Shown here in pieces: positions 1 through 64,000 of a DNA stretch of 64,000 nt. The stretch's first letter is position 1. Each line of letters opens with the position of its first letter. The stretch comes from Halorarum halobium (GTDB taxonomy: Archaea; Halobacteriota; Halobacteria; Halobacteriales; Haloferacaceae). Below the pieces are notes generated by a model. The model made no database searches. It was given only the letters and a program-made list of their open reading frames with translations, and had not been told where the DNA came from. The stretch is taken from the NCBI RefSeq assembly GCF_032116555.1, contig NZ_CP134949.1, positions 248,001 through 312,000 on the forward strand, written 5' to 3'. The position numbers were made by a program, and so were the translations under genes.

Positions 1-201
1 GGCGACCCGCCCCATGTCCTCTGGGTGCTGGAGGAATCGCTCGGCCAGGTCCGGGTCGAACGTGTAGAGGTCGTCGTACTCGACGTGGAGCGAGCGTTGC
101 TCCTTGGGGTACCGCTGGGCGAGCGCGGCGATCTCGTCGCCGTAGTACGTGCGGTAGAAACTCAGGAACTGGTCGAGTTCCTGGCGCTCCATCTGACTCA
201 T
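1..201 (-). CDS. mcm: MCM replicative helicase, N-terminal part (runs off window)
   Basis: Manual translation MSQMERQELDQFLSFYRTYYGDEIAALAQRYPKEQRSLHVEYDDLYTFDPDLAERF resembles haloarchaeal MCM N-termini; TTCTTA TATA-like box 26-31 nt upstream; not in ORF track. Confidence 0.85.
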   Translation of the reverse strand, partial: MSQMERQELDQFLSFYRTYYGDEIAALAQRYPKEQRSLHVEYDDLYTFDPDLAERFLQHPEDMGRVA

Positions 202-238
202 TGGAACGAGTTACTGCGTCATAGGGTAAGAAGGGTTG

Positions 239-263
239 GCTTCCACTGGAACTGAAGGGGGGT
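239..263. promoter_or_regulatory. ORB-like (origin recognition box) element with G-string
   Basis: GCTTCCACTGGAACTGAAGGGGGGT: TTCCA-C-TGGAA dyad followed by a G6 string; opposite strand reads GTTCCAGTGGAAGC. Confidence 0.6.
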
Positions 264-493
264 TCGCGTTCGGGGTCGTGTCAGTGGGTTTCGGGCGGCC
301 ATCGCCCGTCGAACTCGTCGGCCCAGTTGATCGTCCGCTGTGACTGTTTTGGCTCCGCGACACGAAGCCACATGGCAGTCTCAAACGCATCTTCGGCGAC
401 GAGGTACCTCGACTCAAAACGTACGTGGGGAACCGAAATCGGGATGAAGGGCCGACTTCACTCCGAACTCCCCGTCCTACCACGGGTGTAAAA

Positions 494-566
494 TGGGACC
501 GCCCAGATTTGAACTGGGGTCAATGGCACCCAAGGCCACAAGTATACCAGGCTAACCCACGGTCCC
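494..566 (-). tRNA. tRNA-Pro (anticodon UGG)
   Basis: GGGACCG acceptor stem pairing with CGGTCCC, anticodon loop CTTGGGT, T-loop GTTCAAATC; T-run follows the 3' end. Confidence 0.95.
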
Positions 567-657
567 GTGCTTCGATAGAGAGCCGACTCGCGCCTAAGCG
601 TTTCGTTCTGCCCGACCACCCCATCCGACCGCCCTCCACCCGACAACCGCCACGCCC

Positions 658-2547
658 CTACAACCCCAGCCCGAAGAAGAAGTCCACCCCGATCGGCGTC
701 ACGACGGCGAAGATGGCCTGCAGCGGCCCGCCGACGCGGACGTAGTCCGAGAACCGGTACCCGCCCGGCCCGTAGACGAACAGGTTCGTCTGGTAGCCGA
801 CCGGCGTCATGAACGCCGTGCTGGCCGCGAACGTGACCGCCATGGCGAACGCGAGCGGGTTCGCGCCGAGCGTGCCCGCCGCCTCGATGGCGACCGGGAT
901 CATCAACACGACGCTCGCGTTGTTGGAGATGACGTTCGTCAGCAGCGCCGTGACGACGTAGAAGACGCCCAGCAGCACCAGCGGCGGGAGCACGTCGCCG
1001 GCCGCGACGACCGCGTCCGCGAGCAGACTCGCGGCGCCGGAGGACTCCAGCGCGATGCCGAGCGGGATGACGCCAGCGAGCAGGAAGATGACGTCCCACT
1101 GTACGGCGTCGTACACCTCCGGCGGGCGCAGACAGCCCGTCACGACCATCGCCAGCGCGCCCGCGAGCGCGGAGACGACGATGGGCATGACGCCCAGCGC
1201 GGCCAGCGCGACGACGGCGCCGACGATGCCGACCGCGACCGACGTCCGCGACTCCCGGTAGTCGTGCTGCTCGATCTCCTGGGCGACGATGAAGTTCCGG
1301 TTCGCGTCGAGCCGTTCCAGCGACTCGACCGACGCCTGCACGAGCAGCGTGTCGCCGACCCGCAGGGGCACCTCGTCCATCCGCTGGCGGATGAGTTCGC
1401 GGCCGCGCCGGAGCGCGAGCACCGTCGCGTCGTAGCGCTGGCGGAAGCTCGCGGTGGCGAGCGAGTCGCCGACGAGCGAGGAGCCGGGCGCGATGACCAC
1501 CTCGACGAGGTTCTTCGGTCCCTCGGCGGCCTCGAGTTCGTCCTCGTCGACGGTCGCCTCCGGGACGAGGTCGAGCCCTTCCACGTCGAGTAGTTCGACC
1601 AGCGTGGCGCGGTCGGTCCGGACCGCGAACACGTCGCCGGGCTGGATCTCCTTCTGGCCGAGCGGTTCGAGGAACACGCGCTCGTCCCGGATGAGCTGGA
1701 CGAGGTCGACGTCGAACGGGGTGTCCTCCAGGGCCCCCTCGACGCGCTGGCCGACCAGCGGCGAGTCCGGGCGAACGACGACCTCGGTGAGGTAGTCGGC
1801 CATCTCGAACTCCTCGGTGAGGTCCGCCCGGGGTTCGATCCTGGCAGGGGTGAGCCAGCGGCCGACCGTGAGCAGGTAGACCGAGCCGATGACGAGCAAC
1901 ACCGCGCCCAGCGGGAGGAACTCGAACATCCGGAACTCGCGGGCCACCGCCGCCGGCGCGAGCCGGCTGTACAGGTCCGAGGCGAGGATGTTCGTCGACG
2001 TCCCGATGAGCGTGAGCGTCCCCCCGACCATCGAGGCGTACGACAGCGGCAGGAGGAGCTTTGAGGGGGAGGTTCGCCCGCGTTCGGCCAGATCTGTCAC
2101 CATCGGGAGGAGGACGGCGACCGCCGCGGTGTTGTTGATGATCCCCGAGACGGGCCCGACGAGCCCGATGGTCGCCCCGAGCTGTTTCGTCTCGTCACCC
2201 TGGGTCAGCCGTGAGATGAACCCGCCGAGCCGCTGGATGATGCCCGTCCGGCGGACGCCCTCGCTCAGGACGAACATGGCGAGGACGGTCAGCGTCGCGG
2301 CGTTGGCGAACCCGGAGAGCCCCTGTTCGACGGTGACGAGTTCGACCGGCCCGGCGAGGAGTCCGGCGTTCGCCAGCGCGGTCGAGACTGGACCGGTGAG
2401 GAGGAGCGCGACCAGCAACCCGAGCGCGGTGATGTCCACCGGAACCGGCTCGGTGACGAACAGCACCAGTGCGGCGAGGACGAACGCGAAGACCAGCAGT
2501 ATCTCGGGGGCGACCGGCACGGGCGATGGGTCGCCCGGAGTCGGCAA
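658..2547 (-). CDS. SLC13/CitMHS-type permease with TrkA-C domains
   Basis: 629 aa multi-TM; motifs SGIINNTAAVA, GGTLTLIGTSTN, FMTPVGYQTN; start uncertain. Confidence 0.9.
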   Translation of the reverse strand: MPTPGDPSPVPVAPEILLVFAFVLAALVLFVTEPVPVDITALGLLVALLLTGPVSTALANAGLLAGPVELVTVEQGLSGFANAATLTVLAMFVLSEGVRRTGIIQRLGGFISRLTQGDETKQLGATIGLVGPVSGIINNTAAVAVLLPMVTDLAERGRTSPSKLLLPLSYASMVGGTLTLIGTSTNILASDLYSRLAPAAVAREFRMFEFLPLGAVLLVIGSVYLLTVGRWLTPARIEPRADLTEEFEMADYLTEVVVRPDSPLVGQRVEGALEDTPFDVDLVQLIRDERVFLEPLGQKEIQPGDVFAVRTDRATLVELLDVEGLDLVPEATVDEDELEAAEGPKNLVEVVIAPGSSLVGDSLATASFRQRYDATVLALRRGRELIRQRMDEVPLRVGDTLLVQASVESLERLDANRNFIVAQEIEQHDYRESRTSVAVGIVGAVVALAALGVMPIVVSALAGALAMVVTGCLRPPEVYDAVQWDVIFLLAGVIPLGIALESSGAASLLADAVVAAGDVLPPLVLLGVFYVVTALLTNVISNNASVVLMIPVAIEAAGTLGANPLAFAMAVTFAASTAFMTPVGYQTNLFVYGPGGYRFSDYVRVGGPLQAIFAVVTPIGVDFFFGLGL

Positions 2548-2866
2548 AAGGGTAGGGGATGCGGTTCAGGACGCGTGAGTGACGGTGTCACAGGTCGATC
2601 ATCTCGGCTGTTCGTTTCAGCGCGAAATGGGACGAACAGGAGGTGAGTAGGACTACGTAGCTACCGTGAGTTCTACGTCCAGTTGTCGTCGATACAGGAT
2701 TTTGGGGTCGTGATGGATATAGAAAACGTATGGAGCAGAACTCCCCAATGTCTTGGGCTATCCCTGAAAATCGAACTTGTAGCGCGGTATGAGAACTTTG
2801 AGGCGTCAAACTATCAAATAGTATTCATAGATCGTGTTGATGAATGCTTGGACCGTGGGATGCCGG

Positions 2867-3094
2867 TTAGCCCATCACAATGTAGAAGACAACGAATCCA
2901 GTGACGAAGAATAGGACAATGCCGACGAGCGCATGCAGCGATGGATGCATATCGATATTGGACAGCATCAGGTAGTGTGCCCCAGTCGCCAGAACAATCG
3001 AGAGAAGAACGGCGAGGCTGATCTTTCCCCATTCTTGGTCCTCACCCGTCGTGGATTCTGTGCCTGCTTCTCCGCTGGTGGTGTCAGTTGACAT
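2867..3094 (-). CDS. small two-TM membrane protein
   Basis: MSTDTTSGE..., two hydrophobic helices; starts 2 nt after the SRPBCC stop. Confidence 0.7.
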   Translation of the reverse strand: MSTDTTSGEAGTESTTGEDQEWGKISLAVLLSIVLATGAHYLMLSNIDMHPSLHALVGIVLFFVTGFVVFYIVMG

Positions 3095-3096
3095 GG

Positions 3097-3579
3097 TCAG
3101 TCCTCCACCAGACCCGCGAGTTTCCGGAGGGAGTCTTCCCAAGCCTCCACGACCCCGTATTCCTCGGCGACATCCTTGGGGATCCCTTCTAAGCGGAGGG
3201 TGACCTCGGTCCCGGCAGGGACCGTATCCAAGTTGACCGTTACCGTACTGGAGCCATCACCCTCCTCGGTCCAGACGATCTTCTCGCCGCGTTTGAGTTC
3301 CTGGTAGGTGCCTTCGAACGTGTGGTTGTGTTGTTCCATCTCTTCGGTTTCAGCAATGTTCTCGACTTGGAAGGACCCGCCCTCTTCGGGTTCGACCTCC
3401 TGAACGTCGGCGCTGAAGCCGTCCGGAGGCGACCACACCGCGATGTCGTCAGGATCGAGAAACGCCTCGTAAACCCGGTCGGGCGGCGCTTCGATCACGC
3501 GACTCGCGGTTATCCTTCCCTCCTCGTCCGCCGTGGTCTCTGTCGTTGATGCATCGCCTTCGTTGGCGTTGTCTGTCAT
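3097..3579 (-). CDS. SRPBCC (AHA1/START-like) domain protein
   Basis: RVIEAPPDRVYEAFLDPDDIAVW motif; ATGA overlap with ArsR gene. Confidence 0.9.
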   Translation of the reverse strand: MTDNANEGDASTTETTADEEGRITASRVIEAPPDRVYEAFLDPDDIAVWSPPDGFSADVQEVEPEEGGSFQVENIAETEEMEQHNHTFEGTYQELKRGEKIVWTEEGDGSSTVTVNLDTVPAGTEVTLRLEGIPKDVAEEYGVVEAWEDSLRKLAGLVED

Positions 3580-3914
3580 TGGTCTTCGTTCTCCAGATGG
3601 TCGGCCAGCGCCGCTAACCGGTCCTCCCAGAAGACGCGATACTGGGTCAGCCACCCGAACGCCGCGGAAAGCGGCACGGCATCAAGGTGGCAGCGGCGAA
3701 CGAGACCGTCCTTCTCGACATCGATTAACCCAGCATCCTCCAGCACGCGCAGGTGCTTGGATACGGCTGGCAGGGAAACGTCGTGAGGCTCGGCTAGCTC
3801 GCCCACACTCTCCGGGCCGTCGGTCAACTGTTCGAGGATTGACCGACGTATCGGGTGAGAGAGTGCCTGGAAGACCGCGTCGAGGTCCAAGTCGTCCGGC
3901 TTCTGTTCAACCAT
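3576..3914 (-). CDS. ArsR/SmtB family transcription regulator
   Basis: VFQALSHPIRRSIL...SLPAVSKHLRVLEDAGLI winged HTH. Confidence 0.92.
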   Translation of the reverse strand: MVEQKPDDLDLDAVFQALSHPIRRSILEQLTDGPESVGELAEPHDVSLPAVSKHLRVLEDAGLIDVEKDGLVRRCHLDAVPLSAAFGWLTQYRVFWEDRLAALADHLENEDQ

Positions 3915-3936
3915 CCGGTCGAGTATATGGTGCTCC

Positions 3937-3962
3937 ACTATTTAACTCTCTAGTTAAATAGT
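3937..3962. promoter_or_regulatory. palindromic operator for the ArsR-SRPBCC operon
   Basis: ACTATTTAACT-CTCT-AGTTAAATAGT, perfect 11-bp arms between a TTATAA box and the ArsR start. Confidence 0.75.
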
Positions 3963-4135
3963 TGTGGGGAACAATTATAAGGCGGGTCGAGACCACCTGC
4001 GCCCTCGGCGGATCGCTTGGCGATTGAACTCCCGTCAAGCCCCGCTGCCCTGTCCCAACAGGAGGAATCCGGCTCGCCGCTCTCCCGAGGACCACGGAAT
4101 ATTGATTAGCCAACACAACATCTTCGTGAGTGATT

Positions 4136-4941
4136 ATGAGCGAGCCTGGCCCAATCACGATCCAGCGAATCTCCGAACTCGTGATGGCGAATCGAGCGAT
4201 CAGAGCACCCTACTACAATAAAGACCACGACGAAGGGGTACGTTTCGCGGATCTGGAAAAGGGACTCCAATGGGTGCCGACGCCATTCCAGCCTTGCTGG
4301 GTCTGTTCCGGGTTGAGCAAGACACCCGGGACGACCATCCAAACGGCTGGGTGGGCTTCGCTCGCCACTGGCGAGGGGACACGCTGCGGCTGGACTTCGA
4401 CCTGTTTTCCGGACACGAAGAGCCAGACCCGATATTGGTCGTGACCGCGATAGCAGGCCGAGCGGGGAAGAAAACTATCGTGGACGAAGACTTTGGAGAA
4501 GTCGATCTGTCGGCCCAGGTTCCGACGGCGGAGGAATGGGAAGAACGGCAAAAACGGTACCAGGCGGCGCGGAGGGACGATGACACCGATGGACCGACTG
4601 CGGTCAAGGCGTACATTGCAGCGCTGCCGGGGTGGAAGCGCGAGGTCGCGGCACGGTTCGACGGGATCATCCAGCAGGAACTGCCCGACGTGCGCCGCGC
4701 CGTGAAGTGGCACCAGCCATTCTTTGGCGTCGAGGACCAGGGGTGGTTCGCGTCATTCAGTGCATTCTCAAAACACGTGAAACTGTCATTCGTGTCCGAA
4801 TCGTACCTCGAGCCGGAGCCACCCAGCGGGACGGCTCCGGAGAGACAGGCCCTGGACCTGGAGGAGACGGACGCGCTGGACGAAGAGCAGGTCGCCTCCT
4901 GGATCCGGCAAGCGGCCGACGATCCGGGGATGGACTGGTGA
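4136..4941 (+). pseudogene. DUF1801 (YdhG-like) C-terminal domain protein, frameshifted
   Basis: N-part in ORF 4130..4444 and C-part in ORF 4270..4941; one G missing at about 4272-4274 relative to the intact paralog 60749..61555. Confidence 0.85.
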
Positions 4942-5038
4942 GGAAGCCCGCGTTTGTGATGGCTGTAAAGCAGCGACGAATCCTACCCGCGGGCGTACAT
5001 GATTACTACCAACTCTATACTTACCGGTCGGATCAAAC

Positions 5039-5377
5039 CTACAGCTGCCCCTCGAGTTCCAGCAGCCGCTTCAGGACGAGTCCCTCGATCCGAGCGATGT
5101 GTTCGACGAGCTCGTCGTCGGTGTCGAGCTGATACATCGGACTCCCGCCGACCGTCCGCGTCTCCTCGACGAGCCCGAGCGCTTCGAGTTCGTCCAGGTG
5201 GTCGTACACCGTGCTCCGCGCGACGCCCGCGAGCCGCGCGATATCGCTCGTGTTGAGGTCGTGGTCCGTCTCGCTCACCAGTGCTCCGACGATCTTCGTT
5301 CGCGCCGGCGTCCCGAACAGATACGTCAGCGGGGTGTCCTCCGCGTACGCCTCGTCGCTGGTCTCCGTTTGCACCAT
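5039..5377 (-). CDS. winged helix-turn-helix transcription regulator
   Basis: LNTSDIARLAGVARSTVYDHLDELEALGLV HTH. Confidence 0.85.
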   Translation of the reverse strand: MVQTETSDEAYAEDTPLTYLFGTPARTKIVGALVSETDHDLNTSDIARLAGVARSTVYDHLDELEALGLVEETRTVGGSPMYQLDTDDELVEHIARIEGLVLKRLLELEGQL

Positions 5378-5478
5378 CTCTGCTCGTCTTCTCGACGGAC
5401 TCGTACTTGGCCGTTTTGCTCAATACTACACCACCGTAGCTTATGGAAGACAGAATTTCGCCTCTGCGATCCGATAGA

Positions 5479-7515
5479 TTACAGCTCCTGGTCGGCCAGT
5501 TCCATGTCGGCCACCACGCTGTACGGCGTCTCGCCACGGCGAATCCCGTCCAGAATCCTGAAGGCGTCGTCGGGCGCGAGGAAGTGCCGGGTCACCGCGC
5601 GGCCGAGCGGCGTCGGCGCGAGGCCGTCGATGAACTCCCACTCGAGCAGTTTCCCGATCGCGTGCGTGGTGGGCACGTCGCCGAGCATCCGGTCGTTCAG
5701 CGCCTTCGCGCGCTTGCCGGCGACGACGACGTTCGCCAGCGTCTCCTCGGCGGCGGTCGACTCGTCGTAGACGGTCGTCACGTCCTCCATCTCGCCCTTG
5801 AGGAGTTTGAACGCGACCTCGTCCTCGGTCATCTCCATCGAGTTGTGGTACACCGCATCGGGTTCGACGAGCGTGTAGACGGTGCCCTCGTCGTGATAGT
5901 CCGGCCGCCCCGCCCGGCCGAGCATCTGCTCGAACTCCTGGACGGAGAGCCACTCGATGCCCATCGCCAGCGAGTCGAAGATGACCTGCGAGGCCGGGAA
6001 GTCGACGCCGGCCGCCAGTGCTGCGGTCGTCACGACGGCCGCGAGGTCCTGGTTCCCGAACTGGCGCTCGACGGTCTTGCGGCGCTTGTAGTCGAGCCCG
6101 GCGTGGTAGGGGGCGCTGCTGTACTCCAGCTTCCGGGAGATCTCGTGACACCGGCGGCGGGAGTTGGTGAAGACGATCGTCTGCCCGCGGTACCCCTTCG
6201 AGGACTCGCCGTCGAACGCGCGCTTCACGAGGTCGTTCTCCAGGCGGAGCTTCTCCCGGTCGTCGGCGAAGGTGACGTGGCGCTCGATGGGCACCGGGCG
6301 CTCCTCGAACTCGATGAGCGTCGCGCCGAGGTTCTCCGCGAGCCACTCGGGGTTGCCGACGGTCGCCGAGAGGTAGATCCACTGCGCGCGGGAGTCCCGC
6401 CGCTCGGAGTAGTGTTTCAGCCGGGAGATCATCCCGTCGAGTCGGTGGCCCCGGCCCTCCTCCTTCAGCGTGTGGACCTCGTCGATGACCACCGTCCCGA
6501 TGTCGCCCATGTCCTTGCCCGTCCGGAGCGCGTGGTCGATGCCCTCGTAGGTGCCGACGATGACGTCGGCGTCCGGGTCGAACCGGTTGCCGTCGTCGTT
6601 GATGCGCGAGGCGCCGACGCGGATGGTCACGTCGAGCACGTCGCCGTAGCGGTCCTCGAAGTCCTCGTGCTTCTGGTTGGCGAGCGCGACGAGCGGCACG
6701 AGAAACAGCATCTTCCCGTTCCCGTTGAGCGCGTTGTCGACCCCGGCGAGTTCGCCCACCAGGGTCTTCCCGGTCGCGGTCGCGCTCACGACCAGCTGGT
6801 CGTCGCCGTCGAACAGGCCGTTCCGAACCGAGAGGCTCTGGACCGGGAGCAGCTCCTCGAAGCGGCCCTCGGCCCGATCCTGGAGGCCGGGGTGGAGGTT
6901 CAGCTCGTCGACGCGAACGGGGTCGACATCGTCGACGGTCGCCGAGATGGTGTCGAACCGCGTGAGGTCGGGGTCGAGGTTCCCCTGCAGGAGGTTCGTG
7001 ATGCGGTCGAGGTCGCCGACCTCCAGCAGCAACTCCTCCAGTCGTTCCCGTGCCGCGCCGGTGAACTGGCCCTTGTAGGAGAGTTCGCGCTCGAGTTCGC
7101 GCGTCGCGCAGTCCTGACAGATGTGGTCGCGGTCGGCCTTCACCGCGGTGTCCTCGGTGACCGGCGAGTAGCGCCCGTCGTTCGCGCAGTACCGGCAGGT
7201 GCGCACCTGCACGGCCTCAAGCTGGTAGGCGTCGAGCATCTCCACCAGCCGGTCGCGGGCGCTCCGGTCGGTCTGCTCGGAGATGCGGATGCGTTCGGCG
7301 GCGCGGGCGAGGTCGACGAACTGGTCGGGCTGGCGGGGCTCCTCGTCGCCCCCGCGCTTCACGCGGAAGCGGCGGGGTCGCGGCCCGGCGTCGGCCTCCT
7401 TCAGTTCGAGCATCCCGTGGAGCACGCGCTCGCCGTCCCGCCTCACTGCGACCGCGTACTCGTCGCCACGCTGGTGGAGGAACAGCGTCTCGACCCCCGG
7501 AAGCTGTTCGGACAC
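5479..7515 (-). CDS. ashA: archaea-specific Ski2-like SF2 (DEVH) helicase
   Basis: ATATGKT, DEVH, SAT, QMLGRAGRP motifs; N-terminal CxxC..CxxC zinc site. Confidence 0.85.
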   Translation of the reverse strand: MSEQLPGVETLFLHQRGDEYAVAVRRDGERVLHGMLELKEADAGPRPRRFRVKRGGDEEPRQPDQFVDLARAAERIRISEQTDRSARDRLVEMLDAYQLEAVQVRTCRYCANDGRYSPVTEDTAVKADRDHICQDCATRELERELSYKGQFTGAARERLEELLLEVGDLDRITNLLQGNLDPDLTRFDTISATVDDVDPVRVDELNLHPGLQDRAEGRFEELLPVQSLSVRNGLFDGDDQLVVSATATGKTLVGELAGVDNALNGNGKMLFLVPLVALANQKHEDFEDRYGDVLDVTIRVGASRINDDGNRFDPDADVIVGTYEGIDHALRTGKDMGDIGTVVIDEVHTLKEEGRGHRLDGMISRLKHYSERRDSRAQWIYLSATVGNPEWLAENLGATLIEFEERPVPIERHVTFADDREKLRLENDLVKRAFDGESSKGYRGQTIVFTNSRRRCHEISRKLEYSSAPYHAGLDYKRRKTVERQFGNQDLAAVVTTAALAAGVDFPASQVIFDSLAMGIEWLSVQEFEQMLGRAGRPDYHDEGTVYTLVEPDAVYHNSMEMTEDEVAFKLLKGEMEDVTTVYDESTAAEETLANVVVAGKRAKALNDRMLGDVPTTHAIGKLLEWEFIDGLAPTPLGRAVTRHFLAPDDAFRILDGIRRGETPYSVVADMELADQEL

Positions 7516-7567
7516 GTTGTTGGAGTTTCCTATGTCGATGCGGTATTTCAGCCGTTCGCCTTCCGCT

Positions 7568-7602
7568 CGCCCGTGCTTCCTCGATAACCGCGGGGGCTTC
7601 CG
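7568..7602. repeat. fragment of haloarchaeal REP-like palindromic repeat
   Basis: 26 nt identical to 13762-13787; 23 nt (7580-7602) exact reverse complement of 13678-13700. Confidence 0.85.
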
Positions 7603-7690
7603 CGGTCGTCACCACGGTAGCAGCGGTCGCTCACGACCCAACCCGGCCGACGAAGTACCCGTACCGCAACGAAATCCGAGACGTCCAGAA

Positions 7691-9082
7691 TCAGTCCCCG
7701 AACGGTCCCATCCCGCCCATGCCGCCGCCACCGCCGCCGCCCTGCTGTTGCATCTTCTTCATCATGCGCTGCATGTCGCCGTCGCCCATCCCGGCGAACT
7801 GCTCCATCGTCCGCTTCATCATGCGATGTTGCTCCAGCAGTTCCTCCAGTCGCTCCTCCGGGACGCCGGAGCCGCGGGCGATGCGGCGACGCCGTTCCGC
7901 GCCGATGCGGCCGGGCTTCTCCAGTTCGCCCTCGGTCATCGAGTCCATCAGGATCTCGAAGCCGCGCATCCGGTCCTGGGTGACGTCCATCGCGTCGTCG
8001 GGAAGCTGGTCCATGATCCCGCCGCCCATCCCCGGAATCATGTCCATCACCTGGTCGAGCGGCCCCATCTTGTCCATCGCGCGCATCTGGTTGCGCATGT
8101 CCTTCAGGGTGAACTCGCCCTCCAGCATGTCCTCGGGGTCCCAGTCCTCCTCCTCCTGGGTCTCCTCCATCGCGCGCTCGACGCGCTCGGAGAGCTGTTT
8201 GAGATCGCCCATCCCGAGCAGCCGGGAGATGAACCCGTCCGGCTCGAACCGCTCGATGTCCTGGACCGTCTCGCCGGTGCCGAGGAACGCGATCGAGGAG
8301 TCCGTCTCGTTGACGGCCGTCAGCGCCCCGCCACCCTTCGCCGTCCCGTCGAGCTTCGTGATGACGACGCCGTCGATGCCGATGGAGTCCTCGAACTGCC
8401 CCGCCTGCTCCTTGGCCCCCTGGCCGATGGCGGCGTCGAGCACCAGCAGCGAGCGGTCGGGGTCGACGACCGAGTCGATCTCCTCGATCTCGGCGATGAG
8501 GTCGTCCTCGAGCGCGTGCCGGCCGGCGGTGTCGACGATGTGGACCTCGGCGTCGGCGGTCGCTTCGAGCCCCTCGCGGGCGATCTTCACGGGGTCGTCC
8601 TCGTCCGGGTCGCCGTAGAACTGCACCTCGGCGTCCTCGGTCATCTGCTTGGCCTGGTCGTACGCTCCGGGCCGGAACGTGTCCGTCTGGATGACCGCCG
8701 GGCGGAGCCCCTTCTTCGAGAACCACCAGGCCATCTTCGCGGCGGAGGTCGTCTTCCCCGACCCCTGGAGGCCCGCGAGCAGGATGGTCTGGTTCTCCAG
8801 CGGGAGCTCGGTCGACTCGCCGATGAGGTCGACCATCTCCTCGTAGACGATCTTGAGGACGTGATCGCGCGCGGTCGTCCCGCCCGGCGGCTCCTCCTCC
8901 AGGGCCCGCGTCTCGATGCTGTCCGAGAGGTCCATCACGAGGCCGACGTCGACGTCCGCGGAGAGGAGCGAGCGCTGGATCTCCCGCACGACGTTCTCGA
9001 CGTCTTCCTCGTCGAGCCGGGACTTCCCGCGGAGCGTGTCCATCGTGTCCCGCAGGGAGCTCCCGAGGTCGTCGAGTACCAT
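7691..9082 (-). CDS. srp54: signal recognition particle protein SRP54
   Basis: [26 protein letters not shown], Met/Gly-rich M domain. Confidence 0.98.
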
Positions 9083-9255
9083 TTGGCGGAGGTAGACGGG
9101 CCGCGCGGTAAAGCCTTTGTTCGTCGGGCCGACGCGCTTCGCCCGCTACTCGGCACTGGACTCGACGATTCCGACCCGTCCGAGGCCTCACGTTGCCGGG
9201 GACGGGCACGTCCGCCCCCCAAAACCGATACCCCCGCGCTCGCACAGCTCCGTCC

Positions 9256-9525
9256 ATGTCCTCCGCGGTCGAAACCGTCGTCTACCTGCTGCTCACCGTC
9301 GTCCTCATGGTCGTGGTCGGCTTCCTCGTGCTGCTGGGGCCGGTCGGCTGGCTCCTCGCGGCGTTCCTCCTCGGCTCCTGCTACTTCGTCGCCAGGATGA
9401 GCGGCGTCTTCGACGAGGGGGAGCCGAGAGCCCCGACGAAGGTCAACTGTCCCGACTGCGGGGCGCGCAACGAGGCGGACCGGGAGGCGTGTCACCACTG
9501 CGGCGAGCCGCTCGAAGCGGCGTAA
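9256..9525 (+). CDS. small membrane protein with C-terminal zinc ribbon
   Basis: two TM helices then CPDCGARN...CHHCG. Confidence 0.8.
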   Translation: MSSAVETVVYLLLTVVLMVVVGFLVLLGPVGWLLAAFLLGSCYFVARMSGVFDEGEPRAPTKVNCPDCGARNEADREACHHCGEPLEAA

Positions 9526-9526
9526 C

Positions 9527-9725
9527 TGGGACTGAACCACGCGGGTTCCCGACGCTCCGGCCTCCTCGTGTGAGCGTCCCGGAACTCGGGGTTCGGGGTC
9601 GACCGTCCGTCTCGGTGCGGTGGCGCGCGTGACGCTCGCCCCCTCGTGGGGCGAGCACTCGCGCGCGAGGGATGAGACGCGCAGCGAGCCTGCGAGCGAG
9701 CATCGCAATCGGCTGGGGAGGCTGT
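9527..9725. repeat. haloarchaeal REP-like palindromic intergenic element
   Basis: 9625-9715 is a near-identical inverted copy of 26103-26192; GGGACTGAA module shared with about 49683 and 26385. Confidence 0.85.
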
Positions 9726-9819
9726 GGCCCTAATCACCGCCAGCAGCAGTGGTCCGCTCGTCGACACTACCACCCAGGACACGACCTACCGAGACGATTC
9801 ACCGAAACACCCCAACAAC

Positions 9820-10857
9820 TCAAACGAGGAAGAACGCCACGGCGACCGAGATGAACACCACCTTCAACACGGTGTTCAACACGACGACCCGCAGCCCGAA
9901 CTCCGCGCCCCAGACGCCGTACTGGAACGGGATCGACCGCTTGAACGTCGACACCGCGAAGGAGACGACCCCGCCCACGAGCATCGTCGCCACCGCCACC
10001 TCGGGCGTCAGCGTGTTCCCCACCAGCGGCGCGACCGTCGCGGCCCCGGCGGTCGTGTCGAACGCGAAGATCACGATCACCGGAATCGCCGCGGCCGGCA
10101 ACCCCGCGACCTCCGCCAGCGGCCCCGCCGCGGCCGACAGCGACTGCAGGTCCACCCGCGCGACGAGCACGGTCACGAGGACGTAGACGACGGCGAGTCG
10201 GGGGACGATGCGCCGGAGCGTCGAGCGCGAGGCGTCGGCGGCCGCGTGCGCCCGCTCCCGGTAGGTCGCCGACCCGCCGGTGGCGGCGACCGACGGTGTC
10301 GACCCGCCGTCCGCGAGGCCGTCCTCGCCCGACTCGTCCGCGGTGGCGACGCCGAGACCGTCCGTCTCGTCGTCCGCCGACCGCCCCGCCACGCCGTCCG
10401 AGGGGAGCAACAGCGCGCCGCCGAACACGCCGACGAGCGTGATGGCGAGCGCGATGCCGGCCCGCGCGCCGACGTACATGAGCCCCACCTGGAGCCCGAG
10501 AATCGGGATGAGAACGGGTGCGTAGAACGTGAACACGTGCTGGACGAACCCGAAGAACGTGTTGATGGTCACGGCGACGAGCGTCGCGCGGTCCGAGAGC
10601 CGCCCCGACTCGCGGAAGTCCGCGAGCATCCCGTAGCCCGCCGTCGTCGAGGCCGTCGTCGTCAGGATGGCCGTGCCCGCCTCGTCCGGGAGGTTCGCCG
10701 GGCCGGTGAGAAAGCGCGAGAGCCCCGCGACCCGCTCGACCGCGCCGAACTCGACGGCGAGGTTGGCGAGGAACACCCCGACGGCGACGAGCGCGGCGAT
10801 GCGCGCGACCCGGAGCAGGGCGTCGGCGACGAGAGGTACGAGGCCGGTCGGGTCCAC
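9820..10857 (-). CDS. nucleoside-recognition (Gate) domain membrane protein
   Basis: 345 aa hydrophobic, two repeated Gate-like halves with an acidic linker. Confidence 0.75.
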   Translation of the reverse strand: MDPTGLVPLVADALLRVARIAALVAVGVFLANLAVEFGAVERVAGLSRFLTGPANLPDEAGTAILTTTASTTAGYGMLADFRESGRLSDRATLVAVTINTFFGFVQHVFTFYAPVLIPILGLQVGLMYVGARAGIALAITLVGVFGGALLLPSDGVAGRSADDETDGLGVATADESGEDGLADGGSTPSVAATGGSATYRERAHAAADASRSTLRRIVPRLAVVYVLVTVLVARVDLQSLSAAAGPLAEVAGLPAAAIPVIVIFAFDTTAGAATVAPLVGNTLTPEVAVATMLVGGVVSFAVSTFKRSIPFQYGVWGAEFGLRVVVLNTVLKVVFISVAVAFFLV

Positions 10858-11021
10858 GTCGGCTCTCGGGGGCGACGCGACAAATCACTGTCCGTTCCAC
10901 GCGGCGCGACGCGCCCGGTCGCACCTCCACGACGGCCCCGCGCTCGGAGCCGAGCGGCGGTCCCGCGCCCGTCCCGCCGGTTCCAGTCACCTTTTGACGC
11001 GCCGTGCCGGACCACCGACCG

Positions 11022-12281
11022 ATGGGAGCCAGCGCCCGCCTGCGCCGCCTGACCGCCTACGACGCGCTGGTGCTCACGGCGCTCGTCTGGTTCCTCGCCA
11101 AGTTCCTCCGCTACGCGTTCCCGCCGCTGTTCGCCACCCCCGCCTTCCGGGCAGAGTTCGGCGTGTCGAACGCCCTGCTCGGGGCCGCCTACACCGCGAT
11201 GATGGCCGTCTACGCGCTGATGCAGTTCCCCTCGGGCGCGCTCGCGGACCGGCTCGGCGCGACGAGGGTCGTCGTCGGTGGCGGCCTCGTCGCGGCCGCC
11301 GGGGCGTTCGTGCTGACGGTGCCGATTCCCGGCCTCGCGTCCGGGGCGACCGTCGCCTCCGGTCCGAGCGCCAACTGGGCCGGGGTGGCGCTGCTCGTCG
11401 CCGGGATGCTGCTCGTCGGGTTCGGCACCGGCGCGCACAAGACGGTCGCCGTCAGGCTGCTCTCGCGCATCTACCCGGCGCGGACGGGGCGCGCGCTCGG
11501 CGTGCTCGACACGTTCGGCGCGTTCGGCGGCGTCGCCGCGGGCGCGGCGGTCGTGTTCTTCCTCGACGTCGCGGACTGGCACGCGCTGTTTCTCGCCGGG
11601 GGACTCGTCGGCGTCGGCCTCGCCGCGGCGGTCGCGCTCCGGGTTCCGGCGCGCGTGCCGGCGACCGACCGCGACCGGACCGCCGACGAGTCCGTCGGCC
11701 TCGGGACCTACCTCGGGCTGTTCCGCGAGCCGCGCTTTGCCGCCTTCGTCGGCGCGACGCTCTGCTTCTCGTTCGCGTACAACGGCGCGGTCGCGTTCCT
11801 CCCCTCGTTCCTGACCGAGCAGGCGGGCCTGTCGACCGCGGCCGCGTCGTTCCTCTTCTCGGGCCTGTTCGTCGTCAGCCTCGTCCAGTTGCTCACGGGC
11901 GACCTCTCGGACCGGGTCGGTCGGCTCTCGGTCATCGCCGGGACGCTGATGGTTGCGACCGCCGGGCTCGTCGCGCTCGTGCTCGTCGGCGTCGCCGGCC
12001 CGGTCGTCCTCGGCGCGGCGGTGGTCGCGTTCGGCCTCGGGAGCCACGGCTTCCGACCCGTGCGGGGCGCGTACCTGACGGAGGTCATCCCGGCCGACGT
12101 CGCCGGTGGGGGGCTGGGCGCGGTGCGGACGCTGTTGATGGGTGCGGGCGCGGTCGCCCCGGTCGTCGTCGGGGCGGTCGCGGACGCGCGAGACTTCGGC
12201 GTCGCGTTCTCGCTGCTCGCGGTGGCGATGGTCGCGGCGGTGCTGTTGACGGGCGCGGTCGCGCTGCTCGGCGGCGAGTGA
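11022..12281 (+). CDS. MFS transporter
   Basis: about 12 TM; motif A GALADRLG and GDLSDRVGR. Confidence 0.92.
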   Translation: MGASARLRRLTAYDALVLTALVWFLAKFLRYAFPPLFATPAFRAEFGVSNALLGAAYTAMMAVYALMQFPSGALADRLGATRVVVGGGLVAAAGAFVLTVPIPGLASGATVASGPSANWAGVALLVAGMLLVGFGTGAHKTVAVRLLSRIYPARTGRALGVLDTFGAFGGVAAGAAVVFFLDVADWHALFLAGGLVGVGLAAAVALRVPARVPATDRDRTADESVGLGTYLGLFREPRFAAFVGATLCFSFAYNGAVAFLPSFLTEQAGLSTAAASFLFSGLFVVSLVQLLTGDLSDRVGRLSVIAGTLMVATAGLVALVLVGVAGPVVLGAAVVAFGLGSHGFRPVRGAYLTEVIPADVAGGGLGAVRTLLMGAGAVAPVVVGAVADARDFGVAFSLLAVAMVAAVLLTGAVALLGGE

Positions 12282-12319
12282 ACGGGGACGGAAAACGGCT
12301 GGTGGCCGGAGGCTGCCGG

Positions 12320-12562
12320 TCAGAACCGCGGGTCGCCGCCCTCGTCGTCCTGGATCGCGGGGTCCTGCTGCTCGTCGGTCACGCGGTCGAACATCGTCTC
12401 GTCCATCTCGTTCGGCGAGTCCTCGACCGGCTGGTAGGCCGAGAGCCCGCGCGAGAGGAGGTCCTCGATGGCCTGGTCGCGGCTGATGAACTCCCCCTGG
12501 TCGACGAGTCGCTGGAGGTCGCTTTCGGTCTGGTCCGACAGGTCGACGGTCACTCTGGTCAC
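12320..12562 (-). CDS. small ribbon-helix-helix (CopG-like) protein
   Basis: GTG start; VTVDLSDQ...LVDQGEFISRDQAIEDLL with acidic tail. Confidence 0.8.
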   Translation of the reverse strand: MTRVTVDLSDQTESDLQRLVDQGEFISRDQAIEDLLSRGLSAYQPVEDSPNEMDETMFDRVTDEQQDPAIQDDEGGDPRF

Positions 12563-12669
12563 GTTCCCCCCGTGCGCGGTCGAGCGTAAAGAGTTTGTCC
12601 GCGGGTCGGCCGGGAACTGAAACGGGCCGCGAGGTGCGAACGGCACGGGGGACGGACGGGGCCGGCGCG

Positions 12670-13518
12670 TCAGTCGTCGTCCGCGGCGGGCGCGCCGATC
12701 GACGCCTCCTCGTTGTACGTCGCCACGAGGTCGTCGACGGCCGGCGTGGTGACGGCCTCCTGTGGGATGCGCAGCGGCGACAGGCTCACGTCGCCGTCGA
12801 CGACGGCCGCGCGGTCGGACCACGCCGGGTAGGAGTCGGCCGCCTCCTCCAGCACCGGGTAGCGGTCCGGCTGGTCGAGCCGCGCCCAGTAGTCGTTCTC
12901 CAGCCTGAGGTCGCCGTCGTGCTGTTCGCGCTCCGACTCGGTCGCGTCGCGCACGTCGACGGCGTAGTCGGCCAGCGGCTCCGTGACGCGCAGTTTCCCG
13001 TGGGCCTCGATCGGGCTGTTGAGGCTGAGGTAGTCGGCCGAGTCGAACACGCCCGACCCGGGGAGCCGTTCGACGAGTTCCCGGGTGACCGCGGCGGGCA
13101 CGGAGAAGGCGATGCCCTGTGGCGGGAAGAAGTCGTCCCGGTGGTACGCCGAGACGGCGAGCGCGGGCGCGCCGAGGTACGCTGCCTCGACGGCCGCGCC
13201 GACGGTGCCCGAGTGGCCGAGCAGGTACTCCCCGCAGTTCGGCCCGAGGTTACAGCCCGAGACGACGAGGTCGAACTCGTCGTCGAGGCCGCCGAGCGCG
13301 TAGGCGGCACAGTCGGCGGGCGTGCCGTGGACGGCGTACCCCCACTCGTGGTCGTCCACGTCGACCGCGCGCGAGCGGGAGCGGCCGACGCCGGACTGGT
13401 TGTCGGCGGGCGCGACGACCGTCACGTCGGCCACGGCGCGGAGCTCCTCGTACAGCGCCGCGAGGCCGGGCGAGTCGATGCCGTCGTCGTTGGTCAGCAG
13501 GACGCGCAGATCGCTCAT
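12670..13518 (-). CDS. surE: 5'/3'-nucleotidase SurE
   Basis: LLTNDDG, VAPADNQSG, GTPADC, SGCNLGPN, SGTVGAA. Confidence 0.95.
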   Translation of the reverse strand: MSDLRVLLTNDDGIDSPGLAALYEELRAVADVTVVAPADNQSGVGRSRSRAVDVDDHEWGYAVHGTPADCAAYALGGLDDEFDLVVSGCNLGPNCGEYLLGHSGTVGAAVEAAYLGAPALAVSAYHRDDFFPPQGIAFSVPAAVTRELVERLPGSGVFDSADYLSLNSPIEAHGKLRVTEPLADYAVDVRDATESEREQHDGDLRLENDYWARLDQPDRYPVLEEAADSYPAWSDRAAVVDGDVSLSPLRIPQEAVTTPAVDDLVATYNEEASIGAPAADDD

Positions 13519-13672
13519 TGGCTCCCCTGGGACCTCCGGCGTCAAGGGTACGTCGGTCCGTGTCGTCGGTCGGGTCGTGTTCGGTTCATTTAGTGGTTGG
13601 ACCGTCGGCTAGCTGGACTGTTCAAACCGACTGGGAAGTTCCCGCTAACGTGGAAGTCAGTCGTCATCGGAC

Positions 13673-13850
13673 CGCCTCGGAAGCCCCCGCGGTTATCGAG
13701 TCGCGCGGCCGGCTGCGCTCCTCGCCTCGCTCCTTGCGGTCGCTCGCCTGCGGTGCTTGACCGCCCGTGCTTCCTCGATAACCGCGGCCCCTTCCATTCC
13801 CACCCGGCAGTTGGTCGGCCGAGCGTTCGCCGGGCCGACTACCGCTCGTG
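13673..13850. repeat. haloarchaeal REP-like element with inverted arms
   Basis: CCGCGGTTATCGAG...CTCGATAACCGCGG arms around CTCGC/GCGCTC hairpins; 3' part is an inverted copy of about 26334-26405. Confidence 0.85.
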
Positions 13851-14006
13851 CCGCCGTCGGTAATCCGGTATGTGATTCGCTGGTGGACGACCGATTCGAT
13901 GCGGTACGGTGGGTGCGCCGTCGCCGAGCGACGCCGCGGGTGAACACCCCAGCGACGCCGCGGCCGGCAGGCTGAGCGAGGCTGTGTGGGACCGCCGGGT
14001 CGTGGA

Positions 14007-14396
14007 CTACTCCGACTCGGTCAAGTCAATCGTGTCGTCGCCGTTCGGCACGACGCAGACGAACGCCCCTTCCTCCTCGCCCGGATTCTCGTATCGGTGG
14101 ACCGCGCCGGCCGGAATCAGCAGCGCGTCGCCGGCCGAGACGGTGTACTCCTCCTCGCCGATGCCGACCGTGTACTCGCCCGAGAGCACGTACTGCTCGT
14201 GTTCGACCTCGTTCGTGTGTTCGGGCACCGACGCGCCCGGGTCGAGCACGAACCGCCGCAGGGCGAAGTTCGGCGCGCCGTCCGACTCGTCCAGGAACAC
14301 GCCACGCGACATTCCCTCGGCCGCGTCGACCGCGGCGTACTCGACGTCCGATCCGCGCTTCACGACCGGTTCGGGTGTGGCGTCCGAATCTGCCAT
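14007..14396 (-). CDS. cupin domain protein
   Basis: PEHTNEVEHEQYVLSG and GDALLIPAGAVH cupin motifs. Confidence 0.92.
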   Translation of the reverse strand: MADSDATPEPVVKRGSDVEYAAVDAAEGMSRGVFLDESDGAPNFALRRFVLDPGASVPEHTNEVEHEQYVLSGEYTVGIGEEEYTVSAGDALLIPAGAVHRYENPGEEEGAFVCVVPNGDDTIDLTESE

Positions 14397-14464
14397 ACGC
14401 CCCGCTTGGGGACCGACCCACATCAACGCCCGCCTTTATACCCCGTCGCCTGCTACGGGTTCCC

Positions 14465-15646
14465 ATGCGCGGAATCACGCTGGGTCGGGTCGCGGGCATC
14501 CCGGTTCGGTTGAACTGGACGTTCCTGCTGATCCTCCCGGTCTTCGCCTGGCTCATCGGCACCCAGGTCGGGCAGTTCGTCGAGCTCATGAACGAGGTGA
14601 TGAACGCGACGCTCGACGCCGGCGCGCTGACCGGCGGGCAACTGCCGTTCGTTCTCGGCACCGCCGCCGCGGTCGGGCTGTTCGTCTCGGTGCTGCTCCA
14701 CGAGTTCGGCCACTCGTTCGTGGCGATGCGCTTCGGCTACGAGATCGACTCCATCACGCTGTGGCTGTTCGGCGGCGTCGCGAGCTTCACCGAGATGCCC
14801 GAGGACTGGAAGCAGGAACTGCTCATCGCCGTCGCCGGTCCGATCGTCAGCGTGCTCATCGGCGCCGTCGCCTGGGTCGCGTTCGCCTCGGTCTCGCTCC
14901 CGCCCGAGGCCGCGTTCGTCGTGGGCTATCTCGCGCTGATGAACGTCGTGCTCGCGGCGTTCAACATGCTCCCCGGCTTCCCGATGGACGGCGGGCGCGT
15001 GCTCCGGGCGCTGCTGGCCCGCCGCCGCCCGCACGCCCAGGCGACCAAGATCGCCGCCGAGGTCGGCAAGGTGTTCGCGTTCCTGCTCGGGCTCTGGGGG
15101 CTGTTCAACGGCAACCTCATCACCGTCGGGCTCGCCTTCTTCATCTACATCGCGGGCGCCGGCGAGGCCCAGCAGACGGTGCTCCGGGCCGCCTTCCAGG
15201 ACGTCCGGGTGGGCGACATCATGACCCCGCGACCCGAACTGCGGACGGTGACCCCGACCACGTCGGTCGCGGAGCTCATGCAGCGGATGTTCTCCGAGCG
15301 CCACACCGGCTACCCCGTCCTGCAGAACGACCGCCTCGTCGGCATGGTGACCCTCGAGGACGCACAGGGCGTCAGGGAGGTCGAACGCGACGCGTTCACC
15401 GTCGAGGACGTGATGGCAGACGACATCGCGAGCGTCACGGCCGACGCCGACGCGCTCGACGCCCTGGAGGAGATGCAGTCGCGCGGCGTCGGCCGTCTGG
15501 TCGTCATCGACGCGAACGGCGACCTCATCGGGCTCATCTCCCGGACGGACCTGATGACCGCGTTCGACGTCATTCAGTCGGGCGGCAGCGCGCTCACCGG
15601 CGGGCTCCGCGGCGGGGGCAACCTCCCCGACGTGTCCGGGCGCTAG
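14465..15646 (+). CDS. site-2 protease (M50) with CBS pair
   Basis: HEFGH and FNMLPGFPMDGG motifs, two CBS domains. Confidence 0.95.
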   Translation: MRGITLGRVAGIPVRLNWTFLLILPVFAWLIGTQVGQFVELMNEVMNATLDAGALTGGQLPFVLGTAAAVGLFVSVLLHEFGHSFVAMRFGYEIDSITLWLFGGVASFTEMPEDWKQELLIAVAGPIVSVLIGAVAWVAFASVSLPPEAAFVVGYLALMNVVLAAFNMLPGFPMDGGRVLRALLARRRPHAQATKIAAEVGKVFAFLLGLWGLFNGNLITVGLAFFIYIAGAGEAQQTVLRAAFQDVRVGDIMTPRPELRTVTPTTSVAELMQRMFSERHTGYPVLQNDRLVGMVTLEDAQGVREVERDAFTVEDVMADDIASVTADADALDALEEMQSRGVGRLVVIDANGDLIGLISRTDLMTAFDVIQSGGSALTGGLRGGGNLPDVSGR

Positions 15647-15649
15647 CGG

Positions 15650-17749
15650 TCAGTTCCCGTCCCCGCCGTCCGCGGCCGCTTCGCCATCTCCGGCCGTCCC
15701 GTCGCCGGTCTCGCCGTCGCCAGTCCCGCCGCCGGCATCGCCGTCGTCATCTTCGTCCGCGGCCGCGAACGTGACGCCGCGGAACGCGAACCGCGCGCCG
15801 TCGTCGCTCGTCGCGGACGGCTCCCAGCCGTGCTCGTCGGCCACGGTTGCGACGACCGCCAGCCCGAGCCCGGTCCCGCCCTCGGAGGAGACGCCGGCGT
15901 CGAACAGGCGGTCCGCGTCGTCGGCCGGGAGCCCCGCCCCGTCGTCGGCGACGGCGAACCCCTCGCCGTCGGGGAGGCGCTCGACGGAGACGGTCACGTC
16001 GCCGCCGGCGTGATCGACAGCGTTGCGGAACAGGTGCTCCAACAGCGTCCGGAGCCGCTCGGCGTCGGCCTCGACCGCGGCGCCGATTCGGACCGCGAGC
16101 GTCGCGTCGTCGGTTCGGACCGACGACCAGGCGTCGCGTGCCACCCGGTCGAGCGGGACCGGCTCGTCCGCGTCGAGCGACGATTCGTGCCGCGCGAGCC
16201 CGAGCAGGCGGGCGACCAGCGCCTCGCCGCGGTCCAGCGCGTCCGCGGCGGTTTCGAGCCGGGTTCGAGCCCGCTCGAGTTCCTCGGCGTCGGCCGCTCT
16301 CGATCCGTCTTCGGCCGACTCGTCTCCGGCCGCTCCGCCTCCGACCGCCCCGTCACCGAGTTCCTCGCGCGCCAGGTCGACGTTGCCGGCGGCGACGTTC
16401 AGCGGGTTCCGGAGGTCGTGGCTCACGACCGCCGCGAACCGGTCGAGCCGGTCGTTCTGCTCGGCGAGTTCGGCCTCGCGTTCGGCCCGCCGCAGGGCGG
16501 CCTCGACGTTCGCGGCGAGCACCTTCGTCAGTTCCACTTCCCGGTCGCTGAGCGCCCCGGCCTCCACCGAGCCGGTGGTGAACACGCCGAACTCTCCCAG
16601 CGGGAGGACACAGAGGCTCCGGATCGCCGAGGAGCCGTGGCCGGCGGCGCGCTCGTCCGCCTGTGCGTCCGCCAGCACCGCCGGCTCGCCGGATTCGAAC
16701 GTCGAACCGACGATCCCCTCGCCGGGCGCGAACGTCGGCGGCTCCCCCAGGTTCCGGGTCGCCTCCCGGGAGTTGGCGACGTTCTCCAGCCGCCCGCTCG
16801 ACTCGTCGAGGAGGAACACGCCCGAGGCGGGGAGATCGAGCACCTCACGGGCCGTCTCGACGCCGATCCGGGCGATCCGTTCGGCGGACGGCTCGTCCAT
16901 GAACGATCTGGTCGCCTCGTGCAGCCGGGTCAGGGTTCGCTCGCGGCGATGCCGGTCGGTCACGTCCTGGATGTACCCTTCCAGGGCGATCACCTCGCCG
17001 TCCTCGAACACGCCCGACCCCTGCTCGTAGACGTGGCGCACCTCGCCGTCGGCCCGCCGGATGCGGTACGTGACGCTGAACGGCTCTCTCGCGTCGAGTG
17101 CATCCTGGACGACGGCCCACGTCCGCTCGCGGTCCGCGGGATGGATGACCTCCGACTCCCAGTCGACCTCGTCGGCTTCGAGCGCGTCGGGGTCGTGGCC
17201 GGTCAGGTCGCGGGCGCCGTCGCTGACGAACTCCATCGGCCAGCCGTGTTCGTTCCGACAGCGGTAGGCCATGCCCGGGAGCTGTTCGACCAGCGTCACG
17301 AACCGGCGACGGCTCTCGGAAAGCTGTCGCCGGGTTCGACGCTCCCGGACGGCTCGGAGCACGCTGTTCGCGAGCACGCCGAACTGCTCGGCGCTCCCCT
17401 TCGTGATGTAGTCGGTGACGCCGGCCGACACCGCCTCGGCCGCGACCGCCTCGTCGCCCTGGCCGGTGAAGAGCACGAACGGGAGGTCCGGGTGGGCCTC
17501 CCGGACCTCGTGGAACAGATCGAGGCCGGTCGTGCCCGGTAGCTGGTAGTCGCTGACGAGACAGTCGGCCCCCGCCGCGTCGATGGCCCCGAGCGCCGCC
17601 GCCGGGTCGTCGACGCTCGTGACCGAGAGCCGGTCGGCCTCGCGCCGGAGCTTCTCGGCAGTCAGCGCCGCCATTCCCGGCTCGTCCTCGACGTGAACGA
17701 CCCGGACCTCCTCCGCGGGCTCTGGCCCAGTCACGGTCGTCTCGGCCAA
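15650..17749 (-). CDS. hybrid sensor histidine kinase (REC-PAS-GAF-HisKA-HATPase)
   Basis: receiver HVEDE/SDYQLPG, PAS, GAF, SHDLRNPL H-box, DDGAG and GTGLGL boxes; start uncertain. Confidence 0.92.
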   Translation of the reverse strand: MAETTVTGPEPAEEVRVVHVEDEPGMAALTAEKLRREADRLSVTSVDDPAAALGAIDAAGADCLVSDYQLPGTTGLDLFHEVREAHPDLPFVLFTGQGDEAVAAEAVSAGVTDYITKGSAEQFGVLANSVLRAVRERRTRRQLSESRRRFVTLVEQLPGMAYRCRNEHGWPMEFVSDGARDLTGHDPDALEADEVDWESEVIHPADRERTWAVVQDALDAREPFSVTYRIRRADGEVRHVYEQGSGVFEDGEVIALEGYIQDVTDRHRRERTLTRLHEATRSFMDEPSAERIARIGVETAREVLDLPASGVFLLDESSGRLENVANSREATRNLGEPPTFAPGEGIVGSTFESGEPAVLADAQADERAAGHGSSAIRSLCVLPLGEFGVFTTGSVEAGALSDREVELTKVLAANVEAALRRAEREAELAEQNDRLDRFAAVVSHDLRNPLNVAAGNVDLAREELGDGAVGGGAAGDESAEDGSRAADAEELERARTRLETAADALDRGEALVARLLGLARHESSLDADEPVPLDRVARDAWSSVRTDDATLAVRIGAAVEADAERLRTLLEHLFRNAVDHAGGDVTVSVERLPDGEGFAVADDGAGLPADDADRLFDAGVSSEGGTGLGLAVVATVADEHGWEPSATSDDGARFAFRGVTFAAADEDDDGDAGGGTGDGETGDGTAGDGEAAADGGDGN

Positions 17750-17827
17750 TCTCGACTCTCGGGGGAAATATAGGTCACGGCGAGGTTCCCGGAACTGATA
17801 GTTCGACCCGGCGGCCCGCGCCCGGCG

Positions 17828-19504
17828 TCAGTCGGACGCGGTTCGCTCCCTGAGCTGGACGCGCCTGACCTTGCCGTTGTACGTCCGCGGCAGCCGGTCG
17901 ACGAACGCGACGCTCCGCGGGTGTTTGTAGGGCGCGAGGTGCTCCAGACAGTGCTCCTTGAGCGCCGTCTCGCTCACCGCCGCCCCGTCGTCGGTGACGA
18001 CGTACGCCTCGACCGTGGCGGTCCGTCGCTCGTCGGGGGCACCCACGACGGCCGCGTCGACGACGCCGTCGTGTCGCTCCAGGACGTCCTCCACCTCCCC
18101 GGGATAGACGGTGTAGCCGGCGGTGACGATGACGTCGTCCTTCCTGCCGACGATCTCGTAGTAGTTGTCCTCGTCCCGGCGGGCCAGATCGCCCGTCCGA
18201 AAGTAGCCGTCGTCGGTGAACGCCGCGGCGGTCTCCTCGGGCCGCTCATGGTAGCCGGGGGTCACGTGCGGGCCGCGGACGAGGAGTTCGCCGGTCTCGC
18301 CGGCCGCCACCTCCCGACCGGCGTCGTCCACGACCTTGCAGTCGGTCGCCCGGAGCGGCTGGCCGATCGTTCCGGGCCGCGGGCCGAACGTCGATCCGAA
18401 GCCGACGTGCGTCCCGCCGCCGGTCTCGGTGAGCCCGTACGCCTCGAACAGGTCGAGGCCGGCCTCCGCCTCGAACCGCTCTTGAACCGCCGTGGACATC
18501 CTGTCGCCCCCCTCCATCGCCTCGCGGAGGCTCGACAGGTCGTACTCCCCGAACCGCTCGTGACCGACCACGTCGACGTACATCGTCGTCACCGCGCCGA
18601 ACTTCGTGATCCGTTCGGCCTCGATGGTCGCCATGGCCGCCTCCGGGTCCCAGTCGTCCGGGTCCCGGAGGAAGACGGCCCCGCCCCGCACGAGCGGCTG
18701 CCACGTCCGGTTGACGAACCCGGCGATGTGGGCGAGCGGCAGCACGGAGAGGAACCGCTCCTCGTCGGCCGACAGCGCCGTCCGCTCGAACCCCATGAGC
18801 GACTGCGCCCGGAGGTTCCGGTGGGTCAACTGGACGCCCTTGGGTTCGCCGGTCGTCCCGCTCGTGTACGGCTGCATCGCCACGTCGCCGTCGTCCCGCT
18901 CGGCGAGGTGCGGGGAGCCGTCGAGCGACCCGAAGGCGACGGTGTCGAGGCCGCCGGGAGCGGCGTCCTCGGACTCCCGACCGTCGCCAGCCCTCTCCGC
19001 CTCGCCGTCACCACCGTCATCCGCCCCGTCGTCGCCAACGGCCTCCGCCTTGCCCTCGCCAGCGCCCTCCGCTCCGTCGTCCGCGACCAGGACGACGGTC
19101 GGGTCCACCTCGACCGCTTCGATTGCGTCCGCAACGTTCCCCAGCAGCGCCGGCTCGGTGACGACGCCTGCAACTTCGCCGTCGTCGAGCTGGCCGGCGA
19201 TCTCGTCCGGGGTGAACTGGGGGTTCATCGGCACGAAGGGAGTCCCCGCCCTGAACGACGCCAGCGCCGCGAGGACGGCCTCGGCACGGTTGTGGAGGAC
19301 GATGGCGAGCCTGTCGTCCGGCTCGAAGCCGACGTCCCGAAACCCGCCGGCGAGGCGTGCGGCCCGGTCCCGGAGCGCCGCGTGAGTGAACCTCACCTCG
19401 GGCGTCTCGAGCGCGAGCGCGTCGCCCCGGGCGTCGGCCGTCTCGTCGTACAGCCGGGCGACGTTGCCCGACCTCGCGTCCGCGGGGAACCGCTGTCGAT
19501 CCAT
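17828..19504 (-). CDS. acyl-CoA synthetase (AMP-binding enzyme)
   Basis: YTSGTTGEPKG, YGLTET, FRTGD, GRKDD, NGKV motifs. Confidence 0.93.
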   Translation of the reverse strand: MDRQRFPADARSGNVARLYDETADARGDALALETPEVRFTHAALRDRAARLAGGFRDVGFEPDDRLAIVLHNRAEAVLAALASFRAGTPFVPMNPQFTPDEIAGQLDDGEVAGVVTEPALLGNVADAIEAVEVDPTVVLVADDGAEGAGEGKAEAVGDDGADDGGDGEAERAGDGRESEDAAPGGLDTVAFGSLDGSPHLAERDDGDVAMQPYTSGTTGEPKGVQLTHRNLRAQSLMGFERTALSADEERFLSVLPLAHIAGFVNRTWQPLVRGGAVFLRDPDDWDPEAAMATIEAERITKFGAVTTMYVDVVGHERFGEYDLSSLREAMEGGDRMSTAVQERFEAEAGLDLFEAYGLTETGGGTHVGFGSTFGPRPGTIGQPLRATDCKVVDDAGREVAAGETGELLVRGPHVTPGYHERPEETAAAFTDDGYFRTGDLARRDEDNYYEIVGRKDDVIVTAGYTVYPGEVEDVLERHDGVVDAAVVGAPDERRTATVEAYVVTDDGAAVSETALKEHCLEHLAPYKHPRSVAFVDRLPRTYNGKVRRVQLRERTASD

Positions 19505-19733
19505 GTCCCGCCCACCACCGGCGAGCCTCAAAGTTCGTCGGCGCGTACGTTCCGGTAAGGCGGTCCTGTCGGACGTTCGCTTCGCGTTACTTCGGGCGCT
19601 GGCCGGCCTCACGTCCGTTCGCGGCCGAGCCGGACTGAACCGATCGGGTTCCGGGTAACCCGGGCTTTCCCGCCGCCGAGCGAGTGAACGATCGCCCCCG
19701 CTTTTCCGCCGCTCGGAGAACTGGTACGTCGAG

Positions 19734-20867
19734 ATGGTCACGAGCCGATCCCGGCGGTCCGGATACACGATCCGGCAGTACGACCCCGACGACCGCGACG
19801 GGGTGCTCTCGCTGTACGAGACGGTGTTCGGGCGCGGGGACGAGTCGTGGTTCGACTGGCGCTACGTCGACAACCCGTACCTCGAGTCGGTCCCGATCTG
19901 CGTCGCCGAACACGACGGCGAGGTGGTCGGCGCTCGGCCCAGCCTGCCGTTCCCCCTCCTGATCGGCGGCGAGCGGGTGCTCGCCATCGCACAGGTCGAC
20001 CCGATGGTTGCGCCCGACCACCGACGGAACGGGCTGTTCTCCCGGATGGTGACCCACGTGTACCGCCACTACGCCGACCGCGAGCCGTCGGTGTCGGTCG
20101 GCTTCCCCAACGAGGCCGTCATGGAGGCGCTCACGAGCCTCGACGAGGAGTTGTCGCTGCACAAGGGCGTGACGCGACCGTTCCCGGTCCACTACCGGCT
20201 GCAGGACCCCGGCGCGCTCGTCGGGGACGTGCTGGACGACGACCTGGTCGAGCGACTCGCCGGCAGCCTTGCGACGCCGGCGGCCCGGGGCCTGCTCTCG
20301 CTGCGAACCGGATCGCCCGACCGCACCGCGACGGTCACGCGCCGCGAGGGCGTCCCGGCCGCGGCCCTCGCGGACCTCTCCGCCCGCTCGGTTCCGTCCG
20401 GCGCACACGCACACCGCGAGGAGACGTTCCTCCGCTGGCGGTTCTCGAACCCCCGGTTCGAGTACGCGACGTTCACGGCCGAGATCGAGGGACGGCGGGA
20501 GGCCGCACTCGTCGTCGGCCGGCGGCGATCCGGCGAGCGAGACCTGATCCACGTCACCACCGTCGCGCCGCTGTCCGGCGGTGACCGCCGACGCATCGCG
20601 CTCGATCACCTGCTCGCCCGCGCGGTCGAGGAGTTCCGGGACGCGGCCCTCCTCTCGGTCGCCGGCGAGTGCGTCCCCGACGACCTGCTCGGGAAGTACC
20701 GGTTCCGTCCCGAGACGTCGTTCCCCCTCTCGCGGCTGACGACGACGACGTACCTCGTCACGCGGCCGCTGACGGACCGCGACGTCGGGGAGTGGCGGGT
20801 CGGCGGCCAGTCCCTCTCGGAGCCGAACCGCTGGCGGTTCACCTACTGCGAACGCGAGATCGGGTGA
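19734..20867 (+). CDS. GNAT family N-acetyltransferase (double domain)
   Basis: DPMVAPDHRRNGLF acetyl-CoA motif; WFDWRYVDNP and FLRWRFSNP repeats. Confidence 0.88.
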   Translation: MVTSRSRRSGYTIRQYDPDDRDGVLSLYETVFGRGDESWFDWRYVDNPYLESVPICVAEHDGEVVGARPSLPFPLLIGGERVLAIAQVDPMVAPDHRRNGLFSRMVTHVYRHYADREPSVSVGFPNEAVMEALTSLDEELSLHKGVTRPFPVHYRLQDPGALVGDVLDDDLVERLAGSLATPAARGLLSLRTGSPDRTATVTRREGVPAAALADLSARSVPSGAHAHREETFLRWRFSNPRFEYATFTAEIEGRREAALVVGRRRSGERDLIHVTTVAPLSGGDRRRIALDHLLARAVEEFRDAALLSVAGECVPDDLLGKYRFRPETSFPLSRLTTTTYLVTRPLTDRDVGEWRVGGQSLSEPNRWRFTYCEREIG

Positions 20868-21028
20868 GGACGAATCGGGTGAGGACGAATCGGGTGAGGA
20901 CGAATCGGGTGAGGACGAATCGGGTGAGGACGAATCGGGTGAGGACGAATCGGGTGAGGACGAATCGGGTGAGGACGAATCGGGTGAGGACGAATCGGGT
21001 GAGGACGAATCGGGTGAGGACGGATCGG
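20859..21028 (+). repeat. tandem repeat ATCGGGTGAGGACGA x11
   Basis: 10 perfect 15-bp units, an 11th with one mismatch, then a partial unit; no spacers. Confidence 0.97.
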
Positions 21029-21098
21029 ACGAGTGCGGGCATGGTGAGCACGGTCGAGAGCGTCGAATCCGTCCCACGGTCGGCCCCGGGGACCGCGA

Positions 21099-21527
21099 TC
21101 AGGCGTACGCGCGGAGCGTCCGCTGCTGGAACTCGAGCGTCGTCTCCGGGAACCGGTGTGCGCCGTCGCCGACCGCGTCCCGCACGGCCTCCCGGTCCTT
21201 CAGCAGGAAGCAGTTGTACGACTCGGAAGCGAACTGCGCGACCGAGGTTTTGAAGACGTCGTCGGGGTGGGCGGTGTACTTCTCGACCACCACCAGGTAG
21301 CGTTCGAGGTCCTCGACGACGGTCAGCGAGTAGCCGTGGTCGTAGAGGAACTCCCGGATCGCCGTGAACTCGCCCCGCGGGATCTCGAACCGGTACGCCC
21401 GGTTGTCGTAGAACGGTTTCAGCCGGTCGAACACCGCGTCGCCCTCGAAGTAGTGGCGGACGAGGTACGCCCCGTCGACCGGAAAGACGTTCACCGGTTC
21501 CGTCGTGGCCGCCTGGACCTCGGCCAT
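21099..21527 (-). CDS. hypothetical protein (haloarchaeal type)
   Basis: 142 aa, acidic, typical codon usage; TAAATA box upstream. Confidence 0.75.
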   Translation of the reverse strand: MAEVQAATTEPVNVFPVDGAYLVRHYFEGDAVFDRLKPFYDNRAYRFEIPRGEFTAIREFLYDHGYSLTVVEDLERYLVVVEKYTAHPDDVFKTSVAQFASESYNCFLLKDREAVRDAVGDGAHRFPETTLEFQQRTLRAYA

Positions 21528-21725
21528 CACTCCGTCGTACGTAACCGGGCTATTTAGAACTGTCTTCGAATCAGTATGTTTCTCAGTGGTGAGGCGGTAG
21601 TGCTCGATAGCGAACCGGAGCTGTGGGGAGTGATCCGAAGGAGTGGAGCGATTCCGCGCCGGCGAGGGACGGTTCGGCACGCTGCGGCCCGGAGCTATTT
21701 AGGCGTCTCCGCACTCGACGTACGT

Positions 21726-22325
21726 ATGCTTCCGCTGTGGCGGGTTACCCGGACCGACTCCGCCCGGAGCCTGTACGAGGCGCTCAAGCGCGTCGGCGTC
21801 ACCGCGACAGCGATGTACGAGTACGAGCGGGCGCTTGCGAGTGCCACCGACGACGAGCCGCCCGCTCTGCCGGCCGGCGTCTCCGTCGAGACGCGTCGAC
21901 ACGAGGCGCTCGCGGACCGCAGCCACGACGTCGACTTCTCGCTGCCCGTGTCGCCGCTGCCCGGCGAACGTGCCGTCGTCGCGGTCCACGCCGGCCGCCC
22001 CGTCGGCCGAACCCTGGTGAGCGCGGGCGTCGACCCGGAGGTTCACCCGCTCGAACGCCGGCTGGCGTTCCCCGGCGCCTACGTCCGGCGCGTGTTCGTC
22101 GCGCCCGGGTGGCGGACCGAGGGAATCGCCTCACGGCTTCTGTACCGGGCGCTCGTCGTCGCAGGGGAGGAACTCGACGGCGACCGGGCGAGCGCGCTCG
22201 TCGCGGCGGACAACAGACCATCCCGGCGGCTGTTCGAGGGACGGGGCTTCGAGCGCGTCCGGAGCCACCGGTACGTCCGGGTCGGCCGGTTCAGCCGTCG
22301 CCGAACGCGAGCGCTCGACGGCTGA
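21726..22325 (+). CDS. GNAT family N-acetyltransferase
   Basis: VFVAPGWRTEGIA and NRPSRRLFEGRGF motifs. Confidence 0.85.
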   Translation: MLPLWRVTRTDSARSLYEALKRVGVTATAMYEYERALASATDDEPPALPAGVSVETRRHEALADRSHDVDFSLPVSPLPGERAVVAVHAGRPVGRTLVSAGVDPEVHPLERRLAFPGAYVRRVFVAPGWRTEGIASRLLYRALVVAGEELDGDRASALVAADNRPSRRLFEGRGFERVRSHRYVRVGRFSRRRTRALDG

Positions 22326-22436
22326 CCCGTCTCCGGAGCGGTACCCACGCCACCGGGGATATATATTGGCGATAACAACTATTTATGTACTGAAGTAAAT
22401 TTATACTCCGGGAGCGTCGAGGGTCGCGTAGCGGCA

Positions 22437-23129
22437 ATGTCAGACGAACCTAACATGCTCCGGGGGATCACGCGACGCCTCGACGCCCGGAACGGGTGGG
22501 CCGAGTCGGGCGAGCGCACCAGCGTCCTGACGGCGCTGACGGGGGCCGACTACCTCAGCCTCGTCGCGCTGTTCGTCGGGTGGGTCGGGGCCCTGCTGTT
22601 CCTCTCGAACGAGCCGAACTGGGCGATCGTGACCACGTTCGGGGCGTTCCTGTTCGACAAACTCGACGGGTACTGGGCCAGACGGCGGGGGACGAGTTCC
22701 GCGTTCGGCCGGGGGATCGACTCGTTCATCGACGTGTTCGCCTACCTCGTGCCCGGCGCGCTGCTGTTCCACTACGAACTCGCCCCGAACGGCGTCCTCA
22801 GCGCGGTGGTGGGCTTTGCCGTGCTCGCGTTCGGCGGGCTCAGGCTCGTGCGCCACACCGCGGAGGGGTTCGAGTCCCGCGACTCGGTGCGCTACTATCA
22901 CGGCACGACGGTCGTCCACACGAACGCGGTCGTGCTCGCGAACTACGTCCTCCTCCACCTGATCGCCTGGTGGAACGGCTGGATCGCGACCGCGCTGATC
23001 CTCGCGGCCGCGCCGCTGATGGTCTCCGAATACCGCGCCCCCAAAACGACGCTCGCGCACGCGCTGCTGGGCGTGCTCGTCGTCGCGGTCACCGCCGTCT
23101 GTCTCGCCATCGAGTTCGGGGCCCTATGA
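22437..23129 (+). CDS. CDP-alcohol phosphatidyltransferase (PssA-like)
   Basis: DKLDGYWARRRGTSSAFGRGIDSFID matches the DxxDGxxAR..GxxxDxxxD signature. Confidence 0.9.
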   Translation: MSDEPNMLRGITRRLDARNGWAESGERTSVLTALTGADYLSLVALFVGWVGALLFLSNEPNWAIVTTFGAFLFDKLDGYWARRRGTSSAFGRGIDSFIDVFAYLVPGALLFHYELAPNGVLSAVVGFAVLAFGGLRLVRHTAEGFESRDSVRYYHGTTVVHTNAVVLANYVLLHLIAWWNGWIATALILAAAPLMVSEYRAPKTTLAHALLGVLVVAVTAVCLAIEFGAL

Positions 23130-23821
23130 ACGGGGACCCCGGCCGGGAGACCGTCCGGATCGACTGTCACGTCCACACGGCCGACTCGTACGACTCGACG
23201 GCTCCGGTCGAGGAGGTCCTGCGGCACGCCGCGCGGGTCGGGATCGACGGCCTCGTCGTCACCGACCACGACCGGATCGAACGCTCGCTGCGGGCGGCCG
23301 AGCGCGCCGCCGAGTTCGGCCTGATCGGCATCCCTGGCGTCGAGGTGTCGACCGCGGACGGCCACCTGCTCGCCATCGGCGTGGAGACCCGGCCCGAACC
23401 CGGCAGGCCGCTGCCGGCGACCGTCGAGGCGGTCCGGGACCGCGGGGGCGTCGCGGTCGTCCCGCACCCGTTCCAGTTGAGCCGCCACGGCGCGTCGGCC
23501 GCCGCGATCACCGACTGTGACGGCATCGAGACGTTCAACGCGCACGGGCTCACCGGCATCCGGAACCGACAGGCCGCGCGCTTTGCCGACGCGTTCGACT
23601 ACCCCCGGTTCGGCGGCAGCGACGCGCATCGGCCACGGCTCGTCGGCTGCGGGCTGACGCGCGTCGAGGTGACGGCCCCGCGTGTCACGCCGGCGACCGT
23701 CCTCGACGGAATGTGTGCGGGCCGGACCCGCGCGGCCGGCAACCGCACCTCGGTGCGCCGGTATCTCGGCAAGTGGGCGCGGAACGCGCGGCTCAAACGC
23801 CCGGGGCTCCCGCGACTGTGA
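23126..23821 (+). CDS. PHP domain metal-dependent phosphoesterase
   Basis: DCHVHT, VTDHD, GVEVST, PHPF, GGSDAH motifs; ATGA overlap. Confidence 0.92.
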   Translation: MNGDPGRETVRIDCHVHTADSYDSTAPVEEVLRHAARVGIDGLVVTDHDRIERSLRAAERAAEFGLIGIPGVEVSTADGHLLAIGVETRPEPGRPLPATVEAVRDRGGVAVVPHPFQLSRHGASAAAITDCDGIETFNAHGLTGIRNRQAARFADAFDYPRFGGSDAHRPRLVGCGLTRVEVTAPRVTPATVLDGMCAGRTRAAGNRTSVRRYLGKWARNARLKRPGLPRL

Positions 23822-24549
23822 CTCCGGAGCCGGACGGGTCGCCGCGGCGGATCTTCCGGTCGGCCGCCCACCGGCGGCTCGCGCTCGCCGTGGCCGGTGC
23901 CGTTCTCGGCGTCGCGCTGGCCGGCACGCTCCTCCTGTGGTTGCTCTCGCCGTCCGTGTTCGAGCCGGCGTGGCTCCGCGAGCGCATCGCCGGCACCGGC
24001 GAGGCCGCACCGCTCGTCTTCGTGCTGGTGCAGACGGCGCAGGTGATCTTCGCGCCGGTCCCCGGGCAGGTGCTCGGCGCGGTCGGGGGGTATCTGTTCG
24101 GTAGCGTGCGCGGCACGGTGTACAGCATGCTCGGCGTCACGATCGGCAGCCTCGTCGTCTTCGCCGCCGGTCGCCGCTACGGCCGGCCGTTCGTCGCCCG
24201 GGTCCTCACCGACGAGACGCTCGCGCGCTTCGACGGCTTCGTCGCCGACCACGGCACGCTCGGGCTGTTCGTCGTCTTCCTGCTGCCGACGTTCCCCGAC
24301 GACGCCATCTGTCTCCTCTCGGGGCTCACCGACGTCCGCCTCCGGACGTTCCTCGTCCTGCTGGTCGTCGGCCGGACGCCCGCCTTCTTCGCCACCGCCT
24401 TCGCGGGGACCTCGCTCGCGAACGGGCGGGGCGCGGTGTTCGCGCTCGTGCTGGCGGCGCTGCTCGCGATCTCGGCGGTCATCTACCTCCAGCAGACGGC
24501 GATCCTCGACGCGCTGGCCGCCGTGGCGGGCGAGCAGGAGCCGAAGTAG
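23818..24549 (+). CDS. DedA/TVP38 (VTT domain) membrane protein
   Basis: QVIFAPVPG...GGYLFG and FLLPTFPDD motifs; GTGA overlap. Confidence 0.9.
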   Translation: MTPEPDGSPRRIFRSAAHRRLALAVAGAVLGVALAGTLLLWLLSPSVFEPAWLRERIAGTGEAAPLVFVLVQTAQVIFAPVPGQVLGAVGGYLFGSVRGTVYSMLGVTIGSLVVFAAGRRYGRPFVARVLTDETLARFDGFVADHGTLGLFVVFLLPTFPDDAICLLSGLTDVRLRTFLVLLVVGRTPAFFATAFAGTSLANGRGAVFALVLAALLAISAVIYLQQTAILDALAAVAGEQEPK

Positions 24550-24631
24550 CGCGAGTGCTCGACGGGGTTTCGCGTCGGCGTCCCGTCCCTCTGCACGGAC
24601 GCGACGCTCGGGAGTCGGTCGTCGGGAGGAG

Positions 24632-24705
24632 GTCCAGGTGCGAGAATTGAACCCGCGTCTCAGCCTCCACAAGGCTGAAGGATAGTCCACTACCCCAACC
24701 CGGAC
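24632..24705 (-). tRNA. tRNA-His (anticodon GUG), encoded G-1
   Basis: GTCCGGGTTGGGGTAGTGGACTATCCTTCAGCCTTGTGGAGGCTGAGACGCGGGTTCAATTCTCGCACCTGGAC cloverleaf. Confidence 0.96.
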
Positions 24706-24906
24706 ACGCACACGGGTCTACTTCGCTCCGACTCAAATACGTTACGAACGCCGTCCTGCGGTGTGGTGGACCGCCCCACGGTTCGATCCCGCCCGGTCGA
24801 CGGGTCCGACGCCCAGCCCGCGATGCCGTCCGTGACGCCGCTCGGGGACGCGCGACGACCCGGACCGTCGGGCTTTTGGCCCGCTCGCGCGTTCACATCG
24901 CCAACT

Positions 24907-25362
24907 GTGGCGCTCACGGACAAGATCTACCTCAAGAATCACAGGCAGATCGCCTCCCAGCTCGGGACGAGCATCCCGAAGGGGGCGTTCAAGGGCGCGA
25001 CGCTGGATCTCGTGTTCACCGGCGACGGCCTCGCGGAGGTGGACGAGGCGACGCGCGACCGCCTGCTGGACTTTGCGGAGGACTTCCTGGACTGCGACTG
25101 CGAGAACGCGCCCTACTGTGGTCACCCGGAGCGCAAGTTCGTCCGGTACGTGCTCGAACTCCGGGCACAGGGGATGGGTCCGGACGCCATCGTCGACGTC
25201 ATGGGCGACGACTACATGCTGTACGCCTACCCCGGCGACGTGCTCTCGTTCCTCGATTCAGCGGTGCGGACGCTGGAGGCCGTCGAGTCGCTCGCGGACG
25301 TCGAGGGCGACCGGGAGATGGAGGAGAAGGCGCGCGACGCGAAGCGGGCGCTGGCGGGCTGA
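24907..25362 (+). CDS. DUF5814-like protein (stand-alone C-terminal module of the archaeal Ski2-like helicase)
   Basis: GTG start; FLDCDCENAPYCGHPERKF Cys/His cluster and YAYPGD. Confidence 0.78.
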   Translation: MALTDKIYLKNHRQIASQLGTSIPKGAFKGATLDLVFTGDGLAEVDEATRDRLLDFAEDFLDCDCENAPYCGHPERKFVRYVLELRAQGMGPDAIVDVMGDDYMLYAYPGDVLSFLDSAVRTLEAVESLADVEGDREMEEKARDAKRALAG

Positions 25363-25404
25363 GACGGCTGGCGAGAACTCCCGTCAGCGGGGCGATTCGG
25401 GACG

Positions 25405-25842
25405 CTACCCGATCTGGTACGGCTCGTCCTCGCCGAGCTCGACGTCGGGCACGTCGCGTTCCTCGTCGAGGTCCTCGAGGTTGACGACCTCCTCGCCGTC
25501 GTCCTCGTCGGATTCGAGCCGGTCGTGGAGGTACGTCGCGTACTGCTTGTACTCGTCCAGTTGCTCGCGCAGGTGCTCGGCCTCGAGTTCGAGCCGCTCG
25601 TGCTCGCGGACGAAGCTCCGCGGGACCGACACCGTCGGCGGGAACGGCGCGTCGTCGTCGCCGTCGGCCTCGTACTCGTGCTCGGGGACGACCTCGATCT
25701 GGCCGTCGTGGGCGACCAGCGCCTCGACGTAGTCGCGGAACACCGCCGACAGCGAGAGGTCGCGTTCGTCCGCGATCTCCCGCAGCGCCTCGAAGGCGTC
25801 CTCGTTGACGCGGAAGGAGACCGTCTTGTTCTTGTTGCTCAT
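25405..25842 (-). CDS. ribbon-helix-helix CopG family protein with coiled coil
   Basis: MSNKNKTVSFRVNEDAFEALREIADERDLSLSAVFRDY. Confidence 0.88.
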   Translation of the reverse strand: MSNKNKTVSFRVNEDAFEALREIADERDLSLSAVFRDYVEALVAHDGQIEVVPEHEYEADGDDDAPFPPTVSVPRSFVREHERLELEAEHLREQLDEYKQYATYLHDRLESDEDDGEEVVNLEDLDEERDVPDVELGEDEPYQIG

Positions 25843-26039
25843 TGCTGGTTCGTGGGTCGTTGTCTCACTTAACGGTTCGTCAGACGGCTGTCTGTCCCGT
25901 GTGGGGGTGTTTCGACCGGTTCGTGGTCGGATGCGTCCGGTTCGGTTTCGTTTCGTTCCGGGACGGGAGTTAGGCGGCCTCGTGAGCCGTGGACCCGGCT
26001 GGGTGGACAGGCTGATCACTGCTGCTGGCGGTGATTTCA

Positions 26040-26530
26040 GCCTCGCCCTCCCTTACCTCGGAGCGAGCTCCTCGGAACTCACCCTCGCTGCGCTCGCGTG
26101 AACAGCCGCTTGCGATGCTCGCTCGCAGGCTCGCTGCGCTTCTCACCCCTCGCGCGCGAGTGCGAGCCCCACGAGGGGGCTCGCGTCACGCGTTACCCGG
26201 GACCTCCGGTCCCGTGACGTCACCCTCGCTCCGCTCGCGTGACCGCCGACCGCCAGCACGCGCCGAGCGCACCCCTGTTGCCGACGCGTCCGTCGGACGG
26301 TCGGGCGAACGTCCCGCTGGATTACCCCTGACGGTACGAGCGGTAGGCGGGCCAGCGAACGCTCGGCCAACCATCCGGAAGGGTGGGACTGGAAGGAGCC
26401 GCGGCGTTCACGGGCGCTTGCGCCCGTGAATTCGGGAGAGCGTGCTCTCCCGTAAGTCGACGAACCCCGGACCCGGGGAGGCGAGCGCAGCGAGGCGAAC
26501 CTCGGAAGTCGCAGCCCGCGGAGCGAGGAG
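26040..26530. repeat. cluster of haloarchaeal REP-like palindromic modules
   Basis: contains inverted copies of about 9625-9715 and 13782-13850 plus extra hairpins (TTCACGGGCG-CTTG-CGCCCGTGAA, CGGGAGAGC-GT-GCTCTCCCG). Confidence 0.85.
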
Positions 26531-26610
26531 GTCGTCGACGGTCGCACGTTCGAACCACGAGCATCACCGGAGGCAAAAGCGGTTAGTCCCGTCCGCCGAA
26601 GCCCACCCAC

Positions 26611-27864
26611 ATGCGAACCACCGAGGCGTTCGTCGGCCTCCGCTGTGTCGACTGTGACGCACGACACGACCCGGCGACGACGACCCACCGCTGTCCCGAC
26701 TGCGAGGGCGTCCTGGACCCCGAGTACGACCTCGACCGGGTCGACCTCACCCGAAACGACCTCGAATCGCGCCGCTTCGACTCGATGTGGCGCTACGCGG
26801 AACTGCTCCCGTTCCCCCGCGAGACGGCCGTCTCGCTCGGCGAGGGCGCGACGCCGCTGGTCGAGTGCCCGACGCTCGCCGATCGGATGGGCGTCGGCGC
26901 GGTCTACCTGAAGGACGAGGGGCGGAATCCGACGGGGACGTTCAAGGACCGCGGGCAGACGGCGGCGATGACCGCCGCGCGCGAGCACGGGGCCGAGCGG
27001 ATCGCGCTCAACAGCGCCGGCAACGCCGGCCAGTCCGCGGCCGCCTACGCCGCTAGGGCGGGGCTGGACGCCCACGTGTTCCTCCCCGACCGCGCCGGCT
27101 TCACCCAGAAGGCGATGACGGAGGTTCACGGGGGCGACCTCCGCGTGGCGGAGGGTGAGATCACCGACGCCGGCGCCGCGTACGCCGAGGCGATGGCCGA
27201 CGGCGCGGAGGGCGACCGTGAGGGCTGGTACTCGACCAAGACGTTCGTCACGCCGTACCGCCACGACGGCAAGAAGACGATGGCCTACGAGACCATCGAG
27301 CAGCTGGACTGGGAAGCGCCCGACGCGGTCGTCTACCCGACCGGCGGCGGCGTCGGCCTCGTCGGGATGCACAAGGCCGCGAAGGAGTTCGACGAACTCG
27401 GGCTGTCCTCGGGCCTGCCCGGGATGTACGCTGCACAGGCCGAGGGCTGTGCGCCGGTCGTCCGGGCGTGGGAGGAGGGAGCCGAGCGCCACGAGGCCTG
27501 GACGGACATCACGACCGCCTGCAACGGCATCGCCGTCCCCGACCCCGGCGCGTCGCCGCTCATCCTCGAGGCGCTCGCGGAGAGCGACGGCGGCGCGGTG
27601 GCGACGAGCGACCGCGAGATCCTGGACGCCGCCGTCGAGGTCGCGCGTGCGGAGGGCATCGAGGTCGGTGCCACCTGCGCGGCGGCCGTCTCGGGCGCGT
27701 TCGAGCTGGCCGAGCGTGGCGAGTTCGGCCCCGACGACACGGTCGTCCTGCTCAACACCGGCGCGGGGAACAAGGACGTGGACACGCTCCGGGCACACTT
27801 GGGCGAGCGTGAGAGCCGACGCGAAGGGGCGGCGCAGTTCGAGGACGGGGACCCGGCGGCGTGA
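26611..27864 (+). CDS. thrC: threonine synthase
   Basis: N-terminal Zn ribbon, NPTGTFKDRG PLP lysine, SAGNAG, PTGGG. Confidence 0.9.
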   Translation: MRTTEAFVGLRCVDCDARHDPATTTHRCPDCEGVLDPEYDLDRVDLTRNDLESRRFDSMWRYAELLPFPRETAVSLGEGATPLVECPTLADRMGVGAVYLKDEGRNPTGTFKDRGQTAAMTAAREHGAERIALNSAGNAGQSAAAYAARAGLDAHVFLPDRAGFTQKAMTEVHGGDLRVAEGEITDAGAAYAEAMADGAEGDREGWYSTKTFVTPYRHDGKKTMAYETIEQLDWEAPDAVVYPTGGGVGLVGMHKAAKEFDELGLSSGLPGMYAAQAEGCAPVVRAWEEGAERHEAWTDITTACNGIAVPDPGASPLILEALAESDGGAVATSDREILDAAVEVARAEGIEVGATCAAAVSGAFELAERGEFGPDDTVVLLNTGAGNKDVDTLRAHLGERESRREGAAQFEDGDPAA

Positions 27865-27916
27865 CCCGGGCGCGAGCAGGACCAATTAAGGCACGGTGCC
27901 GTCAATTCCCGGCCGG

Positions 27917-28294
27917 ATGACGGTGGACGTGCTGTCCGGGGGCGACACCTCGGGCGTCGAACGGGTCGCGGACGCGCTCGAGGACGACGCGTGTCGCGCC
28001 ATCGTCTCGGCGCTGGAGGAGCCGATGAGCGCCCAGCGGGTCGCCGAGGCGGCGGACGTCCCGCTCTCGACGACCTACCGGAAACTCGACAAGCTCACGG
28101 ACGCCTCGCTCGTCGAGGAGCGCACCGAGGTCAGGCCCGACGGCCACCACCGGTCGCGGTACGTCGTCGACTTCGAGCGCATCATTCTCGCGCTCGACGA
28201 GGAGCGCGACTTCGAGGTCGACGTCGAACGCCCCGCCGTGGAGCCGGACGAACGCCTCGCGGACATGTGGTCGGAGGTGCGCCGGGAGACGTGA
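27917..28294 (+). CDS. winged helix (ArsR-like) transcription regulator
   Basis: ALEDDACRAIV...SAQRVAEAADVPLSTTYRKLDKL. Confidence 0.88.
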   Translation: MTVDVLSGGDTSGVERVADALEDDACRAIVSALEEPMSAQRVAEAADVPLSTTYRKLDKLTDASLVEERTEVRPDGHHRSRYVVDFERIILALDEERDFEVDVERPAVEPDERLADMWSEVRRET

Positions 28295-28569
28295 GCCACG
28301 TCGTCTCCACCGCGGTCATCGCGCTCAAGAGCATCACGCTGGTGCTCGGCGGGCTCATCACGTTCTTCGCGTTCAGGGCGTACCGCCGGACCCACGCCAC
28401 CGCGCTCGGCGCGCTGGCGCTCGGATTCGGCTTCGTCACCGTGGGCGCGATGCTCGCGGGCGCGGCCCATCAGGCGTTCGGGCTCGACACGAACGCCGTG
28501 CTGCTCATCGAGAGCGGCCTCACCGCGCTCGGCTTCGGCATCATCGTCTACTCGCTCTACTCCGACTGA
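28291..28569 (+). CDS. small three-TM protein coupled to the HTH regulator
   Basis: GTGA overlap; LGGLITFFAFRAYRRT...LALGFGFVTVG. Confidence 0.82.
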   Translation: MSHVVSTAVIALKSITLVLGGLITFFAFRAYRRTHATALGALALGFGFVTVGAMLAGAAHQAFGLDTNAVLLIESGLTALGFGIIVYSLYSD

Positions 28570-28661
28570 CCGCCGCGAAGACGTGCCGAAACGCCTCCCT
28601 CGTCGTTCGCGCCGACCTCGAAAAACGGGTTCCGGTCGGCCGCGGTCGACCGGCGGCCGAT

Positions 28662-29228
28662 TCAGCCGAGGACGTACTCGAGCGCCGGGTACTTCTCGAG
28701 GAGCGGTTCGCCGTCCACCTCGTAGTTCTCGATCACTGCGTCCAGCCCGAGGATGCGCCCGGCGCCGAACGCGGCGACCGCGAGGAACACGAGCATGTAC
28801 GCGAAGTCGCCGTTGATGACGCCGTGGGCGACGCTCCAGTTCCCGAAGTAGAACAGGAGCATCATGAGCGCCCCGAAGAACGCCGCGAGGCGGGTGAACG
28901 CGCCCACGAGCAGCCCGAGGCCGATGAGCAGTTCGCCCCACGGGACCGCGACGTTCACGATCTCGACGAACCAGCCGGTCTGGCCCATCCAGGTGAACAG
29001 CCCGACCAGCGGGCTGCCGTTCGCCACGGTCGCGTTCAGCAGGTAGCCCTGCGCGTCGAACGACCCGCCGAGGATCTTCGTCCAGCCCGAGTAGAGGAAC
29101 GCGTAGCCCATCATGAGCCGGAGCGCGAGGACGAACCAGGCGCTCAGGCTGTGGGCCCGCCCGCGGACCTCGATTCCCGCGAGGTTGCTCTCGAACACGT
29201 TCACGCCGCCGTCGGTTCCGGTTGACAT
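28662..29228 (-). CDS. DoxX/DoxD family membrane protein
   Basis: LRLMMGYAFLYSGWTK, PWGELLIGLGLLVGAFTR, GAGRILGLD. Confidence 0.9.
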   Translation of the reverse strand: MSTGTDGGVNVFESNLAGIEVRGRAHSLSAWFVLALRLMMGYAFLYSGWTKILGGSFDAQGYLLNATVANGSPLVGLFTWMGQTGWFVEIVNVAVPWGELLIGLGLLVGAFTRLAAFFGALMMLLFYFGNWSVAHGVINGDFAYMLVFLAVAAFGAGRILGLDAVIENYEVDGEPLLEKYPALEYVLG

Positions 29229-29583
29229 CGGTTCTCTCCTCCACCTGAACGGTCGGGCGGGAACCCCATATAACTGGAGAGCGATTCTCGGGTGCCGGGA
29301 ATCGCACGTCCGCGTGGCTCGAACGGCTCGTCGTCGACGACATCGGCGGTGACGACGCTCGCCACCCAATCACGTCGTGCCGTCGCCGTCGACTTCCTTC
29401 CCTCACACGAGCCGGTACGGTGGGATTCCCGAATCACGTGCCAGAGATGATTTAGAGATCATTCAAGTATTGGTCTCCGGGAGATCGCTCAATATCGCTA
29501 CTATCTCGAATAGAGGGCGAATCAGGCAGCTAAACTCGCTCTCAACGAAACCATTATTTGAACATGCTCTCAAGCTACTCTCG

Positions 29584-29982
29584 ATGGCACAGGCGACGGA
29601 TCGTCTCCGACGATATCTCGACGAGGAACTGGGCGACTGTCGGACCGAGGACGTCGAGCGCCGACTCGAGGAACTCGGAACGCTCGAGGCCGCGCTAGGG
29701 ACGGCACGGGTCGACGCCGAACTCGACGTCCTTTCGGCACTCGCCAACGAGACGCGCTACACGCTCGTCCGCGTCCTCGTCGCAGCACGGGAGGAGCTCT
29801 GCGTCTGTGAGCTGAACGCGGTCGTGGACGTGACCGAAAGCGGGCTCAGCCACGCGCTCTCGCCGCTCGTCGACGCCGGGCTCGTCTCCGGGCGCAAGGA
29901 CGGGCGCTGGAAGAAGTACCGCGCCACCAACCGGGCCGTCGCACTCGTCACCGTGCTCGAGGGGAGTCTGAACGATGAGTGA
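29584..29982 (+). CDS. arsR: arsenic-resistance regulator ArsR
   Basis: ELCVCEL metalloid-binding box; first gene of the ars operon. Confidence 0.92.
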   Translation: MAQATDRLRRYLDEELGDCRTEDVERRLEELGTLEAALGTARVDAELDVLSALANETRYTLVRVLVAAREELCVCELNAVVDVTESGLSHALSPLVDAGLVSGRKDGRWKKYRATNRAVALVTVLEGSLNDE

Positions 29983-31138
29983 GACGGCCCACGAACACGG
30001 GCCCGACTGCGACTGTGAGCGCTGTGGTGACCCGCGCTCGATGGACGTTCTCGACAAGTACCTCACCGTCTGGATCGTCGGGGCGATGGCGGTCGGCGTC
30101 GGGCTCGGCTACGTCGCCCCGTCGGTGACCCGACCGATTCAGAACTTCCACCTCGTCGAGATCGGCCTCATTGCGATGATGTATCCGCCGCTGGCGAAGG
30201 CGGACTACTCGCAACTCCGCGCCGTCTTCAGCAACTGGCGCGTGCTCGGGTTGAGTCTCGTTCAGAACTGGCTGATCGGACCGACCCTGATGTTCGGGCT
30301 GGCGGTCGTCTTCTTCAGCGGACTCGTCCCCGGCCTGCCGGCGCGTCCCGAGTACTTCCTCGGGCTCGTGTTCATCGGGATGGCCCGATGTATCGCGATG
30401 GTCCTGGTCTGGAACGAACTCGCGGACGGGTCGACCGAGTACGTGACGGGGCTGGTCGCGTTCAACAGCCTCTTCCAGATCGTCACCTACGGCGTGTACG
30501 TCTGGTTCTTCGCGCTGTTCCTCCCGCCGTTCCTGGGGATGGAGTCGCTTGCCGCCGGCGTCACGACGTTCGACGTCACGCCGATGCAGGTGTTCGAGGC
30601 GATCGTGGTCTTCCTCGGGATCCCGTTCGCCGGCGGCTTTCTGACCCGCGCCGTCGGGACCCGCGTGAAGGGTGACGCCTGGTACGACGACGAGTTCGTT
30701 CCGAGGATCGACCCGCTCACGCTCGTCGCGCTCCTGTTCACCGTCGTCGTGATGTTCGCCACGCAGGGCGGCACCATCGTCGCCTCGCCGGGCGACGTCC
30801 TGTTGATCGCGGTGCCGCTGACGATCTACTTCGTCGTGATGTTCCTCGTAAGCTTCGGGATGGGGCGTGGCATCGGCGCGGACTACTCGACGACGACCGC
30901 GATCGGGTTCACGGCGGCGTCGAACAACTTCGAACTCGCCATCGCCGTCGCCGTGGCGGTGTTCGGCGTCGGCTCCGGCGTCGCGTTCGCCACCGTCGTC
31001 GGCCCGCTCATCGAAGTCCCCGTCCTGCTCGCGCTGGTCAACGTCGCGCTGTACTTCCGGCGAACGTTCGACTGGAGCGGTGCCACGGTCGGACAGCTCA
31101 CCCCGTCCGCTTCGGACCCGACTCCCGAGGACGATTGA
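29975..31138 (+). CDS. acr3: ACR3 family arsenite efflux pump
   Basis: MMYPPLAK, ARCIAMV, SNNFELAIAV, GPLIEVP. Confidence 0.95.
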   Translation: MSETAHEHGPDCDCERCGDPRSMDVLDKYLTVWIVGAMAVGVGLGYVAPSVTRPIQNFHLVEIGLIAMMYPPLAKADYSQLRAVFSNWRVLGLSLVQNWLIGPTLMFGLAVVFFSGLVPGLPARPEYFLGLVFIGMARCIAMVLVWNELADGSTEYVTGLVAFNSLFQIVTYGVYVWFFALFLPPFLGMESLAAGVTTFDVTPMQVFEAIVVFLGIPFAGGFLTRAVGTRVKGDAWYDDEFVPRIDPLTLVALLFTVVVMFATQGGTIVASPGDVLLIAVPLTIYFVVMFLVSFGMGRGIGADYSTTTAIGFTAASNNFELAIAVAVAVFGVGSGVAFATVVGPLIEVPVLLALVNVALYFRRTFDWSGATVGQLTPSASDPTPEDD

Positions 31139-31153
31139 GCGCGCCACGATCCA

Positions 31154-31369
31154 ATGTCCAACCAGACAGACTCCGTTGCTTCCCTTCGGGTCGCGTTCGT
31201 CCGCGTGGAGAACGCGGGTCGAGGTCGGGTCGCGGCTGCCGTCGCCGCAATCCGGGCTCGGATTCAGGGCCGGACGGACGTCGAGATCCACAGCGGCGAC
31301 ACGGACCCGGCCGGGGAGAGCGACCCGACCGTCGCGGACCGACGAAACCACACACGACAGAGCCAATGA
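31154..31369 (+). pseudogene. truncated, degenerate arsenate reductase (ArsC) copy
   Basis: AFVRVENAGRGR versus AFMCVRNAGRSQ in the next gene: catalytic Cys lost, C-terminal half absent. Confidence 0.75.
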
Positions 31370-31809
31370 CCGAACCCACCACCACCGACCCGATTCGAAT
31401 CGCCTTCATGTGCGTCCGGAACGCCGGCCGCTCCCAGATGTCCACGGCAGTCGCCGAGCGCGAACGGGAGCGACGCGGTCTCGAGGACCGCGTCGAACTC
31501 CTCACCGGCGGGACCGACCCTGCCGACCACGTCCACGAGGTCGTGGTCGAGGTCATGCGCGAGGCCGGCTTCGACCTCGCGGACCGGACGCCCCGCGAGA
31601 TCACCGTCGAGGAGCTTCGCTCCTGCGACTACGTCGCCACCATGGGCTGTTCCACGCTGGACGTGGGGACCGTCGGGCCCGACGTGGACGTGCGCGACTG
31701 GGCGCTGGACGACCCCGGCGAACGGGAGCTGGATGCGGTACGGGAGATCCGCGACGAGATCGAGCGACGGGTGGTCGCGCTGTTCGACGAGATCGAGGAG
31801 GCGTCATAA
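31366..31809 (+). CDS. arsC: LMW-PTP-type arsenate reductase
   Basis: CVRNAGRSQM P-loop, TMGC, WALDDP. Confidence 0.9.
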   Translation: MTEPTTTDPIRIAFMCVRNAGRSQMSTAVAERERERRGLEDRVELLTGGTDPADHVHEVVVEVMREAGFDLADRTPREITVEELRSCDYVATMGCSTLDVGTVGPDVDVRDWALDDPGERELDAVREIRDEIERRVVALFDEIEEAS

Positions 31810-31881
31810 GAAGAGAACTCGAGGAAGCGCTGCGAGAAGGGAAGCGGCGTAAGATGCGAGTCTCGCGGGCGGAGCCGGCGG

Positions 31882-32847
31882 TTACGCGTCGCCGTCGGTC
31901 GCGGGCGATCCGGCATCCCCGCGGACGCGGGCCCGGTGCGTCTCGGAGGCCGCCTCGACCGCCGCCCAGTCCACTGGCGCGTCGACCCCCGCCAGTTCGT
32001 CCCCCAGCGCGGCTAGTTCCTCGCCGAAGCGGTCGCGCCAGGCGGGCCGTGCGAGCCCGTCCAGTTCCGCCGCCAGCGCCTCGCGCCGGTCGGCCAGCGC
32101 GTCGACGTCCGAGACGAGCGCCTCGCGGAACGGCTCGTCCTCGCGGTCGGCCCACTCGCGGAGCTCCGCCAGTTCGGCCCGCAGGTCGGCGACGACGCAG
32201 TTCAGCACCCGCGTACGCATGCTGGCGTCGGCCCACTCGACGGCCGGTTCGGCCGTGGTCTCGGGGAGCGCTTGGGCCGCAGCTTCGAGTTCGGCCAGCG
32301 ACTCGGCCGCGAACGAGACGTCCTCGCCGAACTCGTCGTACCGACGCGCGGGGCTCGTGAGCCACGATTCGACCTGTTCGAGGTCCGTCTGGAGGTCGTC
32401 CGCGGTCCGGACAACGCCCTGCGCGTTCGACGCGACCGCCCGGAGTTCGACGGCGAGTTCGTACGCCGCGGTCGGGTCGTTCAGCCGTTCGACCGGCGAT
32501 CCGAGATCCCGCGAGAGGTCGTCCCGGCGCGCCTCGACGGCCGCGAGCCGGTCTGCGGCCTCGTCGAGCCGGGCGGACACGACCTCGAGGTCGGCGACGG
32601 GTTCGGCCGCCTCGCGCGCCTCCTCGTGCTCGATCCGCGCCAGTTCGACCCGGGTTTCCGCGGTGGCGACGACCTTCGAGGTGTCCGAGACGGCCGACTC
32701 GACGGCGGCCTCGGTGACGACGCCGTCCTCGGTGACTGGGTCGAGCGCCGCCCGGACGGCGTCCCGCTCGCGCGTCCCGTCCGCCGCGAGGATCGTTTCG
32801 ACGGCCTCCTCCGTGGTTCGACCGACGACGGCCTGGGGTCGACTCAT
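31882..32847 (-). CDS. coiled-coil haloarchaeal hypothetical protein (so-called halo transducer type)
   Basis: 321 aa Ala/Glu/Asp-rich helical; SKVVATAETRVELA. Confidence 0.7.
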   Translation of the reverse strand: MSRPQAVVGRTTEEAVETILAADGTRERDAVRAALDPVTEDGVVTEAAVESAVSDTSKVVATAETRVELARIEHEEAREAAEPVADLEVVSARLDEAADRLAAVEARRDDLSRDLGSPVERLNDPTAAYELAVELRAVASNAQGVVRTADDLQTDLEQVESWLTSPARRYDEFGEDVSFAAESLAELEAAAQALPETTAEPAVEWADASMRTRVLNCVVADLRAELAELREWADREDEPFREALVSDVDALADRREALAAELDGLARPAWRDRFGEELAALGDELAGVDAPVDWAAVEAASETHRARVRGDAGSPATDGDA

Positions 32848-32894
32848 GCCCGACCGTCCTCGGTCCCGACGGATGTACTTTTTCTCAGAGCAAT

Positions 32895-32938
32895 CTATTA
32901 GGGAATATAGCGGGCCGGAGCGCTATTGTCGGCTATAG
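32895..32938. promoter_or_regulatory. tandem CTATT-N6-TATAG boxes upstream of pstS
   Basis: two copies, at 32895-32910 and 32923-32938. Confidence 0.5.
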
Positions 32939-33053
32939 ATCGGCCCGTATCCGGGGGGAGATCTCCGAGGGCTGGGTAGCCGAAGGGAGTTCTCTGAGCC
33001 GACAGTACCAGTATTATAAACCCCTTTTACCGTCTCACCGAAGCCGTCAGGTG

Positions 33054-34265
33054 ATGGTAGACGACCCCAACCAGTCCATCACCGGCGTATCGCGGCGGAA
33101 ATTCATCCTCACCTCCGGCGTCGTCGGCGCGACGGGCCTCGCCGGCTGTTCGAGTTCGAGCGAGACCACCCCGAGCGGGAGTTCTGGCGGGGACTCGGGC
33201 GGCGATTCGGACGGGGATTCGGGCGGCGACGACGGCGACGGCTCGGGCGGCGACGGCGGCATGGACACCTCGCTGCTCAACGCCGAGGGGTCCTCGACGG
33301 TCTACCCCATCTCCAACAAGGGGAGCTCCTACTGGAACTCCAACGCGCCGCCGAGCGACGGCGAGTACTGGGGCTCCAACTCGGAGAGCACCGTCCCCGG
33401 CTGGTCGGACCTCGGCGAGCCCGACATGCTCCTTGCCGACTACTTCGCCAGCCAGGCCGGCTTCGAGCCGACCGAACAGCGCTCGGAGCCGCCGTTCCCG
33501 ACGACGGTCGGCCTCTCGCACTCGGGGACAGGCTGTGAGGCCGTCGTTGACGGCCTCGTCGACATCGGCAACTCCTCGGGCCCGATCACGGCCGAACTCG
33601 ACTGGAGCGAGCAGCGGCGCGACGAGGAGGTCGTCGACCACGTCGTCGGCCGCGACGGCCAGCCGGTCGTCGTCAGCGGCGACGTGTGGGACGAGGGCAT
33701 CCAGCAGCTCACCGGCGAGCAGGTCCGGATGATCTTCCAGGGCGAAGTCGAGAACTGGAGCGACCTCGAGGGCATCAGCTACGACCAGGAGATCTACGCC
33801 ATCGGCCGCGCCGAGGGCTCCGGCACCGACACCGCGTTCAGGCTCAACATGCTCGGCGACGCCGACGCGCCGATGGACGTCGACACCCGGCAGGGCCAGA
33901 ACCAGCAGGTCGCCCAGCTCGTCTCCCAGAACGAGGGCGCCATCGCGTACATGGCGCTCGCGTTCACGAGCGACGCGGTCCGTCCCATCGCCATCGACTT
34001 CGAGGGGACCGTGTACGAGCCGGACCGGGACGCGGAGAACACCATCTTCGACAGCGAGTACCCGCTGAACCGGAACCTGCACATGTACACGAAGATCACC
34101 GACGACACGCCCAGCGGGACGGACCGGCGCGAGGCCGCCTTCATGAACATGTTCCTGACCACGTTCGGGCAGACGCTGTTCGTGGAGGACGTGAACTACA
34201 TCCCCCTGCCGACGGCCGACATCGAGTCCGAACGGGAGAAGCTCAGCGACTGGATCGACTACTGA
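33054..34265 (+). CDS. pstS: phosphate ABC transporter substrate-binding lipoprotein
   Basis: Tat SRRKFI plus LAGC lipobox; GSSTV, SHSGTG, RAEGSGT. Confidence 0.95.
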   Translation: MVDDPNQSITGVSRRKFILTSGVVGATGLAGCSSSSETTPSGSSGGDSGGDSDGDSGGDDGDGSGGDGGMDTSLLNAEGSSTVYPISNKGSSYWNSNAPPSDGEYWGSNSESTVPGWSDLGEPDMLLADYFASQAGFEPTEQRSEPPFPTTVGLSHSGTGCEAVVDGLVDIGNSSGPITAELDWSEQRRDEEVVDHVVGRDGQPVVVSGDVWDEGIQQLTGEQVRMIFQGEVENWSDLEGISYDQEIYAIGRAEGSGTDTAFRLNMLGDADAPMDVDTRQGQNQQVAQLVSQNEGAIAYMALAFTSDAVRPIAIDFEGTVYEPDRDAENTIFDSEYPLNRNLHMYTKITDDTPSGTDRREAAFMNMFLTTFGQTLFVEDVNYIPLPTADIESEREKLSDWIDY

Positions 34266-34328
34266 GCCGACCCCGGCCGGCGGCGCTCTCGGACCGGACA
34301 CCAGGCACTCGAAATTATTTCAAATGAC

Positions 34329-35462
34329 ATGACAGCAGCGAGAGAACGGGTGGGATCGTGGCTTCGTGACGCGGGCGAGCGGCAGGTACGGCGGGGCAGG
34401 GCGTTCGTCGACGACACCGAGCCGGAGGCGCTCGCGGTCGTCGGAATCGGATCGGCGGCGATGCTCGTGGCGTTCGTCGGGTTCCTGTTGGTCTCTCCGC
34501 TGACCGTCCTCCCCTTCGCCGTTTCGATCGCGACGTTCGGCTACGGCTGGGTCAGACACCAGGAAGTGACCGCGAGGGTGCTGACGCTGATGACGACCGT
34601 CTCGACGATCCTGATCCTCGGGCTCATCATCGTCTTCATCTTCATGGAGTCGATCCCGGTCATCCGGTACGAGAGCGCGACGGTGTTCGGCGTGACCGTG
34701 CCCGGGCTCCGGCTGTTCGTGGAGACGCGGTGGGACGCGGTCGCCGATCCGGTCCGGTACTCGATGGTGCCGATGATCCACGGGACGGTGATGGTGACCC
34801 TCATCGCGACGGCGGTCGCCGCGCCGCTGGGCGTCGCGGCGGCGCTGTTCCTCTCCGAGATCGCCCCCCCGATGGTGCGGGAGGCGGTCAAGCCCGGCGT
34901 CGAGATCCTCGCCGGCATCCCCTCCATCGTCTACGGGTTCATCGGCTTCACCGTCCTGAGCCCGTGGGCCTCCACCCAGTTCGACCTCAGCGGGCAGGGG
35001 ACGTACCTCTTCGTCGGCATCGTGGTCGGGCTGATGGCGCTCCCGACGGTCGTCTCCGTCGGGGAGGACGCCCTCTCCAGCGTCCCCGAGTCGATCAAGA
35101 GCGGCTCGCTCGCGGTCGGCACGACCGACTGGCAGACGATGACCTCGATCACGCTGCCGGCCGCGTTCTCGGGCGTCTCCGCGGCCGTGCTGCTCGGCGT
35201 CGGGCGCGCCATCGGCGAGACGATGGCCGCGACGGTGATGCTCCGGGGGGTTCCCCGGCTCACCGACCCGCTGTACAACGTCTTCTACGGCCAGGAGACG
35301 CTCACCTCGCTCATCGCGCGAAACTACGGCGACGCGGACGGCCTCCAGATGGACGCGCTGTTCGTCTCGGGCGTCATCCTCTTCATCACGGTGCTTTTCA
35401 TCTCGATCGGCTCGCAGTACATCGAGTGGCGGATGCACCGGAAGTTCGGGGGTGAGCTCTGA
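34329..35462 (+). CDS. pstC: phosphate ABC transporter permease
   Basis: [19 protein letters not shown]. Confidence 0.95.
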
Positions 35463-37096
35463 TGGCGGGCGCGATGGGGACCGACCTCGTCCGGCAGGAC
35501 ACCTCCGGGACCGACGCGGTCGCCGCCGTCGCGGTCGCCGTCTCGGCCGTGCTGTTCGGGCTCTCGATCGTGGCGCTGGCCGAGGGGATCTCGATCACCG
35601 GCACCGTCGCGGGCGTCTCGACGGTCGCGCTCCTGGGCGCCCTCCTCGTCCTGCTCGGCGGGGCCGTCGTCTCCTTCGGCGTCGGCTCCCGCCTCGAGTT
35701 CGTCTCGACGACCCCGGACGCCAGCGCCGGCCTGATCGCGGGGGCCGCCGGCGCAGTCCCGTGGTTCGTCGTCGGTGCCGGCGCCGCGACCCTGCTCCTC
35801 GGCTCCGGGGGTATCGGACTGGTCGTCGGCGGACTCCTCCTCGGCGGCGTCGCCTTCGCGGCCACGGTGCTCCCCCGCGAGGACGTCGGGTCGACGGTTC
35901 CCATCGGGGCGCTGCCGGCGTTGACCGGCCTGGTGTTCCTGACCGGCACGCTCGGCCCGGAGTGGGTGTGGGACCTGGGCTGGGAGCAGACCGCCTCGCT
36001 GACCGCGGAGTTCGTCATCCCGGTCGCGACCCTGTCCAACGCGATGCTCGCCGGCTGGGCGGCCGCGAAGGCGTACGGCGGCTTCGGCGCTCGCGGCCGG
36101 CACCTGGGCGCGTACGTGCTCGTCTACCTGAACGCCCTCTCCATCGTCGCGTTCCTGTTCGTCCTCGTCGCGTTCACGGTCGTCCAGGGCGTCCCGGGGC
36201 TCCTCACCGGGGTCCAGTTCGGCCTCGGCGTCGGGCCCGAGACCACGCTCGGACTGTTCGGCCTGGAGCTGAGCTTCCGGTGGCCGGTCTCGATCCCGTT
36301 CCTGATGAACGGCGTCGCGCTGTTGAACGAGTTCAACGGCGTGCTCCCGGCGATCGTGGGGACGGTGTGGCTCGTCGTCGGTGCCGTGCTGTTCGCGGTG
36401 CCACTCGCGGTCGGGGCCGCGATCTTCCTCACCGAGTACGCCGAGCAGGGCGCGTTCACGCGGGCGGTCGAGATCGCGACGAACGGCCTCTGGAGCACCC
36501 CCAGCATCGTCTTCGGCCTGTTCGGGTTCGCGTTCCTCATCCCACGGTTCGGCAACAGCAAGTCGCTGCTGTCGGGGATGCTCACGCTCGGGTTCATGCT
36601 GCTCCCGCTGGTGTTGATCACCAGCCGCGAGGCGATGCTCTCGGTGCCCGACGAGTACCGCGACGCGAGCGCCGCCCTCGGCGTCACGCGCTGGCAGACC
36701 ATCAGGAGCGTCGTCCTGCCGGCCGCGCTCCCCGGCGTCGTCACCGGGGTCATCCTCGGCGTCGGACGGATCGCCGGCGAGACGGCCCCCATCCTGCTGA
36801 CGATGGCGGGCGGGACGTTCGTCCCCGGGGGACAGACGGTCGACGTGATCGGCGGCTTCGAGTTCACGTCGGCCCCGCCGTTCGTGGCCAACCCCGAACT
36901 GCTGCAGGCGACCTCGGCGCTCCCCTACCAGCTGTTCGCGCTCATCACCGCGGGCGTCGGGCTGGGGGAGAACGTCGCCAACCCCGACGAGTTCCGGTGG
37001 GCGACCGCGCTCGTCCTCCTCGCCGTCGTCCTGACGTTCTACGCCATCGGCATCGGCACGCGATACTACTTCCGGCGGAAGCTCAGACACGAATGA
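35462..37096 (+). CDS. pstA: phosphate ABC transporter permease
   Basis: [19 protein letters not shown]; extended N-terminal TM region. Confidence 0.95.
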
Positions 37097-38025
37097 CCAT
37101 GAGTGACACACCACAGACCCAGCAGGAAAGCCAGACCGACCAGCCGCTCGAGACCGATCAGCCGCTCGAAACGACCGCCGGCGAGACCGACGAGCGCGTC
37201 CGTGAGGAGTGGCGGGAACACGAGTTCGCGGGCCGGGCCAAGCTGGCGGTCGAGGACCTGAACGTCCACTACGGCGACGACCACGCGCTGAAGGACGTCT
37301 CGATGGACATCCCGAGCAACAGCGTCACGGCGCTCATCGGTCCCTCCGGCTGCGGGAAGTCGACGTTCCTCCGGTGTCTCAACCGGATGAACGACCGCAT
37401 CTCGGCCGCTCGGATCGACGGCTCGGTCGCGCTCGACGGCGAGGAACTCTACCAGGACGGCGTCAATCTCGTCGAACTCCGCAAGCGCGTCGGCATGGTG
37501 TTCCAGTCGCCGAACCCGTTCCCGAAGTCGATCCGGGACAACGTCTCCTACGGCCCGCGCAAGCACGGCGACATCGAGACGGGCCTCCTCGCGCGCGCGC
37601 TCGGCCGGTCGAACGAGGACGAGCGCGACGACCTCGTCGAGCGCTGTCTGCGCAACGCAGCCCTCTGGGAGGAGGTGTCCGACCGCCTCGACGACAACGC
37701 GCTCGGCCTCTCGGGCGGCCAGCAGCAGCGCCTCTGTATCGCCCGCTGTCTCTCGGTCGATCCGGAGGTCATCCTGATGGACGAGCCCGCCTCGGCGCTT
37801 GACCCCATCGCCACCGCGAAGATCGAGGACCTCATCGACGACCTGAGCGAGCAGTACACGGTCGTCATCGTCACCCACAACATGCAGCAGGCGGCCCGCA
37901 TCTCTGACCAGACGGCCGTGTTCCTCACCGGCGGGGAGCTCGTGGAGTACGACGACACCGACAAGATCTTCGAGAACCCCGAGTCCCGGCGCGTCGAGGA
38001 GTACATCAGCGGGAAGTTCGGATGA
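37093..38025 (+). CDS. pstB: phosphate ABC transporter ATPase
   Basis: [38 protein letters not shown]. Confidence 0.97.
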
Positions 38026-38171
38026 CCGGGGCCCCCCGTGGAGGCGGCGCGGACGCGGTCGCCGTGGGCCGGCCGGGAGCCGCTCGCGCGACGCCGCCCT
38101 CCACCGGACCCGTCGCCGCGCCGCGCGCGTCGTCCGCTCACCAACCCACCTCACGACCCACCGCCTGACAG

Positions 38172-39245
38172 ATGGAGACGCGAAAGATCCAGACGGTCGG
38201 CAGCGGGACTTACACCGTCTCGCTCCCGAAGTCGTGGGCAGAGTCCGAGGGCATCTCGGCGGGGACGGTCGTCACCCTGCACGCCGACATCGACGGCCTC
38301 CTCCGCGTCGAGGCCCCCGGCCACGAGCGGGACGAACGGAGCCGCGTCTCGGTGCGGGTCGAGGACGGCGAGCCCGAGCGGCTCGAACGGGCAGTCAGGG
38401 CCGCCTACGCGGCCGGGTTCGAGGAACTCGTGCTCACCGCGCCCGACGGGTTCGGGGACGACCAGCGGGGGACCGTCAGGGCCGTCACCCGCACCCTCCC
38501 GGGCGTGACGATCGCCGACGAGTCGGCCGACCGGCTCACGGTGCGGACGCTGCTCGACGCCTCGGAGGTCTCGATCCGGCAGACGATCCGCCAGCTTCGG
38601 TTCGTCGCGCTCTCGATGCACCGGGACGCGACGGCCGCGCTGACCGGCGAGGCGACCGTCGAGGCCCCGGGCGACCGTGACGACGAGGCCGACCGCCTGT
38701 TCGCGATGATCGACCGGCACGTCGGGCGCGGCCTCTCGCGGCTCGACGAGGTCGACGCGCTCGGGGTGACCCGTCCCGAACTGTTCGCGCTCTGGGTCAC
38801 CGCCCGCGAACTGGAGGGCGTCGCCGACCGCGCGGAGCAGCTCGCAACGACGGCGGCCGAACTCGACGGGCAGGCGACGGTGCCCGGCGAGGGTGACCTG
38901 GACGCGGTCGCCCGGCAGGCCCGCCAGGCGGTCGAGGACGCGGTGGGCGTCGTCGTCGGCGACGGCACCGTGGACGCGGCGCGGCGCGCGCTGGCCGCCC
39001 GCGAGGCGGTCCGCGAGGAGACCGACGCGATGGACCGGGCGCTGTTCGCCGCGGAAGGGGCCGACTACCGGCTCACGCACGCGCTTGAGGCCGTCCGCCG
39101 GACGGCCGAACACGCTGGCGCCGTCGCGGAACTGGCGCTCCGGATCGAACTCGGCGGCGGCGAGTTGCGGTCCGCGTCGGTCCAGGACGGCGACCGCGAC
39201 GGCGACGACTGGGTCCTCCGGGCGGTCGCGGGCTCGGACGAGTGA
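38172..39245 (+). CDS. phoU: AbrB-PhoU phosphate uptake regulator
   Basis: METRKIQTVGSGTYTVSLPKSWA AbrB domain followed by PhoU repeats. Confidence 0.9.
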   Translation: METRKIQTVGSGTYTVSLPKSWAESEGISAGTVVTLHADIDGLLRVEAPGHERDERSRVSVRVEDGEPERLERAVRAAYAAGFEELVLTAPDGFGDDQRGTVRAVTRTLPGVTIADESADRLTVRTLLDASEVSIRQTIRQLRFVALSMHRDATAALTGEATVEAPGDRDDEADRLFAMIDRHVGRGLSRLDEVDALGVTRPELFALWVTARELEGVADRAEQLATTAAELDGQATVPGEGDLDAVARQARQAVEDAVGVVVGDGTVDAARRALAAREAVREETDAMDRALFAAEGADYRLTHALEAVRRTAEHAGAVAELALRIELGGGELRSASVQDGDRDGDDWVLRAVAGSDE

Positions 39246-39326
39246 ACGCGCCCGACGGTCCTCGACTGTCCCGTTTTCCGCCGGTTCCCGCGAAGACCTA
39301 TACTGTCGGTCCGTGAAGCGCCGGGT

Positions 39327-40067
39327 ATGGACACCGCTGGGACCGAACGGTCGGGCCGCGAGGTGGCTACGGGCATCTACCGGTTCGGCACCAGCAGGAT
39401 CAACTGGTACGTGCTGGAAGCCGAGGACGGGCTGACGGTCGTCGACGCCGGGCTGCCGGCCCACTGGCCCCAGCTCGGCGACTGGCTCGCCGAGAACGGC
39501 TACGAGTTCGGCGACGTGGCGGCGCTCGTGGTGACCCACGCGGACGCCGACCACGTCGGCTTCGCGGCACGGCTGGCCGAACGGGGCGTACCGATCTACT
39601 GTCATCCGGCCGACCGTTCCCTCCTGAGCGGCCAGCCCCAGGGCGCGCCCGGCTGGTTCTACCGGAACCTCTGGCGGCCGGGGTTCCTCCGCTACGCGGT
39701 CGAGATGATCCGGGACGGCGTCACGTCAGTCGAGCCTGTCGCCGAGACCGAACCGCTCGCGGCCGGCGAGGTGCTCCCCGTTCCGGGCGAGCCCCGGGTC
39801 GTCTTTGCCCCCGGTCACACGCCCGGGTCGTGCGCGCTGTCGGTCGAGGACCGGGACGTCCTGTTCTGTGGCGACGTGCTCGCCACGCGGAACATCTTCA
39901 CCGGGCAGGAGGGCGACCCCCAGTTGCTCGGGGCAGCCGACGAGGATCACGAGGAGGCGAGGGGATCGCTCGACCGGCTCGACGGGCTGGGGTCGGTGAC
40001 GCTTCTGCCCGGCCACGGGAACCCGTGGCAGGGGGAGGTCGAGACGGCGGTCGAGAGCGCGCGGTGA
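39327..40067 (+). CDS. MBL-fold metallo-hydrolase
   Basis: THADADH, PGHTPG, GD, PGHG motifs. Confidence 0.92.
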   Translation: MDTAGTERSGREVATGIYRFGTSRINWYVLEAEDGLTVVDAGLPAHWPQLGDWLAENGYEFGDVAALVVTHADADHVGFAARLAERGVPIYCHPADRSLLSGQPQGAPGWFYRNLWRPGFLRYAVEMIRDGVTSVEPVAETEPLAAGEVLPVPGEPRVVFAPGHTPGSCALSVEDRDVLFCGDVLATRNIFTGQEGDPQLLGAADEDHEEARGSLDRLDGLGSVTLLPGHGNPWQGEVETAVESAR

Positions 40068-40310
40068 CGGCTGGTCGGCCGGCGACTGGCGGCGTGAAAA
40101 CACGCGTTCGATTGGTGAGGAAACGGGGGATACCGTCTTTCGGCTCCGACGTGGATGTGGTGGCCCGGATGAGTCGCCTCACCGGGGGCACAGCGGGCCG
40201 AATACGCCACCTGCCGTGAGACCGACTGCCGGGAACCGGTGGCGAGTGAACCGAACGGGTCCCCGTCCTCACCGCGAGAACGCGGGACCCGCCGGGCGCG
40301 ACGCCTTCAG

Positions 40311-40988
40311 CTACTGGCCTTGCCGCTGGCCGCCCTCCTCGTGGGGCTGGATGACGACGAACCCGTCCGAGCCGGTGAACTCCATCTGCATCGCTTCCCC
40401 GGAGGTCTGGCCGATCTCGAACGTCTTGTTCCGGGCGATGGACGGCGAGAGGTTCGCGCTCCACGCGACGGTCGCGTCCGGGTCCGTGCGTACCGGCGGC
40501 GTTATCACGAGCGGGTCCCCGTGCGTCGAGATCGCGACCTGACCGGGACCGGTGAGGTAAACGTTCGTCAGGCCGCCGGCCGCAGCACCCGAGAGGCTGC
40601 CGATCGTGCTGATCTCGTAGTCGACCGTGGACTCGAACGCGAGGATGTCGGTCCCGTTGATCGAGATGGACTCGTCGCGGTCGAGGTCGAGCACCTGGAC
40701 TTTCTTGCTCTGTTCTGCGACGTAGAGACGTCCGCTTCCCTCGGCTTCCATGACGGGCGTCCCCTCGCTGCTCACCGCCTCCTTCACGAAGCCGGTGATG
40801 CCACCTTCGGCCGACGACTTCCCGGTGAACGTCACGTCGCCGGTGTACGCGATCATCGACCCGGCCTTCACCATCACGGTGCCATCGAGCGGGACGTCGA
40901 GCAGCCTGTTGTTCTCTTTCCGAAACCCTGTACCGCCTTCCTCGGGCGCGTTGGAGCGCGCGAATTCCGCTAATTCCATGGGAACCAT
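40311..40988 (-). CDS. AIM24 family protein
   Basis: KAGSMIAYTG, GPGQVAISTHG, TDPDATVAWS, GQTSGE. Confidence 0.88.
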   Translation of the reverse strand: MVPMELAEFARSNAPEEGGTGFRKENNRLLDVPLDGTVMVKAGSMIAYTGDVTFTGKSSAEGGITGFVKEAVSSEGTPVMEAEGSGRLYVAEQSKKVQVLDLDRDESISINGTDILAFESTVDYEISTIGSLSGAAAGGLTNVYLTGPGQVAISTHGDPLVITPPVRTDPDATVAWSANLSPSIARNKTFEIGQTSGEAMQMEFTGSDGFVVIQPHEEGGQRQGQ

Positions 40989-41210
40989 GAGCCGAGTCGA
41001 ATTCGACTCACCCGAAAGTGGTCCGATCGTGTGATAAAATTGTCCTCGAACGGTGAGACGTCGATCCCGCGTCGTGACCCCGTCGACGTGTCGTGGACCC
41101 GTCCGGCCGGATGCCCTCCCGGGCGGCGATCACTGGCAAGCCAGTGGCCGGGAGTCGCCGGGGCGGAACTCGACGTCGGCCGGACCACGAGGACGTCCGG
41201 AACGTGAGGT

Positions 41211-41272
41211 GGTGGCTCGGAGAAAGCCTTCCTCAGAAGGGGTTCGGCGGGGCAAACACAGCATCTACTACT
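41211..41272 (-). pseudogene. degenerate duplicate of the box C/D sRNA gene
   Basis: keeps D' CCGA, C'-like CTGAGGA, D CCGA and 3' GCCACC plus downstream flank; box C, guides and TATA box diverged. Confidence 0.65.
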
Positions 41273-41380
41273 GGAACGACTGCCGGAAACGACGGCGAGT
41301 GAGACGCACGGGCTGCATCCTCAGCGCAGGTAACGCGGGTATCGTCAGGGACAGGTGAACGACTTCACGTCCAGTCCAAC

Positions 41381-41530
41381 TCACAGGATGAACAGAACTA
41401 CGAAGACGGCTATCACCAGGAGTAGGAGAAGGAGAAACCAGCGACTCCCGCTTTCATCATCCTTCTGTAGCTGTTCACCTCGGTGTTTGGAGTGAGAGTG
41501 CTGTTCATACCCTGTGTCGTCGTTCATCAT
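41381..41530 (-). CDS. 49-aa tail-anchored membrane microprotein
   Basis: MMNDDTGYEQHSHSKHRGEQLQKDDESGSRWFLLLLLLVIAVFVVLFIL; CTTTAT box at -30..-25; below the ORF-track cutoff. Confidence 0.6.
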   Translation of the reverse strand: MMNDDTGYEQHSHSKHRGEQLQKDDESGSRWFLLLLLLVIAVFVVLFIL

Positions 41531-41668
41531 CCGTTTTATTAGGTTCCTGACGGGATAAAGCTAACTTCGCACGTCTACCGAGGGGCCATCTCACCTCGAC
41601 CCGCGTTTGAAGGTTCGCTGGTTTCAGAACTGAAGCACCCTCTCGCGAGGGCTTCCGGAACGTGAGAT

Positions 41669-41732
41669 GGTGGCTCGGGTGAACTTCATCGTCACGAGGG
41701 GCTCGGCGGGGGTAACGTTCGTCATCGCCACC
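41669..41732 (-). ncRNA. box C/D guide sRNA (sR41-like) for 2'-O-methylation of 23S rRNA helix 69
   Basis: GGTGGC/GCCACC terminal stem; box C GCGATGA, guide GTTACCCCCG, D' CCGA, C' GTGACGA, D CCGA; TTTTTA box about 25 nt upstream. Confidence 0.82.
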
Positions 41733-41868
41733 GGGACGAACTCCGCAACCGAGACGTAAAAACCCCGCTTTGAGGAGCGCCGCCCTCGACGCCCGGTTCC
41801 CAGCCAGCCCGGAATACGGCCCGCACCTTCCACACGCTTTTCTACGCACCCACCCCCATCGGACAACG

Positions 41869-43050
41869 ATGACCGACGCGTACCTCGTCGGGGCCGGGCA
41901 GTCGCCGTTCGGGTCGTTCCCGGACGAGACGTACCGCTCGCTGTTCGACACGGCGTTCGACCGGGCGCTCGCGAGCGTCGACGGCGACCTCGACCCCGAC
42001 CGGATCGACGAGGCGTTCCTCGGCACGCTCGGCGTCGGCGGGAGACAGATCGGGCTGAGCGCGCCCGCCGTCACCGAGCACGTCGGCCTCCACGCGATTC
42101 CGACGACGCGTGTCGAGAACGCCTGCGCGTCCAGCGGCTACGCGCTCCGGAGCGCCGTCGCGGCCGTCCGGGCCGGGATGGCCGACCTCGTCCTCGCGGG
42201 CGGCTACGAGGTGATGACCGACACCAGCGCCGACCGGACGAAGTGGTGGCTCGGCGTCTCCGGCGAGACCGAGTGGGAGCGCCTCTCCGGGACGACGTTC
42301 GCCGGCGTCTACGCCCAGATGGCCAGCGCCCACATGAACGAGTACGGGACGACGACGGAGGACCTCTCCCGGGTCGCCGTCAAGAACCACGCCAACGGCG
42401 CCGAGAACCCCGACGCCCACCTCGGCTTCGAGTGTTCGCTGGAGGACGCCATGGACGCCCCCGCGGTCGCCGACCCGCTGAACCTCTATCACTGCTGTCC
42501 GACGACCGACGGCGCGAGCGCGGTGCTCGTCGCGAGCGGGGACGTCGCCCGGGAACTGAGCGACGACCCCGTCCGCGTCGCCGGCGTCGGCGCCGCCAGC
42601 GGCCGGGTCGGTCTGTTCCAGCGCCCCGGCCTGGCGTCGATTCCAGCGACCCGGACGGCCGCCGAGCGGGCCTACGGGGCGGCCGGCATCGACGACCCGG
42701 CCGGGGACCTCGACTTCGCGGAGGTCCACGACTGCTTCGCAATCGCCGAACTGCTCGCATACGAGGACCTCGGCTTCTGTGATCCGGGCGAGTCCGGTCG
42801 ACTGCTCCGCGAGGGGCGGACCGACCCGGACGGCGACCTCCCCGTCAACACCTCCGGCGGGCTGAAATCGAAGGGCCACCCCATCGGCGCGACCGGCACA
42901 GGACAGGCGGTCGAGGCGTTCAAGCAGCTCCGCGGCGAGGCCGCGGTGCAGGTCGCGGACCCGGTCCGCGGGCTGGCCCACAACGTCGGCGGCTCCGGCG
43001 GCGGCGTCACCGTCCACGTGTTCGAGCGGGCCGCGGAGGTGGACGCGTGA
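41869..43050 (+). CDS. acetyl-CoA acetyltransferase (archaeal thiolase)
   Basis: ENACASSG, EVHDCF, KGHPIGATG, HNVGG. Confidence 0.93.
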   Translation: MTDAYLVGAGQSPFGSFPDETYRSLFDTAFDRALASVDGDLDPDRIDEAFLGTLGVGGRQIGLSAPAVTEHVGLHAIPTTRVENACASSGYALRSAVAAVRAGMADLVLAGGYEVMTDTSADRTKWWLGVSGETEWERLSGTTFAGVYAQMASAHMNEYGTTTEDLSRVAVKNHANGAENPDAHLGFECSLEDAMDAPAVADPLNLYHCCPTTDGASAVLVASGDVARELSDDPVRVAGVGAASGRVGLFQRPGLASIPATRTAAERAYGAAGIDDPAGDLDFAEVHDCFAIAELLAYEDLGFCDPGESGRLLREGRTDPDGDLPVNTSGGLKSKGHPIGATGTGQAVEAFKQLRGEAAVQVADPVRGLAHNVGGSGGGVTVHVFERAAEVDA

Positions 43051-44522
43051 ATCCCGATGCCGACGCCGAACGCGGCATCCTCGCGGCCGGGGTCTACGTC
43101 CCCCGCGCCAGACTCCCCGCCGAGACGGTCGCGGACGCGTGGGGCAGTTTCGAGGGCCGCGGCATCGACACGACCGCCGTCCCGGCGGGCGACGAGGATG
43201 CCGTGACGATGGGCGTCGCGGCGGCGGAACGGGCGTTCGAGGCGAACACCGCGACCGGAACGTCGCCCGATTCGCCGGACTCGGCGTCGGTCGCGCCCGA
43301 CGAGGTCGGGACGCTCGCGTTCGCCACCACGACGCCGCCGCTGGAGGAGGAGCAACTCGGGCCGCGACTCGTCCGGGCGCTCGGCCTCCCGGACTCCTGC
43401 CGGACGTGGGAGCACGGCGGGAGCACCGCAGCGGGCGCGGACGCCATCCAGACCGCTCTCGACGCCGACGGCCCGGCGCTCGCGGTCGTCGCGGACGCGC
43501 CGGAGGGTGACCCGGCCGGCGAGGGCCACGCGTTCGGCGCGGGCGCCGCGGCGTTCCTCGTCGCCGACGACGCCCTCGTCCCCTGCGAGGCGGTCGCGGC
43601 CGCGACCGACGAGTCGCCCGGCATCCGGTTCCGGGAGCGCGGCGCGACCGACCTCGACTCGCTCGACGTGACCGGGTACGAGCGCGCGGCGACCCGCGAG
43701 ACGACCCGCCGGGCCATCGCCGACCTTGACGTCGACCCGGACGAAATCCGCGCCGCGGCGGTCCACCAGCCGAACGGGTCGATGCCGTCCCGCATCGCGG
43801 ACGGGGACGTCGTCCCCGCGGACGCCGTCTCGGCGGGACTGGTCGCGGACCGCGTCGGCGACGCGGGGGCGGCGACGGTTCCGATGGGCCTCGTCGAGGC
43901 GCTTTCGACCCCGGGCGACGGCCCCGTCCTCGCGGCGTTCTTCGGGAGCGGCGGGAGCGCCGTCGCGTTCTCGTTCGCCGGCGAACTCGACGCGGTGGCC
44001 GGGACCGACTTCGACGACGGCGTCGCCGTCGAGTACGCCGAGTCCCTCCGCAAGCGCGGTCGCCTCGGCGACGGCGAGGTCGCCGGGGGCGGCGCGAACG
44101 TCTCGCTGCCGAACTGGCGGCGGACGCTCGACGCCCGCTACGCGCTGACCGCCGGGCGCTGTCCCGAGTGCGGGACGCTCTCGTTCCCGGGCGAGGGCGC
44201 CTGCGGGGGCTGTCACGAGCGGGTCGAGTACGAGCGGGTGTCGCTCTCCCGGGAGGGGACCGTCGAGGCGCGGACGGTCATCGGCCAGGGCGGCGCGCCC
44301 CCGGAGTTCGTCGCCCTCCAGCGCCGCGAGGGCGACTACGCGGCGGTCCTCGTCCGACTCCCCGCGAGCGAGGCGGACGGGTCGGTGGTGCTGCCCGCCC
44401 AGGTGACCGACTGCGACCCCGACGCCGTCGAGGTGGGCGACTCGGTCCGCCGGACCGTCCGTCGGATCTACGACCAGGAGGGCGTCCCGCGGTACGGCGC
44501 GAAGTTCAAGCCGACGGGATAG
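43047..44522 (+). CDS. HMG-CoA-synthase-like domain fused to DUF35 (Zn ribbon/OB fold)
   Basis: DEDAVTMG, GAGAAAF, HQPN; C-terminal CPECG..CGGC and RYGAKF. Confidence 0.88.
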   Translation: MNPDADAERGILAAGVYVPRARLPAETVADAWGSFEGRGIDTTAVPAGDEDAVTMGVAAAERAFEANTATGTSPDSPDSASVAPDEVGTLAFATTTPPLEEEQLGPRLVRALGLPDSCRTWEHGGSTAAGADAIQTALDADGPALAVVADAPEGDPAGEGHAFGAGAAAFLVADDALVPCEAVAAATDESPGIRFRERGATDLDSLDVTGYERAATRETTRRAIADLDVDPDEIRAAAVHQPNGSMPSRIADGDVVPADAVSAGLVADRVGDAGAATVPMGLVEALSTPGDGPVLAAFFGSGGSAVAFSFAGELDAVAGTDFDDGVAVEYAESLRKRGRLGDGEVAGGGANVSLPNWRRTLDARYALTAGRCPECGTLSFPGEGACGGCHERVEYERVSLSREGTVEARTVIGQGGAPPEFVALQRREGDYAAVLVRLPASEADGSVVLPAQVTDCDPDAVEVGDSVRRTVRRIYDQEGVPRYGAKFKPTG

Positions 44523-44539
44523 CCGACGGTGACGACGAA

Positions 44540-45775
44540 TCAGTGGGTGTCGTCGTCCCAGGTTTCCTCGTCCCACCCCGCGAGCGCGCGGTGTTCCTCG
44601 GCCACGGCAGCGACGGCGTCGACGTCGAGCGGGCCGTCCTCGGTGACGACGGTGACCAGGTTCGAGGGTGTCCGGTCGAACAGCGGGGCGAACGACTCGA
44701 CCCCTGCCGGGACATCGAACCCGGCCGACCCGGGATGGAACGAGTCGGTGCCCGAAATCTTGTCCCGGGCGGTCACGGCGTAGCAGGGGACGCCCTCGCG
44801 GGCGGCCGCGAGCGCCAGCCCCCGCGTCCCGACCTTGTTCGCCACGTCGCCGTCCGGGAACACCGTGTCGGCGCCGACGAGCGCCGCGTCGACCACGTCC
44901 TCGGCCAGCACGGCGGGGACGGCGGCGTTGGGCAGCAGCGTCACCTCCCGGTCGGCCGCGGCCAGCTCCGCCGCGACGTCGCGCCCCTCGCCGCCCGGGC
45001 GCGATTCGGCGACGAACACTCGTTCGTCGTGGTCGGCGAGCGCCGCGGCGACGGTGCCCGATCGCGAGAGCGTGAGAACTGCACCGTCGAGCAGCGTCGC
45101 CGCCTCGGTTGCCGCGGCCTCGTCGGCGTTCACGGCGGCCTCGACGGCCGCGATGGCGCGGTCGCGGACCGCCGCGGGCGTCCGCTCGGCACCGGCCACG
45201 ACGCGGTTCACGCGGTTCGAGAGCGCTGCCATCCCCGGCCGCGCGTCCCGGAGGGCCCGCGCGGCGTCGGCGACGGCGTCCCACGACTCGGCGACGGCCG
45301 CCTCGTCGCGCAGCGCCTCCAGCGCACGGACGGAGACGTCCGAGGAGCCGTGCGTGTCGTCGTCCCGGACCGTCTCGAGGGTCGGGCCGACCGCGCGGTA
45401 CGCCGCCCAGAGCTTCGGCACCGTCTCGCGCCCCAGCATGGCCGTCGCGGGCACCCACTCGTGGGCCGCGAGTTCCTCGTTTTTCGTCACCTCGCGCGTC
45501 GCGCACTCGAACAGGAACGGGTGGACGGTGAACGTCCCCTCGGCGTCGTCTACCGCTACCGGGTCGCCGGCGCGGACGAGCGTCAGGGCCGACCCCTCGA
45601 CGCCGACTTCCTCCTCGACCTCGCGGCACGCGTCCGCGAGCGGGTCGTCCGTGTCGTCCTCGACGTAGCCGGAGACGCCGCCCCACTGCCCGCGGTAGGT
45701 GCCGACCGCGTCGCCCCGGCGGACCAGCAGCACCTCGCCGCGGTTCCGGAGGAAGGCGGTGACGACGTGGGCCAT
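44540..45775 (-). CDS. NUDIX hydrolase fused to an eIF-2B/R15P-isomerase-like domain
   Basis: GYVE...ACREVEEEVG Nudix box; TLSRSGTV, ESRPGGEG, GAD, NKVGT. Confidence 0.88.
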   Translation of the reverse strand: MAHVVTAFLRNRGEVLLVRRGDAVGTYRGQWGGVSGYVEDDTDDPLADACREVEEEVGVEGSALTLVRAGDPVAVDDAEGTFTVHPFLFECATREVTKNEELAAHEWVPATAMLGRETVPKLWAAYRAVGPTLETVRDDDTHGSSDVSVRALEALRDEAAVAESWDAVADAARALRDARPGMAALSNRVNRVVAGAERTPAAVRDRAIAAVEAAVNADEAAATEAATLLDGAVLTLSRSGTVAAALADHDERVFVAESRPGGEGRDVAAELAAADREVTLLPNAAVPAVLAEDVVDAALVGADTVFPDGDVANKVGTRGLALAAAREGVPCYAVTARDKISGTDSFHPGSAGFDVPAGVESFAPLFDRTPSNLVTVVTEDGPLDVDAVAAVAEEHRALAGWDEETWDDDTH

Positions 45776-45910
45776 GTCAGTCGGTCCGGTCGCCGTCGTC
45801 ACGAAGGTTGCGGCGAGCGTCCGCTCGCGGCAGCAGCGCCCGTTTGCATCGCGCCCACCCACCGGCAGACTCAAGGACATCTGCTTCGAGATGCCGAAGA
45901 CTGAGTCTCT

Positions 45911-46399
45911 ATGGAACTTTCGGACGAACTCAAGTGCGTTTTCAGCGCCGAACTGGACGAGGCGGGCGACACCTACACCGTCGAGGTCCCGAAACGCGAA
46001 CTCGAGAACGGCGTCCTCCGGCCGGGTGAGGTGGTCCGCGTGGCGATCCTCAGCACCGAGCAGCAGTCGACGGCCGCGTCCGAGCGCGGGAGCGACGGCG
46101 CGCAGTCGAACGGCGGTCCGGGGGCCGAGTCGGACGAGGGCCGCGCGGACGGTGCGGCAGCCGGCGGACGGGACGGGGCAAGCGGCGGACTCGAACCGCC
46201 GGTCGAGGAGGGCGACGAGCGGACGGTCGACATCGAGGGGATCGGCGAGCAGGGCGACGGCATCGCGCGCGTCGAGCGCGGCTTCGTCGTCATCGTCCCC
46301 GACACGGAGGAGGGCGAGCGGGTGACCATCGAGATCACGAACGTCCGGACGAACGTCGCGTTCGGCGAGGTCCTCGAGCGCAAGGACTACTACGTGTAG
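45911..46399 (+). CDS. TRAM domain protein
   Basis: PPVEEGD...GEQGDGIARVERGFVVIVP. Confidence 0.92.
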   Translation: MELSDELKCVFSAELDEAGDTYTVEVPKRELENGVLRPGEVVRVAILSTEQQSTAASERGSDGAQSNGGPGAESDEGRADGAAAGGRDGASGGLEPPVEEGDERTVDIEGIGEQGDGIARVERGFVVIVPDTEEGERVTIEITNVRTNVAFGEVLERKDYYV

Positions 46400-46403
46400 C
46401 CGG

Positions 46404-46574
46404 TCAGGCCTCGGGCTCGAACCGACTGTGGATGTTCGTGCTGCCACACTCGGGACACTGCGTGAGCGTGCCGAGCGGCGGGTGGTCGACCCGCTCCCAG
46501 TCCTCGCCGGCGGGTGCCTCGAACCCGCACTGGAGACACTGTAACTGCGCCGTTTCGGGTTGGTTTCGGGCCAT
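46404..46574 (-). CDS. small CPxCG-type zinc finger protein (56 aa)
   Basis: MARNQPETAQLQCLQCGFEAPAGEDWERVDHPPLGTLTQCPECGSTNIHSRFEPEA; not in ORF track. Confidence 0.85.
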   Translation of the reverse strand: MARNQPETAQLQCLQCGFEAPAGEDWERVDHPPLGTLTQCPECGSTNIHSRFEPEA

Positions 46575-46747
46575 ACTCCACGGTTCGGGCTCCCGAGTGA
46601 AAACAGTACGTCAGCGCCGCTGCCGGGGACCCGGACGGTGACGTGACCGGGCGTCCAGTTTCGGCGTCGATCACGCCGGCACCGCTAGACACCGGACAGC
46701 CGTACCACCACCGGCGACCTTTTGCCACCGACGCACGACCGCCCGAT

Positions 46748-47503
46748 ATGGAACTGTTCGCCGTCCCCGACCTCCCCGAGATTCGGGAGGGCGAGGACCT
46801 CGCGGCCGCGATCCGCGACCGGGTCGACCTCCGCCCGGACGACGTGGTCTGTGTCGCCTCCACCGTCGTCTCGAAGGCCGAGGGGCGGACGTTCGACCTC
46901 GACGACTTCCCGCCCTCGGAGCGGGCCAGGGGGATCGCGTCCCGGCTCGAAGCGATCTCGGGCGAGGAGAAGGACCCCCGGTTCGCCCAGGCCGTCCTGG
47001 AGGAGTCCGACGAGCTGCTGCTGGAAGCCCCGTTCCTCCTCACGGCGACACGCTTCGGCCACGTCGGAGTCAACGCCGGCATCGACCGCTCGAACGTCCC
47101 GGCGGGTGACCTGCTGCTCCTCCCCGAGGATCCGACTGAGTCGGCCGAGCGGATCCGCGAGGGGCTGCCGGTCGATCGCGTGATCGTCACCGACACCTGC
47201 GGCCGGCCGTTCCGGCACGGCCAGCGCGGCGTCGCCGTCGGCTGGGCCGGCATGCACGCCTCCCGCGACTGGCGCGGCGAGACGGACCGCGACGGGCGCG
47301 AACTCGGCGTCACCGTCGAGAACGTCGTGGACGAACTCGCGGCCGCCGCGAACCTCCTCGCGGGCGAGGGCGACGGCGGCACCCCGGTCGTCGTCGTCCG
47401 CGACTTCGAGTGGGGCGCACACGGCGGCAGCGACGAGCACTTCCGCGCGGTCGAGGGCGACTTCGTGCGGCAGGCGCTGCAGGGGTGGGAGTTCGATGGG
47501 TGA
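46748..47503 (+). CDS. cofE: coenzyme F420-0:L-glutamate ligase
   Basis: STVVSKAEGR, NAGIDRSN, TDTCGRPFRHG, DELAAAANL. Confidence 0.95.
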   Translation: MELFAVPDLPEIREGEDLAAAIRDRVDLRPDDVVCVASTVVSKAEGRTFDLDDFPPSERARGIASRLEAISGEEKDPRFAQAVLEESDELLLEAPFLLTATRFGHVGVNAGIDRSNVPAGDLLLLPEDPTESAERIREGLPVDRVIVTDTCGRPFRHGQRGVAVGWAGMHASRDWRGETDRDGRELGVTVENVVDELAAAANLLAGEGDGGTPVVVVRDFEWGAHGGSDEHFRAVEGDFVRQALQGWEFDG

Positions 47504-47549
47504 GGACGACCCGTCCTCCGGCGCGGCCGTCGCCTCGCGGGGCGGCGGA

Positions 47550-48530
47550 ATGTTCGGCCTCGAACTCACGCCCGAACACCCCGTCGAGCGCCTCGTCGAC
47601 CTGGGTACGACGGCCGAGGACGCGGGGTTCGACGCGGTGTTCGTCTCGCACCACTACAACAACCGGGACGCGTTCCAGGCGCTCGCCCGTATCGCCGCCG
47701 AGACCGACGCGGTCCGACTCGGCCCCGGCGTCGTCAACCCCCTCGAAACCCACCCCGTCACGCTCGCCTCCCGGGTCGCCACGCTCGACGAGTCCTCGGG
47801 CGGCCGCGCCGTGTACGGCGTCGGCCCCGGCGACCCGTCCTCGCTGCGGAACCTCGGCCTCGCCGAGGAGCGCGGCCTCCGCCCCGTGCTGGAGGCGTTC
47901 GAGGTCGCGCGGGACCTCTGGGCGGGCGAGCGCGTCGACGGCGCGAGCACGTTCGACGCCGACGACGCGGGGCTCAACTACGAACCGCCCCAGGGCGCGG
48001 CCATCCCGGCCTACGTCGGCGGCGAGGGGCCCCACATGTGCCGGATGGCCGGCAAGCGGGCCGACGGCCTGCTGTTCAACGGCTCGCACCCAGACGACCT
48101 GGCCTGGGCCCGCGAGCGCGTGGACGAGGGGCTCGCGGAGCGCTCGGACGGCGTCGACGCCGACGCGTTCGACCTCGCGGCGTACGCCTCGGTGTCGGTC
48201 TCCGCCGACGGCGAGGCGGCCAGGGACGCCGCCCGCCCGCCGGTCGCGTACATCACGGCCGGGGCCGCGCCGCCGGTGCTGGACCGGCACGACATCGACC
48301 CCGAGCGCGCCGCGCGGATCGGCGACGCCATCGCGGCCGGGGAGTTCTCGGAGGCGTTCGCGGCCGTGACGCCGGCGATGCTGGAGGCGTTCTGCATCGC
48401 CGGCACGCCCGACGAGGTGGGGAGGGAGATGAGAGCGGTGCTGGCGGAGGCTAACTCGCTGGTCGTCGGCTCGCCGATCGGTCCGGACCTGGCGGAGGGG
48501 ATCCGGCTGGCCGCCGAGGCGGCCCCGTAG
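47550..48530 (+). CDS. mer: F420-dependent methylene-H4MPT reductase-like (LLM) protein
   Basis: SHHYNNRD, LGPGVVNP, DGLLFNGSHP; upstream start at 47496 also possible. Confidence 0.9.
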   Translation: MFGLELTPEHPVERLVDLGTTAEDAGFDAVFVSHHYNNRDAFQALARIAAETDAVRLGPGVVNPLETHPVTLASRVATLDESSGGRAVYGVGPGDPSSLRNLGLAEERGLRPVLEAFEVARDLWAGERVDGASTFDADDAGLNYEPPQGAAIPAYVGGEGPHMCRMAGKRADGLLFNGSHPDDLAWARERVDEGLAERSDGVDADAFDLAAYASVSVSADGEAARDAARPPVAYITAGAAPPVLDRHDIDPERAARIGDAIAAGEFSEAFAAVTPAMLEAFCIAGTPDEVGREMRAVLAEANSLVVGSPIGPDLAEGIRLAAEAAP

Positions 48531-48573
48531 CCGCGCTCGGCTCGAGGTCAGTCCCGTTAAAGAGGGCGGCGGT

Positions 48574-48819
48574 TCAGCGTCGCGGCGGCGCGTCGCGCGG
48601 ACCGCTGCCGGGGGACGCGACGTTGACGCCGAGTTCCCGGACGAACGCGCCGAGCGCGAGGTAGCCGAGGACGCCGACGCTGGCCGCCATGAACAGCCCG
48701 CCGACGAGCACCGAGATCAGCGAGAGCGGATCCGCGAGCGCGACGTCGAGCCCGATGATCTCCCCCATGCCGACGATGCTCCTGCCCAGTTCCGTGAGGA
48801 ACTCCGTGACCGTGACCAT
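48574..48819 (-). CDS. small membrane protein
   Basis: DPLSLISVLVGGLFMAASVGVLGYL TM segment. Confidence 0.7.
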   Translation of the reverse strand: MVTVTEFLTELGRSIVGMGEIIGLDVALADPLSLISVLVGGLFMAASVGVLGYLALGAFVRELGVNVASPGSGPRDAPPRR

Positions 48820-48939
48820 GGGGGCGCTTGTGTGTGGCGGTGCTTGAGCGTTGGCGTTCGCGTGGACGTTCGGGGTCGCGTCGAATCCGTCGAACCGGCT
48901 CCGAGGGGTCCATCACGTCGACCCGAACCCGTCCGGCGT

Positions 48940-49563
48940 TCAGGAAACGAACTTCAGCAGGTCGTCCCGCTTCGCCTCCCCGAACCGCTCGCGCAGCACC
49001 TCGAGCAGCGGTTCGACGCTCCCGCGCTTGGCGGAGACGGGCGCGACGATGTGGTCCCACTGCTGCCACGGCGGGTACAGCCCCAGCCGGTCGCACAGCT
49101 CGTCCAGCCGCTCGTCCCGGTCATCCACCTTGTCCATCTTGTTGACCGCCACGACCGGCGGGACGTCGACGTCCTGCAGGAAGTGGAACAGCTCCACGTC
49201 GTGGGGAATCTCCTCCTCGTTCGTGTGCCGGTCGATGATGTCGATCACGCTCTTGCCGTCGACGACCAGCACGCCGGCGAGGATGTGCTCGGCGTTCGCC
49301 TCGACGTACCGCACCACGTCGGTCTTGATCGCCTCCCGGTGTTCCTCCTCGACGCCGGACATGAACCCGAAGCCGGGGAGGTCGGTGAACATGAACCCCT
49401 CGGGCGCCCAGTCGTAGTGGTTCGGCTGCCGGGTGACGCCTGGCTTCCTGCCCGTCGTGAAGTCGTGGCCCGTGAGTTCGCGCATCAGCGTGGACTTCCC
49501 GACGTTCGACCGGCCGACGAGCACCACCTCGGCGTCGCGGTCGGGTCGTCCCTCGAAGGTCAT
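48940..49563 (-). CDS. engB: GTP-binding protein EngB/YihA
   Basis: [22 protein letters not shown]. Confidence 0.95.
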
Positions 49564-49659
49564 GGCTTCGGGTTGGACGAGTGGGCGGTTAAGGGGTGTG
49601 GCCGGGCTCTGTCTGGTGGGTCTCTGCTGTAGTCGTAGAGTTTGGTGAGGTGACGATAG

Positions 49660-49845
49660 CCTCGAAAGCCCCCGCGGTCCCGTTCAGTCCCACCCACACT
49701 GCACCTCACCCTCCCCAACCTCCTGTGCTCCTCACTCACTCGCTGCGCTCGTTCGGCTGCGGTTGCTCGTCCCTCGCGCGCGTCTGCTCGTCCCTCGCGC
49801 GCGTCTGCTCGCCCCTGCGGGGCTCGCCGTCACGCGCGCCGTGCC
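49660..49845. repeat. haloarchaeal REP-like element with an internal 21-bp tandem duplication
   Basis: GAAAGCCCCCGCGG, TTCAGTCCCACC, CCTCCCC, TCCCTCGCGCG modules; TGCTCGTCCCTCGCGCGCGTC x2 at 49764-49805. Confidence 0.85.
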
Positions 49846-49903
49846 GGCTGCTCCCCATCGCGCAACTCACATCGAAAACGTCTCACCGAAAAAGGGAGTT
49901 CGG

Positions 49904-50953
49904 CTACTCCTCGCTCTCGTACGGCTCGCCGACGGCCGAGGGCATCCGCGTCGAGCCCCAAACCGTCAGCACCACGACGACGGCGACGTACGGGAACAGG
50001 TTCACCAGCCGGTTCGACACCTCGATGCCGGCCGTCTGGAACTGGATCTGCAGCATGTCCAGCCCGCCGAACAGCAGCGCCGCGGCGGCCGCGCCGATCG
50101 GGTTGTAGTTGCCGAACAGGTACGCGACGATGCCGATCCAGCCCCGGCCGTTCACCATCGTGTCGCCGGTGCCGGTGAACGAGCCGGCGTGTGCGAGCAG
50201 CACTGCGCCGGCCAGCCCGGCCATCGCGCCCGAGAAGATCACCGCGGCGTACCGGACGCGCGTGACGCTCACGCCCGCCGTGTCGAGCGCCTCGGGGTTC
50301 TCGCCGGCCGCCTGGACCCAGTAGCCGTACCGGGTCCGGTAGAGCACGACCCACGCGAGGACGGCGACGACGGCCGTCGCCAGCACCAGCGGCGAGGTGT
50401 CGAACAGCACCGGGCCCAGCAGCGGCAGGTCCGCGAGCACCGGCACCGTCACGTCGTTCATGCTCACCAGCCCCGGGCTGTTCCGGTTGCCCCAGAGCAG
50501 CACCGCCGAGAACGGCCCGAAGCCGAGCCCGATGAACCAGACCGCGAGGCCGGCGACGATCTGGTCGGCCTGGTACCGGACGAGCAGCACCGCGAACAGC
50601 AGCGTGTACACCAGGCTCACCAGCACCGCGCCGAGGATGGCGAGCCAGAGGTCGCCCTGCGTCGGCGACTCGCCGCCGAGCAGCCAGACGAACGCCGCCG
50701 CGTTCGCGGCCCCGAGGATCATGAACCCCTCCAGGCCGATGTTGAACACGCCGCTCTTCTCGGCGTACAGCCCGCCGATGGCAGCCAGCGCGATGGGCGT
50801 GGCCGCCTGGAGCGAGCGCTCGATGAACCCGACGGTCACGATGGCCGCGAGCGGCAGATCGAGCGCGACTGCGAGCACCAGCGCGAGCAGGACCACCGCG
50901 ACGGCGCTCCCGAGTTCGAGCCGGTTCCGCTCGACGTAGCCCGCGACGCTCAT
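49904..50953 (-). CDS. nucleoside/sugar ABC transporter permease
   Basis: EKSGVFNIGLEG, AGENPEA, GRGWIG. Confidence 0.92.
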   Translation of the reverse strand: MSVAGYVERNRLELGSAVAVVLLALVLAVALDLPLAAIVTVGFIERSLQAATPIALAAIGGLYAEKSGVFNIGLEGFMILGAANAAAFVWLLGGESPTQGDLWLAILGAVLVSLVYTLLFAVLLVRYQADQIVAGLAVWFIGLGFGPFSAVLLWGNRNSPGLVSMNDVTVPVLADLPLLGPVLFDTSPLVLATAVVAVLAWVVLYRTRYGYWVQAAGENPEALDTAGVSVTRVRYAAVIFSGAMAGLAGAVLLAHAGSFTGTGDTMVNGRGWIGIVAYLFGNYNPIGAAAAALLFGGLDMLQIQFQTAGIEVSNRLVNLFPYVAVVVVLTVWGSTRMPSAVGEPYESEE

Positions 50954-52083
50954 CGGCGCTCACCCCCGAGGCCGGTCCGCCGGGCCGCCATCCGGAACAG
51001 CTCCGGGGTGGCGACGAACAGGACGACGAGCCCAACGACCCCGTCGATGAGTTGCGGCGGGACGTCGCTGTTGATGCCGATGTGGGTCCCCGCCGAGTCG
51101 AGTCCGCCGAAGAGCAGCGCCGCCGGGACGACGCCCAGCGGGTTGTTCGCCGCGAGCAGGCTGACCGCGATGGCGTCGAAGCCGTACGTCGCCACGCCGC
51201 CGGGGTCGCTGTAGTAGCCCTGGATCATGATGGCGAAGACGGCCCCCGCGACGCCCGCGACCATCCCCGAGAACGCCATCGTGGAGACGATGGTCCGCCC
51301 GGCGTCGACCCCGGAGAACGTCGCGGCCGCCTCCTGGTGGCCGCTCGTCACCATGTCGTAGCCGAACCGCGTCCGGATCATGACGACCGAGACGATGGCG
51401 ACGACGACGAGCGCGACCGCCAGCCCGACGAGCGAGAAGTCTGGACTGTCGAACGCGACGGCGGGAAGCTGGACGTACTCGGGGATGCGCGCGGTGTTGG
51501 GCGCGCGGTTCCCCTCGCCCCGCAGCGGCCCCTCGACGAGGTAGCCGACGATGCCCACCGCGATGAAGTTCAGCATGATCGTCGTGATGATCTCGTTCGC
51601 GCCGCCGTACGCCTTCAGCACGCCGGGCAGCGCGGCGTAGAGCCCGCCCGCGACGATGCCGAACGCCGTGCCGAGCACGAGCAGCGCGAGCCCGCCGACG
51701 GTGCCGGCGGGCAACAGCGGCGCGAGCCGGAGGATGGAGACGACGGTGGCGAAGCCGCCGACGACGAACTGACCCTGGACGCCGATGTTGAACACGCCGG
51801 CGCGGAACGCGATCGCGACGGCGACGCCGACGAGGATGAAGATGGTCGTGAACTTCAGCGTCCGCCCGATCGAGTTCTGGTCCCCGAACGCGCCCTCGAA
51901 CATGTCCATCAGGAACGTCGCTGGGTCGTAGCCGGCCGCGGCGACGACGACCAGCCCGATTGCCAGCGCGAGCGCCGTGGACGCCGTCGCGATGCCGAGC
52001 CGCTGGAGCGCCGACGCGTCCAGCATTCTGGCCGCGGCCTCGTCCAGCACCGCCCGGACTCGCACCGGGTCGGCGTCGCTCAC
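50950..52083 (-). CDS. nucleoside/sugar ABC transporter permease
   Basis: FNIGVQGQ, NEIITTIMLN, GFDAIAVSLL. Confidence 0.92.
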   Translation of the reverse strand: MSDADPVRVRAVLDEAAARMLDASALQRLGIATASTALALAIGLVVVAAAGYDPATFLMDMFEGAFGDQNSIGRTLKFTTIFILVGVAVAIAFRAGVFNIGVQGQFVVGGFATVVSILRLAPLLPAGTVGGLALLVLGTAFGIVAGGLYAALPGVLKAYGGANEIITTIMLNFIAVGIVGYLVEGPLRGEGNRAPNTARIPEYVQLPAVAFDSPDFSLVGLAVALVVVAIVSVVMIRTRFGYDMVTSGHQEAAATFSGVDAGRTIVSTMAFSGMVAGVAGAVFAIMIQGYYSDPGGVATYGFDAIAVSLLAANNPLGVVPAALLFGGLDSAGTHIGINSDVPPQLIDGVVGLVVLFVATPELFRMAARRTGLGGERR

Positions 52084-53705
52084 TGCTCCACCTCGGAGTC
52101 GGTGGCGGTGGCCGATTCGGCCCCGGTTCCCGCCTCCGCGCGCCCGGCGGCTGTCCCCTCTGTCTCCCCCGCGTCGTCGAGCCGACGCCCGGCCATCAGC
52201 AGGCCGAGTTCCTCCTCGCTCACGGCCTCGGGGTCGACGACGTCGATGAACTCGCCCTCGTACATCACCGCGATGCGGTCAGAGAGCTTCCGGATCTCCT
52301 CCAGTTTCGAGGAGACGAGCAGCACCGCGAGCCCATCGTCGCGCAGGTCGAGCAGGCGGTCGTGGATGAACTCGATGGAGCCGATGTCGACCCCGCGGGT
52401 CGGGTGCGAGGCGACCATCACGTCCGGGTCGTGTTCGATCTCGCGGCCGACGATGAACTTCTGCTGGTTGCCGCCCGAGAGCGACGCCGCCTCGGGCTCG
52501 ACCGACGGCGGCTGGACGTCGTACTCGTCGACGACGCCCTCCGCGTGCTCGCGGACCGCCGGCCAGTCGATGAGCCCGCGGCTGACGTACGGCTCGACGG
52601 TCTGGTTGCCGAGCAGCGCGTTCCGGACGAGGTCGTAGTCCTGGACCAGCCCCTCGGTCTGGCGGTCCTCGGGGATGTACGCGATGCCGGCGCGGATGCG
52701 TTCGCGTCGGCTCAGCCCCGTGATGTCCGCGCCGTCGAAGCTGACGCTGCCCGAGTCGACCGACCGGAGCCCGGTGAGCGCCTCGACCAGTTCCGTCTGG
52801 CCGTTGCCCTGGACGCCCGCGACGCCGAGGATCTCGCCCTCCCGGACCGTGAGATCGACGTCGGTGACCCGTTCGAGCCCCCGGTCGCCGGTGACCCGAA
52901 GCTCGTTCGCCGTCAGGATCGGGTCGCCGGGTTCGGTCTCGCGCGGCCGGCGGTCGAACAGCACCTCGCGCCCGACCATCATCCGGGCGAGCTCCTGCTC
53001 GCTGGTGCCGTCCGCGGCGACGGTGCCGACGGCCTCGCCGTCCCGGAGCACCGTGATCTCGTCGGCGACCGACAGCGCCTCGTCGAGCTTGTGCGTGATG
53101 AAGATGAGCGACCGGCCGTCGGCGGCCAGATCGGTCATCACGTCGATCAGGCTCTCGACCTCCTGGGGCGTGAGCACCGCCGTCGGCTCGTCGAGGATGA
53201 GCACCTCCGCGCCGCGGTAGAGGCTCTTCACGATCTCGACGCGCTGGCGCACGCCCAGGTCGAGGTCCACGACGCGTTCGTCGAGGTGCTCGTCGACGTC
53301 GAAGCCGTACCGGTCACAGATCGCCTCGACGTCCGCCCGGGCGTCGGCCTCGTTCACCAGGCCGTTCTCGGTCGGCTCGTGGCCCAGGATGACGTTCTGG
53401 AGGACGGTCATCGGCCCCACGAGCTGGAAGTGCTGGTGGATCATGCCGACGCCCGCGTCCATCGCGTCGCGCGGGGAGTCGAACGCCCGCGGTTCGCCGT
53501 CGACCGTGATGGTGCCCGAATTCTGGTCGTACAGCCCGTAGAGGACGCTCATCAGCGTCGTCTTGCCCGAGCCGTTCTCGCCCAGCAGCGCGTGGACCGA
53601 GCCCTGCTCGAGCGTGAAGTCGATCCCGTCGTTGGCGACGACGTCGCCGAACCGTTTGGTGATCCCGTCGAGCCGAACGGCTTGCGACCCTGGATTACCT
53701 GTCAT
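52080..53705 (-). CDS. CUT2-type ABC ATPase (two NBDs)
   Basis: GENGSGKT, DEPTAVL, LSGGNQQK. Confidence 0.95.
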   Translation of the reverse strand: MTGNPGSQAVRLDGITKRFGDVVANDGIDFTLEQGSVHALLGENGSGKTTLMSVLYGLYDQNSGTITVDGEPRAFDSPRDAMDAGVGMIHQHFQLVGPMTVLQNVILGHEPTENGLVNEADARADVEAICDRYGFDVDEHLDERVVDLDLGVRQRVEIVKSLYRGAEVLILDEPTAVLTPQEVESLIDVMTDLAADGRSLIFITHKLDEALSVADEITVLRDGEAVGTVAADGTSEQELARMMVGREVLFDRRPRETEPGDPILTANELRVTGDRGLERVTDVDLTVREGEILGVAGVQGNGQTELVEALTGLRSVDSGSVSFDGADITGLSRRERIRAGIAYIPEDRQTEGLVQDYDLVRNALLGNQTVEPYVSRGLIDWPAVREHAEGVVDEYDVQPPSVEPEAASLSGGNQQKFIVGREIEHDPDVMVASHPTRGVDIGSIEFIHDRLLDLRDDGLAVLLVSSKLEEIRKLSDRIAVMYEGEFIDVVDPEAVSEEELGLLMAGRRLDDAGETEGTAAGRAEAGTGAESATATDSEVEQ

Positions 53706-53746
53706 GATGGAAAGCTGCAGTCATGGGGGAGAGGACGAGGACGGAG

Positions 53747-54961
53747 TCAGTTACAGCCGGACGCGGTGCAGGGCACGCTGATGTCGCCCGAGGTGATGCC
53801 CTGCTTTGCCTCCTCGAGGTTCGTGGCGACGGCGTCGGGGAGCTCCCCCTCGAACGCCTGTCCGATGACGCAGTCGACGCCCTCCTGTTCGAGCCCGAGG
53901 ACGTTCGCGCCGGTGACCGAGCCGAAGTCGTCCTCCGCGACCGCGACGGCGACCTCCCGGGTCCCCTCGTTGATGTACTTCACCGCGGAGCCGAGGATGA
54001 CGTCCTGGAAGTCCGGCAGCGTCACCGACTGGTCGGCGTCGACGCCGATGGCGAAGCGGCCGTTACCCTGGGCGGCCTCGAACACGCCACGGCCCGCGGC
54101 CGCCGCGGCGTGGTAGACGATGTCCGCGCCGTCGTCGTACTGGGAGCTGGCGATGTCGGCGGCCGTGTCCGTGTCGGTGTAGTCGCCGATGTAGCCGACG
54201 TTGACCTCGACGTCCGAGTTGACCCACTCGGCGCCCGCGACGTACGAGCGCTCGAACGCGTTGATCAGCGACCCGTCGACGCCGCCGACGAAGCCGATCT
54301 GGGCGCTCCCCGGGTCGGTCTCGCTGTCGTCGTGGGAGAACTCCTCGCTCGTCATCGTGCCGCCGAGGACGCCCGCGAGATACGACATCTCGTGGTTCGC
54401 CCACGTGTAGCCGGCCACGTTCGGCTCGTCGACGTGGTCGTTGATCAGCATCCAGTTCTGGTCGGGGTAGTCGACCGCGTTCTGGGTGAGCGCCTCCGTG
54501 TGGTTGTACGACACGAGGACGATGAGGTCGTAGTCGCCGCTCGCGGCCAGTTCCGACTGCGTCGACTGGTACTGGGCCTGTTCGGTCTCCTCGACCTGGT
54601 TGATCTCCACGTCGTACTCCTCGGACGCGGTCTGGAGCCCCTCCAGCGCGAGGTCGTTGAACGCGTTGTCGTCGAAGCCGGCCGGGCTGGAGACGATGGC
54701 GACGTTCGTCGTCCCGCCGCCGTCCCCGCCGGAATCGGTTTCGGTGTCGTCGCCGCCGTCGCCGCCACCGTTCCCGCCGCCATCACCGCCACCGCCGCCG
54801 TCGCCGCCGCCACCGTCGCCGCCGCCCATACAGCCGGCGAGCGCCGTCCCGCCGACCACGGCCGCGCCCGAGGACAGGACGGTCCGCCGACCCACCGCCC
54901 GCGAGGAGGACTGTCCGTTCGATTCGGCTTCTCCGTCACGTGAACCCGTACTAGGACTCAT
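53747..54961 (-). CDS. BMP family nucleoside-binding lipoprotein
   Basis: Tat RRTVL, LAGC lipobox, GFDDNAFN, GVDADQS. Confidence 0.92.
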   Translation of the reverse strand: MSPSTGSRDGEAESNGQSSSRAVGRRTVLSSGAAVVGGTALAGCMGGGDGGGGDGGGGGDGGGNGGGDGGDDTETDSGGDGGGTTNVAIVSSPAGFDDNAFNDLALEGLQTASEEYDVEINQVEETEQAQYQSTQSELAASGDYDLIVLVSYNHTEALTQNAVDYPDQNWMLINDHVDEPNVAGYTWANHEMSYLAGVLGGTMTSEEFSHDDSETDPGSAQIGFVGGVDGSLINAFERSYVAGAEWVNSDVEVNVGYIGDYTDTDTAADIASSQYDDGADIVYHAAAAAGRGVFEAAQGNGRFAIGVDADQSVTLPDFQDVILGSAVKYINEGTREVAVAVAEDDFGSVTGANVLGLEQEGVDCVIGQAFEGELPDAVATNLEEAKQGITSGDISVPCTASGCN

Positions 54962-55112
54962 TTCAGATACATAGACAGTCGTAGCTCACAAAAAGATTAC
55001 TCTAATCTGGATAATCGTTCACAATCCATAATAAATACATATCAGACCGCGGCCGTGTTCGGCGGCCCCGCCGAGCGCCGACGTTTATCCCGCGTCCGGC
55101 CCGACGGGGTCC

Positions 55113-55823
55113 ATGGAGAAACAGCCCCTCCGCGAGCGCGTCTGGGACGCGCTGGAGGCGTCTGGGGAGGCCCGATTCCCGTTCCCGCCACACGGCAGAA
55201 TCCCCAACTTCGCCGGGGCCGCGGACGCCCGCGACCGGCTGACCGCGACCGACGAGTGGGCCGACGCCGGGACGCTGAAGTGCAACCCGGACGCCCCACA
55301 GCTTCCGGTCCGCCGGGCCGCGCTCCGGGCCGGCAAGACGGTCTACGTGGCCGTGCCGCGGCTGCGCGAGGAGCACCCGTTCCTCCGCCTGTCGCCCGAG
55401 GAGGTCCCCGACGTCGACGAGGCGACGACGGTGTCCGGGTCGGCCGAGCACGGCGTGCCCGTGGGGCCCGACGAGGTGCCACACGTCGATCTGATCGTCT
55501 CGGGCAGCGTCGCCGTCACGGAGTCGGGCGGGCGCGTCGGCAAGGGCGAGGGGTTCGCGGACCTGGAGTTCGCGGTGCTCACGGAACTGGGCGCGGCGGA
55601 CTCGGACACGACCGTCGCGACGACGGTCCACGGGATGCAGGTCGTCGACGACGACGTGGAACTCGACGCCCACGACGTGCCGCTCGACCTGGTCTGTACG
55701 CCCGAACGGACGATCCGGCCGGACCGCGGGCCGCGGCCGGCCGGGATCGACTGGGACGCGCTGGACGAGGAGAAGCTGGCCGAGATTCCCGTGTTGGAGC
55801 GACTTCGCGCCGAACCGCGATAG
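55113..55823 (+). CDS. 5-formyltetrahydrofolate cyclo-ligase family protein
   Basis: GRIPNFAGA, NPDAPQ, GKGEGFADLE, HDVPLD. Confidence 0.9.
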   Translation: MEKQPLRERVWDALEASGEARFPFPPHGRIPNFAGAADARDRLTATDEWADAGTLKCNPDAPQLPVRRAALRAGKTVYVAVPRLREEHPFLRLSPEEVPDVDEATTVSGSAEHGVPVGPDEVPHVDLIVSGSVAVTESGGRVGKGEGFADLEFAVLTELGAADSDTTVATTVHGMQVVDDDVELDAHDVPLDLVCTPERTIRPDRGPRPAGIDWDALDEEKLAEIPVLERLRAEPR

Positions 55824-55870
55824 CGTCGGGCGAGCGGGACTGTTTTGGGGTGGGCCTTCGAGGTACCGCC

Positions 55871-57235
55871 GTGCGACTCGTCCAGGTGATGGTTCCGGCG
55901 GGCAAGCGCGAGGCGGTGCTCTCCGCGCTCGACGAGGAGGGCATCGACTACGTGCTCTCCGAGGAGACCAGCGGCCGGGACTACACCGCCGTCGTCTCGT
56001 TCCCGCTCCCGACCGCCGCCGTCGAGCCGGTGCTGGAGACGCTCCGGGAGGCCGGCATCGAGCGGGACGCCTACACCGTCGTGCTGGACGCCGAGACGGT
56101 CGTCTCGAAGCGCTTCGAGCGGCTCCAGGAGCGGTACGAGGACGACGAGGACAGCGAGAACCGGATCGCCCGCGAGGAACTCGAAGCCCGCGCCGTCGAG
56201 ATGGCCCCCGAGTGGACGCCGTTCCTCGCCATGACGACCATCAGCGCCGTCGTCGCCACCGCGGGGCTGCTGCTCGACTCGCCGGCCGTCGTGGTCGGGT
56301 CGATGGTCATCGCGCCGCTCATCGGTCCCGCGATGGCGACCAGCGTCGGGACGGTCGTCGACGACGACGAACTGTTCCGGCGCGGCGTGCGCCTGCAGCT
56401 CGTCGGCGGCCTGCTCGCGGTCGTGAGCGCCGCGCTGTTCGCCGCGGTGCTCCGCTACACCAACGCCGTCCCGTACAACGTCGAGGAGGTGTTCGCCATC
56501 GGCGAGATCCGGGAACGCCTCGCGCCCGACGTGTTGCAACTGCCCATCGCGCTCGGGGCGGGCGTGGCCGGCGCGCTGTCGATCTCCTCGGGCGTCTCGT
56601 CGGCGCTCGTCGGGGTGATGATCGCCGCGGCGCTCGTCCCGCCGACCGCCGTCGTCGGCATCGGCATCGCGTGGGGTGAACCGATCGCCGTCAGCGGGGC
56701 CGCGATGCTCGTCGTAGTGAACTTCGTCTCCATCAACTTCGCCGCGCTGGGGGTGCTGTGGTACCGCGGCTACCGGCCCGAGTCGCTGTTCCGGTTCGAC
56801 GGCGCGCGCACTCGAACGGTCAAGCGGTTCGCGGTGCTCGGTGCCGTCATCCTGCTCTCGACGACCGTGCTCGTGGGCGTCACCGTCGCGACCTACCAGA
56901 GCTCGCAGTTCGAATCGACGGTGCAGACCGAAGCCGGCGACCTTGTCGGGCCCGAACAGACGGTCGTCGACGTGGAGGTGACCTACGGGAGCTTCCCGTT
57001 CCGCCAGCCGACCGCCGTCACGGTCACGGTCGCGCACCCGCTCGGAAGCGACCCGGAGCCGCTGGCGGGGCCGCTGGCGGCGCGGCTCTCGGACCACACC
57101 GGCGCGCCGCTGGGGCTCGGACCGAAATCGCAGGTGGAGGTGACGGTTCGGCACGTCCCCCGGGAGACCGCCCGGACGGCCGGCGGGACGGACCTGCCGA
57201 GCGCGAACGGGACGACCTCGACCGCGCCGGCGTGA
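55871..57235 (+). CDS. TIGR00341/DUF389 family membrane protein
   Basis: GLLLDSPAVVVGSMVIAPLIGP and GVMIAAALVPP. Confidence 0.9.
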   Translation: MRLVQVMVPAGKREAVLSALDEEGIDYVLSEETSGRDYTAVVSFPLPTAAVEPVLETLREAGIERDAYTVVLDAETVVSKRFERLQERYEDDEDSENRIAREELEARAVEMAPEWTPFLAMTTISAVVATAGLLLDSPAVVVGSMVIAPLIGPAMATSVGTVVDDDELFRRGVRLQLVGGLLAVVSAALFAAVLRYTNAVPYNVEEVFAIGEIRERLAPDVLQLPIALGAGVAGALSISSGVSSALVGVMIAAALVPPTAVVGIGIAWGEPIAVSGAAMLVVVNFVSINFAALGVLWYRGYRPESLFRFDGARTRTVKRFAVLGAVILLSTTVLVGVTVATYQSSQFESTVQTEAGDLVGPEQTVVDVEVTYGSFPFRQPTAVTVTVAHPLGSDPEPLAGPLAARLSDHTGAPLGLGPKSQVEVTVRHVPRETARTAGGTDLPSANGTTSTAPA

Positions 57236-57294
57236 GACAAACCGCTCTTTGTCCCTAGGCCACGTTGAAGCCCTCCCGGGTCGACACTGCTGTC

Positions 57295-58014
57295 GTGAAG
57301 CGAGTTGCCACCCTCCTCACGGTGCTGGTCGTCCTGCTGGCCGGCTGCACCGGAGCCGCCTCGAACGCGACGCCGAACCCCGCGGCCGACGGGTCGGCCG
57401 GGACGAACAGCGTGACCGCCACCGGCAGCGCCACGACCTCGGCCGCGCCCGACGTCGCCGTCGTCTCGGTCGCCGTCGCGGCGACCGCCGACACCGCCGC
57501 CGAGGCCCGAAACCAGGTCGCGGCCGATTCCGAGTCGCTCCGTACGGCGCTCCAGGACGCCGGCTACGAGCCGAACACGACCGACTACCGCCTCTCGCCC
57601 GAGTACGATCACGGCGGCGAGACGCGCGAACTCGTCGGCTACCGCGCCATCCAGGTGTTCGAGTTCGACGCCGAGCCCGACGCCGCCGGCGAGGCCGTCG
57701 ACGTCGCCGTCGACAACGGCGCGAGCGCGGTCAACAGCGTCCGGTTCGAACTGAGCGACGAGCACCGCGCCGAACTCCGCGAGCAGGCGCTCGCCGACGC
57801 CGTCGGCGACGCCCGGGGCGACGCCGAGGCGGTCGCGTCGGCCGCGGACCGCTCGGTCGGCTCGGAGCTGTCGATGCAGGTCGGCTCGCAGGGCTACTCC
57901 CCGTACGAGGTCCGGTACACCGCCTCGGCGGCCTCGGCCGACGCGGGCACCTCGTTCGAGCCCGGCCCCGTGACGGTCACCGCGTCGGTGACGGTGACGT
58001 ACGAACTGGAGTAA
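57295..58014 (+). CDS. SIMPL (DUF541) domain lipoprotein
   Basis: LAGC lipobox; ATGSATTSAAPDVA; VTVTASVTVTY. Confidence 0.88.
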   Translation: MKRVATLLTVLVVLLAGCTGAASNATPNPAADGSAGTNSVTATGSATTSAAPDVAVVSVAVAATADTAAEARNQVAADSESLRTALQDAGYEPNTTDYRLSPEYDHGGETRELVGYRAIQVFEFDAEPDAAGEAVDVAVDNGASAVNSVRFELSDEHRAELREQALADAVGDARGDAEAVASAADRSVGSELSMQVGSQGYSPYEVRYTASAASADAGTSFEPGPVTVTASVTVTYELE

Positions 58015-58055
58015 ACCGGGAGCGGAACCGCCCCGTCCGGCGCTTTTTCGACCCC

Positions 58056-59018
58056 TCAGTTCCGCGAGGGCAGGTCGGGTTCGAAGCCGACCGCCTCGAC
58101 CGCCAGGTCGAGCACGCCCTCGACGTTCTCGTCCTCGGTGACGCTCATGTACGCGTCGGCGTCGACCTCGCGCGAGCGGTCGCTCTTGTTACAGACGACG
58201 AGCACGGGCGAGTCGAAGGTGGACTCGACCTCCTCGAGCAACGTCAACTGGTCCTCGAGCGGATAGCCGCAGTCGCCCGAGGCGTCGACGACGAACAGCA
58301 CCGCGTCCGCCAGGTGTGTCAGCGCCGAGACGGCCTGCCGCTCGATGTCGTTTCGCTCGTCGGCCGGCCGGTCGAGCAGGCCTGGCGTGTCGATGATCTG
58401 GTAGCGGACGCGGTCGCGCTCGAAGTGACCGATCTGGACCGCCTTCGTCGTGAACGGGTAGGAGGCGATCTCGTTGCTCGCGCGGGTGACCTCGTTGACG
58501 AACGAGGACTTGCCGACGTTGGGGTAGCCGGCGACGACGATCGCCGGTTCGTCGGGCCGGATCTCGGGCAGGCCCTTCAGTGCGTCGCGCGCCTCGCCGA
58601 CCGACAGCAGGTCCTCGGCGATCTCGTCGACGACGTCGGCCATCCGGGCGAACGCCTGTTTTCGGTGCTTACGGGCGGTCTCGGCGCTGGAGCGTCGGAT
58701 CTTGCTCGCGTACTCCGAGCGCAGCTCGGCGATCTGGTTCGACGCCCAGTTGACCTCCGAGAGCGACTGCCGGAGTTCGTCCACGTCGACGACGGCGTCG
58801 GCGAGTTCGTAGTAGAACGGGTCGACCTCGTACTCGAAGTCGGGCCAGTCGTTGGAGACGTTCTCGAGGTTGTCCGAGAGGATGTTGCCGGCGGTCCGGA
58901 GCATCGACTCCTGGGCCTCGATGCCGCCCTTCGCTCGGCCGGCGCGGGCCGCACGCGAGAAGGCCTTGTCGACCAGTTCCTCGGCGCGGGGCGTGGTGGG
59001 GAGGTTTTCGAATATCAT
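58056..59018 (-). CDS. NOG1 family GTPase
   Basis: GYPNVGKSS, YPFTT, DTPGLLDR, NKSD. Confidence 0.93.
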   Translation of the reverse strand: MIFENLPTTPRAEELVDKAFSRAARAGRAKGGIEAQESMLRTAGNILSDNLENVSNDWPDFEYEVDPFYYELADAVVDVDELRQSLSEVNWASNQIAELRSEYASKIRRSSAETARKHRKQAFARMADVVDEIAEDLLSVGEARDALKGLPEIRPDEPAIVVAGYPNVGKSSFVNEVTRASNEIASYPFTTKAVQIGHFERDRVRYQIIDTPGLLDRPADERNDIERQAVSALTHLADAVLFVVDASGDCGYPLEDQLTLLEEVESTFDSPVLVVCNKSDRSREVDADAYMSVTEDENVEGVLDLAVEAVGFEPDLPSRN

Positions 59019-59180
59019 GCGATTCTGCTCAATTACGCGTCTGTTGGCCGTGAGGCCGTAAAAGCGCGTCCGTTCGGTCGCGTCGGCCCCGCACGTCGAC
59101 GGCGCCGCCAGTGGCGCCAGCGTTCCGCCGGTGGCGCCACGAGTGACACGACTTTTCCGGGCGCGCCACCCAGCGCGGGT

Positions 59181-59618
59181 ATGAGCAGGCTCGAGCAGTT
59201 CCTCGCGGGCGAGCGCCTGGAGGACGTGGCGATCTACCTCGACGACGACCTCCTCGACGACGGGGGGAAACTCGCGGGCATGGGCGACCCCGTCGGCGAC
59301 GGCGTCGTCCTCGTCGTGTCCGGCGAGAAGGGGCGCTCCGCGTTCGCGGCCGGGACGGGCATGGACCCGATGGAGTTCTCCCGGCAGGCGATGGAGCACG
59401 AGGGAACCGTCGACGCGGACCTGGGCGGCGGCGACTGCCCGGCGGCCGAGGACGCAGGGGCCGACCACGCGGTCGAGTTCCTGTTCGCGTTCGCGGAGGC
59501 GCGAAACGAGGGGGTCGGGGGCATGTACGCGGACGGCGACGTGATGCACGCGTACGCCCACTGTACCTGCGGGACGAACTACTCGCAGAAGTGGCTCCTC
59601 GGCGAGCGGACGGCGTGA
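59181..59618 (+). CDS. conserved haloarchaeal protein (DUF5807-like)
   Basis: FLAGERLEDV...FAFAEARNEGVGGMY...HAYAHCTCGTNYSQKW. Confidence 0.8.
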   Translation: MSRLEQFLAGERLEDVAIYLDDDLLDDGGKLAGMGDPVGDGVVLVVSGEKGRSAFAAGTGMDPMEFSRQAMEHEGTVDADLGGGDCPAAEDAGADHAVEFLFAFAEARNEGVGGMYADGDVMHAYAHCTCGTNYSQKWLLGERTA

Positions 59619-59627
59619 ACGCTTCGG

Positions 59628-59689
59628 GGCCCGGTCTGGCCCGGTCTGGTCCCGTCCGGTCCCGTCCGGTCCCGTCCGGTCCCGTCCGG
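59628..59689 (+). repeat. 10-bp tandem repeat (GGCCCGGTCT x2, GGTCCCGTCC x4)
   Basis: direct reading, just after the upstream gene's stop. Confidence 0.9.
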
Positions 59690-59797
59690 ACTCCGTTCGG
59701 CGAGTCAGACAGCCGGCAGGGAGTCGTCGCCATCGGTGCCACAGATCTCGGCAGGTGGGAACAACGCTCAATCCCCGTCCCGCCGTCCCCGAGGGCG

Positions 59798-60184
59798 ATG
59801 GACAGATACGCCGACGGATACGTTCTCGTGGTCCCGACCGCGGAGCTCGACGCCTACCGGGAGATGGCCGCCGAGGCCGGGGAGCTCTGGATCGAACACG
59901 GTGCGCTCGAGTACTTCGAGGGGGTCGGCGACGACATGGAACCCGACGGGGACGGGACGTCGATGCGGACCTTCCCTCAACTCGCCGGAACCGGCGACGA
60001 CGAGACGGTCGTGTTCTCGTTCGTCGTGTTCGAGTCCCGGGAACGCCGCGACGAGGTGAACGCGAAGGTGATGGACGACCCCGCGATGGACCCGAACCGA
60101 CCGGACGTGGAGATGCCCTTCGACCCGGAGCGCATGACCTACGGCGGGTTCCGCTCCATCGTCAGCTACGAGCACACGAGCTAG
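59798..60184 (+). CDS. DUF1428 (YbaA-like) protein
   Basis: YADGYVLVVP, GALEYFEG, ETVVFSF, MPFDPERMTYGGF. Confidence 0.9.
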   Translation: MDRYADGYVLVVPTAELDAYREMAAEAGELWIEHGALEYFEGVGDDMEPDGDGTSMRTFPQLAGTGDDETVVFSFVVFESRERRDEVNAKVMDDPAMDPNRPDVEMPFDPERMTYGGFRSIVSYEHTS

Positions 60185-60325
60185 TCGCGACTGTCGGTCC
60201 GGGACCCACGCGGGGCGACCCACCCGCAGTTCCCTCCGAGGAATCGCAACGACGGGAGTTCGAGAGCCGAGCGCGGTACGGGAGGCGGAACCGTTTTGTC
60301 CCGACTCGGACTCTCTCGGAGCACC

Positions 60326-60550
60326 ATGGCGGCCCCGGAACTGCGTCGGCGGACGGTCGTCGGCCTCATGGCGGGCGCGGTCGTCGTCACCGTCCTGGCG
60401 TTCACCGTCAGGGGGTTCGGCCAGCTCGTCGTCGGCTACGAGTTCGCGCTCCTCCTCGCCGGGCCGCTGTTCGGCGTCGCCTTCCTGCTCGCAGTCCTCG
60501 GGTTCTGTCTCGCGGTTCTGGCGAAGCTCTCGGTCGTCTCGATCGAGTGA
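60326..60550 (+). CDS. small two-TM membrane protein
   Basis: 74 aa, hydrophobic. Confidence 0.65.
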   Translation: MAAPELRRRTVVGLMAGAVVVTVLAFTVRGFGQLVVGYEFALLLAGPLFGVAFLLAVLGFCLAVLAKLSVVSIE

Positions 60551-60748
60551 GGCGGCGGTCGGTCTGCGCGCTCATTCGGGTCGATTCACGGGGCACTCGC
60601 TCGAGACGGCCGAACGACGGGACTCTGGGCCGTACTCTCCCCCCGTCGGTCAGGACGAACGTACTGAACGCGGGGTCGGCCGTGATCGTGCACGCCAGCG
60701 AGGAGGATTCGCAACTGCCGGCCGGCCGCTCACGCGGGGGTGCGTTCC

Positions 60749-61555
60749 TCACCAGCCCATCCCCGGATCGTCGGCCGCTTGCCGGATCCAGGAGGCGACC
60801 TGCTCTTCGTCCAGCGCGTCCGTCTCCCCCTGGTCGAGGGCCTGTCTCGTCGGATCCGATCCGCTGGGTGGCTCCGGATCGAGGTACGCTTCACAGACGA
60901 ACGACAGTTTCACGTGGTTCGAGAACGCGCTGAACGACGCGAACCATCCCTCGTCCTCGACGCCGTAGAACGGCTGGTGCCACTTCACGGCGCGGCGCAC
61001 GTCGGGCAGTTCCTGCTGGATGATCTCGTCGAATCGTGTCGCGACCTCGCGCTTCCACCCCGGCAGCGCCGCGATGTACGCCTTCACCGCTGCGGACCCG
61101 TCGGTTTCGTCGTTCCTCCGCGCCGCCTGGTACCGTTTGCTCCGTTCGTCCCACTCCTGCTCCGAGGGAACCTGGTCCGGCAGTTCGATCTCCCCGAACT
61201 CAGCGTCCGGGACGCGGTTCTCACCCTTCCGGCCCGAGATCGCGGTCACGACCAGCACCTCCTCGGACTCCTCGGGACCAGAGAACAGGTCGAAGTCCAG
61301 CCGCACCGTTCCGCCGCGCCAGTGGCGAGCAAAGCCCACCCAGCCGTCGGGGTGGTCCTCCCGGCCGTCCTGCTCGACCCGGAAGAGGCCCAGCAGGGCC
61401 GGAACGGCGTCGGCCCCCCACTGGAGCCCCCGTTCCGGGTCCGTGAACTGAACCCCCTCGTCGTGGTCCTTCCTGTAGTCGGGTGCTCTGATCGCTCGGT
61501 TCGCCAGCACGAGTTCGGAGACTCGCCGGGCGGTAAGTGGGCCGGACGCGCTCAT
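60749..61555 (-). CDS. DUF1801 C-terminal domain protein with uncharacterised N-terminal domain (intact paralog)
   Basis: 268 aa; VKAYIAALPGWKRE, RAVKWHQPFYG, QVASWIRQAA. Confidence 0.88.
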   Translation of the reverse strand: MSASGPLTARRVSELVLANRAIRAPDYRKDHDEGVQFTDPERGLQWGADAVPALLGLFRVEQDGREDHPDGWVGFARHWRGGTVRLDFDLFSGPEESEEVLVVTAISGRKGENRVPDAEFGEIELPDQVPSEQEWDERSKRYQAARRNDETDGSAAVKAYIAALPGWKREVATRFDEIIQQELPDVRRAVKWHQPFYGVEDEGWFASFSAFSNHVKLSFVCEAYLDPEPPSGSDPTRQALDQGETDALDEEQVASWIRQAADDPGMGW

Positions 61556-61677
61556 GATCACTGACGAAACGCGGCGTCGGCTAATCAATATACCGCGGCA
61601 ACCGGACGGAGGACTCGGGATTGGGACGTGTCTCGCGTTCGACGCGACCCGACGAGCACCGTCGACGCCGGTCGCGC

Positions 61678-62919
61678 TTACTCCCCGTCGTCCTCGGCCA
61701 TCGCCTCGAACTCCGCCCGCTCCTCGGCGACGCGCTCGAACGCCGCGAGGATGACGCGCTTGGTCGCCGCGCCCTCGGTCGTCCAGTGGTGGGCGTAATC
61801 GAGCATGTCGTCGTACACGTCGGGCATGCAGCCGGCGGCCTGCGGGTGGCCGCCGCCGTTGACCTGCCCGGCGACCTCGTGTGCCAGCCGAAACCCGTCC
61901 GAGCCGCGGATGGAGGCGCTGCCGGCGGGCTTGACGATGACCGCGGCGTCCATCCCTCCCTGGCGGAGGGTCTCGGCGACCTCGTTCTGCGAGCAACGGC
62001 CGTAGGTGACGCCGACCGACCAGTCGCCCACCTCGTGCTCCTCGGCGCGCTCGACGGCCTTCTCGATGAGCAGCTCCTTCTCGACCCGGCGCTCGGCGAT
62101 GTACTCCTCGACCGCGGGCGGGAGGTCGACGCCGTACGCGCCGACGACGGCGGCGTACTCCTCGGCGTCCGTCCAGTAGGCGTAGTCGGCGATGTCGTCG
62201 CTGCGCTCGTCCTGCTTGAGCCAGAGGTCGTGGTCGCGGGTGACCGCGGCGAGTTCCGTGAAGCGCTCGGGGAACTCGTACTCGAGCGAGCGCAGGGTGA
62301 CGTCCGTCGAGCACTCCTCCTCGCTGTCGCCGACCACGAGGTCGATGCCCAGTTCGCGGACCGACGCCATGAGCTCGTCGCCCCACTGGTGGTGGTCGAA
62401 CCAGCGGACCCCGCCCGCGCGCTCGACGACCGTCCGCAGGTCGTCCTCGACGTACTCGAACGCGTCCGGACAGATGTCACAGACGAACACGTCGGCGTCG
62501 GGTTCGAGGTACTCGGCGGCGTAGCCCAGGTCCTCCTCGAACGAGTGCGGGCCGGAGGGGAGCAGCGCGACTGCCGACTCGGGGAGGTCGTCCTCGTCCT
62601 GCTCGGCGGCGGCGTCCGTGTCATCGTCGCCGTCCGTCTCGTCCGCGTCGTCCTCGTCGGCCAGGCGCTCGCGCAGTCGCTCCTCGAACGGGGCGACGTC
62701 GAGCGCGGCGTCGTACGCCTCGCGGACGAGCGCGACACAGCCGAGGCCGTCGGCGTCCGAGTCGGTGATGACCACGACGCCCGCGCCCTCCAGCGCCTCC
62801 CTCGCGCGCTCCTCGGCGAGGTCGTCGTCCAGCGAGTCGGGGTAGAAGAACCCCTCGCCGGGGAGCTTGGATCTGCGCTCCAGCGAGAGGGAGCCGGTGT
62901 CGATGAGTTCGTCGTCCAT
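61678..62919 (-). CDS. DHH/DHHA1 family phosphoesterase
   Basis: DSDADG, CD, FDHHQW, GGGHPQAAG. Confidence 0.92.
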   Translation of the reverse strand: MDDELIDTGSLSLERRSKLPGEGFFYPDSLDDDLAEERAREALEGAGVVVITDSDADGLGCVALVREAYDAALDVAPFEERLRERLADEDDADETDGDDDTDAAAEQDEDDLPESAVALLPSGPHSFEEDLGYAAEYLEPDADVFVCDICPDAFEYVEDDLRTVVERAGGVRWFDHHQWGDELMASVRELGIDLVVGDSEEECSTDVTLRSLEYEFPERFTELAAVTRDHDLWLKQDERSDDIADYAYWTDAEEYAAVVGAYGVDLPPAVEEYIAERRVEKELLIEKAVERAEEHEVGDWSVGVTYGRCSQNEVAETLRQGGMDAAVIVKPAGSASIRGSDGFRLAHEVAGQVNGGGHPQAAGCMPDVYDDMLDYAHHWTTEGAATKRVILAAFERVAEERAEFEAMAEDDGE

Positions 62920-63004
62920 ACCCGACCGTCCACGCCGGACGTGAAAACGTCGGCGTTCGGCCGCGACGGGGCGGCGGTCGACTGGGTCCCGATCGGCTGC
63001 CCGC

Positions 63005-63439
63005 TTACTCGGCTGCGCCCTGGAGCTGCCGGACGGTCAACACCGGCGTCGGGCAGGTGCGAACGACCCGTTCGGCGACGCTGCCGATGAGAAAGCGGTT
63101 CTCGCCGTGTCGGCCGCGGGTGCCCGTGGCGACGACGTCCGCGCCGATCTCGCGGGCGTACTCGCCGATCTCGTTGGCGGGGCGACCCTCCCGGACGACG
63201 GCGGTCACGTCGCGCTCGGTCCGCGCCTGGACGTCGACGATGGCCTCGCCGCCGCGCTCCTGGAGCGCGTGGCGCATGTCCTCGCGGACGGCGTCGGGCG
63301 AGGAGTCGACCTCGCCGGCGTCGACGACGTACAGCGCGTGGACCGCCGCGTCGAACCTGTCGGCGAGGTCGAGCGCGACGTCCACCGCTCGCCCGACGCT
63401 CTCGGAGCCGTCGGTGGCGATGACGATGGTGTCGAACAT
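63005..63439 (-). CDS. universal stress protein
   Basis: IVIATDGS...GTRGRHG..IGSVAERVVR. Confidence 0.95.
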   Translation of the reverse strand: MFDTIVIATDGSESVGRAVDVALDLADRFDAAVHALYVVDAGEVDSSPDAVREDMRHALQERGGEAIVDVQARTERDVTAVVREGRPANEIGEYAREIGADVVATGTRGRHGENRFLIGSVAERVVRTCPTPVLTVRQLQGAAE

Positions 63440-63557
63440 TACGAACTCCCTCGTCCGTTCGCGTCTTAAATCCCTGCAAGTTTCGCGTTGCGAGTGCGGA
63501 GCGGATGTCAGTCGAGAGGGCGTAACTGTTATTCGTACACAAATTCAACACGACCAC

Positions 63558-63848
63558 ATGTCAGAGGCCGATACGCCGCCGGACAAGACGACCGTGAACA
63601 TCCGAATGACGGAGACGTTCCTCGCCGACGTCGACGGGACGTGGAAGGAGTTCGGCTACAACAGCCGAAGCGAGTTCATCCGTGACGCGCTCCGCGACGC
63701 CGTCAAGCACCCCGAGTTCAACCGCGCGGATCTGAAGGCGATGCTCGCGGGCGAGGCCGAGATCCGGGAGGGCCGGACGTACTCCAGCGACGAGGTGAAG
63801 GACAAGTACGGGCTCCACGCTGACGCGGTCGACGAGCACGACGAATGA
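63558..63848 (+). CDS. RHH (CopG-like) antitoxin
   Basis: TTVNIRM...YNSRSEFIRDALR; ATGA overlap with the toxin gene. Confidence 0.85.
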   Translation: MSEADTPPDKTTVNIRMTETFLADVDGTWKEFGYNSRSEFIRDALRDAVKHPEFNRADLKAMLAGEAEIREGRTYSSDEVKDKYGLHADAVDEHDE

Positions 63849-64000
63849 GCGAGGGGTGGGACTGGCGGCTCACCGAACGGGCCATGAGACAGTTCGACGG
63901 ACTCGACGACTACGCTCGCGAACGGATCACGTCCAAACTGGACGACGTCGTCGACGACCCGTGGCGCGAGCCCGCCGACTACCTCGAACCGCTCTCGGGA
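63845..64000 (+). CDS. RelE/ParE family toxin (partial, runs off window)
   Basis: MSEGWDWRLTERAMRQFDGLDDYARERITSKLDDVVDDPWREPADYLEPLSG. Confidence 0.8.
   Translation, partial: MSEGWDWRLTERAMRQFDGLDDYARERITSKLDDVVDDPWREPADYLEPLSG

Follow-up and report, generated by a model that had tools for sequence, protein, structure and literature searches.

Integrons, archaeal ones included, are arrays of gene cassettes in which each cassette ends in a recombination site. Archaeal elements that integrate by means of a tyrosine recombinase also have targets other than tRNA genes; in the accessible text of PMC8371274, these are intergenic or protein-gene sites, and the terms 'snoRNA' and 'sRNA' do not occur. 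The available part of PMC5861418 gives three SNJ2-type sites as 'intergenic', and re-use of a single att site in tandem is described in the accessible text of PMC6563490. In bacteria, non-coding RNA genes make up 13.5% of the RNA targets of genomic islands, according to the available part of PMC13626063. The main texts of PMC12884075 and PMC13626063, as far as they are accessible, do not mention snoRNA targets, nor does the latter mention sRNA ones, while the accessible text of PMC6009581 describes duplications and a MITE-like spread of sRNAs with no mention of an integrase. In the literature searched, mostly papers available without subscription, nothing was found that describes a C/D guide gene serving as an att site. 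Since the sRNA considered here has no Rfam model, annotation-based surveys would probably label such a site as intergenic.

The analysed stretch of DNA, called the window below, comprises 64,000 nucleotides (C1:248001-312000, NZ_CP134949.1) of the 3.68-Mb genome of Halorarum halobium (G000), which has about 70% GC, encodes acidic proteins and has haloarchaea as its relatives. The window contains a gene for a box C/D sRNA (copy 1) and, next to it, a partial repeat of that gene (copy 2), the repeat being flanked by an AIM24-family gene (40311-40988) on one side and a thiolase gene (41869-43050) on the other. The order of the locus is the gene, a 458-bp unit with a microprotein gene, scar 1, a unit of about 1,050 bp with the AIM24 gene, and an older scar 2 (Table 1). 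We consider it very likely that copy 2 represents a decayed junction of the attR type and belongs to a small array of cassettes that lack an integrase and lie at the C/D sRNA gene. Elsewhere, the window holds tRNA-Pro(UGG) (494-566) and tRNA-His(GUG) (24632-24704), both on the minus strand; an Rfam scan of the window returned two tRNAs only, the sRNA having no model at gathering score. In the genome as a whole, GC skew gave no sign of the terminus position, and the 100-kb bin C1:700000-800000, with 56% GC, is a large foreign island.

The guide RNA gene and its displaced halves

Copy 1 has the C, D', C' and D boxes and a terminal stem. The D' guide is complementary to nucleotides 1940-1949 of the organism's own 23S rRNA (10 Watson-Crick pairs), and the +5 rule directs it to G1944, which has U at +6 and +8. 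This spacing is the same as that of Gm1950, Psi1956 and Psi1958, and G1944 is equivalent to Gm1934/1950, the position for which a C/D guide related to Pyrococcus sR41 was predicted (PMC2584109, accessible text). Copy 1 is predicted to be the haloarchaeal box C/D sRNA that guides this 23S modification. The C/D sRNA for Gm1934 in Haloferax volcanii is known as sR-h41, a name that had no match in the literature searched.

A gene model built from 29 relatives detected the sRNA gene in each of the 151 family genomes on which it was run (151/151), and in many relatives a T-rich run lies at a similar spacing upstream of it. The D guide was distinct in all 26 correctly parsed relatives (29 rows, from which 3 misparsed ones were dropped). 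The invariance of GTTACCCCC owes something to the method, as copy 1 was the query that retrieved the loci and GTTACCCCC the anchor of the comparison. In many genera, the sRNA gene directly follows a NUDIX/eIF-2B gene, and this common neighbour makes the site look ancestral. In the window, the two are about 3 kb apart, separated by a thiolase and HMG-CoA-synthase/OB-fold-like gene pair (41869-44522), at the far end of which no 5'-half scar was found.

Table 1. Features of the sRNA locus, in window positions
Feature	Position	Strand	Remark
Scar 2 (third copy), strongly decayed: tail, arm remnant and 3' half	40145..40286	minus	
AIM24-family gene (Pfam PF01987), between scars 1 and 2	40311..40988	minus	
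Scar 1 (copy 2), attR-like: core (41253-41245), displaced sRNA 3' half and flank	41188..41253	minus	
Arm X: 12-bp palindrome (2 mismatches) and 10-nt inner arm	41254..41275	minus	17.8 bits
Genus-level cassette-end tail, common to copy 3 and the scars of G001 and G002	41276..41339	minus	
Low-GC cargo of cassette 1	41351..41571		Matches C1:2605510-2605731 of G000 at 90% identity over 223 bp
49-aa microprotein gene, hydrophobic C-terminus	41381..41530	minus	No Pfam family
3' flank of the sRNA gene, duplicated in copy 2 (part of the 25-mer)	41646..41665	minus	
Intact box C/D sRNA gene (copy 1), Gm1934/Gm1950 guide homolog, Pyrococcus sR41-like	41666..41732	minus	
Parts of copy 1	box C 41726-41719; D' guide 41716-41707; C' 41695-41689; D guide 41688-41679; D 41678-41675	minus	
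9-nt core within the D' guide/D' box, putative crossover region (attB)	41704..41712	minus	5' and 3' fragments of relatives end and begin there
TATA-like promoter element of the sRNA gene	41755..41762	minus	Recognised from sequence; putative function

An earlier sequence-only reading had described a duplicated guide RNA locus whose second copy bears rewritten guides. The 25-mer from which it started is real, with 24 of 25 nucleotides identical between 41196-41220 and 41654-41678, and the similarity beyond it, on which that reading had staked its case, is significant, as the remainder alone was equalled by none of 20,000 shuffles. The homology was claimed to run for about 80 nt; it covers 66 nt (about 41188-41252 against 41646-41711) at 80% identity. 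A comparable flank duplication of about 50 bp was found in G033. Copy 2 does retain both CCGA boxes, a C'-like heptamer and the 3' stem arm, and the DNA between the copies is lower in GC as described (54.6% at 41280-41645 against 69.7% for the window), with a 49-codon ORF at 41381-41530. Box C, the first guide and the TATA box, which were said to have diverged, are absent from copy 2, and other DNA stands in their place.

That other DNA has an identity of its own: in copy 2, box C, the 5' stem arm and the promoter are replaced by arm X. The 22 nt preceding the copy 2 core agree with the gene at 5 of 22 positions and score -25.5 bits on the profile of the sRNA 5' end, against +25.7 for the intact gene. 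On a recombination-arm profile made from 33 arms of other genomes, the score of arm X is equalled by 1 of 7,357,028 genome positions, which is arm X itself, the top-scoring one. With a fit to the arm profile and none to the sRNA 5' end, the first 'rewritten guide' is the inner arm. The DNA upstream of copy 2 matches the scar ends of the congeners G001 and G002 (0 of 5,000 shuffles each) and not their genes. The second altered guide, the D guide of copy 2, agrees best among the rows compared with the working D guide of G001 (8 of 9 positions), which would fit a displaced older 3' half. Taken together, it is strongly supported that copy 2 is a leftover docking scar and not a new guide RNA. Nearby, there is a 17-nt inverted repeat (41578-41594/41662-41678), in which part of the sRNA 3' end recurs in opposite orientation 67 nt downstream; compared with shuffles, its region shows no advantage in folding (z -0.98).

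A third copy, absent from the sequence-only reading, lies farther on: 40286-40145 aligns with 41339-41196 at 101 of 147 positions with a score of 112, against a maximum of 63 over 1,180 control tiles, and none of 3,000 shuffles reached it. Its arm is unrecognisable as a palindrome. Given the position of copy 3 beyond the AIM24 gene, that gene is probably the cargo of a second cassette; no DNA-level match to it was found in two congeners. The microprotein of the first cassette has paralogs in its own genome (94% and 67%), and there are others in 2 of 200 further family genomes. All four homologs have kept the frame, and their codon differences, taken together, are synonymous in 54 cases and non-synonymous in 46, which gives mild support to the ORF being a real gene. 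A second genomic relative of the microprotein segment lies at C1:1837042-1837205 (73% DNA identity), and no sRNA scar was found beside this copy or that at C1:2605510-2605731. Since the arms in the window are mutated, the array, with its two retained cassettes, is probably an inactive relic.

Gene fragments, arms and integrase elements in relatives

Related loci were re-searched in 37 genomes, namely G040 and those 36 of the 151 in which the gene model had matched more than once. Accepted as fragments were partial matches with E<=0.002 that lay no farther than 30 kb from the gene on the same contig; 27 weaker rows were left out, as were 4 whole second copies. This left 19 3' fragments in 14 of the 151 family genomes, every one of them downstream of the gene and co-oriented with it, whereas both 5' fragments lie upstream and end in the mirror arm. 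The palindrome TCTAYTARTAGA occurs exactly, 10 nt ahead of the 9-nt core, in 11 of the 19 3' fragments; in the others it has one mismatch (2/19), is decayed (3/19) or is lacking (3/19). These sites thus show a duplicated core, a directly oriented displaced gene fragment and inverted-repeat arms, the features of an att junction.

A scan of the GTDB collection for the 5' half joined to the arm returned 16 loci in 12 genomes, all haloarchaeal. Mirror-site arrays contain up to four units of 0.6-2 kb preceding the intact gene, and a metagenome contig (L085) carries an intact X-core-X' site 24 bp past the intact gene. The spacers between gene and arm are short (24-70 bp) in several genomes. The inserts carry genes for sugar uptake, toxin-antitoxin systems, Fic, nucleotidyltransferase, Usp, CRISPR-Cas and similar functions. 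Neither a conspecific nor a syntenic congener of G000 was among the genomes compared.

BLAST searches with copy 2 or the gene gave three haloarchaeal plasmid matches and no relevant match among phages. Viral contigs contained neither the arm with the 3' half nor a relative of the integrase P0001, with one unrelated AT-rich double-arm match, and the small shares sampled of four soil-metagenome contig sets gave no informative junction. Whole second sRNA-like genes occur on plasmids (L134:6000-6065 and L135:6000-6065; NZ_CP100402.1 and NZ_CP100395.1), and L149, L150, L051, L053 and L037 represent further whole genes of this kind on plasmids or at second chromosomal sites. In several of them, the D' guide is one C shorter.

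Integrases were sought by Pfam in selected insert ORFs and by whole-genome PF00589 searches in 15 genomes. In this set, most inserts had no integrase. This includes the window cassettes, for which the nearest PF00589 match lies 400 kb away; the closest P0001 relative in G000 is 41% identical and distant from the locus. In two genomes of different families, G160 and G403, the same element lies between a 5'-half site and the intact gene. Its backbone comprises an integrase, two small genes, two resolvases and TFIIB-like, PD-(D/E)XK and HTH genes, and it ends with an intact sRNA gene of the element type. The tyrosine integrases of the two copies are 64.6% identical, with the catalytic-type residues R182, K233, H304, R307 and Y344 invariant. 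Outside the left site of G403, 2,732 bp of DNA match the sequence before the unsplit gene of its congener G455 at 89.5% identity, which places the element boundary inside the D' guide. Of the empty sites and integrase islands at the sRNA gene for which the sequence-only reading proposed to look, relatives show an unsplit site (G455, against G403) and integrase-bearing elements (G160 and G403); the window locus itself has no integrase.

Other genomes show the cassettes in further combinations. G528 has an integrase remnant (58%) between the 5'-half site and the gene. The 8-kb sugar cassette of G160 recurs, integrase-less, in G021 (85% over 7,920 bp), and G092 has a different cassette ahead of the same distal flank. 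In the site elements of G160 (L039/L040) and L094, there are CRISPR-Cas genes, type I-B-like or other, along with a restriction-modification gene. In the cassettes of G403 (L103:11049-18680) and G455 (L104:10779-19662), defence or polymorphic-toxin cargo is suggested by a cluster of HerA/Rad50/Mre11-like genes and by an Imm49 immunity gene that accompanies a large protein. The plasmid stretch L133 (NZ_CP100405.1, 12001-24697) has a broken close-clade integrase (about 54%) and a sugar cluster 66-70% identical to the 12-kb cassette of G033; no sRNA piece was found in this stretch.

A full integrase of the close clade is present in only 3 of 401 genomes (G160, G403 and G466), in each case inside an element bounded by the same arms. 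For G466, the prediction that its integrase would lie at the sRNA gene failed: the 64% homolog is 243 kb from the gene, at another target. There, a 56-kb element (C1:428786-484820; L137, L138 and L146) has the same arms, with another 9-nt core that is likewise duplicated. The sRNA copy of this element is apparently cut off after about 10 nt, and the native locus of G466 holds an element-type sRNA gene and a decayed scar. The link between arm and integrase held, and target exclusivity did not. Among 16 sister-clade loci read (34-46% identity), the palindrome with at most one mismatch was present in 6, four of them within about 2 kb (G083, G141, G209 and G318; integrases 43-45%) and two 7-9 kb off (G104 and G000), and in 10 it was absent from the stretch read. 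In G083 (L121:8143) and G209 (L144:8636), with sister integrases at 44%, the palindromic arm recurs at a junction within the Walker-A codons of an ATPase gene. In G071, the decayed site is near two unrelated integrases.

A recombination model and its alternatives

The anatomy of the locus, the conserved arm, the strict orientation of the fragments, the insertion and cassette polymorphism among congeners and the presence of one integrase element in two families are direct observations, from which we infer, by sequence comparison, recombination at the sRNA gene. In the proposed mechanism, a tyrosine integrase of the P0001 clade would bind the arms (the 12-bp palindrome and 10 nt) on either side of the 9-nt core. 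The element site X-core-X' would span 53 bp, with an odd symmetry as for a 7-bp overlap, and would recombine with the centre of the sRNA gene (B-core-B'), which would be split into B-X' and X-B'. Since the element brings its own intact sRNA gene, the methylation guide would be retained. Recombination between the internal gene and either end could then release circles with X-B' or B-X' sites, and re-insertion of a circle would rebuild an intact gene, with a 3' half left on its downstream side or a 5' half on its upstream side. Over repeated rounds, with the enzyme acting in trans, arrays would result. Such release and re-insertion of circles would explain both array polarities, the short spacers and the cassettes that lack an integrase. 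Of the two origins offered by the sequence-only reading, the att-like site marked by a mobile-element scar has strong support, and the arm, the polarity of the fragments and the integrase elements of relatives extend it.

The scarcity of integrases in the inserts raises the question of the enzyme. Elements of the dif-module and IMEX types rely on a recombinase encoded in the host chromosome. If the junctions here were also att junctions served by a XerA-like host enzyme outside the P0001 clade, it would be expected that most inserts lack an integrase and that scars are common (14/151) where the close integrase clade is rare (3/401). Against this stand the occurrence of all three full close-clade integrases within elements bounded by the same arms, the score of P0001 (57 bits against an archaeal XerA cut-off of 220) and the arm geometry, which is 22-9-22 and not the 11-6-11 of dif (PMC8371274, accessible text), so that the sites fall outside the Xer/dif modules; we regard a host enzyme as unlikely. 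The two resolvases of the element might point to a serine-recombinase mechanism, which is disfavoured by the odd 53-bp symmetry.

Two further explanations dispense with integration. Full-length sRNA duplicates and pseudogenes are known in archaea (PMC6009581, accessible text), whole second copies occur in 4 of the 37 genomes examined, and the weak local likeness between the DNA upstream of copy 2 and that upstream of the window gene (reached by 117 of 5,000 shuffles) could be read as a trace of tandem duplication followed by decay into a pseudogene, as in Pyrobaculum sRNAs. A duplication does not, however, account for a 5' half replaced at fixed spacing by an arm common to unrelated genera, for upstream DNA that fits the scar ends of congeners and not their genes, or for the single break point and single polarity of the fragments; it is largely refuted and very improbable. 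Least credible of all is the other origin proposed by the sequence-only reading, a paralogous guide that is or was retargeted under selection. Its D', C'-like and D boxes are retained, which had been taken as a hint of past selection; they are there simply because they sit in the displaced half. Box C, the 5' stem and the promoter are all missing, the D guide varies across the family and the copy 2 version resembles the ordinary one of a congener. The altered guides, searched against the rRNA operon, gave at best 8 and 7 Watson-Crick pairs, fewer than the 10 of the true guide.

Integration into a guide gene, which we prefer for copy 2, also allows a bolder and rather doubtful extension. The Gm1934 guide gene might be an active, integron-like platform for cassette capture, at which a roaming integrase inserts cassettes for toxin-antitoxin systems, defence and sugar uptake to one side of the gene or the other, while swaps of half genes reshuffle the D guide and spread C/D sRNA genes on mobile elements and plasmids. 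If this were true, it would be a route to new methylation targets.

Significance and comparison with known systems

The copy in the window is a decayed relic, and its value lies in the system behind it: a testable case of a C/D guide gene as attB, with an element that carries its own copy and with whole sRNA-like genes on plasmids. As the integrase, the arm and the core can all be named, the system is directly testable in Haloferax volcanii, and the presence of the gene in 151 of 151 family genomes means that it could be a broad landing pad for haloarchaeal genetics. For want of an Rfam model of this sRNA, annotation would probably pass over the insertion hot spot.

With regard to the RNA, the D' guide of the Haloferax volcanii Gm1934 guide likewise pairs with 23S helix 69, at a G six and eight bases before two pseudouridines (PMC2584109, accessible text). 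That account includes neither integration nor fragments, whereas here the centre of the gene is the putative recombination core and gene fragments flank cassettes. The arrays are integron-like in their cassettes of 0.5-2 kb with one or two genes, often for toxin-antitoxin systems, Fic or nucleotidyltransferase, and a terminal recombination site. Unlike integrons, they have no intI or attI beside the array (no PF00589 match within 400 kb in the window's genome), their integrase is on a separate, rare element, and their sites are better described as hybrid att sites that include half a host RNA gene than as attC hairpins. The use of a non-coding RNA gene as attB is shared with bacterial islands at tmRNA and other ncRNA genes (PMC13626063, accessible text).

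The archaeal elements that integrate into tRNA genes by a tyrosine integrase, such as those of the SNJ2 type, have in common with the present ones a tyrosine recombinase, a core within a stable RNA gene and a displaced fragment at the far end (PMC5861418 and PMC8371274, accessible texts). Tandem re-use of a single site is also common to tRNA-gene elements (PMC6563490, accessible text) and the arrays at the sRNA gene. The present elements differ in target and layout: the target is a C/D guide gene and the putative crossover lies in mid-gene. In contrast to tRNA-gene elements, the autonomous element interrupts the gene, for which it supplies a whole replacement, and arrays form on either side. 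What the locus exposes is a family of integrative elements, together with satellite cassettes, that has a C/D guide RNA gene as its site.

Follow-up and report, generated by a model that had tools for sequence, protein, structure and literature searches.

The window analyzed here, a 64,000-nucleotide stretch of Halorarum halobium DNA (contig NZ_CP134949.1, positions 248,001 to 312,000), carries a box C/D sRNA gene on its minus strand, divergent from a thiolase-family gene. The elements of this region are as follows, in window positions.

41669-41732, minus strand: box C/D sRNA gene, ~64 nt
41757..41762, minus strand: T-rich TATA-like box TTTTTA, putative promoter of the sRNA
41727..41732, minus strand: terminal stem, 5' strand, with two-sided changes at 5/8 pairs
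41719..41725, minus strand: C box ATGACGA
41707..41716, minus strand: D' guide, complementary over 10 bp to 23S rRNA at C1:228834-228843
41703..41706, minus strand: D' box CCGA
41696..41702, minus strand: D'-C' linker, forming most of the right arm of a putative insertion site at the DNA level
41689..41695, minus strand: C' box GTGACGA
41679..41688, minus strand: D guide, variable and orphan, with no rRNA target detected
41675..41678, minus strand: D box CCGA
41669..41674, minus strand: terminal stem, 3' strand
41869..43050, plus strand: thiolase-family gene, divergent and a neighbor only, the flanking genes varying between relatives

Positions 41869-44522 encode the thiolase and then a fused ACP-synthase-like/ChsH2 zinc-ribbon-OB protein. 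Every element that the original prediction quoted for a minus-strand box C/D RNA is present at its position, with the C, D', C', and D boxes in order and guides of ~10 to 12 nt, and so is the T-rich box upstream (41762-41757), with a presumed promoter role. When a relaxed pattern of the four boxes, modeled on this very RNA, is run on both strands of the 3.68-Mb genome, it has three matches, and only this one combines a 6-bp stem with an rRNA complement of at least 9 nt. The terminal stem has 17 compensatory cells, compared with 5.9 when shuffled, at 5/8 pairs, a control that relatedness inflates; the fold z score of the whole RNA is only -2.0, though the stem closes the C/D motif. T-rich boxes lie 22 to 45 nt 5' of the C box in 28/60 homologues and in 107/3000 random windows, and the T run at 41757-41762 also fits the end of a terminator-like hairpin.

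The D' guide pairs over 10 bp with this genome's own 23S rRNA, in a region that we take to be helix 69, and this pairing, the N+5 rule, and the spacing of two downstream T residues uphold the target originally predicted, the fourth G of a run at E. coli position 1909. Position 41711 of the guide (N+5) pairs with the G at C1:228838, and the 10-nt complement of the guide is found in the 23S gene at C1:228834, plus one further copy on contig C3; 10-mers have a perfect rRNA complement in 233/20000 shuffles (~1%) and in 139/20000 random genomic draws. The 23S sequence given in the prediction is right in its complement to the D' guide and wrong upstream of it, where the gene reads TCAACGG rather than GAACGG. 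Both partners are well kept among relatives: the 9-nt core of the D' guide is invariant in 60/60 homologues, in windows picked by their match to a covariance model, and the target sequence is kept in 20/20 23S loci. The target G, the fourth of its run, is followed by T at +6 and +8, which equals the spacing of Gm1950 and pseudouridines 1956 and 1958 in Table 2 of PMC2584109 (E. coli 1909, 1915, and 1917), and we therefore equate it with H. marismortui 1950 and E. coli 1909. The accessible part of PMC11542601 equates G1950 with E. coli 2251, and the +6/+8 spacing supports 1909 over this equation. Helices 68 to 71 are named as methylation hot spots in the section of PMC4644070 available to us.

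The host genome (68% GC, with a single rRNA operon) encodes fibrillarin, Nop, and L7Ae. We conclude from the sequence that this RNA is almost certainly a self-promoted box C/D guide of ~64 nt that would methylate a G of helix 69, with a D guide that has decayed to an orphan. Presumably transcribed from its own promoter, the RNA would act through its D' guide, together with L7Ae, Nop5, and fibrillarin, to place a 2'-O-methyl group on the fourth G.

The orphan status of the D guide bears on another reading of the locus, a dual-contact guide with its D guide anchored on adjacent rRNA, as had been suggested, and nothing more. In Methanothermococcus, the D guide does form 10 bp (-16.2 kcal/mol) with 23S rRNA ~50 to 60 nt 5' of the target, and the best duplex falls 11 to 20 nt upstream of the G run for 22/77 halophile D guides. 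However, the 77 halophile D guides, all distinct, are no better than shuffles at pairing within the 160-nt region (mean of -8.08 versus -8.00 kcal/mol, SD 0.19) and pair there more weakly, on average, than in most control windows; the best pairing of the D guide in this window falls elsewhere (-6.3 kcal/mol). The suggested anchor finds no support in these comparisons, and a reading confined to it overlooks both a partial copy downstream and the features of a recombination site, described below; we consider it highly improbable. Two pairing roles for the D'-C' linker were also rejected: near 1793, the 23S sequence varies but does not match the linker, and the stretch concerned in 16S helix 44 is invariant even though the linker changes at positions 6 and 7.

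Homologues of the guide are widespread. BLAST found matches in 30/41 genomes, and 23 loci, the one in this window included, are true homologues; the covariance model built from them (R1) matches 149/149 Halobacteria genomes and 64/141 genomes phylum-wide, and second model matches in two genomes (G123 and G133) are chance matches within coding DNA. At least 120 loci were found by pattern scan, mostly in Methanomicrobiales and also in Methanosarcinaceae, Methanococcales, and Halobacteria. Methanococcales homologues are dual guides: their D guide, which matches that of Rfam sR12, forms 10 bp with a stretch ~50 to 60 nt 5' of the target. Methanomicrobiales retain a GCAGGG D-guide core (78/115). 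Two bacterial MAG records with a methanogen-type sRNA are probably misbinned contigs. The C'/D' pyrimidine pair tends to covary (C-C in 21, U-U in 20, mixed in 15, and other in 6 of 62). There are also full-length paralogues with altered guides, with a 2-nt insertion before D' in G266 and G195, a different guide in G231, and a four-C guide in G148 and G224, for which new targets are possible.

The guide function itself is ordinary and the RNA is not new. A C/D sRNA for 23S Gm1934 of H. volcanii and Gm1950 of H. marismortui was predicted by Grosjean et al. in 2008 (PMC2584109), with homologues in 25 archaeal genomes, so the guide role was already known; that guide has the same target position and class as this RNA, and their identity rests on the target. 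The accessible parts of that account mention neither partial copies nor insertion, and those of PMC4152357 contain nothing on this guide RNA. No Rfam family reaches its gathering score for this RNA, and only sub-threshold C/D families were seen. The sR41-like label that it was first given has to be dropped, as RF01126 is a separate family whose consensus carries the tRNA-Met guide: homologues score at most 19.6 bits (gathering score, 54 bits), and an Rfam search of a 91-nt stretch does not list RF01126 down to an E value of 10. A search of this genome with RF01126, in which 150/1024 candidates were scored, found the tRNA-Met guide, and both RF01126 ("sR41") and RF02163 (sR-tMet) match C1:785639-785707 (40.6 and 80.5 bits) rather than this RNA. 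These families have the archaeal C/D class in common with it, but their guide is for tRNA-Met. The sR-tMet guide of this genome is on the minus strand at C1:785639-785707 (80.5 bits), and RF01126 shares its D guide, from which it follows that the sR41 of Rfam differs from the sR41 of the 2008 paper.

The D'-C' linker is conserved only in halophiles, with GCCCC present in 57/60 Halobacteria and in 1/115 parsed copies from the mostly methanogen pattern scan. It falls within a putative DNA insertion site in the guide gene, and a partial copy of the gene lies downstream, behind an insert of lower GC content. The features involved are the following.

41694..41722, minus strand: putative DNA insertion site within the guide gene
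41722-41712, minus strand: left arm of the putative insertion site
41711-41705, minus strand: 7-bp core of the putative insertion site
41704-41694, minus strand: right arm of the putative insertion site
41276..41668, minus strand: 393-bp insert, apparently an old cassette (GC 0.55, versus 0.70 for the window)
41381..41530, minus strand: 49-aa ORF with a hydrophobic C terminus, the cargo of the insert, matching no Pfam family
41264..41275, minus strand: decayed 12-bp palindrome, the cassette end, with 3 mismatches to the consensus of relatives
41186..41263, minus strand: decayed arm, core, sRNA 3' half, and downstream bases, lacking the C box and 5' stem

The decayed 3'-half copy (41186-41275) lies 460 nt downstream of the guide gene and is identical to it at 57/73 aligned columns; model R1 matches the copy with an E value of 1e-4, and homology searches placed it at 41207-41276. 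The 49-aa ORF has one relative, 81% identical, in Halobaculum sp. Although self-BLAST alone is nondiscriminating (3/60 windows versus 23/176 random 72-mers), the junction does discriminate, as each copy is preceded, at constant spacing, by one and the same 12-bp palindrome. The palindrome and arm of this window are the top match (24.3 bits) in the 3.68-Mb genome to a profile trained without this junction, and the decayed junction is the sole genome match to a relaxed junction pattern. Scored with the cassette-arm profile, both arms of intact genes rank among the top ~2.5% of random 11-mers. Such a copy is also present in both same-genus relatives, with different cargo. We read the copy in this window as an old and decayed insertion event.

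Relatives carry better-preserved junctions of two types. Type A consists of a 12-bp palindrome, an 11-bp arm, a 7-bp core, and the RNA 3' half, and lies downstream of the intact gene; type B consists of the promoter and 5' half, core, arm, and palindrome, and lies upstream of it. The type-A pattern finds 16 sites in 9/401 genomes (3 of them type B sites read from the opposite side) versus 3 control sites, and the type-B pattern finds 13 sites in 10/301 genomes versus 0 controls; by pattern, the sites are thus rare, at ~2 to 3% of genomes per type. An exact metagenome scan returned 50 rows representing 40 distinct sites, the rows not being independent because several are repeats of one array, and at 40/40 sites the D' box, linker, and C' box come next, although the search pattern imposed none of them. 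Sites also occur in arrays: of type A, G495 has five and G226 has three, and G316 has four of type B. "Empty" cassettes of 89 to 98 bp, in which one site follows the next without an intervening gene, are present at G360:C1:2614922-2615011 and at G495:C2:267039-266941 and 325626-325479. The left arm of type-A sites and the right arm of type-B sites follow one consensus in opposite orientations; the inverted 11-7-11 arms are clear on the donor ends and weak in the intact gene, and the core varies at 2/7 positions, even inside one array. A plasmid of Haloarcula pelagica (NZ_CP126163.1) carries a perfect symmetric 53-bp site (12-11-7-11-12), and three more plasmid regions (in Halomicrobium and Haloarcula) carry decayed half sites. 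The tight symmetric-site pattern matches 0/301 genomes, with a diverged version in G495. The palindrome alone is not enriched (26 strand matches versus ~40 in the control, across 61 genomes) and is not associated with tRNA fragments; the viral contigs searched gave 1, 12, and 0 pattern matches, none then continuing into an sRNA half, and the phage records gave no site match.

As at an att site, a direct repeat of part of the gene bounds foreign DNA and the gene is left intact. Could ordinary homologous recombination or tandem duplication have produced the partial copies of a real guide gene, with no dedicated recombinase? The copies are 45 to 60 nt of near identity, the small cassettes have no recombinase, and in G157 a decayed duplicate of the whole gene (C2:12585-12656) lies 2 kb downstream without a palindrome, so other routes to duplicates exist. 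Against this explanation, which we find quite improbable, the copies start or stop at fixed positions with the same foreign 12+5-bp end, at constant spacing, in separate families, and on the plasmid the central stretch of the symmetric site is flanked by sRNA sequence on neither side. We favor instead site-specific insertion: the guide gene very probably doubles as an insertion site in which the invariant guide provides the constant core. The overall explanation, in which one gene does two jobs as an RNA guide and a DNA insertion site, is likely to be correct.

The cassettes are low in GC content and rich in PIN, PemK, MNT, Fic, TumE, Dnd, and Mrr genes, and the cargo also includes UvrD, Usp, and sugar-uptake genes, giving toxin-antitoxin, defense, and transport cassettes (annotation covered 77/94 and 30/34 called ORFs). 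The cassettes differ between otherwise near-identical loci: genome G010 and metagenome locus L372 have flanks that are 99.5 to 99.9% and 97.8% identical around unrelated cassettes of 3.83 kb and 1.23 kb, respectively, and locus L354 joins the end of one cassette of this pair to the start of the other. Two cassette types, HTH-PemK and AbrB-PIN, are found in both orders (C>A>D in G226 and A>C in L346). These alignments demonstrate, at the level of sequence, exchange and reordering of cassettes between genomes.

The site anatomy suggests how insertion could proceed. The site on a cassette circle would combine the palindrome with an arm of 11 bp, the core of 7 bp, and either the 3' or the 5' half of the sRNA gene; the core is made up of the end of the invariant guide and the start of D', and crossover there would rebuild an intact gene. 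The other gene half would stay behind the inserted cassette, and repeated events would give arrays. With 3'-half donors, cassettes would accumulate downstream of the gene, giving type A and the situation of this window; with donors of promoter and 5' half, they would accumulate upstream, giving type B; and recombination between A and B sites would yield a symmetric site and an intact gene. The palindrome may be an accessory binding site for the recombinase system. We infer both the circular intermediates and the class of enzyme. Given the inverted 11-7-11 layout, we hold it to be reasonably likely that the enzyme is a tyrosine recombinase supplied in trans; the variable core is awkward for a homology-dependent 7-bp overlap, and a mismatch-tolerant reaction would be needed.

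Few recombinases accompany the sites. A local integrase profile run over the site-bearing loci found no recombinase inside small cassettes; most cassettes have none, and none is tied to the site. The best candidate for an autonomous element is a 27.8-kb low-GC element of G360 (G360:C1:2587058-2614922), which has a type-B site at one end and the intact gene at the other and encodes one tyrosine and two serine recombinases, a restriction-modification methylase, and a CRISPR-Cas locus. The same element also encodes a 166-aa ORF partnering the tyrosine recombinase, a TFIIB, and a PD-(D/E)XK nuclease. Close relatives of its recombinases are in only 2/5 and 1/5 other array genomes, with no site within ~20 kb of them. 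A serine recombinase, for which type B and type A would be the attL and attR of a symmetric attP of ~53 bp, would fit the 53-bp length of the symmetric site and the two Resolvase+Recombinase proteins of this element, bounded as it is by a type-B site, and their relatives are present in G226. These relatives are missing, however, from 4/5 array genomes tested, and no site is near the G226 pair; target-regenerating repeated insertion is more typical of tyrosine enzymes, and we regard a serine enzyme as unlikely. A recombinase beside the second-best profile match in the window's genome (C1:848791) was rejected, as it was found in 0/5 of the records tested. At C1:846000-852300, a tyrosine recombinase lies together with a replication-like ORF in a 6-kb low-GC island.

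A core chromosomal enzyme could also be the tyrosine recombinase that acts in trans. The tyrosine recombinase at C1:1335567-1336622 has a close homologue in 60/61 genomes, and its family is the one common to the array genomes examined. The site might then be the dif of Halobacteria, read by a core Xer-like recombinase and exploited by the cassettes as IMEX/pdif modules. Such a role would account for the halophile-only conservation of the linker (57/60) and suits cassettes that lack integrases and carry toxin-antitoxin modules, and the accessible part of PMC7776575 reports no dif site for H. volcanii. The guide gene is nonetheless origin proximal, at a median of 53 degrees from orc1 among 40 chromosomes (assuming closed contigs), with 35/40 genes at <90 degrees and 1/40 at >150 degrees, rather than near the terminus; its core is 7 bp, not the 6 bp of an 11-6-11 dif site (PMC2958812, in the part available). 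The candidate recombinase scores 110 bits against a XerA cut-off of 220, and the altered-guide paralogues keep the linker, which fits an RNA role. We consider a dif site doubtful, and a terminus dif is rejected. The 53-bp site is a concrete substrate with which orphan haloarchaeal recombinases can be tested; according to a 2026 report (PMC13532300), the XerA-like enzymes of haloarchaea have no recognition motif identified to date.

Sequence evidence for the insertion site and the cassette arrays is good, and neither seems to have been described before. No paper on the junction motif or on insertion into archaeal C/D genes was found in a literature search that covered subscription journals, theses, and supplements thinly. 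The site can serve as a marker for the pool of defense and toxin-antitoxin cassettes in hypersaline communities, and the guide gene, being in every Halobacteria genome searched, is a possible neutral insertion site. More tentatively, and at somewhat less than even chances, Halobacteria may have a cassette platform of their own, in which a host recombinase at the guide-gene site loads, stacks, and reshuffles integrase-less defense and metabolic cassettes on either side and swaps them with megaplasmids, in the manner of integrons or pdif modules without attC or dif, the RNA sequence being partly frozen for its DNA function.

The proposed insertion resembles integration into archaeal tRNA genes by the SNJ2 family (PMC5861418 and PMC8371274, in their accessible parts), in which a short conserved RNA gene is hit and the element supplies the missing part. 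Here, in contrast, insertion is into a C/D guide gene, donors may carry either the 3' half or the promoter plus 5' half, and the small cassettes lack an integrase and are stacked in arrays. The non-tRNA integration targets given in the accessible part of PMC8371274 are only intergenic and protein-coding sites, and the guide motif is missing from the SNJ2 supplement (PMC5861418). With integrons, including archaeal ones (bioRxiv 10.1101/2022.02.06.479319, in the part available), the arrays share tandem cassettes of one to two genes, rich in toxin-antitoxin modules and variable in order, a fixed adjacent entry site, and a junction between G and TT, but each site here carries half an RNA gene and has no adjacent integrase. 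An integron was rejected: there is no attC hairpin (mean fold z score of 0.03), the inverse core is present in 1/21, and no intI lies by the entry site, as none of 10 scanned proteins exceeds 42 bits against TIGR02249, for which the cut-off is 265. Xer/dif, IMEX, and pdif systems have in common with these sites the 11-bp inverted arms, AT-rich flanks, integrase-less modules, and locations on both chromosomes and plasmids. Unlike the Xer/dif site (PMC2958812, as far as its accessible part goes), the site described here has a 7-bp core, is origin proximal, and lies inside an RNA gene.
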